From IMG/VR virus record IMGVR_UViG_3300043694_000018, positions 15,318-79,317 of that record: DNA of 64,000 bases. The stretch is one strand, 5' to 3'. The stretch comes from a virus (Duplodnaviria > Caudoviricetes). Below the pieces are notes generated by a model. The model had not been told where the DNA came from. It saw nothing but the letters and a program-made list of their open reading frames with translations, and did not search any database. Positions 1-64,000 of this stretch are shown in pieces; positions within the stretch are counted from its first letter, which is position 1, and every line of letters begins with the position of its first letter. The translations under genes and the position numbers were made by a program.

Positions 1-2466
1 CGCAACAACCTGAAGCGTGCGGTCAACGAGGAGACATCGTACTGGCGCGAGCAGGGCGGCAACCTCGATGACGCCAAGCACAAGCTGGTGGGCGAGTTCA
101 ACGAGTACGATTCGACCATGCCGGAGTGGTTCGAGGAGGCGATGTCGGATGTCAACGAGCATCGGCTCCACACCGATCCACCGCATCCGCCGATCCCGTA
201 CACCAACGAGCAACTGTGGAAGGCGATCTCGCTCAGCTACGAGGGCGACGGTGCTGGCGGTGGCCCGCTCCGCGTCGAGTTCCTTGACGAGAACCTGCGC
301 CATCCGAAGGACTACGATTCCAAGCAGCAGACGCTACCCGGCATCGAGCCCGAAGACCCGTCGAAGCGACTGACGCAGGAGATGCGCGACGCGCTGGAGG
401 TGCAGATCACCGACGCCTTCGACGCGCAGGCCGACAAGGATCAATACTCGGTGGAGCCCGACTACAACATGCTGGAGGAGAACGCAGCGGAGCGGGTCAA
501 CATCGAGTGGGACGACCTCAATGATGACCAGAAGTTCGCGATGTTCCAAGGCCGCAAGCAGAAGCTCGGCATGCAGACCGAGATGCGCGGCAAGACCGAG
601 TGGCGCTATGTGCCGTTCACCGCCAAGGCGTGGAACCCCGGCGACCTGCCAGAGGGCGAATCGTACAGCGTCGAGACCGCCGTCGACCCGGATGCCCACG
701 ACATCGAGGACGTGATGCGGCACAGCCAGCGCGGCGTGATCCGGCTGGCGCGCATGAACGACGGCAAGACATACGTGTGGGACGCCACGACCGTCACGCA
801 TCCCGAGATGATTCCCGAGCTTGGCTACAGCTACCCGGAGGACGTTGACGACACCGAGGTCGCGTGGGGCATGAGCGGCGTGCGCTACCTGCTGAACAAC
901 TGGGCACGCCACGACAGCCAGAGCCCGCGCATCGCCGCCGACGCGGTGTACCTGAAGTGGAACGACTCGATCATCCCGCCGCCGGGCTATCGCTTCCAGA
1001 GTTGGGTAGCGCGCGCCGACGCCTTCAACCCCAACGAACCGCGCGATCCGCAGGGGCGCTGGACCGAGGGCGGTGGCACGCTCTACCACGTCACGCACAG
1101 CCGCTACGGTGGCAGCATCAAGAAGAAGGGCATCGTGCCGTTGGGCGGCGAGGGCTCGAACTGGGTGAAGGGCACGGAGGAAGGCGAGCGCTACGGCGCT
1201 GGCGAGGTCTACGCCTTCGAGCACAAGGACGACGCGATTCGCTGGGCCGCGAAGATGGACTGGTCGTTCAACAAGGGCGACAGCGGCAAGGGCAAGATCA
1301 GCATCGTCCACATCAAGGGCCAGCAGGGCGACAAGTGGCTGGTCGATGAGTCTGATCCGCTCAGTCAGGCGACGGCCAAGGGCAAGTGGCTGAAGCGGCT
1401 CGACCCGGTCGACCGCAAGCGCATCGCCAAGGTCGAGCCTGTCACCAACGACATGGTGCGCGACATGCTCGCGCGCGAGCGCGCCGAGACACCGAAGGCG
1501 AAGGAAGCGCCCGGTTGGAGCTTCCCTGATGACGAGAACAAGTTCTGGAACGCCATACCGGGGATACTGAGCGGGCACGTCCACAGCGAAGGGCCGTGGT
1601 TCGTCGCCGAAGGCGAGGGCTACAAGATCAAGTACAGCCGCCTCACCGACAACTGGACCGTCTCCGATCCGAAGAACGACAGCAACAAGTGGGCTGAGGG
1701 CATCGGCGTCTACAACCTGATGCAGTTCCTGAAGGACGACCCGAAGATCGGCAAGAAGGCGCAGGCGTGGATCGACAAGGACAAGCAGGAGCACGCCGCC
1801 ACGCTGGCCGAAAAGCTCAAGCACTTCCGCTCGACCGCTGAGGAGATGGGCAAGCGCGCCAACTTCGATACGTCGAAGATCAAGTTCGGGGAGGTCGCGC
1901 CCGACTACGTGCTGAACGGCAGGCACTTCAAGGCGGCCGGTGTCGCCAACCTCGGCAGCGGCGAGATCACGCTCTACCCCGGTGCGGAGTCGAGCGAGGA
2001 GTTCTTCCGGGGCGTGGTGGCGCACGAGATGGAGCACCAAAAGTTCCAGTTCTTCCTCGATGAGCAGAGCCGCGAACTGGAGGAGATCATCAAGCTGCCC
2101 AAGCCCGAGCGGCGGCGCGATGACCCGATGAAGCCGGACGGCACGCTGCGCACACCCGAGCTTCGCGAGAAGTACCCGGCCTACTCGGCCTACACCGAGA
2201 TCATCGGCAAGCACTACGACGAACTGAAGGAGGAGGACGGCGTCACCAAGTACAGCCGCGAATGGTGGCAGGCCTACAACAACAAGACGGCCAACATCGA
2301 GCAGGCGTGGCACGAGACGATGGCCGAGATCGCCTTCCTGATGCACAAGGACGAGGAGGGCTCGAAGGTCAGTCGCAACTGGAACAAGCTGTTCAACACC
2401 GTCAATCAAATCTGGAACGACCGCCACACGCAGGGCATGCGCACGTCGGGAGTGCCCGGCCCATGA
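1..2466 (+). CDS. Head-associated polyvalent protein, 5'-truncated (ART-like domain + zincin metallopeptidase)
   Basis: Frame open from base 1. FNPNEPRDPQGRWTEGG motif, then TLYHVT..SIKKKGIVP..VYAF (ART-like), then HEMEH..HETMAE (zincin). Lies upstream of the head genes. Confidence 0.7.
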   Translation, partial: RNNLKRAVNEETSYWREQGGNLDDAKHKLVGEFNEYDSTMPEWFEEAMSDVNEHRLHTDPPHPPIPYTNEQLWKAISLSYEGDGAGGGPLRVEFLDENLRHPKDYDSKQQTLPGIEPEDPSKRLTQEMRDALEVQITDAFDAQADKDQYSVEPDYNMLEENAAERVNIEWDDLNDDQKFAMFQGRKQKLGMQTEMRGKTEWRYVPFTAKAWNPGDLPEGESYSVETAVDPDAHDIEDVMRHSQRGVIRLARMNDGKTYVWDATTVTHPEMIPELGYSYPEDVDDTEVAWGMSGVRYLLNNWARHDSQSPRIAADAVYLKWNDSIIPPPGYRFQSWVARADAFNPNEPRDPQGRWTEGGGTLYHVTHSRYGGSIKKKGIVPLGGEGSNWVKGTEEGERYGAGEVYAFEHKDDAIRWAAKMDWSFNKGDSGKGKISIVHIKGQQGDKWLVDESDPLSQATAKGKWLKRLDPVDRKRIAKVEPVTNDMVRDMLARERAETPKAKEAPGWSFPDDENKFWNAIPGILSGHVHSEGPWFVAEGEGYKIKYSRLTDNWTVSDPKNDSNKWAEGIGVYNLMQFLKDDPKIGKKAQAWIDKDKQEHAATLAEKLKHFRSTAEEMGKRANFDTSKIKFGEVAPDYVLNGRHFKAAGVANLGSGEITLYPGAESSEEFFRGVVAHEMEHQKFQFFLDEQSRELEEIIKLPKPERRRDDPMKPDGTLRTPELREKYPAYSAYTEIIGKHYDELKEEDGVTKYSREWWQAYNNKTANIEQAWHETMAEIAFLMHKDEEGSKVSRNWNKLFNTVNQIWNDRHTQGMRTSGVPGP

Positions 2467-4637
2467 TCGAGCGCGTGATGCTCAACAACAAGATGGGCAC
2501 CGTGGTCTACCTCAACGCCGCGATGCTGCCGACCGACAAGGACAAGGCGAAGGCCATCAAGGTCCACTTCGATGACGGCACGATCACCTTCGCCACGCTC
2601 CAGCCAGACACCGTGCCGACGCCGAAGCGCTGGGTGAACCCGAACACGCCGTCGCCCTATGGCATGAGCGGGCGGCTCGACTGGGACGAGTCACAGCACC
2701 CGCGCGGCCAGCCAGCGAACAAGGGCCAGTTCGTCACTCGGGGCGGCGCGGCGATGGGCATGACCATCGGCAAGGCGGGCGAGGGACTGTACACGGCGCA
2801 GATCGACGGCAAGTACGCAGGGCACGCCCAGCTTGCCAGCGAGGGCCATCCGTTCGTGTCGGCGCTGCACGTGCCCGAGGAGCACAGCGGCAAGGGCGTC
2901 GGCCACGCGCTGTACGATCACATCGAGAAGCAGACGGGCAAGTCGATGGTGCCCAATCCGCTGCATCTCACCGAGCAGCACGCGGAGATTTGGAAGAAGC
3001 GGCTGAGTGATATGGGCGCGGCCGAGGCCAAGCGGCGGCTCACCGAGGCGCGCACCATCGGCTACAAGAACTTCGGCCAGAAGTACACGACGACGGACAA
3101 GCTGCACATGCCGCTGCGGGAGGTCGCGGGCAAGGCGCAGCATCCGGGCGAGGGTTACAGCGAGAACGCCTTCGTGGACGGCAAGGGCCGCATCCACACC
3201 AACAACATCTACGACGCCACGCGCGCGCTGTACGAGAAGCGCGATGTCGTGCTGGCGCAGCCGCGCGAGGTGTCGACGCTGCTCGATCACCTCCAGAAGG
3301 TCTCGGCCGAGTTCATCCGGCTGGGCAGCAAGGCTCCGGTGTTCGACCTGTGCAAGGTCAGCGTCGAGGGCACCAACCTGTTCTGCGTCGGCTCGATGGG
3401 CATCCCGCGCGTGAAGATGCCGCAACTCGACAAGGAGATGACCAAGAAGTTCCTGCACTTCCTGCAAGCCAAGGGCTACGAGGTCACGGACGAGGAGGAG
3501 TTCGCCAGCTACCTGCGCGCGACGCAGAACGAACTGAACGGGGCCAAGGTGGCGGGCATCGCCAACGCGATGCTGACCGGCAAGTTCGAGGAGGGCCGCA
3601 ACCCGCGACTGGTGATCAGCCGCGACAACTACATCCTCGACGGGCATCACCGCTGGGCAGCGCTGGTCGGCGTCGATGCGCTGAACAACCAGTTCGGCGA
3701 CAAGCTCATGAAGGTGAGCCGGGTCGGCATCGGCATCACCGACCTGTTGCGCGAGGCTGAGGAGTTCGGCGTGCCGACCGGCGAGGGCGTCGAGGTGATG
3801 TCGAAGGAGGAGGCGGCGCAGTCGGGCGGCAAGGCGACTGGCACGCCCAAGACCGGAGCACCAGCGACGAAGCAGCCCGACAAGCACGGCTACGAGTTCG
3901 TGTCGCCCAACGTCAAGGACCTCAAGTTCAAGGACGCCGTGGCGTCGCTCGAAGGCGACCGGCACAAGTACATCACCGCGCTCAGCGAGCAGGTCGACAA
4001 GGAACTGGGGCTGAAGGGCACGACCAAGCCGGTGCTCGGCGTCTGGACCGATGGCGCGGAGAACTCGACCATGACGACCTACACCAACCCGACGTGGCAG
4101 CAACTGGTGGCGTCGGCCTCGATGAAGGGGCATCTGGCGAACCAGAAGCAGGTCCTGATCTTCAACGAGGGCGACATCGATGCTGGCCACGGCGACGAGG
4201 GCTTCCTCGCGTCGTTCCCGGTGAAAGGCGACATGAAGGAGGTGTCGGACTGGCTGGGCCAGAACGGGCTGATCTACCACACGCTTGAACCGACGAAAGA
4301 CGGCGCTATCGTCCACGTCTACGGCAGCGATGACGCCACCATGCAGGCCGTGAAGGCCGCAGGAGACCACTATGGCACGACCGTCCAAGCCGGTGTCGGA
4401 CGAGGAGCCTTCCTCGGCAGCTTCAAAGAAGGAGCCGACGACGAGCAGCGCGCAGACGCCCGCGCCGTCTATGAGCGAGAGATTGAAGGCGCTGGGCTTC
4501 AAGGTGCGTCGGCCGTCTGGAAAGGGCTACGTGATCGGTACGGGTGGGCCAACAAAGCAGCCACCGGAAGCCAAGCAGTAGCACGTGCTGACGCACGCCC
4601 TAGAAACAGGGCATTGCAGTTTGCGGTATCCCCATGA
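2463..4637 (+). CDS. Head-associated polyvalent protein (GNAT-like + ParB/Srx-like + unknown C-terminal domain)
   Basis: ATG overlaps the previous stop. WDESQHPR..GQF motif; HSGKGVGHALY (GNAT motif A); ATQNEL..LVISRDNYILDGHHRWAA (ParB/Srx). Confidence 0.7.
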   Translation: MIERVMLNNKMGTVVYLNAAMLPTDKDKAKAIKVHFDDGTITFATLQPDTVPTPKRWVNPNTPSPYGMSGRLDWDESQHPRGQPANKGQFVTRGGAAMGMTIGKAGEGLYTAQIDGKYAGHAQLASEGHPFVSALHVPEEHSGKGVGHALYDHIEKQTGKSMVPNPLHLTEQHAEIWKKRLSDMGAAEAKRRLTEARTIGYKNFGQKYTTTDKLHMPLREVAGKAQHPGEGYSENAFVDGKGRIHTNNIYDATRALYEKRDVVLAQPREVSTLLDHLQKVSAEFIRLGSKAPVFDLCKVSVEGTNLFCVGSMGIPRVKMPQLDKEMTKKFLHFLQAKGYEVTDEEEFASYLRATQNELNGAKVAGIANAMLTGKFEEGRNPRLVISRDNYILDGHHRWAALVGVDALNNQFGDKLMKVSRVGIGITDLLREAEEFGVPTGEGVEVMSKEEAAQSGGKATGTPKTGAPATKQPDKHGYEFVSPNVKDLKFKDAVASLEGDRHKYITALSEQVDKELGLKGTTKPVLGVWTDGAENSTMTTYTNPTWQQLVASASMKGHLANQKQVLIFNEGDIDAGHGDEGFLASFPVKGDMKEVSDWLGQNGLIYHTLEPTKDGAIVHVYGSDDATMQAVKAAGDHYGTTVQAGVGRGAFLGSFKEGADDEQRADARAVYEREIEGAGLQGASAVWKGLRDRYGWANKAATGSQAVARADARPRNRALQFAVSP

Positions 4638-6598
4638 TCCGCGCCGCCGGGGTGCTGATCCTGAGCGCGGACGGTCGCGTGCTGTTCCTCAAGCGCTCGA
4701 AGTCGGGGGACATGCCGGGCAAGTGGTGCTTCCCCGGCGGCAAGATCGAGGACGACGAGACGCCCGAAGAAGCTGCCATCCGCGAACTGGACGAGGAAGC
4801 AGGCGTCAGTGCCAAGCCAGAGCACCTGACGTTCTGGACGCGCCGGGTCGCGGCTGACGCAGGCCCGGAGGAGGTCGACTTCACCACGTTCATCGTGCGC
4901 AACGTGGTCGAGTTCGAGCCGTACCTCGATCAGGAGCACACCGCCTACCTGTGGGCTGAGCCGAACCGCGCCCCGCGCCCGCTCCACCCCGGTTGCCAGA
5001 TCAGCGTCGACCGGCTGGACATGGACGAGCTTGACGTGGCGCGCGCGATCAAGGACGGCGACCTTCACGGCCCACAGCAGTACGAGAACATCTGGCTGTT
5101 CCCGATGCGCATCACCGGGACCGGCATGGCCTTCCGCCACAAGTGGGAGGAGTACGTCTGGCGCGATCCCGCGCTCTATCTCAATGACAATTTCTTGCAG
5201 CGTTGCAATGGCCTGCCCGTCATCCTCGAACACCCATCAACGTCGGTGCTGACCACCGACGAGTTCAAGGACCGCACAGTCGGCACGGTCATGCTGCCCT
5301 ACATTAAGGGCGACGAGGTCTGGGGCATCACGAAAATCTACGACGCGGACGCCGCGCACATCCTGCTCACGGAGCAGTTGAGCACGTCACCGGCCGTGGT
5401 GTGGCGTGACCCGGACGTGAACGCTGAGAAGGAGATGGAGAACGGCCAGACATACCTGATCGAGGGAAAGCCCAGCCTCCTCGATCACCTTGCGATTTGT
5501 AAGCAGGGCGTCTGGGACAAAGGCGGGAAACCCGAAGGTATAGACCTAGGAGGTCTGATCATGCCAGAGAACAGCAAGATCGCCGCCGACGACACCAGCA
5601 AGGGCGGCAGTGGAATCGAGCGCCTGCTCAAGGGGCTCGATGCGATGGCGTTGAAGCTCGACAGCTTCACGTCGCGCATGGACTCGGTCGAGGCGCAGGT
5701 CGCGAAGGTCCTCAAGTCCCGCAAGGACGACGATGATCGCGCCGACGCAGGTCCGCCGGGCGACGGCAAGCCTGTGCCGCCGATGCCGGGTCCGGGCGCA
5801 CCGCCGGGCGACGGCAAGCCCGCGCCCGTGGCAGCCGACAAGCGCAAGGACGCGGACGGCAAGCCGTTCCCCGGTGCCGCGCCGCCGATCCAAGGCAAGG
5901 GTCCGCCGTCACCGCCGCCTGCCGCCAAGGCCGACGAGGGCGATGGCGACGACAAGGACAAGAAGGACGACCTGCCGCCGTTCATGAAGAAGGCGGACGA
6001 CGAGAAGGAGCCCAACGAGGACCCGACCGCGCAGGGTCGTGGCGACGAGGGCAGCGAGAAGACCCACTTCCCGGCCAAGCCGATCACCGGGGCCGACGCG
6101 GCCAAGCGTGACGCCGACCTCAACGCGCTCAAGAAGGAGATCGCCGAGCTTCGGCTGCGCATCCCCAAGGATCGCTCAGACGCCGACGCCGCCCAGATGG
6201 CCGAGGATCAGGCACGCTGCGACAGCGTCGCCATGCTGTTCGGCACGTCAGCGCCGCGCCCGCTCGCGGGCGAGACCCGGCCAGCGTACCGGCTGCGCAT
6301 CTTGGAGCCGTTCAAGAAGCACAGCCCGCAGTGGCAGAATGTCGACGTTCAGGTCGTCGCCGTCGATGAGGCCGCGCTCAACGTGGTCGAGCATCAAATC
6401 TACGAGGCGGCACGGATCGCCGCTCGTGATCCCGCCAGCGTCCCGGTCGGCACGCTGCGGGCCGTCACCATGCGCACGCCCACAGGCCACATCGAGACGA
6501 AGTTCATGGGGTCGCCGAGCGCGTGGCTCAATCGTCATGCGGGCAACTCGCGGGCCTTCGTGACGGCGCTCAACCTCAAGTCGCCGACTGCAAACTGA
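4634..6598 (+). CDS. NUDIX hydrolase fused to DUF2213-like prohead protease/scaffold
   Basis: Intact NUDIX box GKIEDDETPEEAAIRELDEEAGV; GLPVILEHP..LDHLAIC..GVWD protease core; low-complexity P/D/K scaffold region; directly upstream of capsid genes. Confidence 0.8.
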   Translation: MIRAAGVLILSADGRVLFLKRSKSGDMPGKWCFPGGKIEDDETPEEAAIRELDEEAGVSAKPEHLTFWTRRVAADAGPEEVDFTTFIVRNVVEFEPYLDQEHTAYLWAEPNRAPRPLHPGCQISVDRLDMDELDVARAIKDGDLHGPQQYENIWLFPMRITGTGMAFRHKWEEYVWRDPALYLNDNFLQRCNGLPVILEHPSTSVLTTDEFKDRTVGTVMLPYIKGDEVWGITKIYDADAAHILLTEQLSTSPAVVWRDPDVNAEKEMENGQTYLIEGKPSLLDHLAICKQGVWDKGGKPEGIDLGGLIMPENSKIAADDTSKGGSGIERLLKGLDAMALKLDSFTSRMDSVEAQVAKVLKSRKDDDDRADAGPPGDGKPVPPMPGPGAPPGDGKPAPVAADKRKDADGKPFPGAAPPIQGKGPPSPPPAAKADEGDGDDKDKKDDLPPFMKKADDEKEPNEDPTAQGRGDEGSEKTHFPAKPITGADAAKRDADLNALKKEIAELRLRIPKDRSDADAAQMAEDQARCDSVAMLFGTSAPRPLAGETRPAYRLRILEPFKKHSPQWQNVDVQVVAVDEAALNVVEHQIYEAARIAARDPASVPVGTLRAVTMRTPTGHIETKFMGSPSAWLNRHAGNSRAFVTALNLKSPTAN

Positions 6599-6608
6599 GA
6601 GGTCCACC

Positions 6609-7223
6609 ATGGCCATCGGCATCACTCCTCAAGTCACCAAGACGGCACTGGGCACCTTCGGTGTGCAGTGGGACGGGCTCGTGCAGGGCACCGCCATGCC
6701 GTCACCCAACGCGGTCTTCAACCTCGCTGGCGGCTGGGTCGCCAGCACCGAGACCGATCCGATGTACGGCGGGATCGCCATCACCGAAGGCATCCCGACC
6801 GCACCCGGCTCGCCACCGGCCACCCCAGCGATGGAACTGGGCGGCCCGCTCACGCGCGCGAGCGGCTATCCCAACCTCACGGGCTTCACCGTGTTCGATC
6901 AGGACTACGCGGCGATCAACTCGCCGCAGTCCGAAGTGCAGTTGGCGGACGTGTACATGCAGATGAACTTCTACCGCCTCGGCTCGGGCCAGCGCATCGT
7001 CGTGGCCTGCGATCCGGCGCTCATCACCCTGTACGGTCAGCCGATCACGCAACAGGTGTCGTGGGACTTCTCGGCCCAGCGCCTCGTGGCGTTCTCGACC
7101 ACCGCTCTCGCCTGCAAAGTCCTCAAGATGATGCCTGCGGGGTGCATGACCGTCACCTACACCAGCGGCACCAAGACCGCCGCATGGAATCGCAACGGCG
7201 CAGCCGCTGTGATCCTGATCTGA
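6609..7223 (+). CDS. Capsid decoration/cement protein
   Basis: 204 aa beta-rich protein between protease and major capsid; RBS GAGG. Confidence 0.6.
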   Translation: MAIGITPQVTKTALGTFGVQWDGLVQGTAMPSPNAVFNLAGGWVASTETDPMYGGIAITEGIPTAPGSPPATPAMELGGPLTRASGYPNLTGFTVFDQDYAAINSPQSEVQLADVYMQMNFYRLGSGQRIVVACDPALITLYGQPITQQVSWDFSAQRLVAFSTTALACKVLKMMPAGCMTVTYTSGTKTAAWNRNGAAAVILI

Positions 7224-7236
7224 AGGGAGATAGACC

Positions 7237-8259
7237 ATGGCACTGCAAGCGCCAGCCTTTGTGACGGTCAACCCGTCGCTGATCGAGCCCGATCTCATCC
7301 TCCCCTACGCGCAGGCATCCGGTGCCTTCGATTGCCTCGAAGGTGGCGAGCCTCGCATCAAGCTGGGCGAGGGCGATCTCTACGTCTACATGAAGCGCGT
7401 CGACCTGCGCACGTCGATGGCGGCTGGACCGGCCAGCTACAACAGCCTGCCGGGCGTGAACATCGCGTTCTCGCAAATCCAGACGCCGACGTACCTGTTG
7501 CAGGTGCGCTCGATGTACAATCACCACGATCAGGCCGCCGCCCAGAATTGGGGCGTGTCCCTGCCGGAGGCGTACCGGCTCGGCATGCGGCAGGGTCACT
7601 TCCAGTTGGCCCGCAACGCTCTGCTCTACGGCTTCAATCCGCAGAACGGCGAGGGCTTGGTCAACACGGCGGGCGCAGTCGCCGTCAACCTGCCAGCGGA
7701 TTCGCTGGGGAACACCACCGTCTCGACCTACGACAACGGTCAGATGGCGTTCTTCTTCCTCCAGCAAATCCAGTTCCTGAAGGCCCGGACCAACCAACTG
7801 GGCATCGGGCGCAAGTTCACCATCCTCGGGCCGCAGCGCACGCTCGGGCTGATGGAGTACCAGAGCGTCGTGCAGTTGACCCAGTACCAGCGACAGGGTG
7901 CGGGCTCGGCGACCACGGCGACGCTGATCAAGGAAATCCTGATGTCGAACGGCGATTCGATCATCTGGGCCTACGACGACACGCTGATCGGCAAGGGCGC
8001 GGGCGGCAACGACGCCGTCATCATCGCGATGCCGGAGGTCGAGAAGCCCAAGGAGACCGGGATCAACACCAACGAGTTCGCCAAGCTCTCGCCGGGCAAC
8101 GACTCGTGCATCACGATGTACGGCGACCAGTCCGCTCCCAAGGAGATCACCTCGCCGATGGCGGGCGGCATGACCGACGTACTGAGCGAGTGGCGCATCA
8201 CCTCGGGCTGGGCAGTCCGGCCGGAGTGCATCACCATCTGCTCGATGCAGTATCAGTGA
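7237..8259 (+). CDS. Major capsid protein
   Basis: 340 aa, position after protease and decoration genes, HK97-like C-terminus (W.VRPECITIC), strong RBS. Confidence 0.8.
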   Translation: MALQAPAFVTVNPSLIEPDLILPYAQASGAFDCLEGGEPRIKLGEGDLYVYMKRVDLRTSMAAGPASYNSLPGVNIAFSQIQTPTYLLQVRSMYNHHDQAAAQNWGVSLPEAYRLGMRQGHFQLARNALLYGFNPQNGEGLVNTAGAVAVNLPADSLGNTTVSTYDNGQMAFFFLQQIQFLKARTNQLGIGRKFTILGPQRTLGLMEYQSVVQLTQYQRQGAGSATTATLIKEILMSNGDSIIWAYDDTLIGKGAGGNDAVIIAMPEVEKPKETGINTNEFAKLSPGNDSCITMYGDQSAPKEITSPMAGGMTDVLSEWRITSGWAVRPECITICSMQYQ

Positions 8260-8290
8260 CGGGTGCGGGCGCTCATCGCCCGCTTCACCC
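8260..8290 (+). terminator. Stem-loop after the capsid stop (terminator/attenuator-like, no U-tract)
   Basis: GGGTG/CACCC and GCGGGCG-ctcat-CGCCCGC arms. Confidence 0.4.
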
Positions 8291-8343
8291 CGAATCTGGA
8301 TTTATGCCCATGGGCATAAAATGAAGAAACCGCCCGAAAGTGA
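8291..8343 (+). repeat. 53-bp exact direct repeat, copy 1, with palindrome TTTATGCCCATGGGCATAAA
   Basis: Identical to 60678-60730 by direct reading. Confidence 0.95.
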
Positions 8344-8357
8344 ACCGAGGAGCCGCC

Positions 8358-8843
8358 ATGAAGCTCTACATCGCCAACTGCACCAATCAGGTGCGCGTGG
8401 TCAACTCGCGACCGCCTGAACACAAGAACGTCTGGAGCCAGCCCATCCAGATCGGCCAGCAGGCGCTCTACATCTCGCCCAACCTCAACCGGCTCCAGAT
8501 CGACGCCATCATCGAACAGCAATCGGCCTACGGCCTGCGCTCGTGCAAGGACTTCGAGCACGCGCGCGTGTCGGGCGCGCTCTACGAGATGCTGTACAAC
8601 ATCGATGAGCCGGTGCCGTACAAGCAGCACCTCGCAGCCTGTGAGTGGAACGAGGCCGTGCTGCGCCAGCGCGGCAAGAAGCTGCGCGAGGATGCCGCCA
8701 TCGCCACCTCGGCCGACATGCGCAACTACGCGCCCAACGCTGCCAACCTGCTCCAGATGCAAGTGCAGGAGGAGACCCCGGCCACCGATCACGAGCCCGT
8801 GAACGAGGGCTGGCGCGTCGACCCGCAGCACGGGATCGCGTGA
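8358..8843 (+). CDS. Virion/head-completion hypothetical protein
   Basis: RBS GAGGAG, head-neck position. Confidence 0.6.
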   Translation: MKLYIANCTNQVRVVNSRPPEHKNVWSQPIQIGQQALYISPNLNRLQIDAIIEQQSAYGLRSCKDFEHARVSGALYEMLYNIDEPVPYKQHLAACEWNEAVLRQRGKKLREDAAIATSADMRNYAPNAANLLQMQVQEETPATDHEPVNEGWRVDPQHGIA

Positions 8844-8844
8844 C

Positions 8845-9408
8845 ATGGCGACGGCGGTCGTCAACGGCGCGGGCTGGTTCCCGATCACCGGAACAGGCAC
8901 GTTCAGCGCCAGCGCCGTCGATCCCAACCTCACCGACTACCTGAAGTTCCTGCGTGGCGTGGTCGGTATCCCGGTCGAGGCGCTGCCCGACTCCTCGCCA
9001 TGGATCACCCAGTCGTACTGGTACGCCATGACGGTGTGCAACGAGCAACTGGGCGTGGTCGGCAACGCCGAGACGCCGCCGCCGCAGGTGTTCCCGACGT
9101 ACTACGCCTACGCGGTGTACAACCTCGGGGCCGACTTCCTCGTGCGCTTCGCCTTGGACGACCCGGCCGCACCGCCGCCGTGGAACACCTACTGGAAGGA
9201 CCTGCGCGCCAAGATGGGGCTGAACTCGTGGGTGCCGGGCGTCATCCAGTCGTCCAGCGATCAGGGCACGTCACAGAGCTTCATGATTCCTGACTGGTAT
9301 CGCCAGATCAGCCTCGGCGACCAAATGCTGCTCCAGACGCCGTGGGGCCGACAGTACCTCGCGCTGGCGCAGGCCTACGGCCCGACGATCTGGGGGCTCA
9401 CGCCATGA
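8845..9408 (+). CDS. Head-tail connector (DUF4054-like)
   Basis: SSSDQGTSQS..QTPWGRQYLALAQ motif typical of this neck protein. Confidence 0.65.
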   Translation: MATAVVNGAGWFPITGTGTFSASAVDPNLTDYLKFLRGVVGIPVEALPDSSPWITQSYWYAMTVCNEQLGVVGNAETPPPQVFPTYYAYAVYNLGADFLVRFALDDPAAPPPWNTYWKDLRAKMGLNSWVPGVIQSSSDQGTSQSFMIPDWYRQISLGDQMLLQTPWGRQYLALAQAYGPTIWGLTP

Positions 9409-9881
9409 TGCTGAACCTCGGCGTGATCAGCCAGCCCTACCGCCACACCGGCCCGCGCTACACGGGCCGGGGCCGCGCCAAGCACAAGCGCTCAGGCGCG
9501 ACGCGCGGCATCTCGACCTACGAGGTCGCCCGCATCCTCGAACACAAGTACCACGTGATGGAGCACTTCTATCGCAAGCACGAGGATGAGATCACCCAGA
9601 TCATCATGGACGACTTGGACGAGGCAGCGCTCACGGCCCAGATGGGCGGCCCGGCCGAACTCGCCGAGGATTCCAGCGGCATGCAGAAGATCAGGGCGAT
9701 GTTCAACACGTTCCTCGACAGCAAGGAGATCGAGACCATGGGCGTGGCGGGCGTGCCGACCAAGGCGGCGCTGCACGGCGTCAGCCATCGCTTCAAGCAT
9801 CCCTACGCCCGGCGCGGACCACGCCCGAGCTTCATCGACACCGGCCTCTACGAGGCCTCTTTTCGCGCGTGGGTGGACTGA
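9405..9881 (+). CDS. Neck/tail-completion protein
   Basis: PRPSFIDTGLYEASFRAWVD C-terminus; coupled ATGA start. Confidence 0.55.
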   Translation: MMLNLGVISQPYRHTGPRYTGRGRAKHKRSGATRGISTYEVARILEHKYHVMEHFYRKHEDEITQIIMDDLDEAALTAQMGGPAELAEDSSGMQKIRAMFNTFLDSKEIETMGVAGVPTKAALHGVSHRFKHPYARRGPRPSFIDTGLYEASFRAWVD

Positions 9882-10231
9882 TGCCCCTGATGGTTGATCC
9901 CCGAGCGGTGAGCAGCGCCGACAGCGCCCGGCAGGACCGCTCCAGCCACATCCTGATGCCGGGCGCGGGCTACATGCGCATCGGGCCGCCGCCTGAGCCG
10001 CCCGTGGTGAAGCGCCACGCCTTCGACTGCGAGCCGCCCGCCAACCATGCCGACAAGGAGTGGCACGTGCTGAAGACGCCGGACGGCGAGGACTACGGGC
10101 CGATGCGCTGGCACGCCGACACCAAGGAGTGGGAGCCGGTCTCGCCGTTCGCGGGCAACCGGCTGGCGTGGACCTCGCGCTTCCTCGCGGCGTGGGGCTG
10201 GAGCTACGGGAAGCCACATGGCGACGATTGA
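9881..10231 (+). CDS. Hypothetical protein
   Basis: Start overlaps previous stop; typical codon bias. Confidence 0.5.
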   Translation: MPLMVDPRAVSSADSARQDRSSHILMPGAGYMRIGPPPEPPVVKRHAFDCEPPANHADKEWHVLKTPDGEDYGPMRWHADTKEWEPVSPFAGNRLAWTSRFLAAWGWSYGKPHGDD

Positions 10232-11213
10232 CGAAGTCGAAGAAAGCCGGACGGCGCTGGGGGCTGCCCTAAAAGCAGGGCTCGACACGCTCGACCTCAA
10301 CCAGACCATCACCTTCACCAAGTACGTGCGCACCATCCTGCCCTACGACGGCTGGGTGTTCTGGGTCGCCAAGGTGCCCGCCGAGACGATGGATGTGATG
10401 GGCGCGATCCACTACCTCAGCCAGTACAGCCAGAAGCAGGAATCGACCGGCGTCACCCATCGCGTGGTGTTCTCGGCCGAGAACGCGGTCAACGATCTCA
10501 ACGCCATCGCGCCGAACGAATGGTGGATCGCCAAGTTCGACGGCATCCAGTTCGCCTTCAGCCAGCGCGGCATGTACTTCCAGCAGGCCAACCTGCACCA
10601 CTATCTCGGTGACGCCGTCTACTCCTCGATGCAGCCGATGGTGCTCGATGACCCGGCGCAACTCGATCCCGACAGCGCCATCGTCTCGAACAGCCTGCCG
10701 ATCTGGCTCTACCTCAGCGGCTACGCGCCGCCATGGCACGTCGACATCCCGATGCCGCCGATCCCGCTCTACCCGAGCTTCCTCAGCCCGGCCAACATCA
10801 GCACGCCCTATGGCGTCGTCCATGTCGAGCCAGATCAGACGATGCCCTACGCCTCGGTGCCGTTTCTTAACAGCCGCTCAGATCACAGCCAGCTTTACCA
10901 CGACCGCGTGACGGTGACGCTCTACAACGTCAAGCACCGGCAGGCGATGGACTTCCTCGATGCGACGCTCCAGTTCAGCTACGACACCGACTACATGGGC
11001 ATCGTCGGCATGCCGCCTGCGGTACGCGACGACAAGGAAGTGCAGGCCGAACTGCTGACGCTGGCGATCAAGAAGCGCGTCGTCTTCGAGATCAGCTACT
11101 ACCAGAGCGTTGTTCGCAATCTCGCCCGCCAGTTGATCCTGCGCGCGCAGATGGGACTGTACGTCGACACCCAGCACATCGCCGACATCCCGATCATCCC
11201 GACGATCCCCTAG
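10218..11213 (+). CDS. Head-closure/tail-terminator-like structural protein
   Basis: 331 aa in the neck region; synteny with related myoviruses. Confidence 0.55.
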   Translation: MATIDEVEESRTALGAALKAGLDTLDLNQTITFTKYVRTILPYDGWVFWVAKVPAETMDVMGAIHYLSQYSQKQESTGVTHRVVFSAENAVNDLNAIAPNEWWIAKFDGIQFAFSQRGMYFQQANLHHYLGDAVYSSMQPMVLDDPAQLDPDSAIVSNSLPIWLYLSGYAPPWHVDIPMPPIPLYPSFLSPANISTPYGVVHVEPDQTMPYASVPFLNSRSDHSQLYHDRVTVTLYNVKHRQAMDFLDATLQFSYDTDYMGIVGMPPAVRDDKEVQAELLTLAIKKRVVFEISYYQSVVRNLARQLILRAQMGLYVDTQHIADIPIIPTIP

Positions 11214-11227
11214 AACAGGAGCCAACG

Positions 11228-11545
11228 ATGCCCCAAGCGATTCTCAACGCCTCGGTCTCCGAAGGCGGCAGCAAGACCGCGCTTCAGGTCAACTCGGCCC
11301 GCGTCATCAAGGCCGCGCCCGGCAACCTCGCGCGCATCATCGTGCAAGCGCCCGGCTCGGCCGGAAACCTGACGATCAATGACTGCGCTACCGTGGGCGC
11401 GGCGGCGGCGGCCAATCAGGTCATCACCATCGCCTTCGGTTCGCTCACCATCGGGCAGCAAATCTGGCTCGACATGCCGATGGCCACTGGGATCACCGTC
11501 AGCGCGATCCCAACCGCTGGCGTGATCTCGATCTCCTACAACTGA
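11228..11545 (+). CDS. Small virion beta-sandwich protein
   Basis: RBS AGGAG, 105 aa. Confidence 0.5.
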   Translation: MPQAILNASVSEGGSKTALQVNSARVIKAAPGNLARIIVQAPGSAGNLTINDCATVGAAAAANQVITIAFGSLTIGQQIWLDMPMATGITVSAIPTAGVISISYN

Positions 11546-11569
11546 TCCTTCCGACTCGGAGGCCGCCCC

Positions 11570-13213
11570 ATGGCGAACCCCATTGTCACTGTCCAAGTCT
11601 CACAGACTGTCGCGCCGACTCCGAGCAATCTTCAGAAGACCGGCGCGATCATCTCGTCGGGCGGCACGACGTTGTCTCAGGGCGCGACCCAGCTTCTGCT
11701 GAGCGACGCCGACCTCAACGCCATCCTGCCTGCGGCACTGGCGCTCACCACAGTCGCGTGGGCGGCGGGCGTCGTCACCGCGTCGACCGCTGCACCTCAT
11801 GGCAAGGCGACCGGCGCTACCTTCGTCAGCACCATCGCAGGCGTCACGCCGTCCGGCTTCAACGGCACGTTCAACTGCATCGCCACCGGGCCATCGGCGT
11901 TCACCTACTACGTCGCTGCCAACCCCGGCTTGCAGACCGTGGCGGGCACCTACTCGAACCCGGCGGGCGAGCAGGTCAACGCCATGGTCGACACCTTCTT
12001 CGGCCAAGGCTCACAGCAGGGCGTGTACGTGCTCGAACTGGGCTCGGGCTCGGTCGCCACGCAGGTCTCCAACCTGCAAAATTTCATCAACAACAGCGAC
12101 CAGATGTTCTACAGCTACCTCGTGCCGCGCGAGTGGGACGCTGACCCCGCCTTCCTCGCGCTGATCGCCCAGTACGAGACCACGACAGCGAAGACCTACT
12201 TCTTCGTCACCACCACGCTGGCAACCTACAGCCAGTACACGGCGCAGATGAAGGACGTGGTCGCGCTGATCGAGGCCCCGCAGTACGGCATCTGGCCGGG
12301 CGTGACGTTCGCCTCGGCGACGTGGGCCGGTGGCACCGTCACGGCGGCGACCACCACCGCCCACGGCATCAAGCCGGGCGACTGGTTCCAGACCATTGGC
12401 ATGGCACCCGCAGGCTACAACGGCATCTGGCGCGCGCTGCCCGGCACCACCGGCACGGCGCTCTCGTGGGCGATGAGCAATCCGGGCGGGCCTGCGACCA
12501 CACCGGGCTCGGTCAAGCAGAGCGTCTACGGCTCCGTGGGCATCCCTGCAACCGAGTTCACCATGGCGGCGGCGTGGTGGGTGACGCTGAACTATGCGCC
12601 CGGCGCGGCCAACAAGGTGCCGCCCTACGCCTACAGCTACCTGTACGGCGTGACGCGCTTCCCTTCGCCGGGCAACGGGCCGCTGTTCTCCGCGCTCAAG
12701 CTGGCGAACGTCAACATCGTCGGCACCGGAGCGGAAGGCGGCATCGGCAACAACATCCTGATCTACGGTCACACGATGGATGGTCGGCCGTGGAACTACT
12801 GGTATTCGGTGGACTGGATGCAGATCAACATCGACCTCGACATCTCCAACGCCATCATCAACGGGTCGAACAACTTCATCAATCCGCTCTACTACAATCA
12901 GGATGGCATCAACCGCCTCGAAGCGGTCGCGGCCAACACCGGCACCAACGGCATCGCCTACGGTCTGGCGCTGGGCGCGGTCAGGCAGGTCTCGCTCGAT
13001 CCCGCCGTCTTCACCGACAACATCAACAAGGGCGTGTACGCGGGTCTGCTGGTCGTGAACGCCATCCCGTTCCCGTCCTACACGGCGGCGCACCCGAGCC
13101 ACTACGCCATCGGCGAGTACGACGGGCTCAGCATGGTCTACACGCCGCTCCGAGGCTTCGAGCACATCGTGTTCAACATCGTCGTCACCGACTTCGTGGC
13201 GGCGGCGGCGTGA
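11570..13213 (+). CDS. Tail sheath protein (DUF3383-like) with two inserted beta-domains
   Basis: MANPIVTVQVS start; YWYSVDW.QIN.DL.ISNAIING; C-terminal YTPLRGFEHIVFNI. Confidence 0.8.
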   Translation: MANPIVTVQVSQTVAPTPSNLQKTGAIISSGGTTLSQGATQLLLSDADLNAILPAALALTTVAWAAGVVTASTAAPHGKATGATFVSTIAGVTPSGFNGTFNCIATGPSAFTYYVAANPGLQTVAGTYSNPAGEQVNAMVDTFFGQGSQQGVYVLELGSGSVATQVSNLQNFINNSDQMFYSYLVPREWDADPAFLALIAQYETTTAKTYFFVTTTLATYSQYTAQMKDVVALIEAPQYGIWPGVTFASATWAGGTVTAATTTAHGIKPGDWFQTIGMAPAGYNGIWRALPGTTGTALSWAMSNPGGPATTPGSVKQSVYGSVGIPATEFTMAAAWWVTLNYAPGAANKVPPYAYSYLYGVTRFPSPGNGPLFSALKLANVNIVGTGAEGGIGNNILIYGHTMDGRPWNYWYSVDWMQINIDLDISNAIINGSNNFINPLYYNQDGINRLEAVAANTGTNGIAYGLALGAVRQVSLDPAVFTDNINKGVYAGLLVVNAIPFPSYTAAHPSHYAIGEYDGLSMVYTPLRGFEHIVFNIVVTDFVAAAA

Positions 13214-13224
13214 GGAGATGATCT

Positions 13225-13680
13225 ATGGCTGACCCACTCGTTGCGCTGGGCTCGCTCAACCGGCTCCGCGCGTCCATCTACTGGAACAGCTTCCCGCAAC
13301 TCAACATCACCGCGTCGTTCCTCGGCGTCGATGGCATCCGCCTCGGCCTCGACGGCGGCGCGGTGGCCTTCCTGCCCGCAATGACGGGCACGGTGGCGAG
13401 CCCCGAGCCGTACCAGATGATCACGCTTTCGGCGAACCTGCTGAAGACCCAGCAGCTTGCCGAACTGTACAAGAACCAGATGGAGGTCGACGCCCGCATC
13501 GGCGATGGCACGGTCTACCCCGACGTAGCGATCAGCCAGAACGGGCTCGGCGTCTACATGGTGCGCAACTGCGCCATCGAGTCGGTGGCTGAGCTTGCCT
13601 TCTCCGGCACCGACGCGGGCTTCCGCGTCACCATGCGCGGCTACTACCTGATCAACTCCAGCCTGTGGGGCTCGGGATGA
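13225..13680 (+). CDS. Tail tube protein
   Basis: 151 aa directly after the sheath gene. Confidence 0.7.
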   Translation: MADPLVALGSLNRLRASIYWNSFPQLNITASFLGVDGIRLGLDGGAVAFLPAMTGTVASPEPYQMITLSANLLKTQQLAELYKNQMEVDARIGDGTVYPDVAISQNGLGVYMVRNCAIESVAELAFSGTDAGFRVTMRGYYLINSSLWGSG

Positions 13681-13835
13681 ACCTGCTGTGGCTGCTGATC
13701 GTCATCCTGCTGATCTTCGCCGTGCTGGGCGCACCGCGCTGGCCCTACGCGCAGTCGTGGGGCTGGTATCCTTCGGGCGGGCTGGGGCTGGTCGTGATCA
13801 TTCTTCTCATCCTGTTGCTGATGGGCAGACTGTGA
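13677..13835 (+). CDS. Small membrane protein, DUF3309-like (52 aa)
   Basis: Translated by hand: MNLLWLLIVILLIFAVLGAPRWPYAQSWGWYPSGGLGLVVIILLILLLMGRL. Confidence 0.75.
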   Translation: MNLLWLLIVILLIFAVLGAPRWPYAQSWGWYPSGGLGLVVIILLILLLMGRL

Positions 13836-13843
13836 GGTGAGCC

Positions 13844-14014
13844 ATGTCACTCGGTCTCGCGTTCTGGATTTTGATGTTGATCTGGCTGGTCTTCGGCTTC
13901 GCGTGGCACTGGGGCGTGATGGGGCCATACGGCCCGTGGGGCTTCAGCCTCCTGCTGTTCATCCTGCTGGCGCTGCTCGGCTGGCACGCCTTCGGCCCGC
14001 CGTTGCACGGCTGA
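13844..14014 (+). CDS. Small two-TM membrane protein (56 aa)
   Basis: MSLGLAFWILMLIWLVFGFAWHWGVMGPYGPWGFSLLLFILLALLGWHAFGPPLHG; RBS GAGGTGAG. Confidence 0.7.
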   Translation: MSLGLAFWILMLIWLVFGFAWHWGVMGPYGPWGFSLLLFILLALLGWHAFGPPLHG

Positions 14015-14038
14015 TCGCAGGAGGCCTATAAAGCGGGC

Positions 14039-14623
14039 ATGGCAAAACTCGACCGGCGGCTCAACCTCGTCCTATCCGTCACGACCGACGATGGCGCGGA
14101 GATGTGGGTCCACCACACGCCGATCCGCCGCGAGGTCTTCCAGACCCACTTCCTCGTCATCACCAAGACCGTGTCGGCGATGTACGAGGAGGGCCTGCCG
14201 CCGAACATCGCCTCGCGCGTCGCCATGCTGATGCTGCGCAAGGTCGCCAAGGACATGGGCACGCCGATCCCCGAGCAGGTCGAGCAGGCGCTCCTGCCTG
14301 AACTGTGGCGGCTCACCAACGTCATGATCCCCAACCCCAACGGTGCCGCAGGCTGGCTGACGGTGCCGCTGGAGAAGGTGATCGCCGACAAGGTGATCGA
14401 TGAGGAGGATGCCGAGGAGGTGAAGAACCACGTGGTTTTTTTTACCTGCGCCTCTTGGGTCCACAAGAAGAACGAGTTGGAGGAGATGATCTATCCGATC
14501 CTGCAAAACTCCGGCTCGCAGATCACATCATTGAACTCTACGGACTTCAGGCCGTCCTCGCCGACATCGACGCCGGTCGAGAATACTGGCGAGACGGCGA
14601 CAGCCTCGTCCATTCCATCCTAG
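14039..14623 (+). CDS. Tail assembly chaperone
   Basis: Lies between tube and tape measure genes. Confidence 0.7.
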   Translation: MAKLDRRLNLVLSVTTDDGAEMWVHHTPIRREVFQTHFLVITKTVSAMYEEGLPPNIASRVAMLMLRKVAKDMGTPIPEQVEQALLPELWRLTNVMIPNPNGAAGWLTVPLEKVIADKVIDEEDAEEVKNHVVFFTCASWVHKKNELEEMIYPILQNSGSQITSLNSTDFRPSSPTSTPVENTGETATASSIPS

Positions 14624-14748
14624 ACTGGGTCGTCACCGAGGGCTGGGACGCCTTCTTCAGGCGCGTCCAAGAATGGGACTGGGCCTCGGCCACCGACTAT
14701 CGCAACCGCCACCTGATCGCGCTCGGCAAGGCGCTCGCCGGGAGATGA
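14436..14748 (+). CDS. -1 frameshift extension of the tail chaperone (G/GT-like)
   Basis: T8 run at 14436-14443; the -1 frame is open to 14748. Confidence 0.5.
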
Positions 14749-14751
14749 CGC

Positions 14752-16806
14752 ATGGCCGTCAACGCTCACGCTCAAGCCATCTTCAGCACTCAGGTCAACC
14801 CGTCGCTCGTGCCGGGTGCGACGACTGGGCCACAGCAGCCCAGCGCGCAGTCGCTGACGCCCGCAAATCAGGCCATGCAGAAGTGGCAACAGGCGCAGAA
14901 GCAGGCGCTGGACCTGTCGAAGCAATTCCTCAAGACGATGCAGGACCTGACGAAGGCGATCCAGTCGCTGCAACAGACGCTGGTGAAGATGGTGCCGCAA
15001 ATCGCGGCGGCGGCGCAGCACACCAAGATGATGATGCACCACGCCAGCGGCACGGAGCGCCACTGGAAGAAGATCAAGGAGCACGCCGCCAGCTATTACG
15101 ACCACGTCAAGGGCGCGACGCTGCACCTGCTGAAGTGGACCGGCATCTTCGGGCTGGTCGGTGGCGTTCTCGGCAGCTTCACAACCCTGTTCGGCTTGTC
15201 TTCGCTGGCCGCCGGGGTACGCGCCGAGAAGCGCGAGGCCGCAGGCCTTGGACTGGGCAGCGGTGAGAAGGCGGTGCTGGAGTCCTCGTTCCGGGGCATC
15301 TTCCCTGACGTGGGCGGGATCATGAGCGGCGTTGGCCGCGCCAAGGGCAACTACCGTTCGCCGGAGGCCCGCGCGTTCCGTCGCTTGGGGCTCGATGCGC
15401 GCACCATGAGCCCGTTCCAGATGAATCAAGCGATCCTGCGCAGGGTGTTCCAGATCGCCGACACGGTGCCCGAGGCGCAGTGGACGACCGTGCTCAAGAA
15501 CCAGCATCTCCAAGAGTTCGGCATCACCGAGGAGACGGTGCGACAGGCGCACGCCGCGACACCCGAGCAGCGCCGCAAGGCGTGGGCCGGGATGTCGCCC
15601 GAGGAGGTCAAGCGGAAGGGGCTGACGCCGGGCGCGCAGGACAAGTGGACCGACTTCGCCAACTTCTGGGAGGACGCCGGTCGGCGCATCAAGGTTGCGC
15701 TGATCAACAACCTCGACAAGATCATGCCGCAACTGGAGAAGCTGCTCGCCAACATCGAGCGCTGGATCACCGACTTCTTCGAGGGCGACAGTTTCGAGAA
15801 GCTGGTCAACTCCATCACGGCGGGCCTCAAGGACTTCACCGAGTACCTCGGCAGCCAGCAGTTCAAGGACGACGTGAAAGCCTTCAAAGATGGCTTCCGC
15901 GACGTTGTCGATTTTATGAAGCGCTGGTTCGGGCCGAGCGATCCGACGCTCGATCCCGAGGGCCATCCGGGCGGCACCGACGAGAGCATCAGCGAGGAGG
16001 AGATGCTGCGCAGGCGCGCCCGCACCAAGAAGTGGTGGAAAGAGAACATGCCGTCGTGGCTCGGTGGCGAGGCGAAGCCCTCGACCGAACTGGACGAAGA
16101 AGGCCATCCCATCGAACCGCCCAGCGGGCCGAAGGTCCGGCCGGGGCCGGGCCGCTCGGTCAACCCGCGCAACTTTCGCGCGCGCATGGGCTGGGGGCCT
16201 GACCCGGCGAACGACAACACAGGTGGCGCACGCGGCGGCGCGCGCACGCCGGGCAGCGGCGGCGGCAAGGTCGGCATCTCCGGTCAGGTGCGTGGCACGG
16301 CCGATCAGGCGATGAAGTTCTTCATCGAGCGTGGCTGGAGCAAGGATCAAGCCGCTGGCATCGTCGCCAACCTGATCGAGGAGTCGGGGCTCGACCCCAA
16401 CATCGGCGGCGACAACGGCAAGGCCTACGGCATCGGCCAGTGGTGGCCGGATCGACAGGCGCAGTTCCAGAAGATTTTCGGCAAGTCGATCAAGGGATCG
16501 AGCTTCATGGAGCAGCTTGCCTTCGTGGACTGGGAACTCGGCCACACCGAGGCCAAGGCGGGCAACCTCCTGCGTGGCGCGGGCTCGGCGCGTGACGCCG
16601 GAGCCATCGTGTCGCGCTACTACGAGCGCCCGGCGGCGGTGCAGGAAGCGATGAACAAGCGCGGTGGCATGGCCGACGCGCTGGTCGGCGGGACAGGACA
16701 GGTGTTCGACGTGAACCTCAACATCAACGACAGCGCAGGCGGCAACGTCACCTACGCCGCCGCTCCCATCGGGCTGCGCGGGCGGCCGAGGCATGTCCGG
16801 CGATGA
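14752..16806 (+). CDS. Tape measure protein with C-terminal phage tail lysozyme
   Basis: Helical N-terminus; AAGIVANLIEESGLDP..AYGIGQW lysozyme motif. Confidence 0.8.
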   Translation: MAVNAHAQAIFSTQVNPSLVPGATTGPQQPSAQSLTPANQAMQKWQQAQKQALDLSKQFLKTMQDLTKAIQSLQQTLVKMVPQIAAAAQHTKMMMHHASGTERHWKKIKEHAASYYDHVKGATLHLLKWTGIFGLVGGVLGSFTTLFGLSSLAAGVRAEKREAAGLGLGSGEKAVLESSFRGIFPDVGGIMSGVGRAKGNYRSPEARAFRRLGLDARTMSPFQMNQAILRRVFQIADTVPEAQWTTVLKNQHLQEFGITEETVRQAHAATPEQRRKAWAGMSPEEVKRKGLTPGAQDKWTDFANFWEDAGRRIKVALINNLDKIMPQLEKLLANIERWITDFFEGDSFEKLVNSITAGLKDFTEYLGSQQFKDDVKAFKDGFRDVVDFMKRWFGPSDPTLDPEGHPGGTDESISEEEMLRRRARTKKWWKENMPSWLGGEAKPSTELDEEGHPIEPPSGPKVRPGPGRSVNPRNFRARMGWGPDPANDNTGGARGGARTPGSGGGKVGISGQVRGTADQAMKFFIERGWSKDQAAGIVANLIEESGLDPNIGGDNGKAYGIGQWWPDRQAQFQKIFGKSIKGSSFMEQLAFVDWELGHTEAKAGNLLRGAGSARDAGAIVSRYYERPAAVQEAMNKRGGMADALVGGTGQVFDVNLNINDSAGGNVTYAAAPIGLRGRPRHVRR

Positions 16807-17633
16807 CGCCCGGCCTCAGCGCGTTCCAGATGGCGTATGAGATTTCGCCGATCATCCTCGTCGGCGGCATCGCCGACAAGATACCCGGCCAGATGCTGCC
16901 GATCATCTCGATCACCGAGCCGGGCAATCTGCTGACCGGCTTGGTCAGCGGCGGCGATCCGCTCAGCCTCGACAACTTCTTCGCCCACTACATCCCGCTG
17001 CCGGGCTCGTCGCTGATCGACCAAGACATCGCCCAGTACCCGTTTGCCAACCAGACCGTCGCGGCGAACTCGGTGATGACCAAGGCGCTCAACATCAGCT
17101 TCCAGATGATCGCGCCCGCCAAGGGTCGCTTCAGCTACGTCAGCAAGATGCCCATCATCATGATGCTCCAGAAGACGCTGGAGAATCACAACGCGACTGG
17201 CGGCACCTACACGCTGCTGACGCCGTCGTTCATCTACCTCAACTGCCTGATGGTCTCGATGCGCGACACCTCGCAGGGAGCCACCAAGCAGGTTCAGAAC
17301 ACGTGGCAACTCGACTTCCAGAAGCCGCTGATCACCGTGCAGGACGCGGTCGGTATCTCGGGCGCGCTCAACGGCCTCATGCGCAAGCTGAGCGCCGGAA
17401 GCTCGATGGACGGCGAGATCAGCACGTCAGGCTTCGATCCGGCATCGGGTGCTGCCACACCCGAGGGCCAGACCGATGTCATCCGCTCGTCGCCCGGCAA
17501 GGTGGCGGTGCCCTACGATCTCAACCAGCAGCCCACCCAGATTGTCGGCTGGCCCCGGCCGGGCATCTTGGGCAACCCGGACACGGGCGTCGGCTTGGGC
17601 ACGCAGGCCATCGGCAATCAGGGGCCGATCTGA
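16803..17633 (+). CDS. Tail tube initiator/baseplate protein
   Basis: Synteny after the tape measure gene. Confidence 0.55.
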   Translation: MTPGLSAFQMAYEISPIILVGGIADKIPGQMLPIISITEPGNLLTGLVSGGDPLSLDNFFAHYIPLPGSSLIDQDIAQYPFANQTVAANSVMTKALNISFQMIAPAKGRFSYVSKMPIIMMLQKTLENHNATGGTYTLLTPSFIYLNCLMVSMRDTSQGATKQVQNTWQLDFQKPLITVQDAVGISGALNGLMRKLSAGSSMDGEISTSGFDPASGAATPEGQTDVIRSSPGKVAVPYDLNQQPTQIVGWPRPGILGNPDTGVGLGTQAIGNQGPI

Positions 17634-18130
17634 TGCAGTTCATCCCCTTCACACCCTCCCGCGTTGGCGGCGTCGTGCCGTTCCAGTTCAGCCCGACCAT
17701 CGACGGCGAGACCATGGACGCCATCGTGACGTGGAACGCCGCAGGCCAGCGCTGGTACGTCACGCTCGTCAACTCCTCGGGCGATGTCATCTTCCACATG
17801 GCGCTGGCGGGCGCGCCGCTCGGCCAGACCATCGAGACGCTGGAGTGGCAGAGCGGACATGCGCTTGGCACGACGGTCGTGCCGTTCAGCTTCCGCATCG
17901 GCAACACCTACGACCTCGCGATCTACGACTGCGCGCCGAACGGCTACAACGGCAGGCATCGCGTGCTGATGACCGGGCCGAACTCGTTCAGCTACGCCTT
18001 GCCAATCGACCCCGGCCTGCTCACCAACGCGGGCTCGATCACTTTCGATCTCGACATGCTGGCGGGCTACGGCTTCAACAGCACGATGGTCTATCGCTCG
18101 CCGACCTCGATGTTCGAGATCAACCCATGA
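17633..18130 (+). CDS. Baseplate plug-like protein
   Basis: FQFSPTIDG..WNAAGQRWYV motif. Confidence 0.6.
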   Translation: MQFIPFTPSRVGGVVPFQFSPTIDGETMDAIVTWNAAGQRWYVTLVNSSGDVIFHMALAGAPLGQTIETLEWQSGHALGTTVVPFSFRIGNTYDLAIYDCAPNGYNGRHRVLMTGPNSFSYALPIDPGLLTNAGSITFDLDMLAGYGFNSTMVYRSPTSMFEINP

Positions 18131-19464
18131 GATGGTACGAGATCGTCATCAAGTTCAAGGACGGGTCGGTGTACCAGCCGCCCTCAATGAAGGGCTTGAA
18201 GCTGCGCAAGGGCGTGAGCTATGGCAGCGTCGACAACCAAGGCAACGCGCTGACCTCGGCGCTGCACATCCAACTCAACGTGCCGGTCAACGAGATCGGG
18301 GCCATCGAGGCCGACGACGGCGTGATGCTGCACATCTTCAACGTCGGCATCGAGGACATCGCCAAAGGCAACACGCTGACCGACGCCTACATCGAAGTGC
18401 GCGGCGGCATGATGCAGCCCGGCCTGCCGCTCGCCGTGCCGAAGAAGCCCAGCGTGCTGGTGTCGGGCTCGATCTGGTCAGCGTTCGGCAACTGGGTCGG
18501 CACCCAGACCGAGATGTGCCTCATCATCTCCGATCCGCTGCAAGGCATGGCTGACCAGAAGCCCGACATCACCTTCAACTGGCCGGACGGCACGCCGCTC
18601 GCTGATGCCATCGAGCAGATGATGACGGCGGCGTTCCCTGAGTACGAGATCAGCATCGCGATCAGCGACCAACTCAAGGTCAAGGGCCAGCAGGTCGGGT
18701 TCTATGGCACGTTCAACCAATTCTCGATGCAAATCATCCAGTTCTCGAAGGACAAGCAGTTCCGGGGCATCAAGACGTTGGACGGCAGCCCCTACGACGG
18801 CGTGAAGATCGTGAAGGACCCGGCTGCCAACAAGATCACCGTGTCGGACGGCACGCAGAAGGCCAACCAGTGGACGAAAGATCGGCCGCACCAGATCGAC
18901 TTCATCGACCTGATCGGCCAGCCGACATGGATCGAGCCCGAGGTCATCACCTTCGCCACCGTGCTGCGCGGCGATATTCGGCTCGGCGACTACGTCAAGC
19001 TGCCTGCCGGGCTCAAGCTGCCCTACGTGACGACGACGGATCGCGGCGCACCGAATCCGGTGGGCGTCGGGGCCGAGCAGGACCCGTCGCGCAACAACGT
19101 GGCGCTCAAGGGCACCTTCCTCATCGTCTCCATCGAGCACTACATGATGTTCCGGCAGCCTGACGCGAACTCGTGGGTGACGATCTTCCAAGGCGAAGCG
19201 GAGATGCAGCAGAAGGTCGGTGACGGCACGACCTCGATCTCAGGTGGGGCCGAGGCCACAACGCCCTCACTCATCGAGCAGGCCTTCAACGCACCGACCG
19301 GCACGACCGTCACCGATCCCAAGATCGTCGCCGCCTTCAATCAAGGTACGATCACGGCCAAGCCGGGCATCAACGCCTCCGTCGCCGCAGGCGCGGGCGT
19401 CGATCCCAAGAAGCCCGACCCCATCGAGCCCAAGAACCCGACACCCGCCGTCTGGCCCGGATAG
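18127..19464 (+). CDS. Baseplate hub
   Basis: MRWYEIVI start; DLIGQPTWI..LRGDIRLGDYV. Confidence 0.65.
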   Translation: MRWYEIVIKFKDGSVYQPPSMKGLKLRKGVSYGSVDNQGNALTSALHIQLNVPVNEIGAIEADDGVMLHIFNVGIEDIAKGNTLTDAYIEVRGGMMQPGLPLAVPKKPSVLVSGSIWSAFGNWVGTQTEMCLIISDPLQGMADQKPDITFNWPDGTPLADAIEQMMTAAFPEYEISIAISDQLKVKGQQVGFYGTFNQFSMQIIQFSKDKQFRGIKTLDGSPYDGVKIVKDPAANKITVSDGTQKANQWTKDRPHQIDFIDLIGQPTWIEPEVITFATVLRGDIRLGDYVKLPAGLKLPYVTTTDRGAPNPVGVGAEQDPSRNNVALKGTFLIVSIEHYMMFRQPDANSWVTIFQGEAEMQQKVGDGTTSISGGAEATTPSLIEQAFNAPTGTTVTDPKIVAAFNQGTITAKPGINASVAAGAGVDPKKPDPIEPKNPTPAVWPG

Positions 19465-19471
19465 AGGAACG

Positions 19472-20665
19472 ATGCTCACCCAGAAAATCCCCTTCAATCG
19501 CTCGCTGCCGCGCGCGATGTCGAACCGCTTCTCGAACCTTCAGCAGCTTTTGCAGAAGGGGCTGCCCGCGACCATCGTCAAGCTGGAGAAGAACGGCACC
19601 ATCGCCACCGTGAAGTTCGAGTTGGATAGCCAGTTCAACCTGCCACAGGTCAAGATGCCGGTGTACGGGCCGGAGTATGTGCGCTGGCCGCTGCAAGAGG
19701 GCTGCAAGGGCTACGTCGTGCCGTCCGATGTGAACATCGGCGCGATGAACGGACTGGGTGAAGGCGTGGCGACGCTGACGCCGCAGTTCAACCTGTCGTC
19801 GGGCGTGTTCTTCCCGATGGGCAACACCGAGTTCGATGACACCGACGATCCGAAGAAGGTCGTGCTGTACGGCCCGGACGGCGTGATCATTCGCAACGGC
19901 ACCAAGGACTCGGTGCTCGACATCGACAGCGAGCACTTCACCTTCTCGCTCAACGGCAACACCTTCATCACAGTCAACAAGGACGGCGTCACCATCGACT
20001 TCGCGCCGACCAGTGCCGACCCGCACACTGGCACCAGCGCAGTCACCGGGTCCACCACTGCCACGATCTACCTCAGCGCGACCGGCATGCTGTTGTCGTC
20101 GTTCAACCGTTCGATCAGCTTCACCCAGAGCGGACTCACCATCGCAGGCGATGGTCGCTCGATCAGCTTCAACTCGTCCGGCCTCACGATGAACGGCGAT
20201 GGTCATGCAATCGCGATCAACCCGACCGGCATCACGATGAGCCGCAGCGACGGCCAGTACATCCAGATACAGTCGGGCGGCACTTACATCCAAGGGCTAG
20301 GCGGCGCGACCTTCAATCTCCAGAACCAGTCGGTGAACATGGCCAATGGCACCGGCATCGGGCTCAACCTGAACACCAGCGGGCTCTCCGCTTCAACGCC
20401 GTGGGGCTCATCGATCAGCCTGCTCAACAATCAGGCGACCATCGGCTTCGGCGGCGGCGCGTATGTGCAGTGCCTGTCGAACCAGATCAACGCCATCAGT
20501 GCGGGGATCGCCCAGATGTCCGCGCCCAACGGCCAGAACATCTACATGGACCCCAGCCATGTCACTATCGGCAGCGGCAACACCACCATCGACAGCCGCC
20601 TGTTCCTCCAACACACGCACTACGGCGTGCAGACCGGCGGCAGCAATACCAACGTGGTGAACTGA
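19472..20665 (+). CDS. Baseplate central spike (Gp138-like N-terminus, beta-helix repeats)
   Basis: OB-like N-terminus, repeated short beta strands, C-terminal HTHYGVQTG metal-binding tip. Confidence 0.75.
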   Translation: MLTQKIPFNRSLPRAMSNRFSNLQQLLQKGLPATIVKLEKNGTIATVKFELDSQFNLPQVKMPVYGPEYVRWPLQEGCKGYVVPSDVNIGAMNGLGEGVATLTPQFNLSSGVFFPMGNTEFDDTDDPKKVVLYGPDGVIIRNGTKDSVLDIDSEHFTFSLNGNTFITVNKDGVTIDFAPTSADPHTGTSAVTGSTTATIYLSATGMLLSSFNRSISFTQSGLTIAGDGRSISFNSSGLTMNGDGHAIAINPTGITMSRSDGQYIQIQSGGTYIQGLGGATFNLQNQSVNMANGTGIGLNLNTSGLSASTPWGSSISLLNNQATIGFGGGAYVQCLSNQINAISAGIAQMSAPNGQNIYMDPSHVTIGSGNTTIDSRLFLQHTHYGVQTGGSNTNVVN

Positions 20666-21030
20666 TGCGCACCTACGGCCGGGTCTACACCTACGACGCG
20701 CTCGGCCAGCCGACTATCGGCCCGTGGCAGGTCGTCACCTCGGACAAGAACGGGCTGAACGACATGGTGATGCTGACGGCGCTGGCGCAGGTGCTGCGGC
20801 TCAATCAGGGCGAATCGCCGTTCTATTCCCAGTGGGGCATCCCGGCGCGCTCGGCGGTGATCACGCAGGTCTTCCCCGACTTCGCCGTCGCCTACACTCA
20901 GCAGGCGTTCGCGCCGCAGTTCGCCGCGCTGATGATCAACAAGCGTGCGGACCCGACACCGACCTACGACATCTTCATCACGACCAAGCTCGGTGTACAA
21001 CTGAACGTCAAGGTCCCCATCCCGACGTGA
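20665..21030 (+). CDS. Baseplate wedge subunit
   Basis: MRTYGR..L.LNQGESPFY..WGIP. Confidence 0.65.
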   Translation: MRTYGRVYTYDALGQPTIGPWQVVTSDKNGLNDMVMLTALAQVLRLNQGESPFYSQWGIPARSAVITQVFPDFAVAYTQQAFAPQFAALMINKRADPTPTYDIFITTKLGVQLNVKVPIPT

Positions 21031-21037
21031 GGCTCGC

Positions 21038-22735
21038 ATGGCTGACAACGATCTCCCCGTCGACATCGGCAACCTGCCTGTGGTCCTCGGGCCAGCCGGG
21101 CTCGCGCCGCAGTCGCCGTCCGCCCTGCTCAGCCAGCTTCTCGGGCTCGTCGCCAAGACCAACCCCGGCTACACCGCCAACCTGCCGGGCTCGCTGATCG
21201 AGGACATCTCCTCGACCGACGTGGCGGCGATGGTGCTGATCGACCAGATGCGCGTCGAGATGCTGAACAGCCTGACGCCGCGCGGCTGCAACGCCTTCGT
21301 GCTCAACCAGCTTGGCCAAATCTACGGCGTGCAGGTCGGGGCCTCGACCAACACCTCGGTCTACTGCGTGTTCTACGGCCTGCCCGGCTTCGTGATCGGC
21401 AAGGGCTTCGTCGTCACCGATGGCAACTACCAGTATCAGGTGGTCGACGGTGGCGTGGTCGGATCGTCCGGCCAAAGTCAGCCCTTGTTTTGTGTGGCCA
21501 CGCAGGCGGGCATCTGGGCGGTGCCAGCAGGCACTGTGACCAGCCTCGTGACCTCGGTGCCGCAGGGCTTCCCGCTCACCGTCGTCAACTCCGAGCCCGG
21601 CATCCCCGGCTCCGATGTCGAGAACATCACCAGCTATCGCGCGCGTGTGCTGATGGCCGGGCTGGCAGCGTCGCAGGGCATGGCGCGCTACCTCAAGACG
21701 CTGGTCGACAACGTGCCCGGCGTGCAGCCGCGTCTGGTCTCGGTGCAGCAACAGACCGGCGGCGGCTGGGCGGTGATCGTCGGCGGCGGCGATCCCTACG
21801 AGGTCGCCTACGCGATCTGGATGGCCCTGTTCGACATCAACAATCTCGTCGGCTCCACGCTGCACGTCGTCACGATCAGTCAAGCCAACCCGGCAGTCGT
21901 CACCACCGATCTCAACCACCTGTTCACGCCCGGCCAGCCGATCAGCATCCAAGGCGTGCTGCCCACGACCTACAACGGCACCAGCTTCGGCGTGCTGGGG
22001 CTGGTCGGCACCACCGGCAAGGTCTTCACGCTCGGCGTGCCGTTCGCGGCCAACGCCGTCCAGTCGCTGGCGTGGGCGACTGGCGTGGCGACGGCGACGA
22101 CGCTGACCAACCACGGCGTGACTGTGGGCTCGACCTTCACACTGGTCGGGCAGGTGCCGACCGGCTGGGCCGGGACCTACACCGCCGTCGCAGGCACCAC
22201 GGGCACGACGCTGAAGTGGAACCTCGCGGCCAACCCCGGCGCGGCGACCACGCTTGGCCAGCTTGCCGCCGGGATGGCGAACTTCGACAGCACCGGGCTC
22301 GCGGCCTACTCCACGGGCGGCGTCATCACGCCCAACCTGCGCAACCTCGTCGTCACGCTGACCGACTATCCCGACACCTTTCTCGTGCCGTTCATCATCC
22401 CGCCCCAGCAGACGCTCAGCATCGTGGTGACGTGGAACACGTCGAGCCCCAACTTCGTGTCGCCGGTCGCCATCGCCCAACTCGCGGGTCCGGCGCTGGT
22501 CGACTACATCAACAGCGTCGTCGTCGGCCAGCCGCTCAGCCAGTACACGATGGAGGACGTGTTCGCTGACGCCGTCGAGCCGATCCTGCCGCACGCGCTG
22601 ATCAGCCACATCGTGTTTCAGGTCTCGATCAACGGCGTCGGCACGGTGGTCTCGCCCGGCACCGGCTACTTCAAGGGTGATCCGCAGAGCTACTTCTTTG
22701 CCCGGCTCAGCGACATCACCTTCACGCAGGGCTGA
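21038..22735 (+). CDS. Baseplate J-like protein
   Basis: YTANLPGSLIEDI..; E.ITSYRARV; two inserted beta-domains. Confidence 0.75.
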   Translation: MADNDLPVDIGNLPVVLGPAGLAPQSPSALLSQLLGLVAKTNPGYTANLPGSLIEDISSTDVAAMVLIDQMRVEMLNSLTPRGCNAFVLNQLGQIYGVQVGASTNTSVYCVFYGLPGFVIGKGFVVTDGNYQYQVVDGGVVGSSGQSQPLFCVATQAGIWAVPAGTVTSLVTSVPQGFPLTVVNSEPGIPGSDVENITSYRARVLMAGLAASQGMARYLKTLVDNVPGVQPRLVSVQQQTGGGWAVIVGGGDPYEVAYAIWMALFDINNLVGSTLHVVTISQANPAVVTTDLNHLFTPGQPISIQGVLPTTYNGTSFGVLGLVGTTGKVFTLGVPFAANAVQSLAWATGVATATTLTNHGVTVGSTFTLVGQVPTGWAGTYTAVAGTTGTTLKWNLAANPGAATTLGQLAAGMANFDSTGLAAYSTGGVITPNLRNLVVTLTDYPDTFLVPFIIPPQQTLSIVVTWNTSSPNFVSPVAIAQLAGPALVDYINSVVVGQPLSQYTMEDVFADAVEPILPHALISHIVFQVSINGVGTVVSPGTGYFKGDPQSYFFARLSDITFTQG

Positions 22736-22737
22736 CC

Positions 22738-23832
22738 ATGACGCAGGTCCAACTCTGGCCGACTGCCGTCTCGCAGGTCCGCGTCGGTGGCCAGCCCATC
22801 ACGGCGATCTATGGTCCCTGCCTCGGCGGCATCATCACCAATCCCCGGACGAGCGGCGAGCAGGGCGTCCCGGCACTTGAGCCGCTGTACCTCAACCCGC
22901 TGGGTCCTGCGCTGGCGATTGCCTCGGGCAGCACCATCGCGCTGCAACCCGGCCAGAGCTACACGGTGCCGCTCAACTTCGGCGGCGACATCAGCGTGAC
23001 GGCGGCGACGGCGGGCCATCGCTTCTCGGGCGTGGTGTTCCAGCCGTCGACCGACTTCCACCGTTCGGACTTCTACGACGCGGGCTTCACCTTCCCGCCG
23101 CCCGGCCCGGTGACGCTCCAGCGCACGATCCCGTCGTACCTCTACCAGCAGTACACCGACGACGACGACTTGCAGGCCTTCGTCGCCGCCTACAACGCCA
23201 TGACGCAGAGCTACCTGTCATGGATGAGCAACATCAACCTCGCGGTCTACACCGGGGACCAGATCGGCGGCGACCTGCTCGACTGGGTGGCCGAAGGGCT
23301 CTACGGCATCACGCGCAACGCCCTATCTTTAGGGCATGGCAAGACAGTCGGCCCGCTCAACACGTATATGTTCAACACCCTGCCGCTCAACGTGCTGCGC
23401 AACATCCCGCCCAACGACTACTTCCTGACTGACGACGACACGTTTAAGCGCATCATGACGTGGCACATCTTCAAGGGCGACGGCAAGGTGTTCGACGTGC
23501 GCTGGCTCAAGCGCCGCGTCATGCGCTTCCTGACCGGGGTCGACGGCGGGCCGGGCGATACCGGCGTGCTCGGACCCGACGAGACCTACCCGGTGTCGGT
23601 GACGTTCGGCGCTGGCGGGGTCGTCAACATCAACCTGCAACCGCAGCGTCGTCGCTTCGTGTCGGGCGCGATCTTCAACGGCTTCGCCATGAACACGATG
23701 ACCTTCGCCCAGTTCAACAGCACGGTGCAACAGTTCCCGGTGTCGCCGAAGGCCCCGATCCTGAAGTCGGCCATCGAGGCGGGCGTGCTGGAGCTTCCTT
23801 TCCAGTTCCAGTTCACCGTGAACATCCTATGA
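22738..23832 (+). CDS. Baseplate wedge protein (DUF2612-like) with extra N-terminal domain
   Basis: IPSYLYQQYTDDDDLQAFV..LDWVAEGLYG..TDDDTFKRIMTW. Confidence 0.65.
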   Translation: MTQVQLWPTAVSQVRVGGQPITAIYGPCLGGIITNPRTSGEQGVPALEPLYLNPLGPALAIASGSTIALQPGQSYTVPLNFGGDISVTAATAGHRFSGVVFQPSTDFHRSDFYDAGFTFPPPGPVTLQRTIPSYLYQQYTDDDDLQAFVAAYNAMTQSYLSWMSNINLAVYTGDQIGGDLLDWVAEGLYGITRNALSLGHGKTVGPLNTYMFNTLPLNVLRNIPPNDYFLTDDDTFKRIMTWHIFKGDGKVFDVRWLKRRVMRFLTGVDGGPGDTGVLGPDETYPVSVTFGAGGVVNINLQPQRRRFVSGAIFNGFAMNTMTFAQFNSTVQQFPVSPKAPILKSAIEAGVLELPFQFQFTVNIL

Positions 23833-23842
23833 GGTCGAACCC

Positions 23843-25000
23843 ATGGCCCAAGTGATCTTCAAAAACAATGCGCAGACCACGTTGTCGGCCTCGATCTCAG
23901 CGACCGACACGACGATCCCTCTGCACGCGGGCGGCGGCATCCTGTTCCCCATTCCGAGCGCCGGGCAATACTTCGTCGGCACCATGATCGATGCCGCGAC
24001 CGGACTGCTCAATGAGATCGTGTGGTGTACCGCATTTGCGGGCACGGACCTGCTGACGGTGGTGCGCGGACAGGAAGGCACGTCGCCCAAGGGCTGGACC
24101 GCAGGCGACAGCTTCGCCGAACTGTGGACCGCTGGCCAAGCGGGCGCGATGCTCCAGAAGGGCGATCAGCAGAGCGGATCGACCAACTACGCGCAGGATG
24201 TCGGCACGCCCAACGCGATCCGCGCGGTGTTCAACCCGGCGATCACCACGCTGATCCCCGGCATGCCGCTCAACATCCTGATCGCCAACGCCAACACCGG
24301 ACCCACGACCCTTGATGTCGGCACAGGCGCGGGTGCGGTGCGCGACATCAAGGGTCAGCCGCTCAAGGGCGGCGAGCTTGCGGCGGGCACCATCGTCCAG
24401 TTCTTCTGGACCGGCGCGATCTTCGTGATGTCCTACGCGCTCGGTGCGGCGGCAGGCCTCAATGGTCAGGTCCAGTTCAACGACGCTGGTGTGTTCGGCG
24501 GGTCGTCCAACTTCATCTTCGACAAGGCCACGCCTGCCTTCAACATGGTCGGCACCTTCAACGTCACTGGCGCGGGGAACATCAACGCCAATAACAAGGT
24601 GCTCGCGACCTACCTTCAGGGCACCAGCACGATCTACGCGCCCAACATGGGCGACGCCAACTCGAACTGGACCGGCAAGCCCATCCCGGTCACGGGCGGC
24701 GGCACAGGCCTTGCCAGCATCCCCTTCTCGCCGGGCAGCAACGGCTACATCTACTTGCTCGGAGGCTTGGGCATGCAGTGGGGCCAGTACGCCTTCGGCG
24801 GCGACTCAGGCGGCTTCGTGCCCTTCAGTCGCGCCTTCTCGGGCGGTCCCTACGGCGTGTGGCTGACGCCGAACGACGGCTCGCTCGGCCTGCCGCAGTC
24901 GGAGTCGGTCGTCACGGCGGCGAACACCTCGGGCTTCAGCATGATCAACGGCTCCGACCGCAGCCGGAACTTCTTCTGGATGGCACTCGGCTACTACTGA
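23843..25000 (+). CDS. Tail fibre protein (gp53-like C-terminal domain)
   Basis: F.NNAQTTL baseplate anchor; NGYIYLLGGLGMQWG terminal domain. Confidence 0.7.
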   Translation: MAQVIFKNNAQTTLSASISATDTTIPLHAGGGILFPIPSAGQYFVGTMIDAATGLLNEIVWCTAFAGTDLLTVVRGQEGTSPKGWTAGDSFAELWTAGQAGAMLQKGDQQSGSTNYAQDVGTPNAIRAVFNPAITTLIPGMPLNILIANANTGPTTLDVGTGAGAVRDIKGQPLKGGELAAGTIVQFFWTGAIFVMSYALGAAAGLNGQVQFNDAGVFGGSSNFIFDKATPAFNMVGTFNVTGAGNINANNKVLATYLQGTSTIYAPNMGDANSNWTGKPIPVTGGGTGLASIPFSPGSNGYIYLLGGLGMQWGQYAFGGDSGGFVPFSRAFSGGPYGVWLTPNDGSLGLPQSESVVTAANTSGFSMINGSDRSRNFFWMALGYY

Positions 25001-25010
25001 GGAGCGCACC

Positions 25011-25325
25011 ATGGCAGTCAATCCCCAGCCCGGTACGAACTCGGTGGTGTCGACGGCGAACACGCCGGTCGAAGCCGTGCCCGCCAACCCGCAGGGCGGC
25101 GGCACGATCACCAACCCGCTGAGCGCCACCGATCAGGGGCTCGGCACCAACCCGGCCGAGCCGCTGTACATCGATCCGACCGGCCAGAATCCGGCGCTGG
25201 CAGCCTACGGCACCACCTTCGCGCTCGCGCCCGGCCAGACGTGGAACGTCATCCCCGGCCAGATGACGCGCACCATGGTCAACGCCGCGACAGGCGGCCA
25301 TCGCTTCAGCGTGATCTGGTGGTAG
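25011..25325 (+). CDS. Small virion protein, paralog of the N-terminus of 22738-23832
   Basis: Shared ITNP..EPLY..P.G..L.PGQ..GHRFS. Confidence 0.6.
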   Translation: MAVNPQPGTNSVVSTANTPVEAVPANPQGGGTITNPLSATDQGLGTNPAEPLYIDPTGQNPALAAYGTTFALAPGQTWNVIPGQMTRTMVNAATGGHRFSVIWW

Positions 25326-25328
25326 GCC

Positions 25329-28300
25329 ATGCCTGACGGCTCGAACCTCCCGCCCACCGCCGTCTACCTGAGCGGCACGCCCGGCGTGATGTCGGTGGCC
25401 GTGCCTATCGGCGCGGTCGGCCCCGGCCCGGTCCCGCCGCCGTGGCAGTACAGCGGCCCGACGATCTTCTACGATCAGGGCGGCGCGACCATGAAGCACG
25501 ATGTGCCGGGCGGCTCCAAAGGCCCCGGCACGCTGAACGCCACGGCGCTGTACGTGAACGGCGTCGCGGTCGGCACGACGACGCTCAGCGTTAGCCAAGG
25601 CACCGGCATCGTCTGCTCGCCGAACCCGATTGTCGGCGTCGGCACGATCTCCATCGACACCAACGTCGTCGTCACCAAGCCGAGCGGTGCGCTGACGACG
25701 GGCTCGGTGCTGTTCGCGGGCACCACGGGTGCAGTCGCTCAGGACAACGCGAACTTCTCGTGGGACGACACCAACAACATCCTGACGGTCAAGAATCAGG
25801 TCAACGTCAACAACCTGCTCCTGCAAGGCGACGGCACCAACGCCTACGTGCGCAACACCGTCTCGGCGAACTATCTCTACCTCGGCGCGGGCTCGACCAA
25901 TTCGCTGCTCGTCTCGACCACCGGGCTCTACTCGCCGACCGCCGGAGCCTCGAACGTCGGCAACGCCTCGAACTACTTCAACCAGATGTACGCCAACTCG
26001 TACATCGGCCGGGGCACAGGGACCGCGCAGTTCATCCTCGACACGCCCGCCGCGAACTCGCGCTGGGTCGAATGGCGCACCGCCGGGGTCGTGCGCTGGA
26101 CGATGGGCGTCAACAACGCCGCCGAAGGCGGCTCGAACGCGGGCTCCAACTTCTTCCTCAGCCGCTTCACCGATGCAGGTGGTCCGCTCGACACACCGAT
26201 CACCATCAATCGCGCGACCGGCCTGCTGACCAAGTTCGGGCCGGACGGCGCGAACTCGGTGCTGTTCGGCGGCACGGCGCGCGGCATCCGGTTCTACCAC
26301 ACGACGACCCTGTCCACGATTGAGGGCACCGACCAGACCGGCGGCGGTTCCTACCAGCCGCTGTACATCGGCGGCTCGCTGGTCAACCTCGGCGTCAACG
26401 GCAACACCTACTGGCAGGTTGCTGCGACCGGCAACCTGCTGGGCTTCACCGACAACACCAGCGACATCGGCACCATCTCGGCGGCCCGCCCGCGCAACAT
26501 CTACGCCGCTGGCAATATTGGCGCTGGGCTGGCATCGGCGATTCCGGCCACCGGCACGCAGGACCTCGGCCTGCTGTTCTCGTCCACGCCGCACTTCGGC
26601 GTCACCTTCGCAGGCGGCGCTCCCAACATCGTGATGGCCAAGGGCACCATCGCGTTGAACAGCGCAGGCAATGCCGCGCCCTACATCAACACGGACGGCA
26701 CCGCCACCGGCTGGGTCCAGTTGGCGATGTCGGTGGGCGCTGGCTACCTGACCGGCATCACGGCTGGCACCGGCATCAGCGTCTCCGGCGTCGCGCCGTC
26801 ACCGACCGTTGCGCTCAGCAACCAGATCACGGCGGCAGGCCCCATCGGGGGCGCGTCGACCGTCCCGGTCCTGACCTACAACGCACAGGGTCAACTGACG
26901 ACCGTCACGACGGCCACGATCACGGCGGCGGCTATCGGTGCTCAGCCTGCCGGGACCTACGTGACGAGCGTCGGCGCAGGCACCGGCATCACGATAGGCG
27001 GCACGGGCACTGCGCCGACCGTGGGCATCACCAACACGATCACGGCGGCAGGCCCCATCGGCGGCGCGGCCACGGTGCCGGTGCTGACCTACAATGCGCA
27101 GGGCCAACTCACGACGGTCACGACGGCAGCGATCACCGCCGCCGCCATCGGAGCCCAGCCCGCCGGGACCTACGTCACCTCGATCACGGCAGGCAACGGC
27201 ATCAGCGTCGGCGGCACCGGGGCCGTGCCGGTCATCAGCATGGCGAACTCGATCACCGCTGGCGGCCCCATCGGTGACGCGAGCCACGTCGCCCAGATCA
27301 CCTACAACGCGCAGGGCGTGCTGACGCTGGTCTCGTCAGTGCTGATCACCCCGGCCGCCATCGGGGCTCAGCCCAGCGGCACCTACGTCACCGGCATCGG
27401 AGCCGGGACTGGCATCAGCATCGGCGGCACCGCGACCGTGCCCACGGTCGGGCTGGCCAATACCGCCGTCACGGCGGGCTCCTACGGCTCGGGCGCGCTG
27501 GTCCCGACCTTCACGGTCGACGCACAGGGCCGCCTGACGGCGGCGGGCACCGCCACCAACACGCCCGCGATTGCCAACGTCACCGGGCTCGGCACGGGCA
27601 TCGCCACCTTCCTCGCCACGCCGAACAGCGCCAACCTTGCGGCGTGCGTGCCGGACGAGACCGGCTCCGGCGCGCTGGTGTTCGGCACTGCGCCTACGAT
27701 CTCGAACGCCAACCTCACCGGCTCGCCAACCATCGCGGGCTACGCCACGACGGCGGCGCTGGCTGGCTACCTGCCGCTCACGGGCGGCATCCTGTCGGGC
27801 ACGCTCCAGTTCAGCGCGGGCGACATCGGGCTCTCAGGATCGAACAGGCCTGCCAACGTCTACGTCGGCACGCAGGTTACGACGCCACGGGTCAACGGGC
27901 CTGCCTCCTCCGATCTCACGCTCAACGCGCCAGTCGGTCAGAACGTGCAGCTTGCGGTCAACGGTGTGAACGTCGTCACCGTCACCGCAGCGGGCCTCGC
28001 CAATACCGGCCCGGATCAGATTTTGGTCAACACCGCGATCCCGGCGGGCGGCAGCGTCGGCGCTGGCTACAAGTTCACCAGCACCGCCAACTTCGGCATC
28101 TTCCCCGGCTCGGGTGCGCCAACGCTCGTCGCGGCGCGTGGCTCGCTCTACCTGCGCAGCGATGCGCCCACCGCGCCGTACTACAACACGGACGGCACGG
28201 GCACGGGCTGGGTGCAGCTTGGCTCGGGCGGCGGCGCGTCGGTGTGGGTCGGCGACACACCGCCCGCTTCGCCCGCCGACAACACCCTCTGGTGGAAATC

Positions 28301-28874
28301 AGACAGTGGTCAACTGCTAATCTACTATAACGATTCCAACACTCGACAGTGGGTTCCTGCCGCGCCGTCGACCTCGCAGGGCCAGACCATTCCGCCGGGC
28401 ACTGGCGCAGACTTCTGGGGCGGCACCGCGCCAGCGGGCTGGTACTTGTGCGACGGCTCGCTCAAGAACCGCGTGACGGACGCCGCGCTGTTCGCCGCCA
28501 TCGGCACGACGTTCGGCGCGGGCGACGGCTCGACCACGTTCGCCTTGCCGGACTGTCGCGCGCGTGTGACGGCGATGGCGGATGGCGGCACGGGCCGCTT
28601 CACTGCCATCGCCACGCTGGGGCAGGCAGGCGGCGCGGAGTATCAGGGCCTGACCATCGCCAATCTGCCCGCGCACAATCACGGCGGCACGGGTGTCGGC
28701 CTCGTCGGCAACAACCTCACCAACGGCACCTCGCGCGCAGTGGGCACGGCTGACGGCACCAACTCCGGCTACTTCCAAGACATCCAATTGACCGGCGTGG
28801 GCAACACCGGCAGCGGCACCGGGCACTACAACGTGCAGCCCACCATCATCTGCAACAAGATCATCAAGAGGTGA
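25329..28874 (+). CDS. Long tail fibre with internal repeats and C-terminal tail collar domain
   Basis: 1181 aa G/T/A-rich; PPGTGADFWGGTAPAGWYLCDG..TTFALPD collar; QPTIICNKIIK end. Confidence 0.85.
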   Translation: MPDGSNLPPTAVYLSGTPGVMSVAVPIGAVGPGPVPPPWQYSGPTIFYDQGGATMKHDVPGGSKGPGTLNATALYVNGVAVGTTTLSVSQGTGIVCSPNPIVGVGTISIDTNVVVTKPSGALTTGSVLFAGTTGAVAQDNANFSWDDTNNILTVKNQVNVNNLLLQGDGTNAYVRNTVSANYLYLGAGSTNSLLVSTTGLYSPTAGASNVGNASNYFNQMYANSYIGRGTGTAQFILDTPAANSRWVEWRTAGVVRWTMGVNNAAEGGSNAGSNFFLSRFTDAGGPLDTPITINRATGLLTKFGPDGANSVLFGGTARGIRFYHTTTLSTIEGTDQTGGGSYQPLYIGGSLVNLGVNGNTYWQVAATGNLLGFTDNTSDIGTISAARPRNIYAAGNIGAGLASAIPATGTQDLGLLFSSTPHFGVTFAGGAPNIVMAKGTIALNSAGNAAPYINTDGTATGWVQLAMSVGAGYLTGITAGTGISVSGVAPSPTVALSNQITAAGPIGGASTVPVLTYNAQGQLTTVTTATITAAAIGAQPAGTYVTSVGAGTGITIGGTGTAPTVGITNTITAAGPIGGAATVPVLTYNAQGQLTTVTTAAITAAAIGAQPAGTYVTSITAGNGISVGGTGAVPVISMANSITAGGPIGDASHVAQITYNAQGVLTLVSSVLITPAAIGAQPSGTYVTGIGAGTGISIGGTATVPTVGLANTAVTAGSYGSGALVPTFTVDAQGRLTAAGTATNTPAIANVTGLGTGIATFLATPNSANLAACVPDETGSGALVFGTAPTISNANLTGSPTIAGYATTAALAGYLPLTGGILSGTLQFSAGDIGLSGSNRPANVYVGTQVTTPRVNGPASSDLTLNAPVGQNVQLAVNGVNVVTVTAAGLANTGPDQILVNTAIPAGGSVGAGYKFTSTANFGIFPGSGAPTLVAARGSLYLRSDAPTAPYYNTDGTGTGWVQLGSGGGASVWVGDTPPASPADNTLWWKSDSGQLLIYYNDSNTRQWVPAAPSTSQGQTIPPGTGADFWGGTAPAGWYLCDGSLKNRVTDAALFAAIGTTFGAGDGSTTFALPDCRARVTAMADGGTGRFTAIATLGQAGGAEYQGLTIANLPAHNHGGTGVGLVGNNLTNGTSRAVGTADGTNSGYFQDIQLTGVGNTGSGTGHYNVQPTIICNKIIKR
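26760..27550 (+). repeat. Degenerate 213-bp (71-aa) tandem repeat, about 3.5 units
   Basis: Anchor gatcac.gc at 26825, 27038 and 27251 (period 213). Confidence 0.85.
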
Positions 28875-29086
28875 GCATGATTACCTCCGCGACCTACAAG
28901 TGCGACCGCTGCGGCACCGAAGCCAAGTCGAGCGAAGGCGTCGCACCCCCGGCCGACTGGGCGATCATCAACGTGCAGGGCCTTGGCGTCTTTCGTGCGG
29001 TGAATCTCTGCACGACGTGCGCTGGCGATCTCATCGCGCTGATGGAGGCTAAGGGTGCCAAGTTCGACCTGACGCCGCCCGCCTGA
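28871..29086 (+). CDS. Small CxxC..CxxC zinc-finger protein
   Basis: YKCDRC..NLCTTC. Confidence 0.6.
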   Translation: MSMITSATYKCDRCGTEAKSSEGVAPPADWAIINVQGLGVFRAVNLCTTCAGDLIALMEAKGAKFDLTPPA

Positions 29087-29087
29087 C

Positions 29088-30260
29088 ATGCTCGACTTTC
29101 CGAACAGCCCGACAGACCAGCAACTCTGGGGCGCACCGAACGGTGTGACGTACCAGTTCAATGCCTCGCCTTCGCCCGGCTACTGGGCGGCGGTCGGCGG
29201 CTCAACCACGGGCGCGACGATCTCCTCGACGCCGCCCGTCAATCCGTTCGGCGGGCAAATCTGGTGGCAGCCTGATCTCGCGCGCGCTTTCATCTGGTAC
29301 TTCGACGGCAACAGCTATCAATGGGTTCCGCTCGACCCCGGCACAGGCGCGCTCGCGACCGGGGCCGACTTCTTCTCCTCGGGCGCGCCAGCGCTCGGCA
29401 CGACTGCTCAAGTCACCACGATGCCGGTCATCAGTGGAAATTCAGGCTCGTGGTATTCGACAGGGACAGGGAGGTTCATCCCACCGGCAGGAAGATACAA
29501 CCTGTTCGCTGCCATCGGTGGCTACAGCAATGCCGGTGCCATCGGCATCAACGGCGCGATCCGCAAGAATGGCGTGACTGTTGGTCAAGGCCCCGCCGTC
29601 AACACGCCGGGGGCCAATCAATGGGGTGTCACGCCCCACAATGTGCAGGCGGACGCCAACGGCAGCGACTACTTCGACTTCCTCGTGTCGTGCAATCCCG
29701 CCGCGACCGGCAGCTTCGGTTGGTTCGGCGCGCATCCTGTCGGCCAGATCGTCGGCACGATCCAGCCGGGGCCGAGCGTGCCGTACCTCTACAACGAGGT
29801 GGTCTCGATTGCGGGCGCGACCGACATGCGACCGACCTTTCCGTCGAACGCCAAGAAGATCGAGATCGAGTTCGCCATCGGCACTTCGGATTCCTCGGCG
29901 CAGACGTTCTATGTGCAGTGGATGCAGGGCGGGGCCATCGTCGGCGGCACCAACTACACGTACCAGATGTTCTATGGCACCGGCACGACCGTCGCGGCGG
30001 CAGGCGCGACCGGGCAAGGGTACTTCAACCTCGGCAGCGCGCTCATCTTCAAGGGCGTGCTGCGTCCCTCGTTCCTCTATCCCTCCGGCTACGTCCTCGA
30101 AGGCCAAGGCTACGCGCAGGGCGCGTCGGGTGCGCGCTACGCCATGGGCTGGTCAGGCGACACGGGCGCGCTCGGCGGCATCACCGCGCTGCGCCTCGGC
30201 TTCGTCTCGGGCACGACGCTGGCAGTCGGCAGCTACGCCCGCAGCTACGTGGTGCAGTGA
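29088..30260 (+). CDS. Fibre/RBP-like protein with C1q-like domain
   Basis: LDFPNSP N-terminus; GRFIPPAGRY..KNG..DYFDF..FGAH. Confidence 0.6.
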   Translation: MLDFPNSPTDQQLWGAPNGVTYQFNASPSPGYWAAVGGSTTGATISSTPPVNPFGGQIWWQPDLARAFIWYFDGNSYQWVPLDPGTGALATGADFFSSGAPALGTTAQVTTMPVISGNSGSWYSTGTGRFIPPAGRYNLFAAIGGYSNAGAIGINGAIRKNGVTVGQGPAVNTPGANQWGVTPHNVQADANGSDYFDFLVSCNPAATGSFGWFGAHPVGQIVGTIQPGPSVPYLYNEVVSIAGATDMRPTFPSNAKKIEIEFAIGTSDSSAQTFYVQWMQGGAIVGGTNYTYQMFYGTGTTVAAAGATGQGYFNLGSALIFKGVLRPSFLYPSGYVLEGQGYAQGASGARYAMGWSGDTGALGGITALRLGFVSGTTLAVGSYARSYVVQ

Positions 30261-31339
30261 TGGCGCTCGATTTCCCAAACAGCCCGGTCGCCAATCAGGT
30301 GTTCTATGCCAGCAACGGCATCGCCTACCAGTACAACGCGACCTACACCGCATGGCTGCCGATCAGCGCGTTGATCGCGCCGCCCGTCGACTTCTACGCG
30401 ACGATCTACTCCACGGGTATTCCCGCCGCTTGGACGACGCTCACGGCATGGGCCGTCCAGTCGGGCAATGCAGGCGGATGGCTCGGCGCGAACGGGCGGT
30501 TCACGCCGCCACCCGGCCGCTACTTCGTCTTCGCCGCGCATGTGTTCGGCCAGACCGGCACCGCCGTCACGGGCTACATCACGCTGCGCAAGAACGGCAC
30601 CGTCATCGCAAACCCATCGCCGGGCATGACGACGGGGACGGCTGGCTACTACGGCAACACGTTCCATCAGGCCATTGTCGACATGAACGGCACGGACTGG
30701 ATTGACGTGCAGGTCTATGCCGGGACAACGACCAACATCAACCTGCCGTTCTGGTTCGGCGCGTTCGCGCTGCCCGGCGGCGCGCAGCCCTCGCCGGTCT
30801 ACACGCCGACATGGCGGCAACTCTATCGCATCTCACCGACTGCGGGCGTCGGTCCCATCGACCTGACCTCGATTCCGTCCGACATCAACGATCTCGAACT
30901 GCGCTTCGACGTGAGTGCCACCACCGGGGCGCAGGACTTCATCGTCCAAGTCATCACGGCGAGCGGCGTCATTGCATCCAGCTATGCATGGTCGACCAAG
31001 TGGGGCAACCACGCGCAGGCGTCGGGCGCGGCTCCCGCTGTGTACAACAGCACTGCCTCTGGCATGACCTCGGGCTTCGCGCTCAACGGCTCGGTGGTCG
31101 GCAACCGGGTGAGCTATACCATCAACGGCTCGCTCAAGATCAACAACATCAGAGACAACAGCCGGACGAAGTACGCCAACTGGCATTGCGGCTTCCTTGA
31201 ACAGACCGGGACCTACGTCGTGGACATGGAAGGCGGCGGCTACCAGAGCGGCGGCTTGGCGATCACGGGCCTGCGCTGCACGTGGACCTCGACCACTTTC
31301 GCCGCTGGTGGGGAACTGTCACTACTCGGATCACCTTGA
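30260..31339 (+). CDS. Paralogous fibre/RBP-like protein with C1q-like domain
   Basis: MALDFPNSP; GRFTPPPGRY..KNG..DWIDV..WFGAF. ATG overlaps previous TGA. Confidence 0.6.
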   Translation: MALDFPNSPVANQVFYASNGIAYQYNATYTAWLPISALIAPPVDFYATIYSTGIPAAWTTLTAWAVQSGNAGGWLGANGRFTPPPGRYFVFAAHVFGQTGTAVTGYITLRKNGTVIANPSPGMTTGTAGYYGNTFHQAIVDMNGTDWIDVQVYAGTTTNINLPFWFGAFALPGGAQPSPVYTPTWRQLYRISPTAGVGPIDLTSIPSDINDLELRFDVSATTGAQDFIVQVITASGVIASSYAWSTKWGNHAQASGAAPAVYNSTASGMTSGFALNGSVVGNRVSYTINGSLKINNIRDNSRTKYANWHCGFLEQTGTYVVDMEGGGYQSGGLAITGLRCTWTSTTFAAGGELSLLGSP

Positions 31340-31352
31340 GAAGGAGGCATCG

Positions 31353-31685
31353 ATGCCGACATACGTGTGCGTCAAGGACAACGTCATCACCCAGATCGGA
31401 AAGGAGACCGACCCCGCGCTGGTCTTGGCACCGGGTGAGGTCCAGTACATCGCGCCGCCGGTCATGCCCGGCGCAGACGAGCCCGAGGTCGGCTGGCTGT
31501 GGAACGACGCCAATCCCGCGCCAGCGGCAGCGACTATGCCTGCGGGCGAGGAGAAGGCGAGCGCCGATCCCGGCCGCGCGCCGGAGCCCCCCAGCGACGA
31601 GCCGGGTGCGCCGCCAACCGGCACACCGCCGCAGCCGCGCCCAGCACCGCATGCGCCCGCGCATCGCGGCAGCCGCAGGGAGTAG
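31353..31685 (+). CDS. Tail fibre assembly-like protein, Pro-rich tail
   Basis: RBS AAGGAGG; P.VGWLW motif. Confidence 0.45.
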   Translation: MPTYVCVKDNVITQIGKETDPALVLAPGEVQYIAPPVMPGADEPEVGWLWNDANPAPAAATMPAGEEKASADPGRAPEPPSDEPGAPPTGTPPQPRPAPHAPAHRGSRRE

Positions 31686-31688
31686 GCC

Positions 31689-32057
31689 ATGGCCGACCCA
31701 GCGCACGAAATCGGAACGCCACCAGTGGGCCACGAGATGACCAACGATCCGAACAAGATCAGCTACGCCGTCGTCGGTGTCGACGGCGGCAACCTCTTGG
31801 TCGACTACAAGCTCGGCGAGAACACCGTGCAGCTTCGCCTGCCCTACACGGGCGACAAGGAGAACCTGCCCGCCTACCTCAGCCGCATGGTGACGCTCAC
31901 CGGGCTCGCCGACATCCCGCAGCCGCGCACCGAGACCGTCGACCTCACGCAGTTCCTCGGGACGGCGGGTCAGGTCAAGTACGAGCACGAGGAGCCGCCA
32001 CCGCCGCCGCCCCCTGTGCCGCCGCAGGCTCCTGCGTCACCGCCCGAGCGCGAGTGA
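31689..32057 (+). CDS. Hypothetical protein
   Basis: RBS GGGAG, typical codon bias. Confidence 0.55.
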   Translation: MADPAHEIGTPPVGHEMTNDPNKISYAVVGVDGGNLLVDYKLGENTVQLRLPYTGDKENLPAYLSRMVTLTGLADIPQPRTETVDLTQFLGTAGQVKYEHEEPPPPPPPVPPQAPASPPERE

Positions 32058-32058
32058 T

Positions 32059-32313
32059 GTGAAGCGGTGTCTGGCGCTCATCCTGTTGCTGGCTGGTTGC
32101 AGCAGCACCAAACCGCCTGACTGGCCAGACCCGCCTTTCAAGATGGAGGTGACGCTCGCGCGTGACGACAAGATCGTCTGCATGGAGCGCATCTTCCATG
32201 TCGGCTTGCCGACCACGGGCGGGCACTGGCCCAAGGTGATCGGCTACTTGAGGCGCGAGTTCGAGTGTACCGTCGTGCCCGTCAACTATCCGTTGAGAGG
32301 GAGTGAGTGGTAA
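32059..32313 (+). CDS. Lipoprotein (possible spanin)
   Basis: Signal and lipobox LLLAGC; upstream of the endolysin. Confidence 0.55.
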   Translation: MKRCLALILLLAGCSSTKPPDWPDPPFKMEVTLARDDKIVCMERIFHVGLPTTGGHWPKVIGYLRREFECTVVPVNYPLRGSEW

Positions 32314-32738
32314 TGCCCATGTTGCTCAGCCCGAACTTTAGCCTTGAGGAAATGATCCGGTCGGACACGGCTCAAGCCGAGGGCATCGTCAATGCGCCCA
32401 ACTGGGACTGCCTCGTTCAGATGATCCTGCTCTGCAACAACACGCTCGAAGGCATCCGCAAGTTGCTGGGCGACGTGCCGATCACCATCACGTCCGGCTT
32501 CCGCTGTGGCGACCTCAACGAAGCGGTCGGTGGCGCGGAAAATTCGGCTCACTTGTTCGGCTGCGCCGCCGACTTCCATGCCGAGGGCTTCACGATCCAA
32601 GGGATCATCGCCGCCGTTCAGCCTCACATGGCAGAGCTTGAGATCGACCAGTTGATCGATGAGTACAGTCAGTGGGTCCATGTCGGTCGCGCCAATTTCG
32701 GCGCGACCCCGCGCAACGAGTGTTTCGCCGTCACCTAG
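32313..32738 (+). CDS. Endolysin, peptidase M15 family
   Basis: LSPNFSLEE..ITSGFRC..NEAVGG..SAH..AADF..WVHV. Confidence 0.85.
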   Translation: MPMLLSPNFSLEEMIRSDTAQAEGIVNAPNWDCLVQMILLCNNTLEGIRKLLGDVPITITSGFRCGDLNEAVGGAENSAHLFGCAADFHAEGFTIQGIIAAVQPHMAELEIDQLIDEYSQWVHVGRANFGATPRNECFAVT

Positions 32739-33061
32739 CGTGGCTGGCCCGCGCGCCGGGCCATCTCCTCGCTGGCTGGCGAGATGCGTCCGTACTCGCC
32801 GTTGTACCAGCGCGGGAACAGGCGCTCGCCGACCCAGTGGACGGCGAGGATCACGCCGAACGCCGTGTAGGCGATCAGCCATTCCCACTTGCGGATCGGC
32901 TTCTCGACGCCGGGTGGCGTCTTGAGCCACCACAGGATGTCAGGCGGCGGCGCGACGCCGGTCAGCACATCAGGCGTCGGCTTGGGTGCGGTGAGCCTGA
33001 GCGCGACCCACGTGGCGAAGCTCAGCGCGATCACCACCAGCGCGATGTACAGGACCGTCAT
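32735..33061 (-). CDS. Membrane protein
   Basis: Two hydrophobic segments; its stop overlaps the endolysin stop (CTAG). Confidence 0.55.
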   Translation of the reverse strand: MTVLYIALVVIALSFATWVALRLTAPKPTPDVLTGVAPPPDILWWLKTPPGVEKPIRKWEWLIAYTAFGVILAVHWVGERLFPRWYNGEYGRISPASEEMARRAGQPR

Positions 33062-33288
33062 CGGGTCTGGTCCCACGCGCCTGCGCCGGGATTGGCCTTG
33101 CGATCCCAGTCTGCGTCGGAGGCTTCCTCACTGGCGGCGGCCAGCGTGTAAAGCTCCTCGACCAGCCGCTGGATGATCACGACCATTGCATCGGGGCCTA
33201 GCTCGCCGCTGATGATGGCGAGTTGCTTGCCGACGTGCTCGCTCAGTTCCTTGTAGGCGCGCTCCTGCTTGTACTGTTCGTCTGCCAT
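33058..33288 (-). CDS. Hypothetical protein (76 aa)
   Basis: MADEQYKQ..; coupled to both neighbours. Confidence 0.55.
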   Translation of the reverse strand: MADEQYKQERAYKELSEHVGKQLAIISGELGPDAMVVIIQRLVEELYTLAAASEEASDADWDRKANPGAGAWDQTR

Positions 33289-34460
33289 CACGCCTTCTCC
33301 CTTCCTGTCATCATCGGCCGCGCCTGTTGCTTGGCGGCCTCCTTGCTCTGCGCCGTCGATGGCACGTTGTCGGTCTTCTGGCTGCCTTGGCTGCCCGGAT
33401 ACCAGACCTGCATCCAGCCGGGCTGCGTCGCCTGCCCGCCGTAGCCCCGCAGCTTCGGCACGCCTGTCACGGCGACCGCGCCCGCCGGGCACTTCACGAT
33501 GTACTGCGTCGGCCCGGTGTGCGGCGTCACCCAGTTGCGCGTCCAGTTGCCGTCGCTCGCAAGCTGCGGGCTCGCGATCTCGGCTCCGGCCCAGTCCTGC
33601 TTGTCGACCACCACCATGATCTGCCCGGCGTTCTCCATCTGCGGGTTCCAGATCATGTGGATGCCGTTCGTCGCATGGATGCCACCCATGCCGTTGCAGA
33701 CGAACTTCGGCGACAGCCACGTCACCTGATCGGACGATGCCAGTTGCTCGGCACCCCAGCCGTCGCAGCGGGAAAGCTGCGCGTTGTTGACGGTGATCTG
33801 CGTGGTGGTGCCGCCGCCGGTTGGCCCGTTCTCGAAGATGACGCCGGTCTTGCCGACATCGTTGGTCTCGATCATGTCGACCGAGCCCTCGAACGCGCCC
33901 ATGAACACGTAGCCGTTGCCCGCGACGTGCTCGACGCGCAGGTTCTGGATCGAGAAGTTGTAGAAGCTCTCGTTGTTGCCTTGGTTGCTGGAGACGAAGC
34001 GGAAGGCATCGCCACAGCGCCGGTTGGGATAGTCGCCCGTGACGAACAGGTTCTTCAGCCGGAAGCCCGGCTGCCCATCCTGAAACTCCAGCAGGTGATC
34101 GTAGCTCGCGATGGCGGTGCCGATCTGGAGGCCTGAGCCGTCGAAGTAGAAGTTGGGCTTCGTGACGGGCACGACGATCTTGGCGCTCACCGTGATCGGC
34201 GGACTGGCGGGGTCGACCACGATGCGCCCGCCGTTGGCGGCGGTCTGAAGCGCAGTGCGCAGGTCGCCCTCGTTGTTGATCATCGTCAGCATGCCGTTCT
34301 CCGGTGGTTGAGGGTCAGGAGGGATCGGATCAGGCGGCGTGGCGGTGAGGGCCGCCAGCGCTTCGGCCGATGCCGCAGGAGCGTCGCGCAGCCATTGCAG
34401 CGTGGCCTCGCTGACCGTTCCGGCGGCCAGCCCGGCGAGTACGTCTCGGCGCTCAGGCAT
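33288..34460 (-). CDS. Parallel beta-helix (pectin-lyase-like) protein with putative Tat signal
   Basis: MPERRDVLAGLAAG; DLRTALQTA.NGG..; NLRVEHVAGNGY; RBS GAGGGAG. Confidence 0.6.
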   Translation of the reverse strand: MPERRDVLAGLAAGTVSEATLQWLRDAPAASAEALAALTATPPDPIPPDPQPPENGMLTMINNEGDLRTALQTAANGGRIVVDPASPPITVSAKIVVPVTKPNFYFDGSGLQIGTAIASYDHLLEFQDGQPGFRLKNLFVTGDYPNRRCGDAFRFVSSNQGNNESFYNFSIQNLRVEHVAGNGYVFMGAFEGSVDMIETNDVGKTGVIFENGPTGGGTTTQITVNNAQLSRCDGWGAEQLASSDQVTWLSPKFVCNGMGGIHATNGIHMIWNPQMENAGQIMVVVDKQDWAGAEIASPQLASDGNWTRNWVTPHTGPTQYIVKCPAGAVAVTGVPKLRGYGGQATQPGWMQVWYPGSQGSQKTDNVPSTAQSKEAAKQQARPMMTGREKA

Positions 34461-34491
34461 GTTCGGTCTCCCTCGTCGGATCATGCGCCAC

Positions 34492-34659
34492 TCAGCCCAC
34501 GGTCGGTGGTGGCCATTTTTGGCGCGGCACCGGCACGCGCACCCGGATCGGGCCGCGCTGCTCGATGAGGGCGCGCAGGCCTGCCGGGTCGTGGCGTGCC
34601 CACACCATGAAGCAGTGGTGGCTGATCACGGTCGGCGGCCAGAGGTCGCCCGGCACCAT
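34492..34659 (-). CDS. Hypothetical protein (55 aa)
   Basis: GC3-rich 3' part of the tracked ORF 34492-34863. Confidence 0.4.
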   Translation of the reverse strand: MVPGDLWPPTVISHHCFMVWARHDPAGLRALIEQRGPIRVRVPVPRQKWPPPTVG

Positions 34660-34875
34660 CGCACGGGGCGCGCAACTTAAAGACCCTACTGCCGACTGGG
34701 GAAGCCCATATTTGACCGCCAGAGGGCCTTGGCCGGGAGCGCCCGGAGATACGGCCCCGGCGGCCGAGCCTACGTGCTGGTCACGGCTGCCAAGCCGCTG
34801 GGGTGTCGACGGGGTGTCGACACCTAGGGTCAGCGGATCGGTTACGGAAGGTAACTCTGCCATGTCACCGCCCGG

Positions 34876-35109
34876 TCACAGACGACCCCGGTCTTCGCGC
34901 AGCCAGTACCAGAGCACGATGGGCAGCCAGCCGGTCGACCAGCGCAGGAAGCACGTGACGTTGGCGAACCAGAACGCCCGCCACTCGGCCCCGGTCTGGG
35001 GCCGGGCAACACGCGCCAGCAGGCCGCTCAGCACTGACAGGGCGAACACCGTGCCGATGGCCATGTAGAGCGCCAGCGCGATGGCCAGCATGCGCTCGAA
35101 GTCGCTCAC
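34876..35109 (-). CDS. Small membrane protein
   Basis: Two hydrophobic segments. Confidence 0.55.
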   Translation of the reverse strand: MSDFERMLAIALALYMAIGTVFALSVLSGLLARVARPQTGAEWRAFWFANVTCFLRWSTGWLPIVLWYWLREDRGRL

Positions 35110-35318
35110 GCCGCCGCTTCCAGTGTGTCGGTCTGGGCCTGACAGTGGTCGATGATCTGGCCGTAGAACTCGACGGCGGCCTTCGCGGTCATCGTCTTGG
35201 CCACCCGGTCGAGCACATCCTTGGCGGCCTTGGCGGCCTCGGCCGGGCCGGGCGTGCGCCGCTTGGGCTTGGCGGCCTTGCGGGCCTTCTTCTTCGCTGC
35301 CTTGCGTCTCGCTGCCAT
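35106..35318 (-). CDS. Small protein with histone-like basic N-terminus
   Basis: MAARRKAAKKKARKAAKPKRR; RBS GGGAGG. Confidence 0.6.
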   Translation of the reverse strand: MAARRKAAKKKARKAAKPKRRTPGPAEAAKAAKDVLDRVAKTMTAKAAVEFYGQIIDHCQAQTDTLEAAA

Positions 35319-35328
35319 GGTCTCCTCC

Positions 35329-35607
35329 CTATCGTTGGTAGGTCTTCGATTCGCAGCGCTCCTCCGAGCCCTGCTTCCAGCACCGCGTGATCGTCTCGCG
35401 CTGGCCGGTGTCGCGCCCGCGCAGCACGGGCGTCGGCGTCGTGTCGCGCTCCCGGCACACCCGGTAGGCCCCTTCCTTCCAGCACAGGGTGGACGTGGTC
35501 TGCTGGCCGTGCGCGTTGCTGCACATGCTGAGACCCCACAGCCCCATGCCGAAGATCATCGGCATGCCGACAAGCAGCTTCATGACGCGCATGTCAGAGT
35601 TGGTCAT
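35329..35607 (-). CDS. Small secreted Cys-containing protein
   Basis: Signal-like N-terminus; duplicated CWK(E/Q)G motif. Confidence 0.5.
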   Translation of the reverse strand: MTNSDMRVMKLLVGMPMIFGMGLWGLSMCSNAHGQQTTSTLCWKEGAYRVCRERDTTPTPVLRGRDTGQRETITRCWKQGSEERCESKTYQR

Positions 35608-35627
35608 CTCCCCCTCCCCCGGTGACT

Positions 35628-35975
35628 TCAGTGCGTCACCCCCGCCGCTTCTTCCTCAAGGTCGTCGTAGCCGCCCAGCGCCTCGAACATCGGGTGAGCG
35701 ATCATCGTGCCGTACAGGCGGCTGATGTCCCGGCGCAGCGGTACGACCATGGCGACCGGGATGTCGATCTCCTCGCCCGGCTTCACGGCGTGGAGCTTCT
35801 GCGCCAGCAGGTAGCGGCGGCGGTGCTCCAGTTCGGTGCGTGGCGGCTGCTGGGGATCGCCCGGCTGGACGCAGGCGTTGATGAGCACGACCCGCACGGT
35901 CCACGTCGTCTTGCCGTCCGGCGTGATCATCGGCCGCTGATCGAAATCGACCAGCACCTTGTCGGTCAGCTTCAT
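35628..35975 (-). CDS. Hypothetical protein
   Basis: Coupled ORF, typical codon bias. Confidence 0.55.
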   Translation of the reverse strand: MKLTDKVLVDFDQRPMITPDGKTTWTVRVVLINACVQPGDPQQPPRTELEHRRRYLLAQKLHAVKPGEEIDIPVAMVVPLRRDISRLYGTMIAHPMFEALGGYDDLEEEAAGVTH

Positions 35976-36274
35976 GCGCTCACCTTCAGTTCGTTCATGA
36001 CCTCGATGACCTCGGCCCGCCGTTCCTTCGCCCGGTCGATGCGCTCATCGATGTGCTCCAGAACGCGCGGCCAGAGATCAGGCTGGATCACGGTTTCGAG
36101 GCCGTCCCAGCGGCGCACGGTGCGCAGGTTCACGGCGACGGCGCGGCCCATCTCGGACTTCCAGCGCTTGCCGTAGAGGGCACGACCGACGCGCTCCAGC
36201 AGGCGGCGGTAGCGAACGGCTTCCTTCTTCGTGGGAGGATGCTCCCTGAAATCACGTGGTCGCTGCTTGCTCAT
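35972..36274 (-). CDS. HTH transcriptional regulator
   Basis: LYGKRWKSEMGRAVAVNLRTVRRW. Confidence 0.65.
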   Translation of the reverse strand: MSKQRPRDFREHPPTKKEAVRYRRLLERVGRALYGKRWKSEMGRAVAVNLRTVRRWDGLETVIQPDLWPRVLEHIDERIDRAKERRAEVIEVMNELKVSA

Positions 36275-36321
36275 GGATGCCCTAATATCAGGCTGCCCGC
36301 TTTCGGTAAACAGCATCATGG

Positions 36322-36693
36322 TCATTGCGGCAAGTTCGATTCGGTGTAGCCGAAGCGCTCCATCAGTGCGTGACGACAGTTCTCGATCTGCACGAGGAAC
36401 AGGCGCTCCCAGAAGAAGTCGGAGCGGACCATCCGGTCGAGCAGCTTCTCGTTGTGCCGGTGCTGCGCCTCCTCCCACATCATGGCGTAAGCGCGCGCTT
36501 CGATCATGGTCTCGCGGTCGTACAGCGTCTCCGGCAGCTTGATGCCGCGCTCGCGCAAGGCCTTGATGGCGCTCCCGGCCGCTGCGATCACTTGCTGCTC
36601 GTTGAGCACCGGCCCGCTCATCGGCGTCAGGCTCTGCGTCGCGACGAACTCCAGCATGTCCTTCGGCGGCTTCGGCAGATCGTTCGTGCTCAT
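36322..36693 (-). CDS. Hypothetical protein
   Basis: Start MSTNDLP overlaps the upstream stop. Confidence 0.5.
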   Translation of the reverse strand: MSTNDLPKPPKDMLEFVATQSLTPMSGPVLNEQQVIAAAGSAIKALRERGIKLPETLYDRETMIEARAYAMMWEEAQHRHNEKLLDRMVRSDFFWERLFLVQIENCRHALMERFGYTESNLPQ

Positions 36694-37013
36694 AGGCCCT
36701 CCATGAACTCGGCGTCGCCTGTCACGATGATGACAGTGCCGACGAGGTAGTCGCCGATCTCGGACGGCTGGCGGTCGAGCGCGCGCGCCCACAGCAACGT
36801 GGCCTGCGCGTTGAAGGGCAACTTCTTGTTCTTCCCATCCTCGTCGCAGAAGGCGACGCACTGCTGGCCCTCGTAGACGTAGAAGCTCGGCACCGCCTCG
36901 ACGTAGCCGCCGTTCAGCGCGGGCTTGATCAGTTCGAGAATGTTCTGCGGGTCGGTGGTGTCGATGCGCGAGATCGGTCGATCCGGGCGCACGATGTGAA
37001 GCGATCCGTTCAT
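36690..37013 (-). CDS. DUF3846-like protein
   Basis: GGYVEAV..CDEDGK.K.LPFN..AT..LVGTVIIV. Confidence 0.65.
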   Translation of the reverse strand: MNGSLHIVRPDRPISRIDTTDPQNILELIKPALNGGYVEAVPSFYVYEGQQCVAFCDEDGKNKKLPFNAQATLLWARALDRQPSEIGDYLVGTVIIVTGDAEFMEGL

Positions 37014-37345
37014 GACGACAGCCTCCTCATGTGCAAGAGCGCGATGCAGAGCATGATCGGCAGAACCGGCACGCCGTCGATCAGCGTCGCGCGGTCGAAG
37101 TCGAGCGCACCGTCGAGCAGGCTGCGCATGCCGCTTTCGTCGTGGGCGAGATCGTCGGCACTGATGTCACGTTCCTTCTGCATGCGCTCGAAGATCAGGC
37201 GCAGCGCACCCAGCGCAGCATTGACGCGGGCCTCGGTCATCACCTCCTCGGGCTCCACGTCGTAGCTCTCGCGCAGCAGGGCGCGCGCCTTCTCTACCCA
37301 CTCGGGCGTGATGTACTGGACGATCTCGCGCGGGATGCCCTTCAT
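37010..37345 (-). CDS. Hypothetical protein
   Basis: Coupled ORF. Confidence 0.55.
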   Translation of the reverse strand: MKGIPREIVQYITPEWVEKARALLRESYDVEPEEVMTEARVNAALGALRLIFERMQKERDISADDLAHDESGMRSLLDGALDFDRATLIDGVPVLPIMLCIALLHMRRLSS

Positions 37346-37596
37346 TCGGCCTTCTCGATGTGCTGCTTGGCGGCTTCGAGCGCACTGTCGATCTGCGCCT
37401 CCAGATCGGGCACGGTGATCTTGAGCGCCTCCCGCCTGATCTTCTGGAGCGTCACGACCAGCAGGACGTTGGCCTCCTCCAGCGCGTTCTTCTGTTTGAC
37501 CAGCTTGGTGATCTGGCCGTGCAGCGCGCCCAGCCGGTCGTTGATCGCGCTGCTCAGGTCATCGACGCGCTTCATCAGTTCTTCGGTCGTCGGCAT
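37342..37596 (-). CDS. Coiled-coil hypothetical protein
   Basis: RBS GGAGGAG before MPTTEE. Confidence 0.55.
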   Translation of the reverse strand: MPTTEELMKRVDDLSSAINDRLGALHGQITKLVKQKNALEEANVLLVVTLQKIRREALKITVPDLEAQIDSALEAAKQHIEKAE

Positions 37597-37598
37597 GC

Positions 37599-37901
37599 TC
37601 ACTCCTCCACGGGCTGGGGCTTTTTGGCGAGGCGGTTGACGGCTTCGGTCAACAGGGCCGCACGCTGGATAATGTACTGGTCGCGGCATGCCTCCTCCTC
37701 GTTCTCGCTGCGCGCCTTGGTCAGGCAGTCATCGTAGGTCTTGCGCGCCGCCTTGACGCGGTTGTCCCAATCGTCGGCGCGCAGCACGCAGGTCGACAGG
37801 CCGATCAGGATCACCGCGCCGAGCACGGTGAAGAAGGCGTCGCGCAGCCGTCGAAAGGCGCAGAACGCCGATACGACCAGCAGGATGACGACGAAGATCA
37901 T
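37599..37901 (-). CDS. Membrane-anchored hypothetical protein
   Basis: MIFVVILL.., two hydrophobic segments. Confidence 0.5.
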   Translation of the reverse strand: MIFVVILLVVSAFCAFRRLRDAFFTVLGAVILIGLSTCVLRADDWDNRVKAARKTYDDCLTKARSENEEEACRDQYIIQRAALLTEAVNRLAKKPQPVEE

Positions 37902-38257
37902 CGCAGCGCACTCCGGCGGCCAAGCTGCTTGCCGATCAGTTCGGCCCCGACCTCGTCGCGGGCGTCGCTCTGCTTGACCCACGTGATTACGCCCGTGGCG
38001 GTCACGCCAGTCTCGCCGATCAGCACGCCGACCAGATCGCGGTCGCGCACGAGTTCGGGCATCTCCTCCTCCAACTTCTTGAGCCGGGCCTCGATGGGTC
38101 CCTCGTACTCGAAGACGCCTGCCTCGTTCATGCCGGTGTCGCGCACCGGCATCTTGACGCCGATCAGGTGAATCCGCTGGTAGCTATCGCCCATCACGAA
38201 CGACACGCGCCGGGTCTTCCAATTGCTCACGCCGCGCGGGCGACCCCGTGGCATCAC
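37898..38257 (-). CDS. Hypothetical protein (AT-hook-like N-terminus)
   Basis: PRGRPRG. Confidence 0.5.
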   Translation of the reverse strand: MMPRGRPRGVSNWKTRRVSFVMGDSYQRIHLIGVKMPVRDTGMNEAGVFEYEGPIEARLKKLEEEMPELVRDRDLVGVLIGETGVTATGVITWVKQSDARDEVGAELIGKQLGRRSALR

Positions 38258-38550
38258 GCCCTCCCCCGGATCGCTTCGCGCTCGCCGATCTGGCGGTCGA
38301 TCTCCGTGGCGATGGCGATCAGATCGCGCTCGATCTTGTTGAGGGCTTCGCGGCGCGCGATATGCTCATGGTAGGCAAGCGACGCCGCGTCACCCTTGGG
38401 GCTGGTGGCGATGGTCTGGTAGTCGCGGCCGTGGACCGTGAGGGCGCTCATCGCAGCTTGCGCGGCCTGTATGGCGTGGATGGCGTCGAGGTATTCCTGC
38501 TTCAGGACCTCGGCGTTCGTGCCGTTGATGTTGATCTGAGGAAACTGCAT
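38254..38550 (-). CDS. Hypothetical early protein
   Basis: ACACAGGAG leader; MQFPQININGT. Confidence 0.6.
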   Translation of the reverse strand: MQFPQININGTNAEVLKQEYLDAIHAIQAAQAAMSALTVHGRDYQTIATSPKGDAASLAYHEHIARREALNKIERDLIAIATEIDRQIGEREAIRGRA

Positions 38551-38572
38551 TGTCATTCTCCTGTGTTTCGAT

Positions 38573-38588
38573 GCCCTCAATTTAGGGC
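38573..38588. promoter_or_regulatory. Palindromic operator around the -10 box of a minus-strand promoter
   Basis: GCCCTCAATTTAGGGC; minus strand TTGTAG-17-TAAATT. Confidence 0.75.
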
Positions 38589-38616
38589 GTGACCGGGAGA
38601 ACTACAAGCCCTCTCG

Positions 38617-38820
38617 TCACTGGCCGCACTGGTCGGGGAACGGTTCCTGCCCCTTGTGGATGCGGGCGTCGTTCGTCGTCTTCAGGTTGGCCCGGCAGGT
38701 CTCGACGGCCTTGCTCCGGGCGATGCCGTCGCCGATCAGGTAGCCGGTCAGCAGCACGGCACAGCCGCTCGTGCTCAGCGCAACGCCCGCCAGTACGCAC
38801 GCCATGGCAAGACGCTTCAC
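38617..38820 (-). CDS. Small lipoprotein
   Basis: ALSTSGC lipobox-like motif. Confidence 0.5.
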   Translation of the reverse strand: MKRLAMACVLAGVALSTSGCAVLLTGYLIGDGIARSKAVETCRANLKTTNDARIHKGQEPFPDQCGQ

Positions 38821-39056
38821 GATGTCACCTTGGCCAGCGTGGCGTAGCAGTTCATGCCCGCCGTGGTGCGGACCTCCGTGCCATTGGCCAGCGTGAACGA
38901 GAACGCGCCGCTGTTCACGGCGAGGTCGTAGGCGTCCTTCCACGTCTGCGCGCCGGGATAGGTCTGGCACGTGACATTCCATGGGCCGCGCGGCGTGGCG
39001 GCGGCGACACTGGTGGCCGCGCAAACCAGCGCGGCGATGGCAAAAACTCGAATCAC
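38817..39056 (-). CDS. Small secreted protein
   Basis: Signal peptide IRVFAIAALVCAATSVAAA; two Cys in the mature part. Confidence 0.55.
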   Translation of the reverse strand: MIRVFAIAALVCAATSVAAATPRGPWNVTCQTYPGAQTWKDAYDLAVNSGAFSFTLANGTEVRTTAGMNCYATLAKVTS

Positions 39057-39063
39057 TCAACAC

Positions 39064-39113
39064 CTTCCTTTCGACGCCCTAAGCCCGCGTCAGCTTTTCA
39101 GGGCTGAGCGGGC
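39064..39113 (-). promoter_or_regulatory. Conserved hairpin leader element, copy A
   Basis: Plus strand GCCCGC-g-TCAGC/GCTGA-GCGGGC; followed on the minus strand by TAGGGCGTCGAAAG. Confidence 0.55.
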
Positions 39114-39141
39114 CGGGTTCCTGTGGTAGATCGGGGTGGTT

Positions 39142-39176
39142 GCCGGGCGGCCAACACAGGACACAAACCGCCCGGC
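39142..39176. ncRNA. 9-bp hairpin with a 17-nt loop matching the early-gene leader motif
   Basis: GCCGGGCGG-CCAACACAGGACACAAA-CCGCCCGGC. Confidence 0.4.
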
Positions 39177-39229
39177 GTCCCCCACGCGAGAGGGAGCGGC
39201 TTCCCATCCGCTCCCTCCCTCCCAAGTTC

Positions 39230-40348
39230 TTAGGCAGCGACGGGCACCGCCTCGACATCGATCACCGGCTGGGCAGCGGCGCGGCGGCGGCGGCGCACCG
39301 GGGCCGCGTCGGCCTCCAGTACCTGCTTCCACTCGGCCTGCGGCAGTTCCAGCAACTGGCCGCCCAGCTTCTCGAAGTCGACGGCGCGGTCGTAGTCGGT
39401 GGCGTCGTGGGCCTGCGCGGTGACGGCGTTCAGCACGCCCCACTTGCTCAAGTCGCCGCCCTCGATCAGCGACCGCAGGATGCCGCCGGTCTCGGTCTCG
39501 TTGGCACCGATCTTCTGGGCCAGCACCTCGACCGCAGCCGCCGGGTTGCCGACGATCTTGGCCTCGGTCATGCCCTGCATCTTGGCGACGACCTTGCCGA
39601 ACTCGATCTCGCCGACCGCGTTCCGCACCATGTCGCGGACCTTGAGCAGGATCGCCCGGTCGTCCGCCTTCTTCGTGTCGTCGGCCCACAGGGCCTCGTT
39701 GTCTTCGATCTTGCGACCGACGTGACGAGCGCTGAAGCGCTGGTCCGGCAGGATCATGCCGTTGAGGCAGCGCAGGCGGTACACCATCGGCGTCACCGAC
39801 ACCGCGCCGAAGCCGATCTCGGAGTTCGAGATCACGACACCGGCCTGCACCACGTCGCCGACCTTGACCTCGCCCTGTACACGCGGGCTCACCGCCTGAA
39901 TGTACATGCGCCGCTCAGTCACTTCGCAGGAGACGATCTGGACTTGCGGGATGTCGAGCAGCACCGGCAGCGCGACCTCGGCGATTTCCTCGTTCTCGAT
40001 GCGCTGATACTGGTTCGACAGGAAGGCGCGGACGTTGTCCTTCAGGACGCGGACCATGCGCTTCTCGGGGTTCGCGTGGAACCACGTGTTGACGTTCTGG
40101 GCCAGAAGCTCCGGCTGGTCGGCGAGCATGCGGTCGTAGTATTTGACCGGGATGCCGAGGCGGTTGGCGATCTGGTTGTGAGCAGTCGGCCGGATGGCGA
40201 GCGGCTGCTGGCTGGGGATGACGAGCGACGTGCCCGTCTCGCTGGGCCTCATCTCGACCGACGCGGTGTCGGCGATGAAGTCCTTCTTCTGGGTCTTCAG
40301 GCCCTCGATACGCTGGGCCAACTCGGAAAGCGACAAACCTTTAAGCAT
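39230..40348 (-). CDS. DUF932-like phage/plasmid protein
   Basis: RAFLSNQYQRIEN..ISNSEIGFGAV..RLRCLNGM..RHVG. Confidence 0.75.
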   Translation of the reverse strand: MLKGLSLSELAQRIEGLKTQKKDFIADTASVEMRPSETGTSLVIPSQQPLAIRPTAHNQIANRLGIPVKYYDRMLADQPELLAQNVNTWFHANPEKRMVRVLKDNVRAFLSNQYQRIENEEIAEVALPVLLDIPQVQIVSCEVTERRMYIQAVSPRVQGEVKVGDVVQAGVVISNSEIGFGAVSVTPMVYRLRCLNGMILPDQRFSARHVGRKIEDNEALWADDTKKADDRAILLKVRDMVRNAVGEIEFGKVVAKMQGMTEAKIVGNPAAAVEVLAQKIGANETETGGILRSLIEGGDLSKWGVLNAVTAQAHDATDYDRAVDFEKLGGQLLELPQAEWKQVLEADAAPVRRRRRAAAQPVIDVEAVPVAA

Positions 40349-40402
40349 TGAAGTGGTAGTTCCTGTGTTTGCTCCGGCTGCCGGGATGGTCCCGCCGGGC
40401 AC

Positions 40403-40435
40403 CACAGAGATAGGCTCACTGAAAAAGTTTTGCAA
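40403..40435 (-). promoter_or_regulatory. Sigma70-like promoter
   Basis: TTGCAA-17-TATCTC. Confidence 0.55.
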
Positions 40436-40444
40436 GCCCCTGAT

Positions 40445-40487
40445 GCCCTTTTTTGAGGGCCTATGGATTGTGCCCTATTTTGCGGGC
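40445..40487. promoter_or_regulatory. Operator pair
   Basis: GCCCTTTTTTGAGGGC (40445) and GCCCTATTTTGCGGGC (40472). Confidence 0.7.
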
Positions 40488-40684
40488 ATGACCACATCCA
40501 GCTTGCGGGGTGCCCGCTGGGTGGCGTGGTAGGTGCAGAAGTGGCCGATCCGGGCCGGGCGCTTGCACTGGTAGGCTGGCTTGGCCGTGGTCGGCGGCAG
40601 CACAGCGGCGAGGCAGCGCGCCGGGTCGACCGGCGGCTGGTCCTCCCTCGGCGAGTACAGGCAGCGCAGCGGCAGGGTGCTCAT
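40475..40684 (-). CDS. Small Cys/His zinc-binding protein
   Basis: RC..QCKRP..HFCTYH. Confidence 0.5.
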   Translation of the reverse strand: MSTLPLRCLYSPREDQPPVDPARCLAAVLPPTTAKPAYQCKRPARIGHFCTYHATQRAPRKLDVVMPAK

Positions 40685-40872
40685 GCCGGGGCCTTCTCCT
40701 CGGGCGCGTGGCTGCGCAGCGGGAAATCGCGGGTGGTGTGGCACTTCCACGTGCTGTTCGGCTTGTGCGGGTCCGTCACCCACTTGTAGCTGTACTCGGT
40801 CACGCCGGTCTTGATCAGCGTGATCTGCGCGCCGCACTTGGCACAGGTCGCGGTCTTCGTCATCGGCATCAC
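40681..40872 (-). CDS. Small zinc-finger protein
   Basis: CAKCG..C..H. Confidence 0.5.
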   Translation of the reverse strand: MMPMTKTATCAKCGAQITLIKTGVTEYSYKWVTDPHKPNSTWKCHTTRDFPLRSHAPEEKAPA

Positions 40873-41075
40873 GGGAACTTCTCTTTCAGGTCGTCCAGCA
40901 CCGACAGGCTCACCTCGGCGAGCCCGCCCAGAACTCCGTGCATGGCGTTCGCCAAGTCGCGGGCCTCACCCGGCTTCAGCGGCTTGTCGTCGCTGTTGTA
41001 GAGCCGGGTCATGACGCGGCGCAGCTTGGCGACCTCCATGCCGTCGATCACGAAGTCCTTGTCCTCGTCGCTCAT
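40869..41075 (-). CDS. Hypothetical protein
   Basis: Coupled ORF. Confidence 0.55.
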   Translation of the reverse strand: MSDEDKDFVIDGMEVAKLRRVMTRLYNSDDKPLKPGEARDLANAMHGVLGGLAEVSLSVLDDLKEKFP

Positions 41076-41491
41076 GCCAGCACCGCGCCCTGTTCGAGGT
41101 CGTAGTTCTCCAGCAACCGCCGGGCGGCGTCGATCTGGTCGGGCCGCATCTCCTCGGCAGCGCGCCGGTCGTTGGCGACCCAGCGCACGAAGCCCAGCAC
41201 GTGCCCGGCAAGATCGGGCGACTGGACGCGCCAGTGCTTGAGGTCGTAGCGGCCCACGTACTCCAGCCCATCGGCGAACACGACCTTGAAGTCGTGCTTG
41301 TCGTACCCGCCGCCGGTCGGCGCGGTGCGGCTGTTCGTGCGCAGCGTGTTGTTGGCGTCAGTCCAGCCCCGGCAGACCTGCACGATGCCGCACTCGCTGG
41401 CGAGGCCTTCGACGCGCGTGATCTCGATGCGCACCGGGCGGATAAGCTCGCGGTACACCTTGCCGTCCACGCCCTGATAGGTCGCGCTCAT
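41072..41491 (-). CDS. Hypothetical protein
   Basis: MSATYQG..; GGGYDKHDF motif. Confidence 0.55.
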   Translation of the reverse strand: MSATYQGVDGKVYRELIRPVRIEITRVEGLASECGIVQVCRGWTDANNTLRTNSRTAPTGGGYDKHDFKVVFADGLEYVGRYDLKHWRVQSPDLAGHVLGFVRWVANDRRAAEEMRPDQIDAARRLLENYDLEQGAVLA

Positions 41492-41667
41492 GCGGCCCCC
41501 TTGGCGAAGCGGTACTCGCGCTCGGCCCACTGGTCGAGCTTGCTGAGCTTGTCCTTGTACTCGGACTCGCTCAGCTTGCCCGCCATGTACTGGGCGTCGA
41601 TGGCGTCAGTGGTGCGCTCGACGGCGCGCTCGATCTGGTCCTCGGTCATGATGGTGTTCGTTCTCAT
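41488..41667 (-). CDS. Hypothetical 59-aa protein, probably leaderless
   Basis: Not in the ORF track: MRTNTIMTEDQIERAVERTTDAIDAQYMAGKLSESEYKDKLSKLDQWAEREYRFAKGAA. Confidence 0.6.
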   Translation of the reverse strand: MRTNTIMTEDQIERAVERTTDAIDAQYMAGKLSESEYKDKLSKLDQWAEREYRFAKGAA

Positions 41668-41702
41668 GCCCTCAATTTAGGGCGCGTCGTCGTTGCTTTC
41701 AA
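41668..41702 (-). promoter_or_regulatory. Promoter with operator around -10, start codon directly after
   Basis: TTGAAA-17-TAAATT-GAGGGC-ATG. Confidence 0.75.
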
Positions 41703-41919
41703 TGGGGAAGACGCGCTGGCCCGGACGATATTCGCGCACGTCGAGGATCGGGTCGTGGTCGTACAGGCGCAGCGACAGGCGCGACAGCCAGAGCAGCACC
41801 CAGTACAGGCCGTCGACCACGATCTGGCTGAGGCTGAAGACCAGCACCATCAGCAGGAACAGCGGCACGATGAGCGCCAGTATCAGGGCGAACGACGCCG
41901 CAGCGCGCAGGGCGTTCAT
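41677..41919 (-). CDS. Small membrane protein
   Basis: Long hydrophobic segment. Confidence 0.5.
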   Translation of the reverse strand: MNALRAAASFALILALIVPLFLLMVLVFSLSQIVVDGLYWVLLWLSRLSLRLYDHDPILDVREYRPGQRVFPIESNDDAP

Positions 41920-42245
41920 TCGGCCGCCACCTTGGCCGCCAGCGGCACCGGCACCGGGTCAGGCTCGATCACCGGCAGCGGCGCGACCGTGACGACCGGC
42001 TTGGCCGCGCGCTTCTGCGGCTTCACCGTGTAGTTCTGCAACAGGCGCTTGACGGTATCCACCACCATCATCTCGACCAGAAACAGCACCTCCTGTCGTG
42101 GCAGGTTGGCGTCGGCGACGACGACCCGGACGTGCTGGACGTGCGGGTCGGCGCTGACGACCGGGGCGGACCAGATGACTGGCCCGCCGGGCGGGACCAC
42201 TGAGCCGTTGCAGCAGTTGATCTCGATCTCGCAGACGTACTTCAT
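41916..42245 (-). CDS. Hypothetical protein
   Basis: MKYVCEIEINCC.. Confidence 0.45.
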   Translation of the reverse strand: MKYVCEIEINCCNGSVVPPGGPVIWSAPVVSADPHVQHVRVVVADANLPRQEVLFLVEMMVVDTVKRLLQNYTVKPQKRAAKPVVTVAPLPVIEPDPVPVPLAAKVAAE

Positions 42246-42490
42246 GCGTTGTTGCTTGAGCCTCCACCGTTTGAACGCTTGCGCGCGAGCACCCTGCTCC
42301 GCGCCCGGACGCAGGGCGCGCACATGCAGGAGTCGAGCGTCTTGTAGAAGATCGAGGCTGCATGCCACGCCGGGCACTCCTCGCGCAGGGCGATGGCGGC
42401 GATCTGGCCCACGTCATCCGGGCGCTTGACCCGGATGGAGGCTCGCACGATGCCTTCCCACTGCTGGATTGTGAACCTATGGCGTCCCAC
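42242..42490 (-). CDS. Hypothetical Cys-containing protein
   Basis: GTG start after GGGGAG; CMCAPC. Confidence 0.35.
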   Translation of the reverse strand: MGRHRFTIQQWEGIVRASIRVKRPDDVGQIAAIALREECPAWHAASIFYKTLDSCMCAPCVRARSRVLARKRSNGGGSSNNA

Positions 42491-42607
42491 TACACTCTCC
42501 CCATGTCCCCTTTGTAGGGCATGCAATCTGCGATTGACAAGGATGGAATTGTCCGACTGCGGCGCTCAGGTATTACCCCCAAAGCGCTCTTGCCTAACCT
42601 TTCGGGA

Positions 42608-42793
42608 TCATGACGACAGCGCGCTCCCCTCGCGGACGTTGCCCTCGATCAGGACCTCGGTGGTGTTCTTCATCACCAGCGCAGTGCCGTGCAGGTCGAT
42701 CTTGCTGCCCGGCAACCAGACGACCAGTTGATGGTCGTCCAGCGCCGGGTCGAGCTTCATCAGTTCGTCGCGCACTTGCTTGACGGTCGCCAT
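42608..42793 (-). CDS. Hypothetical protein
   Basis: RBS GGAGGTG. Confidence 0.55.
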   Translation of the reverse strand: MATVKQVRDELMKLDPALDDHQLVVWLPGSKIDLHGTALVMKNTTEVLIEGNVREGSALSS

Positions 42794-42794
42794 C

Positions 42795-43445
42795 TCACAC
42801 CTCCCCCGGATCGGCGTTGATCGCCGCGTCGCGCAGTTCCTCCAGCGCGGCCTCGTAGTCCGACTCGGCCTGTTCCTTGGCGTCGGCCTGTTCGGTCAGG
42901 TACTGCTCCCACGCGGTGGTCGCCCAGTCCTGAACGGCGTCGAGGTAGTCCTCGACCGTCGCGAGGTCGAGCCGTTCGGGCTCCGGCATCGAGTAGTTGT
43001 CGAGGAAGTCCTCGAAGCTCTGCTCCTCCGGCTCCTCCAGTTCGGGCTGGTCGAGGCCTTCGATCTCGTCGGCCCACGTCTCGCAGTTCTGGATGCGCTC
43101 CTGAAGCATCTCGCCGGTCGCGCCCTGTTGCAGGCCCTCCGGCATGTTGTCGAGGCTGCCTTGGCACTCCTCACCCAGCGACCTGATCTCGCCCGCGATC
43201 TCCACGAGCGCGTCATACAGGCCGTCATCGAGGCTGAGGTCGCCCATCTGTTCGCTGAAGCTACGCCACTGGCTCTTGAAGCTCGACCGCGTCAACTGGC
43301 TGGGACGCGGGTACGCCTTGCTGACGACCTTGGTCCCCGGCCCGCGCTGGTTCTTGAACGTCCACCAGTAGTACGTGTCACCCACCGCGATCCCGGCATG
43401 CGGGATCGCCTTGCGGGCGCGCTCGACCTTATTGACGCGCGGCAT
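42795..43445 (-). CDS. Acidic hypothetical protein
   Basis: 216 aa, typical codon bias. Confidence 0.65.
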   Translation of the reverse strand: MPRVNKVERARKAIPHAGIAVGDTYYWWTFKNQRGPGTKVVSKAYPRPSQLTRSSFKSQWRSFSEQMGDLSLDDGLYDALVEIAGEIRSLGEECQGSLDNMPEGLQQGATGEMLQERIQNCETWADEIEGLDQPELEEPEEQSFEDFLDNYSMPEPERLDLATVEDYLDAVQDWATTAWEQYLTEQADAKEQAESDYEAALEELRDAAINADPGEV

Positions 43446-43755
43446 CGGAAGCCTCCTTGGCCTTGCGCGCGGCTTCGTCGCGGTCCCGCTCGCGCAGCAT
43501 GTGATGCTGCACCAGCGTCGCGATCCGCTCCTCGTCGGCGAACAGGTCCTTCAGCGCGCCGTAGGCACCGCTCAGGTTCGCCACCTTGCAGGCGGCATAC
43601 AGCAGGTCGTTCGCGGCGTCCTTGTCACCGGCCGCGAAGCTCATGTCGATGAACACCGTGTTCGGCTTGTCCTCGGCGGTGTTCGCCCCAACCCGCAGGT
43701 TGGTGATGCTGCCGACAATCGTGCTGACGGTCGGCGGGTCCTTCCTTCTTGCCAT
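43429..43755 (-). CDS. Hypothetical early protein
   Basis: ACACAGGAG leader. Confidence 0.6.
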   Translation of the reverse strand: MARRKDPPTVSTIVGSITNLRVGANTAEDKPNTVFIDMSFAAGDKDAANDLLYAACKVANLSGAYGALKDLFADEERIATLVQHHMLRERDRDEAARKAKEASDAARQ

Positions 43756-43777
43756 GTCACTCTCCTGTGTTGTTGTG

Positions 43778-43797
43778 ACGCCCTAAATTTAGGGCGT
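43778..43797. promoter_or_regulatory. Perfect 20-bp palindromic operator over a -10 box
   Basis: ACGCCCTAAATTTAGGGCGT; minus strand TTGAAA-17-TAAATT. Confidence 0.85.
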
Positions 43798-44049
43798 GGC
43801 CTTCCCGTTTTCAAGGGCCGCCGCACGCTCGGCCTTGCTCGGATAGATCACGCGCTGGCGGCGGAACACGCGCTTCTGCGGCTCCGGCTCAGGCGTGCTC
43901 GGCCCATAGGGCGCGACGCCCGGCGGCAGGTTGTGGTTGATGATGGCGAGGTTGGCCGCCTCGACGGCGGCCTCGGCGAGCTTCAGCGCATCGTGCGCCC
44001 GGCGCAGGCAGGCGTAGGCCTTCACCAGCAGGTCGTGCCGTTCACTCAC
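43789..44049 (-). CDS. Hypothetical protein
   Basis: Coupled ORF. Confidence 0.45.
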   Translation of the reverse strand: MSERHDLLVKAYACLRRAHDALKLAEAAVEAANLAIINHNLPPGVAPYGPSTPEPEPQKRVFRRQRVIYPSKAERAAALENGKATP

Positions 44050-44239
44050 GCGGCACCTTGCTTTCGAGCACGATGACGCGCTTGATCCGGTCGTGCCAGA
44101 TGCGGAACGACTCGGTCGGCCGGTTCGGCACTTCGAGCACGATCTCGCAGTCGCTGTGGCGATAGGGCTCGGCCAGCCGGGCGGTGGTGTCGCCGCCGTT
44201 GGTCGTGAGCACGCGCACGAGGATGCCCTTGGGGATCAT
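44042..44239 (-). CDS. Hypothetical protein
   Basis: 65 aa, RBS GGAGG. Confidence 0.5.
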   Translation of the reverse strand: MIPKGILVRVLTTNGGDTTARLAEPYRHSDCEIVLEVPNRPTESFRIWHDRIKRVIVLESKVPRE

Positions 44240-44242
44240 GGT

Positions 44243-44527
44243 TCAGGCCTCCAGCGTCCGGGTGAGGTTCAGCCGCGCCGCCATCGGCACCCGGTCGAGG
44301 GTGTCGTTGGCGTTGACGATCATCGCCATGCTGTACGAGCCGTAGGGCTTGAACTGCTCGACGCCGTTGTAGACCGAGAGGCGGCGCACGACGCGCTTGC
44401 CGTGGACCTCGGTGGTGATGGTCTTCGCGGTGCGCGCCTCGATGCGGAAGAAGCTCCACAACTGGCTATCGCCCGTGAAGTTGTCGGCGTAGGTGGTGCC
44501 GACCTGAAAGCGCTTGATGTCGTTCAC
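44243..44527 (-). CDS. Hypothetical early protein
   Basis: GTG start after ACACAGGAG. Confidence 0.6.
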   Translation of the reverse strand: MNDIKRFQVGTTYADNFTGDSQLWSFFRIEARTAKTITTEVHGKRVVRRLSVYNGVEQFKPYGSYSMAMIVNANDTLDRVPMAARLNLTRTLEA

Positions 44528-44540
44528 GATGATCTCCTGT

Positions 44541-44566
44541 GTCACGCCCTAAATAGAGGGCGTGAC
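44541..44566. promoter_or_regulatory. Operator with 10-bp inverted arms
   Basis: GTCACGCCCT-AAATAG-AGGGCGTGAC. Confidence 0.8.
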
Positions 44567-44583
44567 GTTCGGGGTTCAAGGGT

Positions 44584-44769
44584 TCAGCGGCGGGTCTTCG
44601 CGGCCTTCTTGGCGGCGGCCAGAAAGTCGTCGCCGACCTTCAGGACGCTCACCCGGTGAAGCCGCGCGATCATGCGTAGCCGCACAGACGAGGTTTCGAT
44701 GACGCCCTTGGGCGAGGTGCGCTTGGCTTCCTCGACCAGCCGGGCAATCGCCTCTCGGTACTTGCTCAT
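44584..44769 (-). CDS. Small basic protein
   Basis: RBS GGAGGTGG. Confidence 0.5.
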   Translation of the reverse strand: MSKYREAIARLVEEAKRTSPKGVIETSSVRLRMIARLHRVSVLKVGDDFLAAAKKAAKTRR

Positions 44770-45173
44770 CGCACCACCTCCACCACTTCTCGCTCGGCGA
44801 GGTAGCGGTACTTGCCGTCAGCAAACTCGACGCGGGCGCGCATGTAGCGCGTGCCGCCAACGCTAGTCCGGCGCGTCCACTCGATGGCCGCGACCTCGCG
44901 GGCACCGTCGCCGCCGATCACCAGCCAGTCGCCGACCTTCACGGCCTCGGCCTCGATGTTCTCGAAGCGGCCGAGGTCGCCCTCGGCCATCTGCGGCACC
45001 GCGCGGGCCTTGGCCAGTTCGGCGCGGAGGTCCCACGCTCGGTCGAGCAGCTTGCGGCTGACGCTCGCGGCGTCGTAGGCATCCGACTCCAAGCCGTACT
45101 GGCTGAGGAGCTTGGCGGCCTCCTTGCACCGCGCGGAGGCGGTGAACAGAATCTCTACTTGTGTGTCAGTCAT
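44766..45173 (-). CDS. Hypothetical early protein
   Basis: Leader CCAACACAGGAC. Confidence 0.6.
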   Translation of the reverse strand: MTDTQVEILFTASARCKEAAKLLSQYGLESDAYDAASVSRKLLDRAWDLRAELAKARAVPQMAEGDLGRFENIEAEAVKVGDWLVIGGDGAREVAAIEWTRRTSVGGTRYMRARVEFADGKYRYLAEREVVEVVR

Positions 45174-45179
45174 GATGGT

Positions 45180-45237
45180 CCTGTGTTGGTTCTCTCGACT
45201 CCCCGACCCCGCTCACGGGTCCTAACCGTGGCGGGGT
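45180..45237 (-). promoter_or_regulatory. Conserved hairpin leader element, copy B
   Basis: ACCCCGC-t-CACGG/CCGTG-GCGGGGT plus a 24-bp block identical to 45841-45864. Confidence 0.65.
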
Positions 45238-45320
45238 TCTGGGGTGATGCCGGGGCTCGACCCGGCGGCTGCATTTCCTAGGCCGTCCCCGACACTCCGG
45301 GGTGCTTCGCCCTCCCCACC

Positions 45321-45349
45321 AAGATGGGGATGCTGAAAGATTTTTGCAA
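45321..45349 (-). promoter_or_regulatory. Sigma70-like promoter
   Basis: TTGCAA-17-CATCTT. Confidence 0.5.
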
Positions 45350-45352
45350 GCC

Positions 45353-45832
45353 CTAAAAAGAGGACATCAAAACCTCGTACTTTTCGCTCAGCCCGCGCAC
45401 GAGATCGGCAGCCTCAGAGAAGGTATCGGCCGGGACGCGCAGGGTCTCGACCGGGTGCTGCCCGGCATCTGGGCCGCTCATCAGCGTCGCGTTGCCGTTG
45501 ACGTATTGCACCGTCCAGAGCGTCTGGACCTTGGCCTTTGGGTTGGCCACGACCACGTCGAGCGGCTTGCGGTTGAAGCTATCGTCCAACAGCGTCGCCC
45601 GCTCGTACTCGTAGACCTTCGAGCCGGGGAACGTGTCGAACACGATGCGCCCGGTGGTCCGGCCCTCGGCGACCAGCCTGCGGCTGGCGTGGCAGCCAGT
45701 CTTGAACTCCATGCGGGAGTTGTGCTTGCGCTCGCCCCAGCTTGGCTTGTAGGCGTACTTCGCCACGTTGGCCTCGCGGCCGTCCGTGAGCTTCACGCGC
45801 TCGGCCGTCACTCGATAGACATACGCACCCAT
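45353..45832 (-). CDS. Hypothetical early protein
   Basis: ACACAGGAG leader; AKYAYKP motif. Confidence 0.6.
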   Translation of the reverse strand: MGAYVYRVTAERVKLTDGREANVAKYAYKPSWGERKHNSRMEFKTGCHASRRLVAEGRTTGRIVFDTFPGSKVYEYERATLLDDSFNRKPLDVVVANPKAKVQTLWTVQYVNGNATLMSGPDAGQHPVETLRVPADTFSEAADLVRGLSEKYEVLMSSF

Positions 45833-45840
45833 TGAACTCT

Positions 45841-45899
45841 CCTGTGTTGGTTCTCTCGACTCCCTGACCCCGCGTCAGGTTCTCAGGCCTGAGCGGGGT
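45841..45899 (-). promoter_or_regulatory. Conserved hairpin leader element, copy C
   Basis: ACCCCGC-g-TCAGG/CCTGA-GCGGGGT plus the shared 24-bp block. Confidence 0.65.
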
Positions 45900-45907
45900 T
45901 GCGGGGG

Positions 45908-46870
45908 TTACATCTGATGATTGTCGCCGCTGAAGTCGTTGTAGTCCGGCTCCGGCTCGGCCGACCCGGTCGAGTAGTCGGTGCGGGCACCGTCGCCGTC
46001 TTCGCTGCGCTGGTCGTCGGCAGGCCCGATCTTGCGGGCCTGCGTCGGGCGACTGAAGAAGCCGAACTTCGGGTCATCCCGGCTCGGCTGGACCTTGGCG
46101 CTGAACTCGACGGTGTCGCCGCGCTCGACGCTCAGACCGGCGGGGACCGTGCCCCACACCTTCCAGCCGTCCTGATGGCGGACCAGCATCTTGAGCACCG
46201 AGCCCCGGAAGCCATCGACCAGCTTGGTGCTGACGACCTCGCCCCGGATGGTGATGCGCTGGTCGCTGACCGGGAGCGGCGCGGCGGCGGCCTTCTCGGC
46301 CTCGCGCTGGGCGGTGCGCTGGGCGCGGTTGCTGATGTCGCTCAGCAGCTTGCCCACGAAGTTCGCCTGCTTGTCCGAGATCGAGCCGTAGCGCACGACC
46401 TTCGAGACGATGTCAGTGATGATCGACTCCTCGCGGGGAAGCGGCGCGTCGTAGGTCGCGGTGTAGATCGTCCACGCGGTGTTCAACTGGCGGTCGGCCA
46501 GAAGCTCCTGCGCGCGGGCCTTGCCCTTGAAGGTCTTGCGGCCAGCCGCGATCCGCTTCTTGAACGAGCGGAAGGCAGTGGCGTCGCCCATGTCCATCTT
46601 CTCGGCGCAGTCCATGCCGGTCTGGATGTAGGCGTTGCTCGGGCGATGATGGAAGCGCGCCACGTACATGGCGTGCGCGCCGCACACGTGGCACGTGCCA
46701 CCGTGCTCGTGATGAGACCACGTGCCACCCGTGCGCTTCTGATGCTCGCGGAAGAACATGCGGTCGCTGAGGAACGCCATGGAGTCCACGCCGCCGCCCA
46801 GATAGTCACAACTGACGTAGTCGTACTCCTGCGGCTGGATGGTGCTCGGGCGATGAAGGTCGGTTCTCAT
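45908..46870 (-). CDS. Protein with N-terminal Cys/His cluster and C-terminal OB-fold-like domain
   Basis: TCHVCG..GMDCA; ITIRGEVVSTK..RGDTVEFSAKV..FGFFSRP. Confidence 0.65.
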   Translation of the reverse strand: MRTDLHRPSTIQPQEYDYVSCDYLGGGVDSMAFLSDRMFFREHQKRTGGTWSHHEHGGTCHVCGAHAMYVARFHHRPSNAYIQTGMDCAEKMDMGDATAFRSFKKRIAAGRKTFKGKARAQELLADRQLNTAWTIYTATYDAPLPREESIITDIVSKVVRYGSISDKQANFVGKLLSDISNRAQRTAQREAEKAAAAPLPVSDQRITIRGEVVSTKLVDGFRGSVLKMLVRHQDGWKVWGTVPAGLSVERGDTVEFSAKVQPSRDDPKFGFFSRPTQARKIGPADDQRSEDGDGARTDYSTGSAEPEPDYNDFSGDNHQM

Positions 46871-46955
46871 ATGGTCCTGTGTTTCCGGGCCACGGCGGCC
46901 CACCACAGAGATGGGGATTTGCAAAAAATTTGCAAGCCCCCGATCTCGATTTCAT

Positions 46956-47007
46956 ATGCCCTGCAATTAGGGCATGGTGGTTATTGCACAGGCCCTGAAA
47001 TTAGGGC
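46956..47007. promoter_or_regulatory. Operator pair
   Basis: ATGCCCTGCAATTAGGGCAT (46956) and GCCCTGAAATTAGGGC (46992). Confidence 0.75.
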
Positions 47008-47538
47008 ACGCTCCAGCCCGGCCTTGGACCGGCGCAGCTTGCGCAGGGCGTTCTCGGCCCGGCGGGCCTTGGCCTCCCATCGCTCGATCCGGGCGGTGAC
47101 GCTCAGCAGCTTGAGCGCGCGGACCTCGGCCTTGTCGGGCTTCGGCTTCGGCTCAGGCTTGGCCTTCGGCAGATGCCAGCCCTTCCTGACCACGTAGTCG
47201 ACCATCGCCTTCTCCAGCGCCGCGTGGACGTGGGAGTGCGTCAGCTTGCCGGGGTGCATGACCTCGAACAGGTAGTGGCTGCAATCGTGAACCATGCGGC
47301 CGAGACCGTTGTGCCCGCCGTTGGCGTAGCGCTTCGTGTCCTGCGGCTTGGTGTTCGCCCAGCACCGCCGACCCCGGCGGAACCATGACGGCATCCGCAG
47401 GTAGATCGGGTCAATGTCCGGGTGCTTGGCGAACTTCGCGAACAGCTTGGCTGCCAGCGGCACGACCTCGGCCTTGGTGATCGGGGGGAGGATCGCTCCT
47501 CCCCACGCCGCGCCCACGTCGTCGTAGCTCACGGTCAT
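46981..47538 (-). CDS. Hypothetical protein (possible HExxH-like zinc site)
   Basis: MVHDCSHY..HSHVH. Confidence 0.6.
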   Translation of the reverse strand: MTVSYDDVGAAWGGAILPPITKAEVVPLAAKLFAKFAKHPDIDPIYLRMPSWFRRGRRCWANTKPQDTKRYANGGHNGLGRMVHDCSHYLFEVMHPGKLTHSHVHAALEKAMVDYVVRKGWHLPKAKPEPKPKPDKAEVRALKLLSVTARIERWEAKARRAENALRKLRRSKAGLERALISGPVQ

Positions 47539-47864
47539 GCGAGCCTCCGACCCTTGGCGCTGATGCGCGCCCAGTCCGACATCGAGACGCTTTGCTCGGC
47601 CCCGCCGTCGTGCAGCCAGATCAGCCGGGAGCCGGTCTCATCCTCGGCGACCCAGACGCGGCGGATGCCGCTGCCCAGTCGACGGAGGTAGTGGTCGGTG
47701 TTCGCGATGAAGACCTCCCAACGCTCGGCGTCTTCGTAGCGCTCGCCCTCGGGCCTGCGCGCCTTGAAGCGCTTGCGCCGGGGCTTCACCTCCACCGGCT
47801 TCTGATCTCTCGACCGCCGCAGGAACGCGGGGATCGCGAGATCGTCATCACTCATCAACAACAT
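47535..47864 (-). CDS. Hypothetical early protein
   Basis: ACACAGGAG leader; DLAIPAFLRR motif. Confidence 0.6.
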   Translation of the reverse strand: MLLMSDDDLAIPAFLRRSRDQKPVEVKPRRKRFKARRPEGERYEDAERWEVFIANTDHYLRRLGSGIRRVWVAEDETGSRLIWLHDGGAEQSVSMSDWARISAKGRRLA

Positions 47865-47927
47865 TCGACTTCTCCTGTGTTCAATCGAATGAAAGATTTT
47901 AGCACAGGAGGAAGCAAAAGTCGAGAC

Positions 47928-47943
47928 GCCCTATTTTGAGGGC
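47928..47943. promoter_or_regulatory. Operator
   Basis: GCCCTATTTTGAGGGC; upstream (minus strand) of an extended -10 TGcTAAAAT. Confidence 0.7.
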
Positions 47944-48203
47944 GCGTCGTCTTCGGGGCTACTAGACTTAGCGAAGCTGAGCGTGATCGTCTCGACTTCG
48001 CGCGCCGGTCTGTACTCGACCAAGTCGGCGAACTCCTCGTACTTCGACTCGTCAGCACCACCCTGCACGGCGACGGCGAACACGTAGGCCGTGACCGGCG
48101 TGCCCTTCTCGCTCACGCCGCGCCAGATGCGCACCGGCATGTTCGGCTTCACACCGACGAGCGTCGCCCAGTCGTCGGTCAGTTCGATGGTCATCTTCAC
48201 CAT
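47931..48203 (-). CDS. Hypothetical protein
   Basis: RBS AGGAG before MVKMTIEL. Confidence 0.55.
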   Translation of the reverse strand: MVKMTIELTDDWATLVGVKPNMPVRIWRGVSEKGTPVTAYVFAVAVQGGADESKYEEFADLVEYRPAREVETITLSFAKSSSPEDDAPSK

Positions 48204-48361
48204 CACCGTTCTCCTATTGCTAAGTCGCGGCACACGGCTTCGCCGTGGTGCCAGTAGCACTCGATCTTGGCGACGGCTCGCCACAGCGGCGTGTCATCGA
48301 TGCTCGACCAGTCGATAGAGAGCACGACCCATGCGATTAGCAGGATGGCCACGGAACGCAT
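48203..48361 (-). CDS. Small secreted/membrane protein (52 aa)
   Basis: Hand-translated MRSVAILLIAWVVLSIDWSSIDDTPLWRAVAKIECYWHHGEAVCRDLAIGER; coupled at both ends. Confidence 0.4.
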   Translation of the reverse strand: MRSVAILLIAWVVLSIDWSSIDDTPLWRAVAKIECYWHHGEAVCRDLAIGER

Positions 48362-48513
48362 CACCATGGCTCGTGATCTTCATCATCGTATTGCATGAAA
48401 TCGATCAGCCGCTGCGGCAGGTCGAACCAGACCACGTACTGGATGCCCAGCAGCATGGCGGCGAGGGTCGCGCCGACGCACAGCAGAACGATGACCTCGC
48501 CGAGGCTGATCAC
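48361..48513 (-). CDS. Small membrane protein
   Basis: GTG start overlapping the upstream TGA; one TM segment. Confidence 0.45.
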   Translation of the reverse strand: MISLGEVIVLLCVGATLAAMLLGIQYVVWFDLPQRLIDFMQYDDEDHEPW

Positions 48514-49115
48514 TGGATGACGCGCGTCGCCAGCGCTGCGCGCTCGACCTCGGTGAGTTCCCAGTGCGCCACGACCAGCCACAGGTCCGCCTTGCCGATG
48601 CGGCGCAGCAGGTACGGATCACGCGGCGGGATCGGCTCCCATTCGGCTTCCCAGAGCACGTGATAGTTCGCGAGCCCACGCTTGGGCCGCAGGTACGCCG
48701 GGATGATCGGCAGTGTCGCCTTGTGGTGTTCCCGCGTGACGCGCTCCTTGCGGTCCCAGCCCCATGCGAAGCTCTCGCGCGGGAACTTGAACGTGTCGCG
48801 CTCCCAGACGAAGCGGTTGTTCTTGGCGCGCCAGTTTTCGGACGATGCCATAGTCGCACCGCCGCTGGCGCTGCGCTCAAGGAAGCAGGCCTTGGCCGTC
48901 GCCCCGGCGAGTGCGAGCTTGGGCAGGCCGTACTCGCTGACGCCAGCCTTCACCACCGACTCCAGCGCCTTGATGATCAGGCGGCCCTTCGCCAGCAACT
49001 GGTAGGCGCGCATGATCTCCTGATCGACGGGCGTCGAGTAGTTGGCGTGCTCCTTGTACTTGCGCCACAGGTGCTCGGCCTCGGAGCGGTCGAGCTTGAC
49101 GTGCTGCGTATCCAT
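48510..49115 (-). CDS. Conserved phage hypothetical protein
   Basis: PKLALA..PIIPAYLRP..LWEAEW..RDPYLLRRI..W.LTEVE. Confidence 0.7.
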   Translation of the reverse strand: MDTQHVKLDRSEAEHLWRKYKEHANYSTPVDQEIMRAYQLLAKGRLIIKALESVVKAGVSEYGLPKLALAGATAKACFLERSASGGATMASSENWRAKNNRFVWERDTFKFPRESFAWGWDRKERVTREHHKATLPIIPAYLRPKRGLANYHVLWEAEWEPIPPRDPYLLRRIGKADLWLVVAHWELTEVERAALATRVIQ

Positions 49116-49127
49116 CGTCGTCTCCTT

Positions 49128-49316
49128 TCATCCGGGGTACTTCATCTTCGGCAAGAACGGCAGGGCCACGGTGTTGTGGCCGCGCTCGGTGGCGACGCGC
49201 GCCAGCGTCAGGAAGCGGATGATCTCGTCGTGCGTCAACCCGGCCTTCAGGCAGAGGTAGACTTGCTCGGCGATGTCCTCGGTGATGTGGTCGAGCCGGT
49301 CGCCCTCGGTCGTCAT
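49128..49316 (-). CDS. Hypothetical protein
   Basis: 62 aa, RBS GAGAGGG. Confidence 0.5.
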   Translation of the reverse strand: MTTEGDRLDHITEDIAEQVYLCLKAGLTHDEIIRFLTLARVATERGHNTVALPFLPKMKYPG

Positions 49317-50263
49317 AGTCCCTCTCTACGCAAGTAGACCTCGTGATAGGTGAACGGCTCGCCCTCGGCGCGCCAGCGCTCCTGCATTGCCTTGGTGACG
49401 TGATCGATGGGCAGCCAGACCGGCGGCGCGTCCTTGTCGCCCGGCCCGAACGAGCCGGAGGCGAAGTTGAGCCCGATGAACCCGGTCAGGTCCTCGATGT
49501 CCGCCCCGAAGCGCTTCATCGAGTAGGGCCAGAACTCGAAGAACACCAGCGCGCAGTCGCGCAGCAGACGCTTGCCGCCCGCGAAAATCTGACCCTCCGA
49601 GCCCTGCACATCCATCTTGACCACGACCGGCTGCCGCAGCGCCGCCGGGTTGAACGCATCGTCCAGCCGCACCGCGTTGACCGGGATGACGGCGCGCTTG
49701 TCCTCCAGCAGGAGCCCGGTGGCGTCGACATGGATGCGGTGATCGCCGTGATTGTCGGGGTCGACCTCGAACTTGATGATGCCGGTGCGGTCCCAGACCG
49801 CGACGTTGAACATCTGCACATTACCGTGGCGGCAGAGCCGGGCGACGTTGTGCGCGAGATGGCGGAAGTTGTCGGGCTCGGGCTCGAAGGCCCTGCACTC
49901 GACGCCGGGCACGGCGGCAATCGGGATCGTCGTCAGGCCGATGTTGGCCCCGATGTCGATGTAGGTGCCGCCGCGATGGAACTCGAAGAAGTCGATGACC
50001 ACCCGGTTGAACTCGGCGACCGGCCAGTTCTTGTCCTTGACGTAGGTCGCCATGATGTGCGTGTCGGCCAAGCTGCCCTCGATCAGGCCGCAGTCGCCCA
50101 TCACGTTGATGTCACGCACGCCGTACTTGCGGCCGATGGCTTGGAAAAGCTCGTAGCTAACCGGCCCTTCAATCAGGGCATCCACCACAGCCCTGCGGGT
50201 GTTGTCCGGCAGGTGCGCCACGGCGGCCGTGATCGCTTTGCGCGCCGTTGAGCGCAGCGTCAC
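49313..50263 (-). CDS. FkbM-family SAM-dependent methyltransferase
   Basis: YIDIGANIG..AFEPEP.N..AVWD..RLDD..VKMDVQGSE..FFEF. Confidence 0.85.
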   Translation of the reverse strand: MTLRSTARKAITAAVAHLPDNTRRAVVDALIEGPVSYELFQAIGRKYGVRDINVMGDCGLIEGSLADTHIMATYVKDKNWPVAEFNRVVIDFFEFHRGGTYIDIGANIGLTTIPIAAVPGVECRAFEPEPDNFRHLAHNVARLCRHGNVQMFNVAVWDRTGIIKFEVDPDNHGDHRIHVDATGLLLEDKRAVIPVNAVRLDDAFNPAALRQPVVVKMDVQGSEGQIFAGGKRLLRDCALVFFEFWPYSMKRFGADIEDLTGFIGLNFASGSFGPGDKDAPPVWLPIDHVTKAMQERWRAEGEPFTYHEVYLRREGL

Positions 50264-50523
50264 GCCTTCGGCTCCTCGACCGGGTCGCCACGGTGCGTCA
50301 GAAACCACGCTTCCATGGCGTCAGCGCAGTCGTCGGCTTCCCGGCACTGGGCTTCATCCTCGGCTGGCTTCGCTCCCATCTTGATGAGTTCGCGCCGGTT
50401 CCACGCCCACGCGCGCACCAGTGCTGCGGCGCGCGGGTCACGCGCCATCAGCACGAAGTAGGGCTCATCGTCTTCGAGGTTCTTGAAGCAGTCGTACTTC
50501 GACGGATTGGCCTTCGTTCCCAT
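50260..50523 (-). CDS. Conserved phage hypothetical protein
   Basis: DDEPYFVLMARDP.A..LVR.W. Confidence 0.65.
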   Translation of the reverse strand: MGTKANPSKYDCFKNLEDDEPYFVLMARDPRAAALVRAWAWNRRELIKMGAKPAEDEAQCREADDCADAMEAWFLTHRGDPVEEPKA

Positions 50524-50524
50524 C

Positions 50525-50737
50525 TCACCCTCCACAGCGAATCTTGACGTACTCACCGTCGCCCAGCGAGCGACCGATCTCGGTCTCGCCGAGGTACGCT
50601 TGCGCGCGCAGCCAGCACGCCGCTGGCGCTTCGAGCCCGGCTGCCTGCGGCACGTGCATCACCACGCGCGCGTTCTTCTCCGTGCAGTCGCTGATCTTGA
50701 TGGTGGCCGCGCAGATCAGGATCAGGGCTGTGAACAT
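50525..50737 (-). CDS. Small secreted Cys-rich protein
   Basis: MFTALILICA..C..C..C. Confidence 0.5.
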   Translation of the reverse strand: MFTALILICAATIKISDCTEKNARVVMHVPQAAGLEAPAACWLRAQAYLGETEIGRSLGDGEYVKIRCGG

Positions 50738-50842
50738 CGATGGTCTCTTGCTAGGCTGAGGGCTGCGGTTGAAAGGTCCTGTGTTCCTTGCTCCCGCGCC
50801 CGCCCCGCTGAGCCCGGCTATCACCGCGCCCGGCGGGGCGGG

Positions 50843-51109
50843 TCACGCCGGTTCGATTTCGATGGTGAGCGCGGTGAGCGGCCGGTTCGGTTGTCGGTCG
50901 GAGCGGCGCGGCCTGATCTTCGGCACCGTGCGCCAGAACTCGTACGCCGCGCCAGAGTCGGCGAACTGCATCGCCTTCTTCCGGTCGCCTGTGAACACGC
51001 CCCAGCCCTGTCCGCCGTAGGCCTCGAAGTCGAACGACTTGAGGTACTGGCCGGAGTGCGGGCAGCGCTGGCCGTTGGCGAATCCCACGGCCTTGATCAC
51101 AACGGTCAT
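50843..51109 (-). CDS. Hypothetical protein
   Basis: Coupled ORF. Confidence 0.6.
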   Translation of the reverse strand: MTVVIKAVGFANGQRCPHSGQYLKSFDFEAYGGQGWGVFTGDRKKAMQFADSGAAYEFWRTVPKIRPRRSDRQPNRPLTALTIEIEPA

Positions 51110-52230
51110 CTCGGCCTCATCGGCAGCGTCGCGCGGTGCGCCTTGATCTCATCGAACAGCCGTTTGTGCTGCGGCTTGTTGTTCTTGTACAGCCAGCCGA
51201 CCTGCTTCTGGACTTCCTTCTCCAGCCCGATCTTGTCGAACTCCGCGCCCGACGTGGTGCCCTTATAGCGCTTGATCAGGTCATCGACGCCCTTGGCGAT
51301 GCGGACCTCGTCGGCCGATGGCGCGGCCTCGGCCTTCTTCTTCTGCCCGGAGTGCGGCTCCATCGGCGGCGCGGTGTTGGTCTCCGGTGACTTGGCAGCG
51401 CGCACTGGCTCCTTCTTCTGCTCGCCGCCGCCCTTGGCCCACTCGATCAGCTTCGCGCCCATGTCCTCGGTGATCAGCATGCCGTCACGGAAGATCGACT
51501 GGTGCTGCTCGTTGATCTTGCGCGGCAGCTTGTAGTTGATCGAGCCCGGCTCCTCGTTCGATAGCGTGAGGAGCGTGGTCAACTCGAACATGAAGCGACT
51601 GTCGCCGAGCGGTGTCCAGCCCATCGGCTCGACCTTGCCGTTGCCCAGCACCTTCACCTTCTCCTCGGCGCGGAAGCAGAACACGATGGGAATCTTCCTC
51701 TGGAGGAAGCTCTGCACCATGAGCTTGTGCTCGCCCTTCGGCTTGATCCACGCCTTCATGTTGTTGGCCCCGCGAATCCTCTCCTCCTCCTGTTCGGAGA
51801 GGTCGTGGCCTTCGCGCTGCTGAGCCTTGACGACGGCGCGGTCCAGTTCCTCGTCGTGCCACTCGACCACCCCACCGTCGCCGGTCCACTCGTGGCTCAT
51901 CGAGTCGATCACCAGCACGTCGTAGCCTTGTTCCTCGGCGCGCTTGGCGGCGTCCATGAACTTGTGTGGCCGGAACGGCGGCTCGATGTCGAACACCTCG
52001 AACTTGTCGGTGTCGGCGTAGGTCGACATGCGGCGGCCCTCGGTGTCGACGGCGGCGATCTTGCCAGTCGGCCCGACCATGCCGCGCGCCAGCCTGAGCG
52101 CCGACTTGGTCTTGCCGCTGCCGGTGCCGCCAGCGAGACCGATGAACACCGGCAGGTTCTGGCGCACGGCAGGTCGGAACTGGATGACGTTGTCGACCGT
52201 GCGGTGCGTGGCGGTGGTTGGCTTGCTCAT
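51106..52230 (-). CDS. AAA-family ATPase (phage recombination-associated)
   Basis: Walker A GGTGSGKT; VDTE; Walker B LVIDSMSHEW. Confidence 0.8.
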   Translation of the reverse strand: MSKPTTATHRTVDNVIQFRPAVRQNLPVFIGLAGGTGSGKTKSALRLARGMVGPTGKIAAVDTEGRRMSTYADTDKFEVFDIEPPFRPHKFMDAAKRAEEQGYDVLVIDSMSHEWTGDGGVVEWHDEELDRAVVKAQQREGHDLSEQEEERIRGANNMKAWIKPKGEHKLMVQSFLQRKIPIVFCFRAEEKVKVLGNGKVEPMGWTPLGDSRFMFELTTLLTLSNEEPGSINYKLPRKINEQHQSIFRDGMLITEDMGAKLIEWAKGGGEQKKEPVRAAKSPETNTAPPMEPHSGQKKKAEAAPSADEVRIAKGVDDLIKRYKGTTSGAEFDKIGLEKEVQKQVGWLYKNNKPQHKRLFDEIKAHRATLPMRPR

Positions 52231-52547
52231 GCGTGGCCCTCCTCCTGTGCTCGCGCCAGCTTCTCCTGCTTGCGCATCATCGCGCGGTAGCGCCAGACCA
52301 GCGCCCGGTCGATTGTCGGTATCTCGTAGTCGGCGAAGTGGTGGATAGCCGCGCAGACGCGGCTGATCTCCTCGACATCGCCGGTCGACATCACCGCGTG
52401 GCTCATGCAGATCAGCAGGGCGTTGACCACCACGTCGCCATCGATGCCGTGCGGGTCGCCGCCGTAGTCCTTGAGGATGGCGTTCATGACGGTCTGCGCC
52501 ATGTCCTGCACCGCGTCGCTCGGCGGGTACTCGGTGACGATGGTCAT
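52227..52547 (-). CDS. Hypothetical protein
   Basis: Coupled start MTIVTEY. Confidence 0.55.
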   Translation of the reverse strand: MTIVTEYPPSDAVQDMAQTVMNAILKDYGGDPHGIDGDVVVNALLICMSHAVMSTGDVEEISRVCAAIHHFADYEIPTIDRALVWRYRAMMRKQEKLARAQEEGHA

Positions 52548-53494
52548 TGAACCTTCTCCACTGGCCGCTGCCAGTACGACAAGCGGTTGATCAGCGCCAG
52601 CCGCCGCGCTTCCTTCTGGTTCGAGCGCCAGAACGGCGGGTCGATGGGCGGGCACTGCGGATCGTAGCCCGGCCACCGGCCGGTCTCGATGCAGTGCGAC
52701 CACATCTCGATGCCCTTCTCCACCAGCGGCTCGACTTCCTCGCGGCCTTGGTTGCCCAGTCGCACGACGCTCAGCCCGTAGGGCGGCTTCTGCTCGACCA
52801 CGATCCAGACGAACTCGACCGACCTGATGTCATCGATCAGGTCCATCAGCCCGCGCTCGTACAGGCACGACTGGTAGTCGTAGCCCTTCTCGAAGAACGT
52901 CGACTGCCAGTCGTCCGGGTGCGCCGAGCCCTCGGTCGTCTTGACCTCGGGCACCACGATGTGGCCGCCCTTGCGCGCGACAAGGTGCAGGAAGTCGAGC
53001 CTGCCGCGCAGCCAGATCGGCTTGCGGCCCGCGATCTTCTCCCGCCACACCATCGTCACCTCCGGCACGCCCTCCTCGAACAGGTGGCTCATGCCGTGGT
53101 CGGCCAGTTGGTCCTTGGCCGCCGTCACCATCGCCGTCACGTCGGCCATGTCGGGAGCCAGCACCGGGATGCGGCCTGCCTTGCGCGCGGCGTCGCGCTC
53201 GTTCTTGGCGTCGTTCTTGCGGTAGTCGTCGTAGGCCAGTGGCACGATCTCCTGCCCGGCCCCGAGCATGAGCTTGTGGAACGCCGAGCCCTTGTCCATA
53301 GCGCGTGTGGCCTCGCCGATCTCCTCCAGCCGTTCAGGTGACAGGCGCGGGTGCTCGTACTTCGCGTGGCGCGGGCTGCGGTTGACGAGCAGCTTGCAGA
53401 TAGATGACGACAGGCTGGGCTCGACCACCGGGTCGGCGTGGTACTCGACCTCGGGGATGCCGGGGTACAGACCGGGCTTCTTGATCACGGGCAT
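52544..53494 (-). CDS. RecE-like PD-(D/E)xK exonuclease (DUF3799-like)
   Basis: EYHAD..LSSS..GSAFH..LRGRLDFL..EVKT..YDYQ..Y. Confidence 0.8.
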   Translation of the reverse strand: MPVIKKPGLYPGIPEVEYHADPVVEPSLSSSICKLLVNRSPRHAKYEHPRLSPERLEEIGEATRAMDKGSAFHKLMLGAGQEIVPLAYDDYRKNDAKNERDAARKAGRIPVLAPDMADVTAMVTAAKDQLADHGMSHLFEEGVPEVTMVWREKIAGRKPIWLRGRLDFLHLVARKGGHIVVPEVKTTEGSAHPDDWQSTFFEKGYDYQSCLYERGLMDLIDDIRSVEFVWIVVEQKPPYGLSVVRLGNQGREEVEPLVEKGIEMWSHCIETGRWPGYDPQCPPIDPPFWRSNQKEARRLALINRLSYWQRPVEKVQ

Positions 53495-53790
53495 GATGTC
53501 CCCTCTTTAGGGCTTGGTGCAGCGCCTGTCGCTGTGGATAAGTAGGCCCGCAACTCGCGGCGCATGCGCTGGCGCGTCCAGTTCGTCCACCAGTCGTCAT
53601 GGGCCGGGCGGCCCTTTGGCAGCGACTGGCGCACGATCAGACCGTTGTCGAAGCTCGCCACCATCACGGTGTGCTTGCCGCCGTTCTCCCAGCGGATGCT
53701 GGTCGCCCCTTCCTCACGCGCCGCGTTCTCGGCGAGACGTGCGTGCTTGACGTTGGGGCGTGAGGTCCTGTTCGAGCGCGTGGCCATCAC
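53485..53790 (-). CDS. Possible HicA-like RNase-fold protein
   Basis: ENGGKHTVM..; size about 100 aa. Confidence 0.35.
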   Translation of the reverse strand: MMATRSNRTSRPNVKHARLAENAAREEGATSIRWENGGKHTVMVASFDNGLIVRQSLPKGRPAHDDWWTNWTRQRMRRELRAYLSTATGAAPSPKEGTSCP

Positions 53791-54056
53791 TTGCCTCCCC
53801 GCGCGGCGTGCTCACGGTGCACCCTGACGTAGGCGTCAATGTACCAGCGGCGAATCCTCGGCGGCATGCCAAGCAGCGTCTTCAGGAACTCATGCCGGTC
53901 GCCCGTGCCGTGCGGCGCGTCGCGCCAGTTCGCGTTGAGCGACGGCGGGTTGGAGCGCGCGACGTATTCGCGCCCGTACTGGCGGTCGAGTTTCAGAGGC
54001 ACCTCGCCCCAGCCCAGCGCCCGGCGGCGACGCGGATGCTCAGGCTCCGTCAACAT
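53787..54056 (-). CDS. Hypothetical protein
   Basis: Coupled ORF. Confidence 0.5.
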   Translation of the reverse strand: MLTEPEHPRRRRALGWGEVPLKLDRQYGREYVARSNPPSLNANWRDAPHGTGDRHEFLKTLLGMPPRIRRWYIDAYVRVHREHAARGGK

Positions 54057-54453
54057 TGTCGTCCTCCAGCGGGCTGCGGAAGTTGGCGAAGGCCTCGATG
54101 TTGCGGCCGGTGCTCGCCAGCGCCTTGAAGTGCTGGCTCCAGATGTCGATCATCTGGCCGACCATCTGGGCGTGCTCGCTGAGCGCTGCGTTGCTCTCAA
54201 TCAGCACGCCGACCAGATGGAAGACCGCCTTGCACTCCTCCTCGCTGAGCGGGCGCGGCTTGGCGAGCTTCACCAGTTCGGGTCGGGAGGTCATCAGGGC
54301 CACGGCCAATTCGGCCGGGACCTTCACTTCCTCGGTCAGGCTCGACCAGTTCGGCAGCTTGCAGGCCTCGGCCTTCTCGCGGATGAACTCATCCAGCGTG
54401 TCGGAGCGGCGGCGCTTGCGCTTCGATAGCGTCAGTGTCTCTCTGTCAGTCAT
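54040..54453 (-). CDS. Hypothetical protein
   Basis: Typical codon bias. Confidence 0.6.
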   Translation of the reverse strand: MTDRETLTLSKRKRRRSDTLDEFIREKAEACKLPNWSSLTEEVKVPAELAVALMTSRPELVKLAKPRPLSEEECKAVFHLVGVLIESNAALSEHAQMVGQMIDIWSQHFKALASTGRNIEAFANFRSPLEDDNVDGA

Positions 54454-55333
54454 CTCGATGTCCTTTCACGTCGTAGTGGTCACGATCAGCGCCGGGTTTG
54501 TTGGCGTTGACGATGCAGTGTCGACGCCACTTGCGGGTGCCGTTCGGCAGGGTCCACAGGTGAGCACGTCGCAGGTGCATGTACGGTGAGGCGTGGCCGC
54601 CGACACGGGTCGGCGCGGCCAGTGCGGCCTCGAATTGCTCGGTGTCGATGTAGGTGACGCGCTGGAGCGGCGGCTTGCCGCTGCGCTGACGGGCCTTGTT
54701 CAGCTTGGTCTCGGGCTCGACCACGCGCTTGCGGATGCCCTTGCAGTTGAGCACGGCCCACAGGCCGCAGTAGGCCGCCCACGTGTCGAAGCCCGCGTGT
54801 GCATCGGTCGTAGTCGACGTGTACGGGCCGAAGCGGCAAAGGCGGTCCATGTAGACCGTCCCCCTGTGCGTGAACATGAAGCGGCGGATGTGAACCATCG
54901 GCGCGACCAGACCGGGCGGGTCGTACTGCACGGGATGGCGCAGGCAGGCCTCGGCCTCCCGCTTGCTCATGTTCGCCCACTCGATCACGAGCAGTTCCTC
55001 GACTTCCAGCCCCTTCGGGTCGGTGAAGTTGTGCAGCCGGTAGCGGAAGACCGTGAAGGGGAACGGCGGCGGCGTCGGGATGTCGGCCGCCTCCAGTTCC
55101 TTGGTGATGTCGACCTGCTTGGCGAGCGCCTGAATGTCGACGCGGCCGAAGTCGAACCACTCGGCGATGGCGATGGTCGGCAGGATGCGGTCATCGGCAC
55201 CGGGACCCTGACCCTTCTTCACGCCCTCCATGACGGTGTAGCAGCCGGAGCGCAGCGCCAGCAGGGCGTCGTCGCGACTGACCGGGCGGCGCGGGCAGAG
55301 GTATCGGTCGTCAGGCAACATGGTGTCAGTCAT
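54446..55333 (-). CDS. Conserved phage hypothetical protein
   Basis: C-terminal KLNKARQRSGKPPL..HASP..HLRRAH motif. Confidence 0.7.
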   Translation of the reverse strand: MTDTMLPDDRYLCPRRPVSRDDALLALRSGCYTVMEGVKKGQGPGADDRILPTIAIAEWFDFGRVDIQALAKQVDITKELEAADIPTPPPFPFTVFRYRLHNFTDPKGLEVEELLVIEWANMSKREAEACLRHPVQYDPPGLVAPMVHIRRFMFTHRGTVYMDRLCRFGPYTSTTTDAHAGFDTWAAYCGLWAVLNCKGIRKRVVEPETKLNKARQRSGKPPLQRVTYIDTEQFEAALAAPTRVGGHASPYMHLRRAHLWTLPNGTRKWRRHCIVNANKPGADRDHYDVKGHRDD

Positions 55334-55557
55334 GGTGGCGGCTCGTTGGGCGGCGGCTCGTCGCTCTGGACGGCCGCCTGCATGGTCTGCAAGGTCTCCA
55401 CGATGTCGACCGCCAGTTGCTTGGCGTCCTCCGGCGACAGGACGACGACGGCTGACACGCGGTGCATGAGCAGGCTGTAGAAGTGCAGGCTGACGGTGCC
55501 ATCAGCGGCCTCCGTCACTGTGAAGCGGACTCGGTGGCTGTGTTCCATGACGACCAT
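55330..55557 (-). CDS. Hypothetical protein
   Basis: RBS GGAGGAAGG; overlaps the 3' end of the ART-like gene. Confidence 0.45.
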   Translation of the reverse strand: MVVMEHSHRVRFTVTEAADGTVSLHFYSLLMHRVSAVVVLSPEDAKQLAVDIVETLQTMQAAVQSDEPPPNEPPP

Positions 55558-56287
55558 CCTTCCTCCGTTGCTTCTCGCAGTGCTTGAGGATGCCCGGCAG
55601 ACCGGCCTTCCAGCCGTCAATCGGGCGGTAGAACACCCGGTAGTCGTTCTCGAACGGGCTCGGCGTCCGCTCCAGCTTCTCCATGTACGTGTCGCTGATC
55701 CCGCTCTTGCCCTTCTCGCGGGCGACGGCGGTCTCGCCCTCGAACGGCCACGCCGTGAGCGCGCGGTAGTACGGGCCGAGCAGGCTGTAGTTGGCCCGCG
55801 TGATCGTCGGGTCGCTCATCCAACTCAGGGCGGACTGCCGCTTGATCAGCGCGATGGCGTCGATGGCGTCGGGCATGATCGGCCCGTTGTGCGAGCAGTT
55901 GCCGAGGTAGTCGAGGCTGGCCTCCCACTTGCGCGCCTCGGGGATGATCTCCCAGAGGTCGCGGTAGTGCGCCGTGCGCTCGAACAGCGTCGGCATGTGC
56001 GCCGTGTCCTTGTACCTGTTCGCGCTTTCGAGCGCGTCCTCGTCGGCGAACAGCCGGGCGGGGTCAAGGTCCTCGACCGCGATCCTGAAGATCGCCATCT
56101 GGTAGCCGGGCTGCACGGCCTGCCGCGCGAAGAAGCTGGCGTAGGCCTGCGTCAGGTAGACGTGGTCCGCTCTGGACGGATGAGCCTCCCAGAGCGAGGG
56201 CTTCTTGCCGCGCGGATGGAGCCCGCGCTTCAGCACGGCTCGCGCATGGCGCGAGCAGGTGCCGTGATAGAGGTACGGAACGGTCAT
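55502..56287 (-). CDS. ADP-ribosyltransferase-like protein (H-x-Y type), probably leaderless
   Basis: LYHGT..AVLKRGLHP..HVYLT..A..FA..IFRI..DED. Confidence 0.6.
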   Translation of the reverse strand: MTVPYLYHGTCSRHARAVLKRGLHPRGKKPSLWEAHPSRADHVYLTQAYASFFARQAVQPGYQMAIFRIAVEDLDPARLFADEDALESANRYKDTAHMPTLFERTAHYRDLWEIIPEARKWEASLDYLGNCSHNGPIMPDAIDAIALIKRQSALSWMSDPTITRANYSLLGPYYRALTAWPFEGETAVAREKGKSGISDTYMEKLERTPSPFENDYRVFYRPIDGWKAGLPGILKHCEKQRRKDGRHGTQPPSPLHSDGGR

Positions 56288-56322
56288 GCCCTGAAATGTA
56301 GGGCATGGAAAGAATTTTGCAA
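56288..56322 (-). promoter_or_regulatory. Promoter with operator (9-nt spacer variant) around -10
   Basis: TTGCAA-16-TACATT-TCAGGGC-ATG. Confidence 0.65.
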
Positions 56323-56324
56323 GT

Positions 56325-56783
56325 CTATTCGAGGATCGGCGTCCGGCCCTTCGGCGCGGATGGCCGCACGTCGCCTGTGACATGGTGCGGCCTCGGCCCC
56401 TTGCCGGTGCGGCTGCCGCTGTGCTTGCGCGCCGGGCGATAACCGAGCTTCTGCGATGCGGTCGGTGCGCGCAGGATGAAGTCGCCGACCTCCATGCGGC
56501 CACCCCGGTCGAGCGCGATCAGTTCGCGCGCCAGCCGGGACGGTGTGGTGTAGCGCAGCCACGAGCCGTTCGGCTGCTTGACGAGGATGCGGCTGAGGTA
56601 GACGCGGGTCTCGCGAGAGTGCAGGTCACGGCAGATCGCCAGCGCCGCCGCGCAGTGGTCATTCGACTTGCGCTCGGCCTTGGTGATGTCGGTCTGCTTG
56701 ATGGTGAAGATGGCGTTGGTGCGCGCGTCGAACATCGGCGCACCCTCGAAGGTAGACTGTCGTCGCGGTGTCGGTCGCTTCAT
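56325..56783 (-). CDS. Hypothetical early protein
   Basis: CCAACACAGGAAGG leader; HCAAALA. Confidence 0.6.
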   Translation of the reverse strand: MKRPTPRRQSTFEGAPMFDARTNAIFTIKQTDITKAERKSNDHCAAALAICRDLHSRETRVYLSRILVKQPNGSWLRYTTPSRLARELIALDRGGRMEVGDFILRAPTASQKLGYRPARKHSGSRTGKGPRPHHVTGDVRPSAPKGRTPILE

Positions 56784-56965
56784 GATTCACCTTCCTGTGT
56801 TGGTGACGGTTGAACATCGATGGTGGGCGGATGGAACTCGACCGCCTTGAGCGTGCTCGGGTTCGTGCTGGTGTCGAACTCGAAGCGCTTGACGCGCGGG
56901 CAGCACATCCAGCTATGCGTCGTGGCGTTGCAGTACGGGCAACGCGGCTGCGGCGGCACAGTCAT
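56780..56965 (-). CDS. Small zinc-finger protein
   Basis: CPYC..H..CCPRVK. Confidence 0.55.
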   Translation of the reverse strand: MTVPPQPRCPYCNATTHSWMCCPRVKRFEFDTSTNPSTLKAVEFHPPTIDVQPSPTQEGES

Positions 56966-57339
56966 GTGCTGCCGATCAGCGGTGAATCGGGCTCGCCGAC
57001 CATCCGCTTGGTGTTGAACAGGCCGGAGTGCATCGGGTACTTGTGCTTCCAGTAGCGGGCGTAGAAGGCGAAGTGCATGTTGCTGATCTTGAAGTCGCCA
57101 TCGCCTGCAACCACCCGCGTCGTCTTGATGAAGACCTCCCAGCGCACGCGGTTCAGGATCAGCCAGTGGCTGATCTTCTTCTTGTCCGCGTTGATCGCCT
57201 CGAAGGCGAAGATCACGAAGTATTCCCAGACCTCGGGGTTCTCCTGATGCCAGCGCCACCACTCGGCCTTGCGGCGCAGCCACTGGGCGTAGAGAGGATC
57301 GCCGCCGGGATCGGGTGGGCCGGTGAACGTGTCCATCAC
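56962..57339 (-). CDS. Conserved phage hypothetical protein
   Basis: FKISNMHFAFYAR motif. Confidence 0.6.
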   Translation of the reverse strand: MMDTFTGPPDPGGDPLYAQWLRRKAEWWRWHQENPEVWEYFVIFAFEAINADKKKISHWLILNRVRWEVFIKTTRVVAGDGDFKISNMHFAFYARYWKHKYPMHSGLFNTKRMVGEPDSPLIGST

Positions 57340-58043
57340 GGCTCGCTGTGCTCGGCCTTGTCGTTGCTGGCAATCGAGATCGTGCTGCCGTCCGGCTTGG
57401 TCAGCGTCGTGCGGTGCATGTACTGGTCGTCGGTGAGTTCGGTCGCCAGTTCGTAGCCCAACTGGTGCGCGATCTCGTTCAGCGTGTGCGGCTCCCTGAT
57501 CTTGTCGGTGCCGGGCACGGTCTCGTACCAGTCGGCCCCGGTCATGCTGGGCGGCACGAGGAAGATCGCCTTGCGACTGTCGTAGCGGATCAGCGCCGCC
57601 GTCCGCTGACGCTCCAGATAGCGGCGGAAGGCCGGGTCGCGATGGGCGTCGGGGTACTTGGGGTCGATCCAGACTTGGATCACCGGCACGTTGATGGTGT
57701 CGGTCATGCCGCTGGCGCGGCCCTCGGCGTTCGGCTCCATCTCGACAAAGTCGGGCATGATGTCGACCACGAGGTGGCTGCGATCCGGGCGCGGCTGGTC
57801 GCCCATGTCGTCATTGACCAGCCAGCGGCAGTTCCAGACGCGGCACGAGTACGGCATCTTGTCGGTGCCGTGGACCTTGCAGCCGACGCCGTACTTCTGG
57901 TGCTGGCAGCGCACGCCTGCGGCCTTTCGGAAAGTACCCGGCATGTCGAACTCGCTGCCGGTCTCGGCGACGCGCACGGTCTGACCGTCGCTCACCGGCA
58001 ACAGCACGCAGCAAAGCTGGCAGTCTCCACAACGGCGCTTCAT
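57336..58043 (-). CDS. CxxCxxCC (YkgJ-like) metal-binding protein
   Basis: RRCGDCQLCC..RCQH..CKVH..P.SCR.W.C.W. Confidence 0.65.
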   Translation of the reverse strand: MKRRCGDCQLCCVLLPVSDGQTVRVAETGSEFDMPGTFRKAAGVRCQHQKYGVGCKVHGTDKMPYSCRVWNCRWLVNDDMGDQPRPDRSHLVVDIMPDFVEMEPNAEGRASGMTDTINVPVIQVWIDPKYPDAHRDPAFRRYLERQRTAALIRYDSRKAIFLVPPSMTGADWYETVPGTDKIREPHTLNEIAHQLGYELATELTDDQYMHRTTLTKPDGSTISIASNDKAEHSEP

Positions 58044-58237
58044 GATCGCTTCGCCTTCTTGCCGCGCGGCTTGGCAACCGGCGGCTTGGGCCAGACGATC
58101 CTGACCGCGTCGGCGGTGATGTCGTAGGCGCGGCGACAGGCGAAGCGGCGGTTCCGCTTCAGATGGTGCTGGCGGATCATCTCGACCAGTTCCCAGACCT
58201 CGTCTTGTCGGCGCTGCGGCCCGGTGCGGTAGTTCAT
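58040..58237 (-). CDS. Small basic protein
   Basis: Coupled ORF. Confidence 0.45.
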   Translation of the reverse strand: MNYRTGPQRRQDEVWELVEMIRQHHLKRNRRFACRRAYDITADAVRIVWPKPPVAKPRGKKAKRS

Positions 58238-59073
58238 CGCCTGAACCGTGCAGCCCAGCGGACGAGCGCTGCCTGCACCTCCTGATCGTCACTGGCATGA
58301 TCGGCCAGCCGTCGATCCGGCATGTACGGCCGGAGCGCGCGGCGCAGCAGCGTGCGCACGGTGTCGGGCTCCATCGCGTCGATCTCGACCGCCTCATCGA
58401 CCTCGAAGCCCTTGCGCTTGTCGCTCGCCTTGGGCGGGCGCGTCAACAGGCCGTAGGTCGCGATGTGCTCGGGCAACACGGCGACGCGCTTGAACTCGAT
58501 GGGCACGTTGACCACCAGTTCGCGCAGCTTGCGCTCAGCGGCGTGAACCATCTGGAGCCCGGAACTGTCGTGGTCGCCGACTTGCAGCACCACGGTCTGC
58601 TTGCGCCCGGCGCGGATACGCTTGGCGGCGCGCCACAGGAAGCTGTGGCCGCTGTAGCCCATGGTCGGGAACAGCGGCACGCCCCACGGATACGTCACCG
58701 AGCGCAGCACTGGCCCCATGCCGACCTTCTCCGAGAAGACCAGCACCAGCTTCTTGGCGTTGCGCCATGGATCGGAGCGGTACTGCGGGATCACACTGTC
58801 GAGGAAGTGCTGCGGGTCTTCCCACATCGGCGGTTCATCGATGTCGCGGCTTTCATCGATGATCTTGTCGCGGCTGACGCGGCCCTCGTCGCGCAAGGCA
58901 ACCAGTGCCTTCTGCACGCGCTCGTACTCCTGCTCGGTCTTGTCGATGACGCGCTGACCGACCAGCAGGTAGAAGATGCGGCGAACCGTCAGGTCCTCTT
59001 TGGATGCCTCGACGGTGGCGACGATGTCGTCGTAGAACTGGGCCATCTCGGCCTTGGTGCTTCGCTTGCTCAT
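58234..59073 (-). CDS. Winged-helix + TOPRIM protein (Topo VI-A/Spo11/JetD-like); start uncertain
   Basis: LTVRRIFYLLV..; VFSEK; GDHDSSG; FKRVAV..; VEIDAM. Confidence 0.75.
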   Translation of the reverse strand: MSKRSTKAEMAQFYDDIVATVEASKEDLTVRRIFYLLVGQRVIDKTEQEYERVQKALVALRDEGRVSRDKIIDESRDIDEPPMWEDPQHFLDSVIPQYRSDPWRNAKKLVLVFSEKVGMGPVLRSVTYPWGVPLFPTMGYSGHSFLWRAAKRIRAGRKQTVVLQVGDHDSSGLQMVHAAERKLRELVVNVPIEFKRVAVLPEHIATYGLLTRPPKASDKRKGFEVDEAVEIDAMEPDTVRTLLRRALRPYMPDRRLADHASDDQEVQAALVRWAARFRR

Positions 59074-59121
59074 GGACCGCCACATAAGCGGCCCGCCTCC
59101 CATAGTCAACCACATGCCCTC

Positions 59122-59153
59122 AAAAAAGGGCGGCAGCCGTGAAACTGCCGCCC
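59122..59153 (-). terminator. Rho-independent terminator overlapping an operator (59116-59131)
   Basis: Minus strand GGGCGGCAG-loop-CTGCCGCCC-TTTTTT. Confidence 0.75.
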
Positions 59154-59166
59154 CCTCTTGCATGTT

Positions 59167-60108
59167 CTACTCGACCAGTTCGTGCAGCTTCTTGGAGATG
59201 TCGGACTTGATCGCACTGATCTGGCGCGCCTGACGGAAGGCGTTCCACGCGAAGGCACAGCCCTGATAGAACTCCGCGCCCTTCACGTCGTACTCGTCTT
59301 CCTTGTCCTCGTGGATGGACTTGAGCCACGTGTCGAGCAAGGTGCTCGGCGCGCGGTCGTTGTAGTCGTCACCACCACGTGCGACCTCGTGCCAGAAGCC
59401 TTCGGCCGCCGACTGGTTCTTCTGGTAGGTGCCATAGATCGCCGCGACGATGGGCGTCTTCTTCAGTTCCGGCGTCTTGCTCGACAGTACCGTGTCGAGC
59501 CAGATGATGAACTTGCGCGCGCCCGCGTCCTTGAAGATCGCGTAACGGTCATCACCCGTCGCCACGGGCAGGCGTTCGAGGAACTTCTCGTACCACGCGA
59601 TGCCCTCGGCTGCGGTCTTGGCGGTGTCGCGGTTGACCTCGGCCAGATCAGGATACAGACCCTGATATGCCCCCGACACGTCGGCGGGCGAGCGGCTGGA
59701 GATGCGATCATCGAACTGGCGGAACAACAGCGCCATGTCCTCCGGGGTGTCCACCTCGTACTCGGTGTAGAACACCATACCGTTCTCGGGGAACAGCACG
59801 TCTTCCAAGCCCATGAGCATGCCGCCGGAGTGCTGGCCGTTCATGCGGTACTTGGTGCCCTTGAGGATGGCAACGCTCCAGTTGAACGGCACGAGCAGCC
59901 CGCGTTCGGCCTTGCCGCGCAGGTGCTTCATGCGGTTCGGATCGTTGACGCGCTCGGTCGGCGAGGGCGTCATCGTGCGGAACTCCTCGGTGAACTCGCG
60001 CGTCAGAGGCCGCACCTCGGCCTTGGCGAGGCGGAAGCCGACCTTGGGTGGCGGGGCCACGTAGGGTTCTGTCACGGTCTCAGCAGTATCAACAACAGTA
60101 TCGGGCAT
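59167..60108 (-). CDS. ParB/DndB-like N-terminal domain protein
   Basis: RMNGQHS (DGQHR-like) and FRQFDD..SRSPAD. Confidence 0.5.
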   Translation of the reverse strand: MPDTVVDTAETVTEPYVAPPPKVGFRLAKAEVRPLTREFTEEFRTMTPSPTERVNDPNRMKHLRGKAERGLLVPFNWSVAILKGTKYRMNGQHSGGMLMGLEDVLFPENGMVFYTEYEVDTPEDMALLFRQFDDRISSRSPADVSGAYQGLYPDLAEVNRDTAKTAAEGIAWYEKFLERLPVATGDDRYAIFKDAGARKFIIWLDTVLSSKTPELKKTPIVAAIYGTYQKNQSAAEGFWHEVARGGDDYNDRAPSTLLDTWLKSIHEDKEDEYDVKGAEFYQGCAFAWNAFRQARQISAIKSDISKKLHELVE

Positions 60109-60170
60109 GGCCGATCATCCATGGGAGCCAATGAAACGAAGCCGGTGAGCGAGGTCCCTGTTCGCTGCGG

Positions 60171-60977
60171 CTACTCTGCCCATTCCTTCAGGTAGCGCTC
60201 GAAAAGGCCGAGATGCTTCAGCACGATTGGCGGGGACCAATGTGCCATGTGATCGTTGGCCTGTTCTTTGAGCGCTTTGAGGATAGGCATGAGTTTCTCG
60301 GTCAACTCATGGACAGTGACCGTTTTGTCTGCCGGGAACAGACGCCAATGGCGCTTCGTCCCAACCTTCTTGCTCTCGACCTTGAGCCCGAACAGGCCTT
60401 GGTCCTGAGCGTTCTGGAGAGTGTCGCTGACGTGCTGCACGTCCTCGACCTCGATCTCGGCGGCGATCTTCTCGGCCGGACGCCATTTGCCATCGATGAT
60501 GCCGCTTTCAAGGATGTCCTTCTTGAGCGACGGCCGCTTCGGCTTCGGCGCATCCGGGTCGGGCGGCGCGGTCAGCTTGCGGTAGACCTCCTTGAAGCGG
60601 TCGCGCTCGTCGCCCTTCTTGGTGCGTTCCCAAACCCCCCGGAATTTGCGCTCGGTCAGGTCAGCCGGAAGTGGGGGCGAATCTGGATTTATGCCCATGG
60701 GCATAAAATGAAGAAACCGCCCGAAAGTGAGTCGCCGCGCTACCCACGACTGGCTCTTGCCTTCCTTCTCGGCCAGCTTCTCCTGCGGCCAGCCGGTGCG
60801 CAGGAACAGTTGCGCCCACGCCTGATCGCGCTTCGCCAGAACTTCCTTGTCGGCCGCATCGGGGCCGCCGTACAGGCGCTCCAGTTCGGCGCGCTGGCGG
60901 TCGTACTCCATCTCGCTCATCGTCTGATTGCTGACGAGCGGTGGTGGGAGTTCGGGCTGGTCGAACATATCGGGCAT
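60171..60977 (-). CDS. HTH DNA-binding protein (ParB/KorB-type helix)
   Basis: GWPQEKLAEKEGKSQSWVARRL. Confidence 0.65.
   Translation of the reverse strand: MPDMFDQPELPPPLVSNQTMSEMEYDRQRAELERLYGGPDAADKEVLAKRDQAWAQLFLRTGWPQEKLAEKEGKSQSWVARRLTFGRFLHFMPMGINPDSPPLPADLTERKFRGVWERTKKGDERDRFKEVYRKLTAPPDPDAPKPKRPSLKKDILESGIIDGKWRPAEKIAAEIEVEDVQHVSDTLQNAQDQGLFGLKVESKKVGTKRHWRLFPADKTVTVHELTEKLMPILKALKEQANDHMAHWSPPIVLKHLGLFERYLKEWAE
60678..60730 (+). repeat. 53-bp exact direct repeat, copy 2 (inside the HTH gene)
   Basis: Identical to 8291-8343. Confidence 0.95.
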
Positions 60978-60984
60978 TGATCGC

Positions 60985-61040
60985 GGACTAGCATGTGGTC
61001 AAAAATGTTGCAAGCGGCATTACTGCCCCAATTTGCGGGC
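60985..61040 (-). promoter_or_regulatory. Leftward promoter plus operator
   Basis: TTGCAA-17-(TGc)TAGTCC, 7 nt to ATG; operator GCCCCAATTTGCGGGC at 61025. Confidence 0.55.
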
Positions 61041-61303
61041 ATATGTCGGACGGGCCGCTGCACCCGGCGGGGGATTCCGCCGGGCCAGCCTGCCGTCCAG
61101 AGTTCCGTCTTACTCACCAATGCACCGCCCGAAGACGATGTGCGGCCGAGTTTGACCATGGCCGACCCCCTTAGAACGCGTTCTGGGCTAGGGTCGGCGT
61201 AGGCAGAAGCGGATTGGTGCAAAGTCCACTGGCGCTCCGAGCGTAGTATCTGCCAATGGGGAGGACGCCGCACAGCCCACGTTTCATGGGCTCGATATGA
61301 ACC

Positions 61304-61338
61304 TTGCGAAAGTTTTTTGCAAGCCCTATCTTGCGGGC
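61304..61338 (+). promoter_or_regulatory. Rightward promoter with operator around -10
   Basis: TTGCGA-17-TATCTT-GCGGGC-ATG. Confidence 0.75.
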
Positions 61339-61548
61339 ATGACCAAACACGAACTCATCGCCTACGCCACGCGACTCGGCTTCTCGCTCGGCTTCAACTC
61401 GGATGGCACGGTCGACGTGTCGAACCGCTCCGGCACCTGCGTCATCCGTGGCCAGACCTTCGCCGAGGTCGAGGAAGGCCTGCGCGGCATCGACAATCCC
61501 ATGCTGCGTGACGCCTTGCAAAAACCTTTCGTTGGCCCTAAATCGTGA
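61339..61548 (+). CDS. Hypothetical protein, probably leaderless
   Basis: ATG 6 nt after the -10 box. Confidence 0.55.
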   Translation: MTKHELIAYATRLGFSLGFNSDGTVDVSNRSGTCVIRGQTFAEVEEGLRGIDNPMLRDALQKPFVGPKS

Positions 61549-61943
61549 CCATGACCCTCAGACAGATCGTGCGTGCGCTCGGCGGTCCTTACCGTGCCAG
61601 CGTCGCCTACAACACCATGGCCGACGAGGCCAACAAGAAGCTGCGTGCCGACACCGGCCTTGCCGGTGATGCACTGCGGGCGCATCCTCTCTACCTCGAC
61701 GCGCTCAGCCGTCCCCGGCTCGACTACTGGCTCAAGGTCAACGCCCCGCGTTGGGCAGGCCCGTATATCGGTCGGCTCGCTGAGCTTGCAGCACAGCGGG
61801 AGAGGGAAGATGGCCAAGCGCAAAAAGCCGACAAGGGGTCGCCGGGCGACCGATCACGCCGACTTCACAGGGTCGACGGCCAATCGACGCGCAGTCGAGC
61901 GGCTGGCCGCGAGCGGCGAGCGCAAGACCAAGCGACGGCGTAA
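61545..61943 (+). CDS. Cro-like small DNA-binding protein (tentative)
   Basis: LRQIVRALGG..; long 3' overlap with the next gene. Confidence 0.35.
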   Translation: MTMTLRQIVRALGGPYRASVAYNTMADEANKKLRADTGLAGDALRAHPLYLDALSRPRLDYWLKVNAPRWAGPYIGRLAELAAQREREDGQAQKADKGSPGDRSRRLHRVDGQSTRSRAAGRERRAQDQATA

Positions 61944-62475
61944 AGGCGAGGGAAATGGGTCGCTCGGGCTGGATGGCGGCAACGTCGGCGGCCCGAGCGA
62001 CGAGTGCATCCACCGCCACGTGCGCGACATCCGGGGCCAGCAGGCCCGGCTGAAGTCGGCGCTGAAGAAGGCCAGCGACGAGCGCAAGACGCTCAACGCC
62101 TACTACAAGTCGGCCGAGGGCGACGGCATGGATACCGCCGCGCTCAAGAAGGCCTTCAAGGATTCCGACCGGCCGATGGGCGAGGTCGTCGCCGAGCGCC
62201 GCAACATCGCCCGCTACGAGAAGATCATGGGCGGCCCGGTCGGCACCCAGTGGTCGCTGCTCGACGGCGACAACGCCATCGCGCTCGACGCCTACGCGCA
62301 GGGCGAGCACGCTGGCCTGAACGGCGAGCCACGCGACAACTGCCCGTTCCTGCCCGGCTCCGAGGACTACAATCGCTACATGGCGGGCTGGCAGGCCGGT
62401 CAGATGCGGCTCGGCAAGGAGAAGTTCGGCGCTGGGCCGGGCGACGAGATTCCTCCGGCCCCGCCTGAAGCGTGA
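61810..62475 (+). CDS. GapR/DUF2312-like coiled coil fused to an RMF-like C-terminal domain
   Basis: K.LNAYYKSAEGDGMD.AALK; AYAQGEHAGLNGEPRDNCPF..GWQAG. Confidence 0.6.
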   Translation: MAKRKKPTRGRRATDHADFTGSTANRRAVERLAASGERKTKRRRKGEGNGSLGLDGGNVGGPSDECIHRHVRDIRGQQARLKSALKKASDERKTLNAYYKSAEGDGMDTAALKKAFKDSDRPMGEVVAERRNIARYEKIMGGPVGTQWSLLDGDNAIALDAYAQGEHAGLNGEPRDNCPFLPGSEDYNRYMAGWQAGQMRLGKEKFGAGPGDEIPPAPPEA

Positions 62476-63005
62476 GGTTGCTCGCGCTCGACATCGGTGG
62501 CCAGACCGGCTGGTGCCTGATGGAGCGGCACGTGACGCCGCGCTTCGGCACCATCGATCTCGACGGCACCAAGACGTTGTTCGGCAAGCTCGGCCTGTTC
62601 AACGACCGGCTCGACACGATGTTCTCGACCGAGAAGTTCGACGGCATGGCGTGGGAGCAACCGCTGCAAATGCCGTGGGACAAGATCGACCAGCTTCGGC
62701 TGCTGTATGGGCTCAACGCGCTCGCGATGAGGTTCGCATGGTCACACGATCTGCCATGGCGCGAGGTCACGGTGTCCGAGGCAAAGGCCACCATCAAGGG
62801 CGACCGCGAGGTGCCGCACGGCCTGCCCAAGCACAAGGCGCGCGCCATGGGCAAGGCGATCATGATGGCGGGCGCAAAGGACATGGGCTGGCCGGTCAAG
62901 AACCACGACGAGGCGGACGCGGGCGCGGTGGGGCTGGCCGCCTACAGCGTCATCTGGCCAAGGTCGTCCGAGACAGCGTCGACCGCTACACGTGGGACGG
63001 CATAG
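62472..63005 (+). CDS. RuvC-like Holliday junction resolvase
   Basis: LLALDIG..TGW..WEQP..NHDEADA. Confidence 0.75.
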   Translation: MRLLALDIGGQTGWCLMERHVTPRFGTIDLDGTKTLFGKLGLFNDRLDTMFSTEKFDGMAWEQPLQMPWDKIDQLRLLYGLNALAMRFAWSHDLPWREVTVSEAKATIKGDREVPHGLPKHKARAMGKAIMMAGAKDMGWPVKNHDEADAGAVGLAAYSVIWPRSSETASTATRGTA

Positions 63006-63099
63006 CGGTGCTCGCCAAGAAGACCAACAAGACCGTCGAGCAGACGATCATCGACGCGCTCTATTCGTACTTCCACATACTGGTGGGGCCTGACATGCG

Positions 63100-63300
63100 A
63101 TGACCGACCAAGAGCACATCGAGCGGCTAGAGAAGGTGCTGCGGCTCGGGCAGGAGATGCGCAAGGCGCAGACCCAGTATTTTCGCCATCGCACTGAAGA
63201 CTTGTTGCTCCGCTCGAAGGAACTGGAGCGCCTGTTCGACTTCGAGTGCGTGGAGGCGCTGGACGAGCCCTCAATTCCGGGCTTGCGGCCCGAGCCATGA
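63100..63300 (+). CDS. Hypothetical protein
   Basis: MR.AQ..YFR..L..SKELE..FD motif. Confidence 0.55.
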   Translation: MTDQEHIERLEKVLRLGQEMRKAQTQYFRHRTEDLLLRSKELERLFDFECVEALDEPSIPGLRPEP

Positions 63301-63341
63301 TTGGTCACAACCCCGGTACTTGGATGCCCTGAAATCCGGGC
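63267..63341. promoter_or_regulatory. Operator pair
   Basis: GCCCTCAATTCCGGGC (63267) and GCCCTGAAATCCGGGC (63326). Confidence 0.6.

Positions 63342-64000: not shown

Follow-up and report, generated by a model that had tools for sequence, protein, structure and literature searches.

The window analysed here, 64,000 nucleotides long and part of the 79-kb genome of an uncultured phage, raises the question of what a bulged hairpin that recurs ahead of its small early genes might do. The original prediction had described a three-copy leader RNA element with a covarying stem, possibly an uncatalogued RNA motif acting in protein binding, antitermination or RNase processing, and this interpretation is partly supported by the present analysis. 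The three copies (c1, c2 and c3; Table 1) are real members of an uncatalogued structured-RNA family located between the small early genes of uncultured soil phages, where it occupies the gaps just 5' of the ribosome-binding site (RBS).

When the coordinates, stems and bulges were re-read, all three hairpins proved to be as described, including the inner stems which differ in sequence while preserving their pairing. They have one common architecture on the minus (gene-sense) strand, consisting from the bottom up of a CCC/GGG lower stem, an internal loop, an outer stem of 6–7 bp, a one-nucleotide 3' bulge, a variable 5-bp inner stem and a loop of 7–8 nt; 3' of each hairpin follow the motif GGGMGUCGARAG and then the RBS. 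The lower stem, which lengthens each of the three hairpins, is an addition to the first description. Perfect matches to GGGMGTCGARAG in the 64 kb are limited to the c1–c3 sites, and the composite pattern CCCGC..GCGGG..GGG gave nine matches against 1.1 expected, namely the same sites on both strands and a hairpin at 50.8 kb. The 24-mer common to c2 and c3 is present exactly twice in the 79-kb genome. The 50.8-kb hairpin, noted earlier for its similar position, is a diverged fourth member with the same outer frame; it folds at -50.5 kcal/mol (z -4.0) and scores 17 bits (E 0.013) with the covariance model.

Table 1. Hairpin copies and related sites in the 64,000-nucleotide window, with their structural parts and the genes that follow them.
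Feature	Span	Strand	Hairpin span	Stems, bulge or promoter elements	Loop	3' flank and SD	Downstream gene
c1	39058..39121	-	39113-39083	lower stem CCC 39117-39115 with GGG 39079-39077; outer stem 39113-39108 with 39088-39083; bulge C 39089; inner stem TCAGC/GCTGA	CCUGAAAA	GGGCGUCGAAAG (39079-39068); SD GGAAGG	GTG 39056 (or 39063); 79-aa signal-peptide protein
c2	45174..45247	-	45237-45206	outer stem ACCCCGC/GCGGGGU; bulge A; inner stem CACGG/CCGUG	UUAGGAC	GGGAGUCGAGAG, then CCAACACAGGAC (SD)	ATG 45173; 135-aa protein
c3	45835..45910	-	45899-45867	outer stem ACCCCGC/GCGGGGU; bulge C; inner stem UCAGG/CCUGA	CCUGAGAA	GGGAGUCGAGAG; SD within AACACAGGAG	ATG 45832; 159-aa protein
Diverged fourth copy	50772..50846	-		frame CCC + GCCCCGC / GCGGGGC + GGG, as in c1–c3; bulged A on 3' side; inner stem longer, interrupted	GAUA cap	GGGAGCAAGGAACACAGGAC	ATG 50737, more distant than in c1–c3
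Leader-only relative (no hairpin)	43758..43798	-		sigma70-like promoter TTGAAA-N17-TAAATT within a 20-bp palindrome		TAGGGCGUC..AACACAGGAG after the -10, matching the 3' flank of the hairpin copies	
Promoter-like site upstream of c2	45321..45349	-		TTGCAA-N17-CATCTT, read from sequence			

Three copies alone are thin evidence for covariation; its support comes from a covariance model, which yielded 31 copies on 14 distinct contigs, the carriers being eight phage genomes with one to five copies each and shorter metagenome contigs. The three predicted sites stand but are an undercount, since the window holds the diverged fourth copy and seven other phage genomes have one to five copies. In the 31-copy alignment 96% of the pair cells are paired (98.6% in the main helix) versus 31–47% in slid registers, ten pairs have changed on both sides and 81 cells are compensatory. 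None of 500 shuffles reached the observed covariation, a statistic which overstates independence since the alignment had been fitted to the covariance model and paralogues from the same genome make up many of the copies. Folded singly, each copy adopts the same shape (mean z -4.3). The RNA structure of the family, and with it the proposed covarying stem, is thus well supported. The main helix contains 11 G-U cells versus a single A-C cell, which points to sense-strand RNA, and all copies within a genome lie on one strand, that of the flanking genes in gene-called loci. The copies downstream of the DUF932 gene, which lies about 115 nt upstream of c1, are orthologous in three phages, and there the fold is kept by compensatory changes while the loop goes from CCUGAAAA to GCAA. 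In a strain 97.8% identical, 0 of 194 non-coding nucleotides were changed versus 31 of 1227 coding nucleotides; the sequence of c3 is unchanged in strain variant L011.

Within the early region the copies are concentrated in its hypervariable small-ORF part, between conserved genes, and reach a density of five in 6 kb, with one ahead of each small gene. At these sites the gene ahead of the hairpin is conserved, and the one behind it differs or is unrelated. A Pfam search of 20 early proteins revealed only a methyltransferase and a PD-(D/E)XK nuclease, and no RNA-binding or regulatory domain. A near-identity search of cultured phages with the 38–47 kb region gave no match, and protein searches found distant relatives only. 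No relatives of the 159-aa protein encoded after c3 were found in viral contigs, and the element is absent from L012 and L013, which carry database homologues of this protein, as well as from G001, the closest relative found through the 338-aa protein (50% identity). It is with the TAA stop codon (45910-45908) of the window's 338-aa gene that c3 starts. An initial 23-base pattern had two matches in IMG/VR, one of them by chance, and among 41 metagenome and genome pattern matches many were chance ones in coding DNA, which were set aside by model score. The contigs with copies are from metagenomes of soil and rhizosphere. One copy is located on a contig of a Stellaceae MAG; none was found in 150 other sampled genomes of the same class, with 32 candidates scored per genome.

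The position of the element relative to the genes is regular. The outer stem follows the upstream stop codon at a median of about 18 nt, the hairpin usually beginning 0–20 nt after the stop, and the start codon is found 18–34 nt past the stem end in 20 of the 31 copies, c1–c3 included. At a fixed distance 3' of the hairpin there is a conserved single-stranded leader, GG-M-GUC-GA-R-AG-RA, which either coincides with the SD of the following small gene or immediately precedes it. Often the flank is the SD itself (GAAAGGA, AGAGGAG), and its GGMGUC part is conserved beyond what an SD requires. The RBS is unpaired in the computed folds of the hairpin copies. In the window phage and in L058, sigma70-like promoters have the same leader after their -10 box, as in the leader-only relative of Table 1. 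Promoters separate from the hairpin copies occur at 43.8, 41.7 and 47.9 kb. The promoter-like site upstream of c2, which was not called in a consensus promoter scan, has two similar counterparts at about 40.42 and 46.92 kb.

Rfam 15 gave no match in the window or in L058 at the gathering threshold, nor at the E-value threshold, in agreement with the motif being uncatalogued; the best sub-threshold match over c3 was Mu-gpT-DE (16.5 bits vs 49 required) and nothing relevant was found over c1. The stems are GC-rich and stable (-16 to -34 kcal/mol), as in intrinsic terminators, but a U tract (at least five T in the 10 nt past the stem) follows only one of the 31 copies, that of L075, so that a canonical or generic terminator is not supported. 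The remaining 30 copies have one to four U in these 10 nt and a purine-rich tail, and c1–c3 were not called by a terminator scan. These observations also weigh against the hairpin being a leaky terminator or attenuator that isolates each cassette, in the way that transcription is terminated by the stem-loops of the promoter-early stem-loop (PeSL) elements (PMC2839356). Stems of -22 to -34 kcal/mol placed directly past stop codons would suit such a role, as would the outlying L075 copy, in which the same hairpin precedes UUUU, and one L081 copy which is followed by a complete sigma70-like promoter. However, c2 is situated in a 5' UTR about 100 nt downstream of its own promoter-like site (45349-45321), where termination would silence the gene, and we regard attenuation as improbable.

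PeSLs of T4-type phages are repeated motifs of about 60–100 nt which span stop codon, stem-loop, SD and ATG, and are concentrated in hyperplastic regions of small orphan ORFs, at gene-replacement borders between related phages; each includes a strong sigma70 promoter and a stem-loop that proved to be a terminator when tested (PMC2839356, PMC4122927). Here too a stem-loop and SD fill the stop-to-start gap in a hyperplastic region, the motifs lie at borders where genes have been replaced between related phages, and a conserved upstream gene is combined with a differing downstream one. Unlike PeSLs, the hairpin copies are without promoter or U tract, no sigma70-like early promoter or other promoter-like site having been found within c1–c3, and they show compensatory stem evolution together with a conserved loop, bulge and 3' leader. 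A closer PeSL analogue in the window phage is provided by its palindrome-wrapped -10 promoters.

The loop reads CCUGARAA in 18 of the 31 copies and the position of the bulge, though not its base, is kept in 27; since a pure structural barrier would need neither, this hints at specific recognition. The hairpin could accordingly be the binding site of a specific protein, either an arginine-rich N-type antiterminator or a translational operator protein controlling the cassette genes together. Lambda boxB has a 5-bp stem and a GNRA-like loop, and the hairpin copies resemble it as small hairpins with GNRA-type loops in early transcripts: the conserved loop (CCUGAGAA or CCUGAAAA) is readable as a U-A closed GNRA tetraloop, other copies have GCAA or GAUA, and the loop region of c1, GCCCUGAAAAG, is boxB-like. 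In addition, three phages share a sub-type, AUUGAGCC, whose inner stem is identical, and two share YUAGGAC. A protein site nevertheless seems unlikely to us, because no protein common to all the carrier phages was found and the loops are completely different in about a third of the copies. A lambda nut site in particular is rejected, as the GCTCTT boxA core occurs near none of the 31 copies (80 nt upstream and 40 nt downstream), the stem is much longer and bulged, the loops are not always GNRA, and nut sites occur once per operon whereas these copies precede each small gene.

Could the repeat function as DNA only, with the RNA fold incidental? It might be a recombination linker or cruciform, a promoter composed of loop and flank, or the half-site of a palindromic operator. 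The flank AGGGCGTC is the right half of GCCCT-N6-AGGGC(GTC/GTG) palindromes, of which there are 17 in the genome, several around -10 boxes; the loops CTGAAA, TTGAGC and ATGACA resemble -35 hexamers; and the copies lie at mosaic junctions. The excess of G-U over A-C favours a transcript instead, as does the orientation of the copies, which is strictly that of the genes. No -10-like hexamer is found 16–18 nt past the loop, and where the loop is GCAA or CGCGU the flank is retained with nothing resembling a -35 present. An ECF or sigma70 promoter with the loop as -35 and the flank as -10 is likewise rejected, given that the ECF -35 AAC is not conserved, TANNNT is lacking and short-loop copies keep the flank. 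As for recombination, the tyrosine recombinase domain PF00589 is absent from five carrier genomes and present in 14 of 14 control genomes. All in all, a purely DNA-level role is very unlikely.

REP elements and integron attC sites are imperfect palindromes with an extrahelical base that lie right after ORFs, with a link to cassettes, and like them the element has an inner part in which structure is conserved above sequence. Unlike REP, it is not a host-genome repeat, judging by the class of the Stellaceae MAG, and attC is rejected since no tyrosine integrase was found in the five carrier genomes and the GTTRRRY core is present in one of the 31 copies. The SAS/ESAS repeats of Cluster K phages are comparably confined to the non-structural genome half, in one orientation and directly upstream of some genes' starts, with an inverted repeat of variable spacer beside a conserved start-associated motif (PMC3203893, PMC12699233). 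The authors who described ESAS favoured DNA-binding sites, as departures in the arms do not support RNA pairing (PMC3203893). In contrast to these 17-bp inverted repeats, in which pairing is not preserved, the arms of the present hairpin covary through compensatory changes that preserve it. The host lineage differs and the 13-bp SAS consensus GGGATAGGAGCCC, which marks start codons in Cluster K, is absent, a scan of the window giving one unrelated match with two mismatches on the other strand (1.5 expected by chance).

The explanation that we favour, and to which we would give about an even chance, is that the intercistronic hairpin and its SD-like leader insulate, process or stabilise the cistrons, probably via a host factor, and mark cassette boundaries. 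The element would then be a cis-acting structured RNA module of sense-strand early mRNAs, composed of a stable bulged hairpin and a leader. As an intercistronic insulator, the hairpin may protect the upstream cistron from exonucleases by capping its 3' end, and may keep the downstream RBS unpaired. A host factor would probably act at the internal loop or the 3' stem base in RNase III-type processing, leaving a standard 5' leader like that made directly by the phage promoters. A host factor is more likely because the carrier phages have no protein common to all and encode no RNase III gene. The polycistronic early transcript of T7 contains intercistronic RNase III hairpins with an upper stem, internal loop and lower stem; a host enzyme acts upon them, after which the upstream RNA retains the hairpin and the downstream one has a defined 5' leader. 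The present element is compatible with such sites in its predicted architecture alone (12-bp upper helix, internal loop, lower stem), its helix being shorter than theirs (12 bp + 3 bp), and a conserved apical loop is not a known feature of RNase III sites. As a counterpoint to processing, an interrupted helix of 15–16 bp is short for a classical RNase III substrate. In addition, the copies probably provide patches of homology at cassette boundaries, like the PeSLs of T4-type phages, a role suggested by some 60 nt being repeated ahead of many unrelated small ORFs in a hypervariable region.

The conserved loop, bulge and leader, occurring in phages with almost no common proteins, point to a signal which is read by the host and moves together with accessory genes. 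We see only a small chance that hairpin and leader form a common "cassette signal", recognised at the GNRA-type loop, the bulge and GGMGUC by a single dedicated factor, whether this is a protein of the host or a small one of the phage that escaped detection. If it were true, a single post-transcriptional regulon would take in every orphan-gene cassette of the hypervariable early region, and newly recombined genes would be plugged into it automatically, an RNA-level counterpart of integron and PeSL cassette logic. Few repeated regulatory cassettes of phage early regions are known, and to these the family adds a structured RNA with good support. Its clear RNA-level covariation sets it apart from ESAS, the arms of which do not covary, and from PeSLs, which are promoter-terminator units. 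At about 60 nt it is a short object for studying how phages insulate and standardise the expression of fast-exchanged orphan genes, and the covariance model can be used to find hypervariable regions in metagenomic phages.

Two further readings of the loop were rejected. A pseudoknot between the loop CCUG and the SD CAGG is not conserved in the L058 copies when their sequences are compared by eye, and a mimic of an anticodon loop does not fit loops which are mostly 8 nt. The triplets TGA or TAG are present in 26 of the 31 loops.

Re-reading of the sequence recovered three hairpins on the minus strand of the window (c1 to c3; see Table), built as the original prediction had described them. Each has an outer stem in which (G/A)CCC(C)GC pairs with GCGGG(G)(C/U), a single bulged base on the 3' side, a 5-bp inner stem whose sequence varies among copies while pairing is kept, and a loop of 7–8 nt, followed by Y-R-GGG-M-GUCGA-R-AG, an SD sequence and the start codon. 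Folding revealed a lower CCC/GGG stem beyond a small internal loop at the foot of the outer stem; in c3 this lower stem starts at the base right after TAA. Scanning of the window placed GGGMGTCGARAG without mismatch only at these copies, and the 24-mer that c2 shares with c3 was confirmed, with two occurrences in the whole genome. A longer hairpin near 50.8 kb shares this frame, with an equivalently placed bulged A and a GAUA loop; since it also scores weakly against the family model (17 bits), we take it to be a diverged fourth copy.

The window covers bases 15318-79317 of an IMG/VR virus record (79.3 kb, 65% G+C). It carries structural genes on the plus strand up to about 32 kb and, between about 61 and 32.7 kb, some 55 mostly small genes on the minus strand. 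Sequence and protein searches for a close cultured phage found none. In a first step, a model built from c1 to c3 (R1) and a pattern scan of sequence collections yielded true members in metagenome contigs, separated from chance matches by model score; another scan, which targeted the outer stem together with the loop, then added further phage genomes. Full-length matches to the rebuilt model (R2) numbered three plus one weak in the source phage, five in the phage L058 (within 20 kb of its sequence), four each in the phage genomes G154 and G156, three each in G155 and G158, two in G157 and one in G002. The shorter contigs L024/L016, L027, L029, L030 and L075 held one or two each, and one copy lay at a locus present in six contigs, one of them binned to a Stellaceae MAG. 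The family is larger than the "three-copy" element originally proposed. Within each genome every copy is on one strand, spread within about 5 kb.

In a model-fitted alignment of 31 distinct copies, standard pairs fill 96% of pair cells (98.6% in the main helix), with both sides changed at 10 of 15 pairs (81 cells). The observed pairing values were reached by none of 500 shuffles, counts not to be taken as probabilities because many copies are paralogues; sliding the partner by 1–3 columns lowers pairing to 31–47%. Every copy folded alone gives the same architecture (mean z -4.3). The main helix contains 11 G-U cells against one A-C, as expected if the folded strand is the gene-sense strand. 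Copies 3' of a DUF932 gene in three phages are orthologous and keep the fold through compensatory changes, also where the loop changes from CCUGAAAA to GCAA. The loops are CCUGAGAA (11 copies), CCUGAAAA (7), AUUGAGCC (3), YUAGGAC (2) and single variants; for most of these loops a GNRA tetraloop with a U-A closing pair is a possible reading. The bulge occurs in 27 of the 31 copies and may be any base. Rfam covariance models found nothing in the element. We conclude that this is a real structured RNA family, uncatalogued as had been suspected.

The element usually begins 0–20 nt after the upstream stop codon, and its stem ends 18–34 nt before the start codon in 20 of 31 copies. Most conserved is the 3' flank (G-G 30/31, G-U 30/31, C 26/31, then (G)A-R-A-G-R-A), whose purine part is in many copies the SD itself (GAAAGGA, AGAGGAG); c2, c3 and some others have a second SD 10–40 nt downstream. 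The RBS is unpaired in the predicted folds. An extended RBS context, AACACAGGA, is common to ten minus-strand sites; allowing one mismatch it matches 20 times against 7.8 expected, and exact matches are nearly all on the minus strand, ahead of start codons.

G154 to G156 share structural and replication genes with the source phage at 40–80% identity; G157, G158, G002 and the L058 phage have almost nothing in common with it, and not one protein occurs in all carriers. In every related genome, copies lie behind the DUF932 gene and in a variable small-ORF block flanked by the 185-aa and 216-aa gene homologues; orthologous positions have a conserved upstream gene and an unrelated downstream one. 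Compared over 1.4 kb, a strain with 97.8% identity shows 31 differences, every one of them in coding DNA; its 194 nt of leader and intergenic sequence are unchanged.

These features fit a sense-strand RNA module separating cistrons, in which, as we infer, the hairpin would cap the upstream RNA and the downstream gene would receive an unstructured, standard ribosome-loading leader. A host factor probably targets the element; RNase III is encoded in none of five carrier genomes. Since loop, bulge and GGMGUC are conserved, a specific binding partner is still in play. The generic terminator that the original prediction had set against itself was not found: only 1 of 31 copies has a U tract after it, so the element is not a canonical terminator. 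Nor is it a lambda-type nut site, as the GCTCTT boxA core is absent, or an ESAS, the start-associated repeat of Cluster K mycobacteriophages, since SAS is lacking and ESAS arms do not covary according to their authors (PMC3203893). attC was rejected on a motif check and on the absence of a tyrosine recombinase from five carrier genomes. In distribution the element resembles PeSLs, the promoter-early stem-loop cassettes of T4-type phages, repeated regulatory cassettes bordering exchangeable orphan genes (PMC2839356, PMC4122927), but it has no promoter and shows RNA covariation.

Short "hairpins" of the form GCCCT-N6-AGGGC, 17 in the genome, are palindromes with AT-rich N6, often extended to CAC/GAC...GTG/GTC. 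Several wrap the -10 box of minus-strand sigma70-like promoters and six lie inside structural genes; the set looks like an operator regulon. The right half of the palindrome has the same sequence as the element's 3' flank, and AGGGCGUC..., directly after those -10 boxes, is likewise the flank of the hairpin copies; the L058 phage shows the same arrangement, with CATATT-GAGGGTGTCGAGA. By sequence, then, promoter-proximal and hairpin-proximal leaders are alike, on which basis processing at the hairpin base would create a 5' leader of the kind made by transcription initiation. Alternatively, the shared leader may be read as a half-operator acting at the DNA level.

Table. Location of the element and of neighbouring features (window coordinates unless a contig is named)
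Feature	Location	Strand	Remarks
c1	39058-39121	-	
c2	45174-45247	-	
c3	45835-45910	-	
Diverged copy (putative)	about 50.8 kb		
AACACAGGA sites	38.5-56.8 kb	-	
Hairpin GCCGGGCGG/CCGCCCGGC	39142-39176	-	9-bp; just upstream of c1
Loop of that hairpin	39151-39167	-	17 nt
Strong hairpin GGGAGGGAGCGG ... CCGCUCCCUC	39181-39222	-	directly after DUF932 stop codon; no U tract
DUF932 gene	39230-40435	-	
DUF932 gene, L058	14039-15163		
Element variant, L015	477-546		upstream of DUF932 gene
TROVE gene, L058	4153-5553	-	
Non-coding stretch, L058	5553-6620		adjoins TROVE gene
Palindromes (examples)	38573, 41668, 43780, 44546, 47928		+ coordinates
Palindrome-enclosed promoter	43.8 and 41.7 kb		TTGAAA-N17-TAAATT
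Promoter-like repeat	about 40.42, 45.33, 46.92 kb	-	GGCTTGCAAA-N17-(C/T)ATCT(C/T)-(TG)TGGTG

The two hairpins upstream of c1 form with it a 175-nt non-coding stretch of three stable hairpins. In the nearer one, 12 loop bases (GUCCUGUGUUGG), spanning the RBS core AACACAGGA, are perfectly complementary to the c2 leader CCAACACAGGAC and to that of c3 at 11 of 12 bases, making it a candidate anti-RBS RNA in cis or trans.

The element repeatedly adjoins DUF932 genes (source phage, L058, L015, L029), following the gene in three phages and preceding it in two other mobile-element contigs. The L015 variant recurs at the same locus in L021, L022, L036, L040 and L044; its conserved flank GUCGAGAGC pairs with a downstream GCUCUCGAC into a second, 9-bp hairpin, and a second UCGAAAGGAC is the SD. 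The L058 phage encodes a TROVE (Ro60-like) protein, and an Rfam search of the adjoining, roughly 1-kb non-coding stretch gave no match; it contains one tRNA-Ser call and several tRNA-like arms. The promoter-like repeat has three copies in the window, with a -10 poor against the sigma70 consensus.

Follow-up and report, generated by a model that had tools for sequence, protein, structure and literature searches.

Phages time the expression of their genes mostly through proteins. In phage T4, the repressor RegA and the endoribonuclease RegB are proteins that shut off early mRNAs at the ribosome-binding site (RBS). The known phage antisense RNAs (c4, OOP, sar and the P4 CI RNA) each act, to our knowledge, on one locus. 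The c4 antisense RNA of phages P1 and P7 is part of the same transcript as its targets and blocks translation by pairing its complementary loops with ribosome-binding regions. Its position is upstream of one target operon, and RNase P excises it from the transcript. Some small RNAs (sRNAs) derive from a 3′ untranslated region (3′ UTR) and control the operon to which they belong. Examples are the Vibrio sRNAs OppZ and CarZ (PMC7398697), and DicF of the Qin prophage is grouped with them.

The hairpin described here, called H2, is found directly behind an early gene of a metagenomic phage and carries a loop complementary to the leaders of early genes. By analogy, the proposed regulator is similar to c4 (Rfam family C4), in that it would likewise lie within an early transcript and present a loop complementary to ribosome-binding regions. 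It differs in that H2 is located 3′ of a gene and its loop matches a motif common to approximately nine dispersed leaders, whereas c4 serves one operon. We found no match in sequence or structure between C4 and H2, and C4 is not even among the weak Rfam matches. With OppZ, CarZ and DicF, H2 has in common that the regulator is contained in the 3′ portion of an mRNA and that the seed is complementary to several RBS regions, among them the one of the mRNA that carries it. Those sRNAs, however, share the intrinsic terminator of the mRNA, and RNase E with Hfq sets them free, whereas H2 is intercistronic and is not followed by a U-tailed terminator. The resemblance to RegA and RegB is one of analogy: in both cases, a factor made by the phage would act on a sequence common to many early-gene ribosome-binding sites, but RegA and RegB are proteins and the factor proposed here is an RNA loop, without homology between them. 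GC-rich hairpins likewise occur between early genes as terminators or stabilizers of phage early operons (for example, the RNase III sites of T7). H2 is set apart from such stabilizer hairpins by its large loop, by the conservation of its sequence besides its structure, and by its complementarity to leaders. With no Rfam match and no terminator of its own, H2 is outside all described families.

The analysis covered a stretch of 64,000 nucleotides (the window), which corresponds to positions 15,318–79,317 of the IMG/VR virus record IMGVR_UViG_3300043694_000018. The record is a linear metagenomic phage sequence of 79,317 bp, approximately 70% complete and with a GC content of 65%. The structural genes are on the plus strand, between approximately 0.1 and 30 kb of the window. 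From approximately 61 kb down to 33 kb, a block of approximately 28 kb, all the genes are on the minus strand; they include recombination genes, a methyltransferase gene and numerous small genes of unknown function. The DUF932 gene (39230–40348, minus strand) encodes 372 amino acids, is assigned to Pfam PF06067 and phrog_1362, and has the identical protein P0001. A repeated promoter-like motif lies upstream of it at 40408–40437 (minus strand), is conserved in the relatives L016 and L033, and would drive the DUF932 transcript. The leader AACACAGGA of the DUF932 gene is found 3′ of this motif, at 40361–40369. The promoter-like motif itself consists of GCTTGCAAA, 17 nt and ATCT, and occurs in five copies where 0.8 are expected: three on the minus strand (40408–40437, 45322–45351 and 46917–46946) and a divergent pair at 61295–61331. 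Palindromes of the form GCCCT-N6-AGGGC often flank the copies.

The stop codon of the DUF932 gene occupies 39230–39232, and a spacer of 173 nt (39057–39229) separates the gene from a 79-residue open reading frame (ORF; 38817–39056, minus strand) that starts with GTG. On the minus-strand RNA, the spacer contains three hairpins (H1, H2 and H3), and the fold of the whole spacer has a z-score of −3.7. H1 (39190–39217, minus strand) and H2 are directly 3′ of the DUF932 gene. H1 is a GC hairpin of 10–12 bp with an 8-nt loop; its arms are 39190–39199 and 39208–39217, and it folds as 12 bp with a z-score of −4.3. The placement given in the preliminary description, next to a second hairpin of 10 bp in the 3′ UTR of the DUF932 gene, was thus confirmed. 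H2 (39133–39185, minus strand) has a two-part stem made up of a lower stem (39133–39141 with 39177–39185), an internal loop and an upper stem of 9–11 bp. In the upper stem, 39142–39150 pairs with 39168–39176 through nine G–C pairs around a 17-nt loop (39151–39167), precisely as the preliminary description had placed it. ViennaRNA adds two G–U pairs, which reduces the loop to 13 nt. Folded alone, H2 has a predicted energy of −24.6 kcal mol−1 and a z-score of −2.6. A long bulged stem with a large loop is the usual build of antisense-RNA recognition hairpins, and H2 matches it.

The third hairpin, H3 (39083–39113, minus strand), did not feature in the preliminary description. This bulged hairpin lies between the two cistrons and precedes the RBS of the 79-residue ORF. 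H2 is thus flanked by H1 on one side and by the module of H3 and RBS on the other, and is not at a transcript end. H2 and H3 are connected by a single-stranded linker of 16 nt, which contains a leader-like heptamer, CACAGGA (39119–39125, minus strand), with no start codon after it. The heptamer lies 16 nt downstream and can pair over 7 bp with the H2 loop, so that a pseudoknot is possible; the folding tools used score no pseudoknots. Downstream of the hairpins, the 79-residue ORF and an ORF of 72 residues (38582–38800, minus strand) both have hydrophobic N-termini resembling signal peptides, and the 72-residue product has a lipobox-like cysteine. As judged from these features, the two may be early lipoproteins, for example in superinfection exclusion.

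Several other identities for the spacer were tried and rejected. A terminator scan of the spacer called none at H1, H2 or H3, no T-run follows any of the three, and H3 is followed by two U residues at most. As an intrinsic terminator, H2 fails on its loop (13–17 nt against a criterion of 3–8 nt) and on the missing T-run; the stem and loop of H1 would be suitable, but there too the T-run is missing. No other copy of H1 or H2 exists in the genome, where only H3 has paralogs, and an origin of H1 and H2 as a repeat or mobile element is thereby ruled out. Two ORFs of 59 and 41 residues span H1–H3, and both are broken in L016, where the H1 loop no longer carries the ATG and a 1-nt indel is present; this excludes a conserved small protein-coding gene. 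Rfam returned nothing at the gathering score over the whole window, the C4 antisense RNA included. The best weak match was BTH_s19 on the plus strand (21 bits against a gathering score of 153), and all the others were below 22 bits. These weak matches (BTH_s19, Atu_C6, sRNA-Xcc1 and miRNA models) were dismissed as GC-hairpin noise.

The early genes share a leader motif. The sequence ACACAGGA has 12 copies in the window against 1.3 expected; nearly all of them lie 5–9 nt before minus-strand start codons, and none belongs to a late gene. In the full 79-kb record, AACACAGGA occurs nine times on the early strand and only twice on the opposite strand, in the H2 loop and in a plus-strand leader at 63640. 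The latter copy belongs to the divergent unit at the right end. AACACAGGA is absent from the late structural operon and from the 15 kb that precede the window in the record. Judged by this distribution, the AACACAGGA leader is an early-specific RBS cassette.

The anti-leader in the H2 loop comprises 12 nt (39151–39162, minus strand) and is the exact reverse complement of the leader at 45178–45189 (minus strand), 5 nt before the ATG at 45173 of a 135-residue gene. This is the best target, with a predicted duplex energy of −23.2 kcal mol−1. The leaders at 45839–45850 (159-residue gene starting at 45832) and 56792–56803 (152-residue gene starting at 56783), both on the minus strand, are complementary over 11 nt. 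Altogether, 9 of the 56 early leaders show contiguous Watson–Crick complementarity to the loop, over 12, 11, 11, 10, 10, 10, 9, 9 and 9 nt; one of the nine, at 50770, has an uncertain start codon. The 12-nt match to the 45173 leader claimed in the preliminary description is therefore correct to the base, and its range of 8–11 nt for other leaders becomes 9–11 nt in eight more of them. The leader of the DUF932 gene itself matches over 9–10 nt. The complementary segments of the early leaders include the Shine–Dalgarno sequence. When the loop was shuffled 300 times with its composition preserved, the number of leaders matched over at least 9 nt had a mean of 0.15 and a maximum of three. Pfam and PHROGs returned no function for the target genes. 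The leaders of the 45173 and 45832 genes (45174–45189 and 45835–45850) have approximately 20 identical bases, each after an H3-type hairpin, and look like a duplicated leader cassette.

Complementarity of this kind is not in itself rare. Over 13–17 kb, single antisense 10-mers of the leaders are at chance level, with 28 observed and 26 in a reversed-sequence control. In a scan of duplex energies over the early region, the leaders were high-ranking, but coding sites reached similar values; since the genome is GC-rich, duplex energy alone does not discriminate. What is unusual is that the length of the match, a motif common to many leaders, a location within the loop of an intergenic hairpin, and conservation all come together here.

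The informative relative for conservation is L016, a 2.75-kb soil-metagenome contig. L033 is of the same lineage and covers the upstream part only; the contigs L005–L008 are identical and were left out as uninformative. The DUF932 protein of L016 is 91% identical to that of the window phage (89.5% at the DNA level), and 76% of the fourfold-degenerate sites are identical. L016 has H1, H2 and H3 and uses the ACACAGGA leader; among the relatives compared, H1 and H2 are present only in the window phage and L016. The 112-nt block that begins at the base of H2 and ends shortly after H3 differs from L016 by three substitutions and one 1-nt indel, where approximately 26 changes are expected at the neutral rate of the adjacent gene (binomial P = 6e-10). 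We estimate that P stays below approximately 1e-3 even if the lowest rate among local third positions is applied. Of the three substitutions, two are among the five loop positions that the anti-leader does not cover, and one is in the other 107 positions of the block (Fisher p = 0.005). The anti-leader 12-mer is unchanged (0 of 12, against 2 of 5 for the other loop positions), and the stems of H2 are identical. One of the loop substitutions turns a closing G–U pair into G–C. The 16-nt linker with its heptamer is also kept, except for a 1-nt insertion just upstream of the heptamer. In H1, by comparison, a strong hairpin is kept while its loop is wholly replaced and its stem remodeled, and H1 serves, at the level of this alignment, as an internal control for a hairpin conserved in structure only.

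That the 12-mer and the stems of H2 are kept while the rest of the loop and the H1 loop diverged supports a sequence-specific RNA function. On the alignment with L016, the H2 loop is sequence-constrained and non-coding, and its anti-leader 12-mer is under purifying constraint. The preliminary description had expected the loop to persist where the leaders do, and L016, the sole relative sharing the leader motif over this region, keeps both the 12-mer and the stems. This conservation case comprises one informative relative, too few for covariation of the loop with the leaders to show. A recent exchange of the H2–H3 block through phage mosaicism could also mimic constraint, and the flanking DNA on both sides is rearranged. 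The 79-residue ORF is an indel relative to L016; as it is missing there, the H2–H3 block sits between mosaic breakpoints.

More distant relatives, with 55–72% protein identity (L001, L002, L009, L013–L015 and L018–L028), have a single hairpin after the DUF932 gene, L002 and L015 among them. At or below 72% amino acid identity, both the AACACAGGA leader and the anti-leader are missing. The AACACAGGA leader is thus limited among the relatives to the lineage of the window phage (window, L016 and L033), and leader motif and anti-leader are reported together in these same three, with L033 represented by its upstream part. L009, the 72% relative, has a diverged version of the leader ending in ACGGAGA, and no antisense copy of its own version was found in its early region. 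Canonical intrinsic terminators, with a GC hairpin and a T-run, follow the DUF932 gene in L018, L020, L025 and L028, which indicates that this gene often closes a transcription unit. In an 83% relative (P0002), the spacer is 115 nt. From these comparisons of spacers, H1 and H2 together are a lineage-specific insertion of approximately 110 nt. A blastn search of the phage GenBank collection gave no match, GTDB genome contigs gave none to the protein or to an exact 20-mer from H2, and IMG/VR searched by an exact 19-mer and 20-mer gave none.

The hairpin after the DUF932 gene in L009 and L013 is a homolog of H3, with the same loop and compensatory changes in the stem, and is followed by the same GTCGA-type leader. 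By this homology, H3 is an intercistronic element common to the whole phage family and does not count toward the novelty. Both H1 and H3 behave as intercistronic stabilizer hairpins, in that the structure is kept and the stems covary. A paralog of H3 is found in the window at 45856–45897. H3-type modules lie between other early genes as well and were recorded in the window at 39083–39113, 45206–45237 and 45867–45899, and in L009 in at least five copies (3891–3962, 4215–4278, 5279–5363, 5598–5674 and 9126–9198). The module has a CCCCGC/GCGGGG lower stem, a one-base bulge, and an upper stem of 5 bp with covariation among copies and among phages. Its loop is 8 nt, often CCUGA(A/G)AA, and is followed by a GTCGAGAG-type spacer and an RBS. 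The conserved loop suggests a protein-binding site, which might serve in processing or in nut-like antitermination. L009 encodes a NusG-like protein.

We propose, with a probability of roughly one in three, that H2 is a base-pairing regulator that acts against the RBS of early leaders in trans or, with the linker heptamer, in cis. H2 would be transcribed within the DUF932 early mRNA from the promoter at approximately 40.4 kb, which would require transcription to read through H1. The exposed loop would then be an anti-RBS seed that pairs with the A/C-rich leader and Shine–Dalgarno sequence (AACACAGGA) of approximately nine early genes, including the DUF932 gene itself. Such pairing would block the binding of the 30S ribosomal subunit; the action in trans and the repression are what we infer. 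The predicted outcome is an RNA-based negative feedback on, or shut-off of, one class of early genes. H2 could work inside the mRNA or after processing, and the linker heptamer could mask the seed in cis. A further-reaching version, in which H2 is an RNA-based global translational repressor that shuts off its targets as the DUF932 transcript accumulates and the leader mimic in cis gates the seed, we regard as doubtful, at about even rank with the terminator or stabilizer explanation considered below. On this version, H2 would be the RNA counterpart of RegA and RegB, and leader and anti-leader would co-evolve within the phage lineage. The preliminary description had suggested a 3′ UTR-derived sRNA with many targets, which the comparative evidence supports in part. 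The part that holds is the RBS-complementary seed with its nine leaders; an sRNA of the ordinary build fits less well, as there is no U-tailed terminator and H2 is not at the transcript end. Against the proposal, H2 has neither a promoter nor a terminator of its own, and the entire linker is as conserved as the seed, for which a model of the seed by itself does not account. H1, which lies upstream, might terminate part of the transcripts.

The main skeptical alternative is that H1 and H2 are ordinary terminator or stabilizer hairpins, conserved in structure only, at the end of a transcription unit. The match of the loop would then be a coincidence or a scrap of an inverted leader, and the identity with L016 would reflect recent recombination. 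The single hairpin at this place in the distant relatives, with T-run terminators in L018, L020 and L028, is in line with this explanation, as are the chance frequency of antisense leader 10-mers and the mosaic breakpoints on either side of the block (the diverged H1 and the indel of the 79-residue ORF). We nevertheless consider it doubtful. None of the three hairpins has a T-run or was called by the scan, the substitutions within H2 all avoid the 12-mer, the sole wrong-strand copy of the motif outside a leader in 79 kb sits exactly in the loop, and shuffled loops never match so many leaders. Only slightly less probable, and to be taken seriously, is that the region is a structural element in cis, in which the H2 loop and the linker heptamer form an H-type pseudoknot of 7 bp. 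Such a pseudoknot could be a processing signal, a barrier to exonucleases, or a means to control the access of ribosomes or Rho to the downstream small-protein gene; the complementarity to leaders would be a by-product, with the copy in the linker descended from a leader. L016 conserves the two partners together with the rest of the 16-nt linker, and by a rough estimate the chance that a loop of 17 nt and a linker of 16 nt match over 7 nt is approximately 0.01. The geometry is feasible, with 6 nt and 4 nt left to flank the paired part of the loop, and the linker motif, having no start codon, is not kept as an RBS. These points are set against the lack of covariation between the two sequences available, the better fit of the loop to real leaders (9–12 nt) than to the linker (7 nt), and conserved loop positions that go beyond the seven that would pair. 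We also know of no bacterial role that requires a pseudoknot at such a position.

Two further explanations place the function outside the minus-strand RNA. The H2–H3 block could be bound by a phage protein as double-stranded or cruciform DNA, for example by a protein that also recognizes the motif at the early genes. This would account for the conservation along the whole block, including stretches predicted to be single-stranded in the RNA. We consider it very unlikely, as the other copies of the motif lie 5–9 nt before start codons in the orientation of the genes, which is what is expected of an RBS element acting in RNA, and H2 is not repeated elsewhere in the genome. A transcript of the plus strand that displays the leader motif in a loop and titrates a leader-binding factor, the decoy raised in the preliminary description, is disfavored to the point of being highly improbable. 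The one point in its favor is that the plus strand, too, can form the hairpin (z = −3.1). That fold is weaker (−85 against −98 kcal mol−1 for the minus strand), the region is inside the 28-kb block of minus-strand genes, and no plus-strand promoter is nearby, either of the sigma-70 type or of the repeated type of the phage itself.

If the match of the H2 loop is structural or incidental, the region is a usual cluster of intercistronic hairpins. If H2 is the base-pairing regulator proposed here, one loop directed against a leader cassette that many early genes have in common would constitute a compact RNA ‘regulon switch’, and it would account for the retention of an extended, early-specific RBS leader in this phage lineage.
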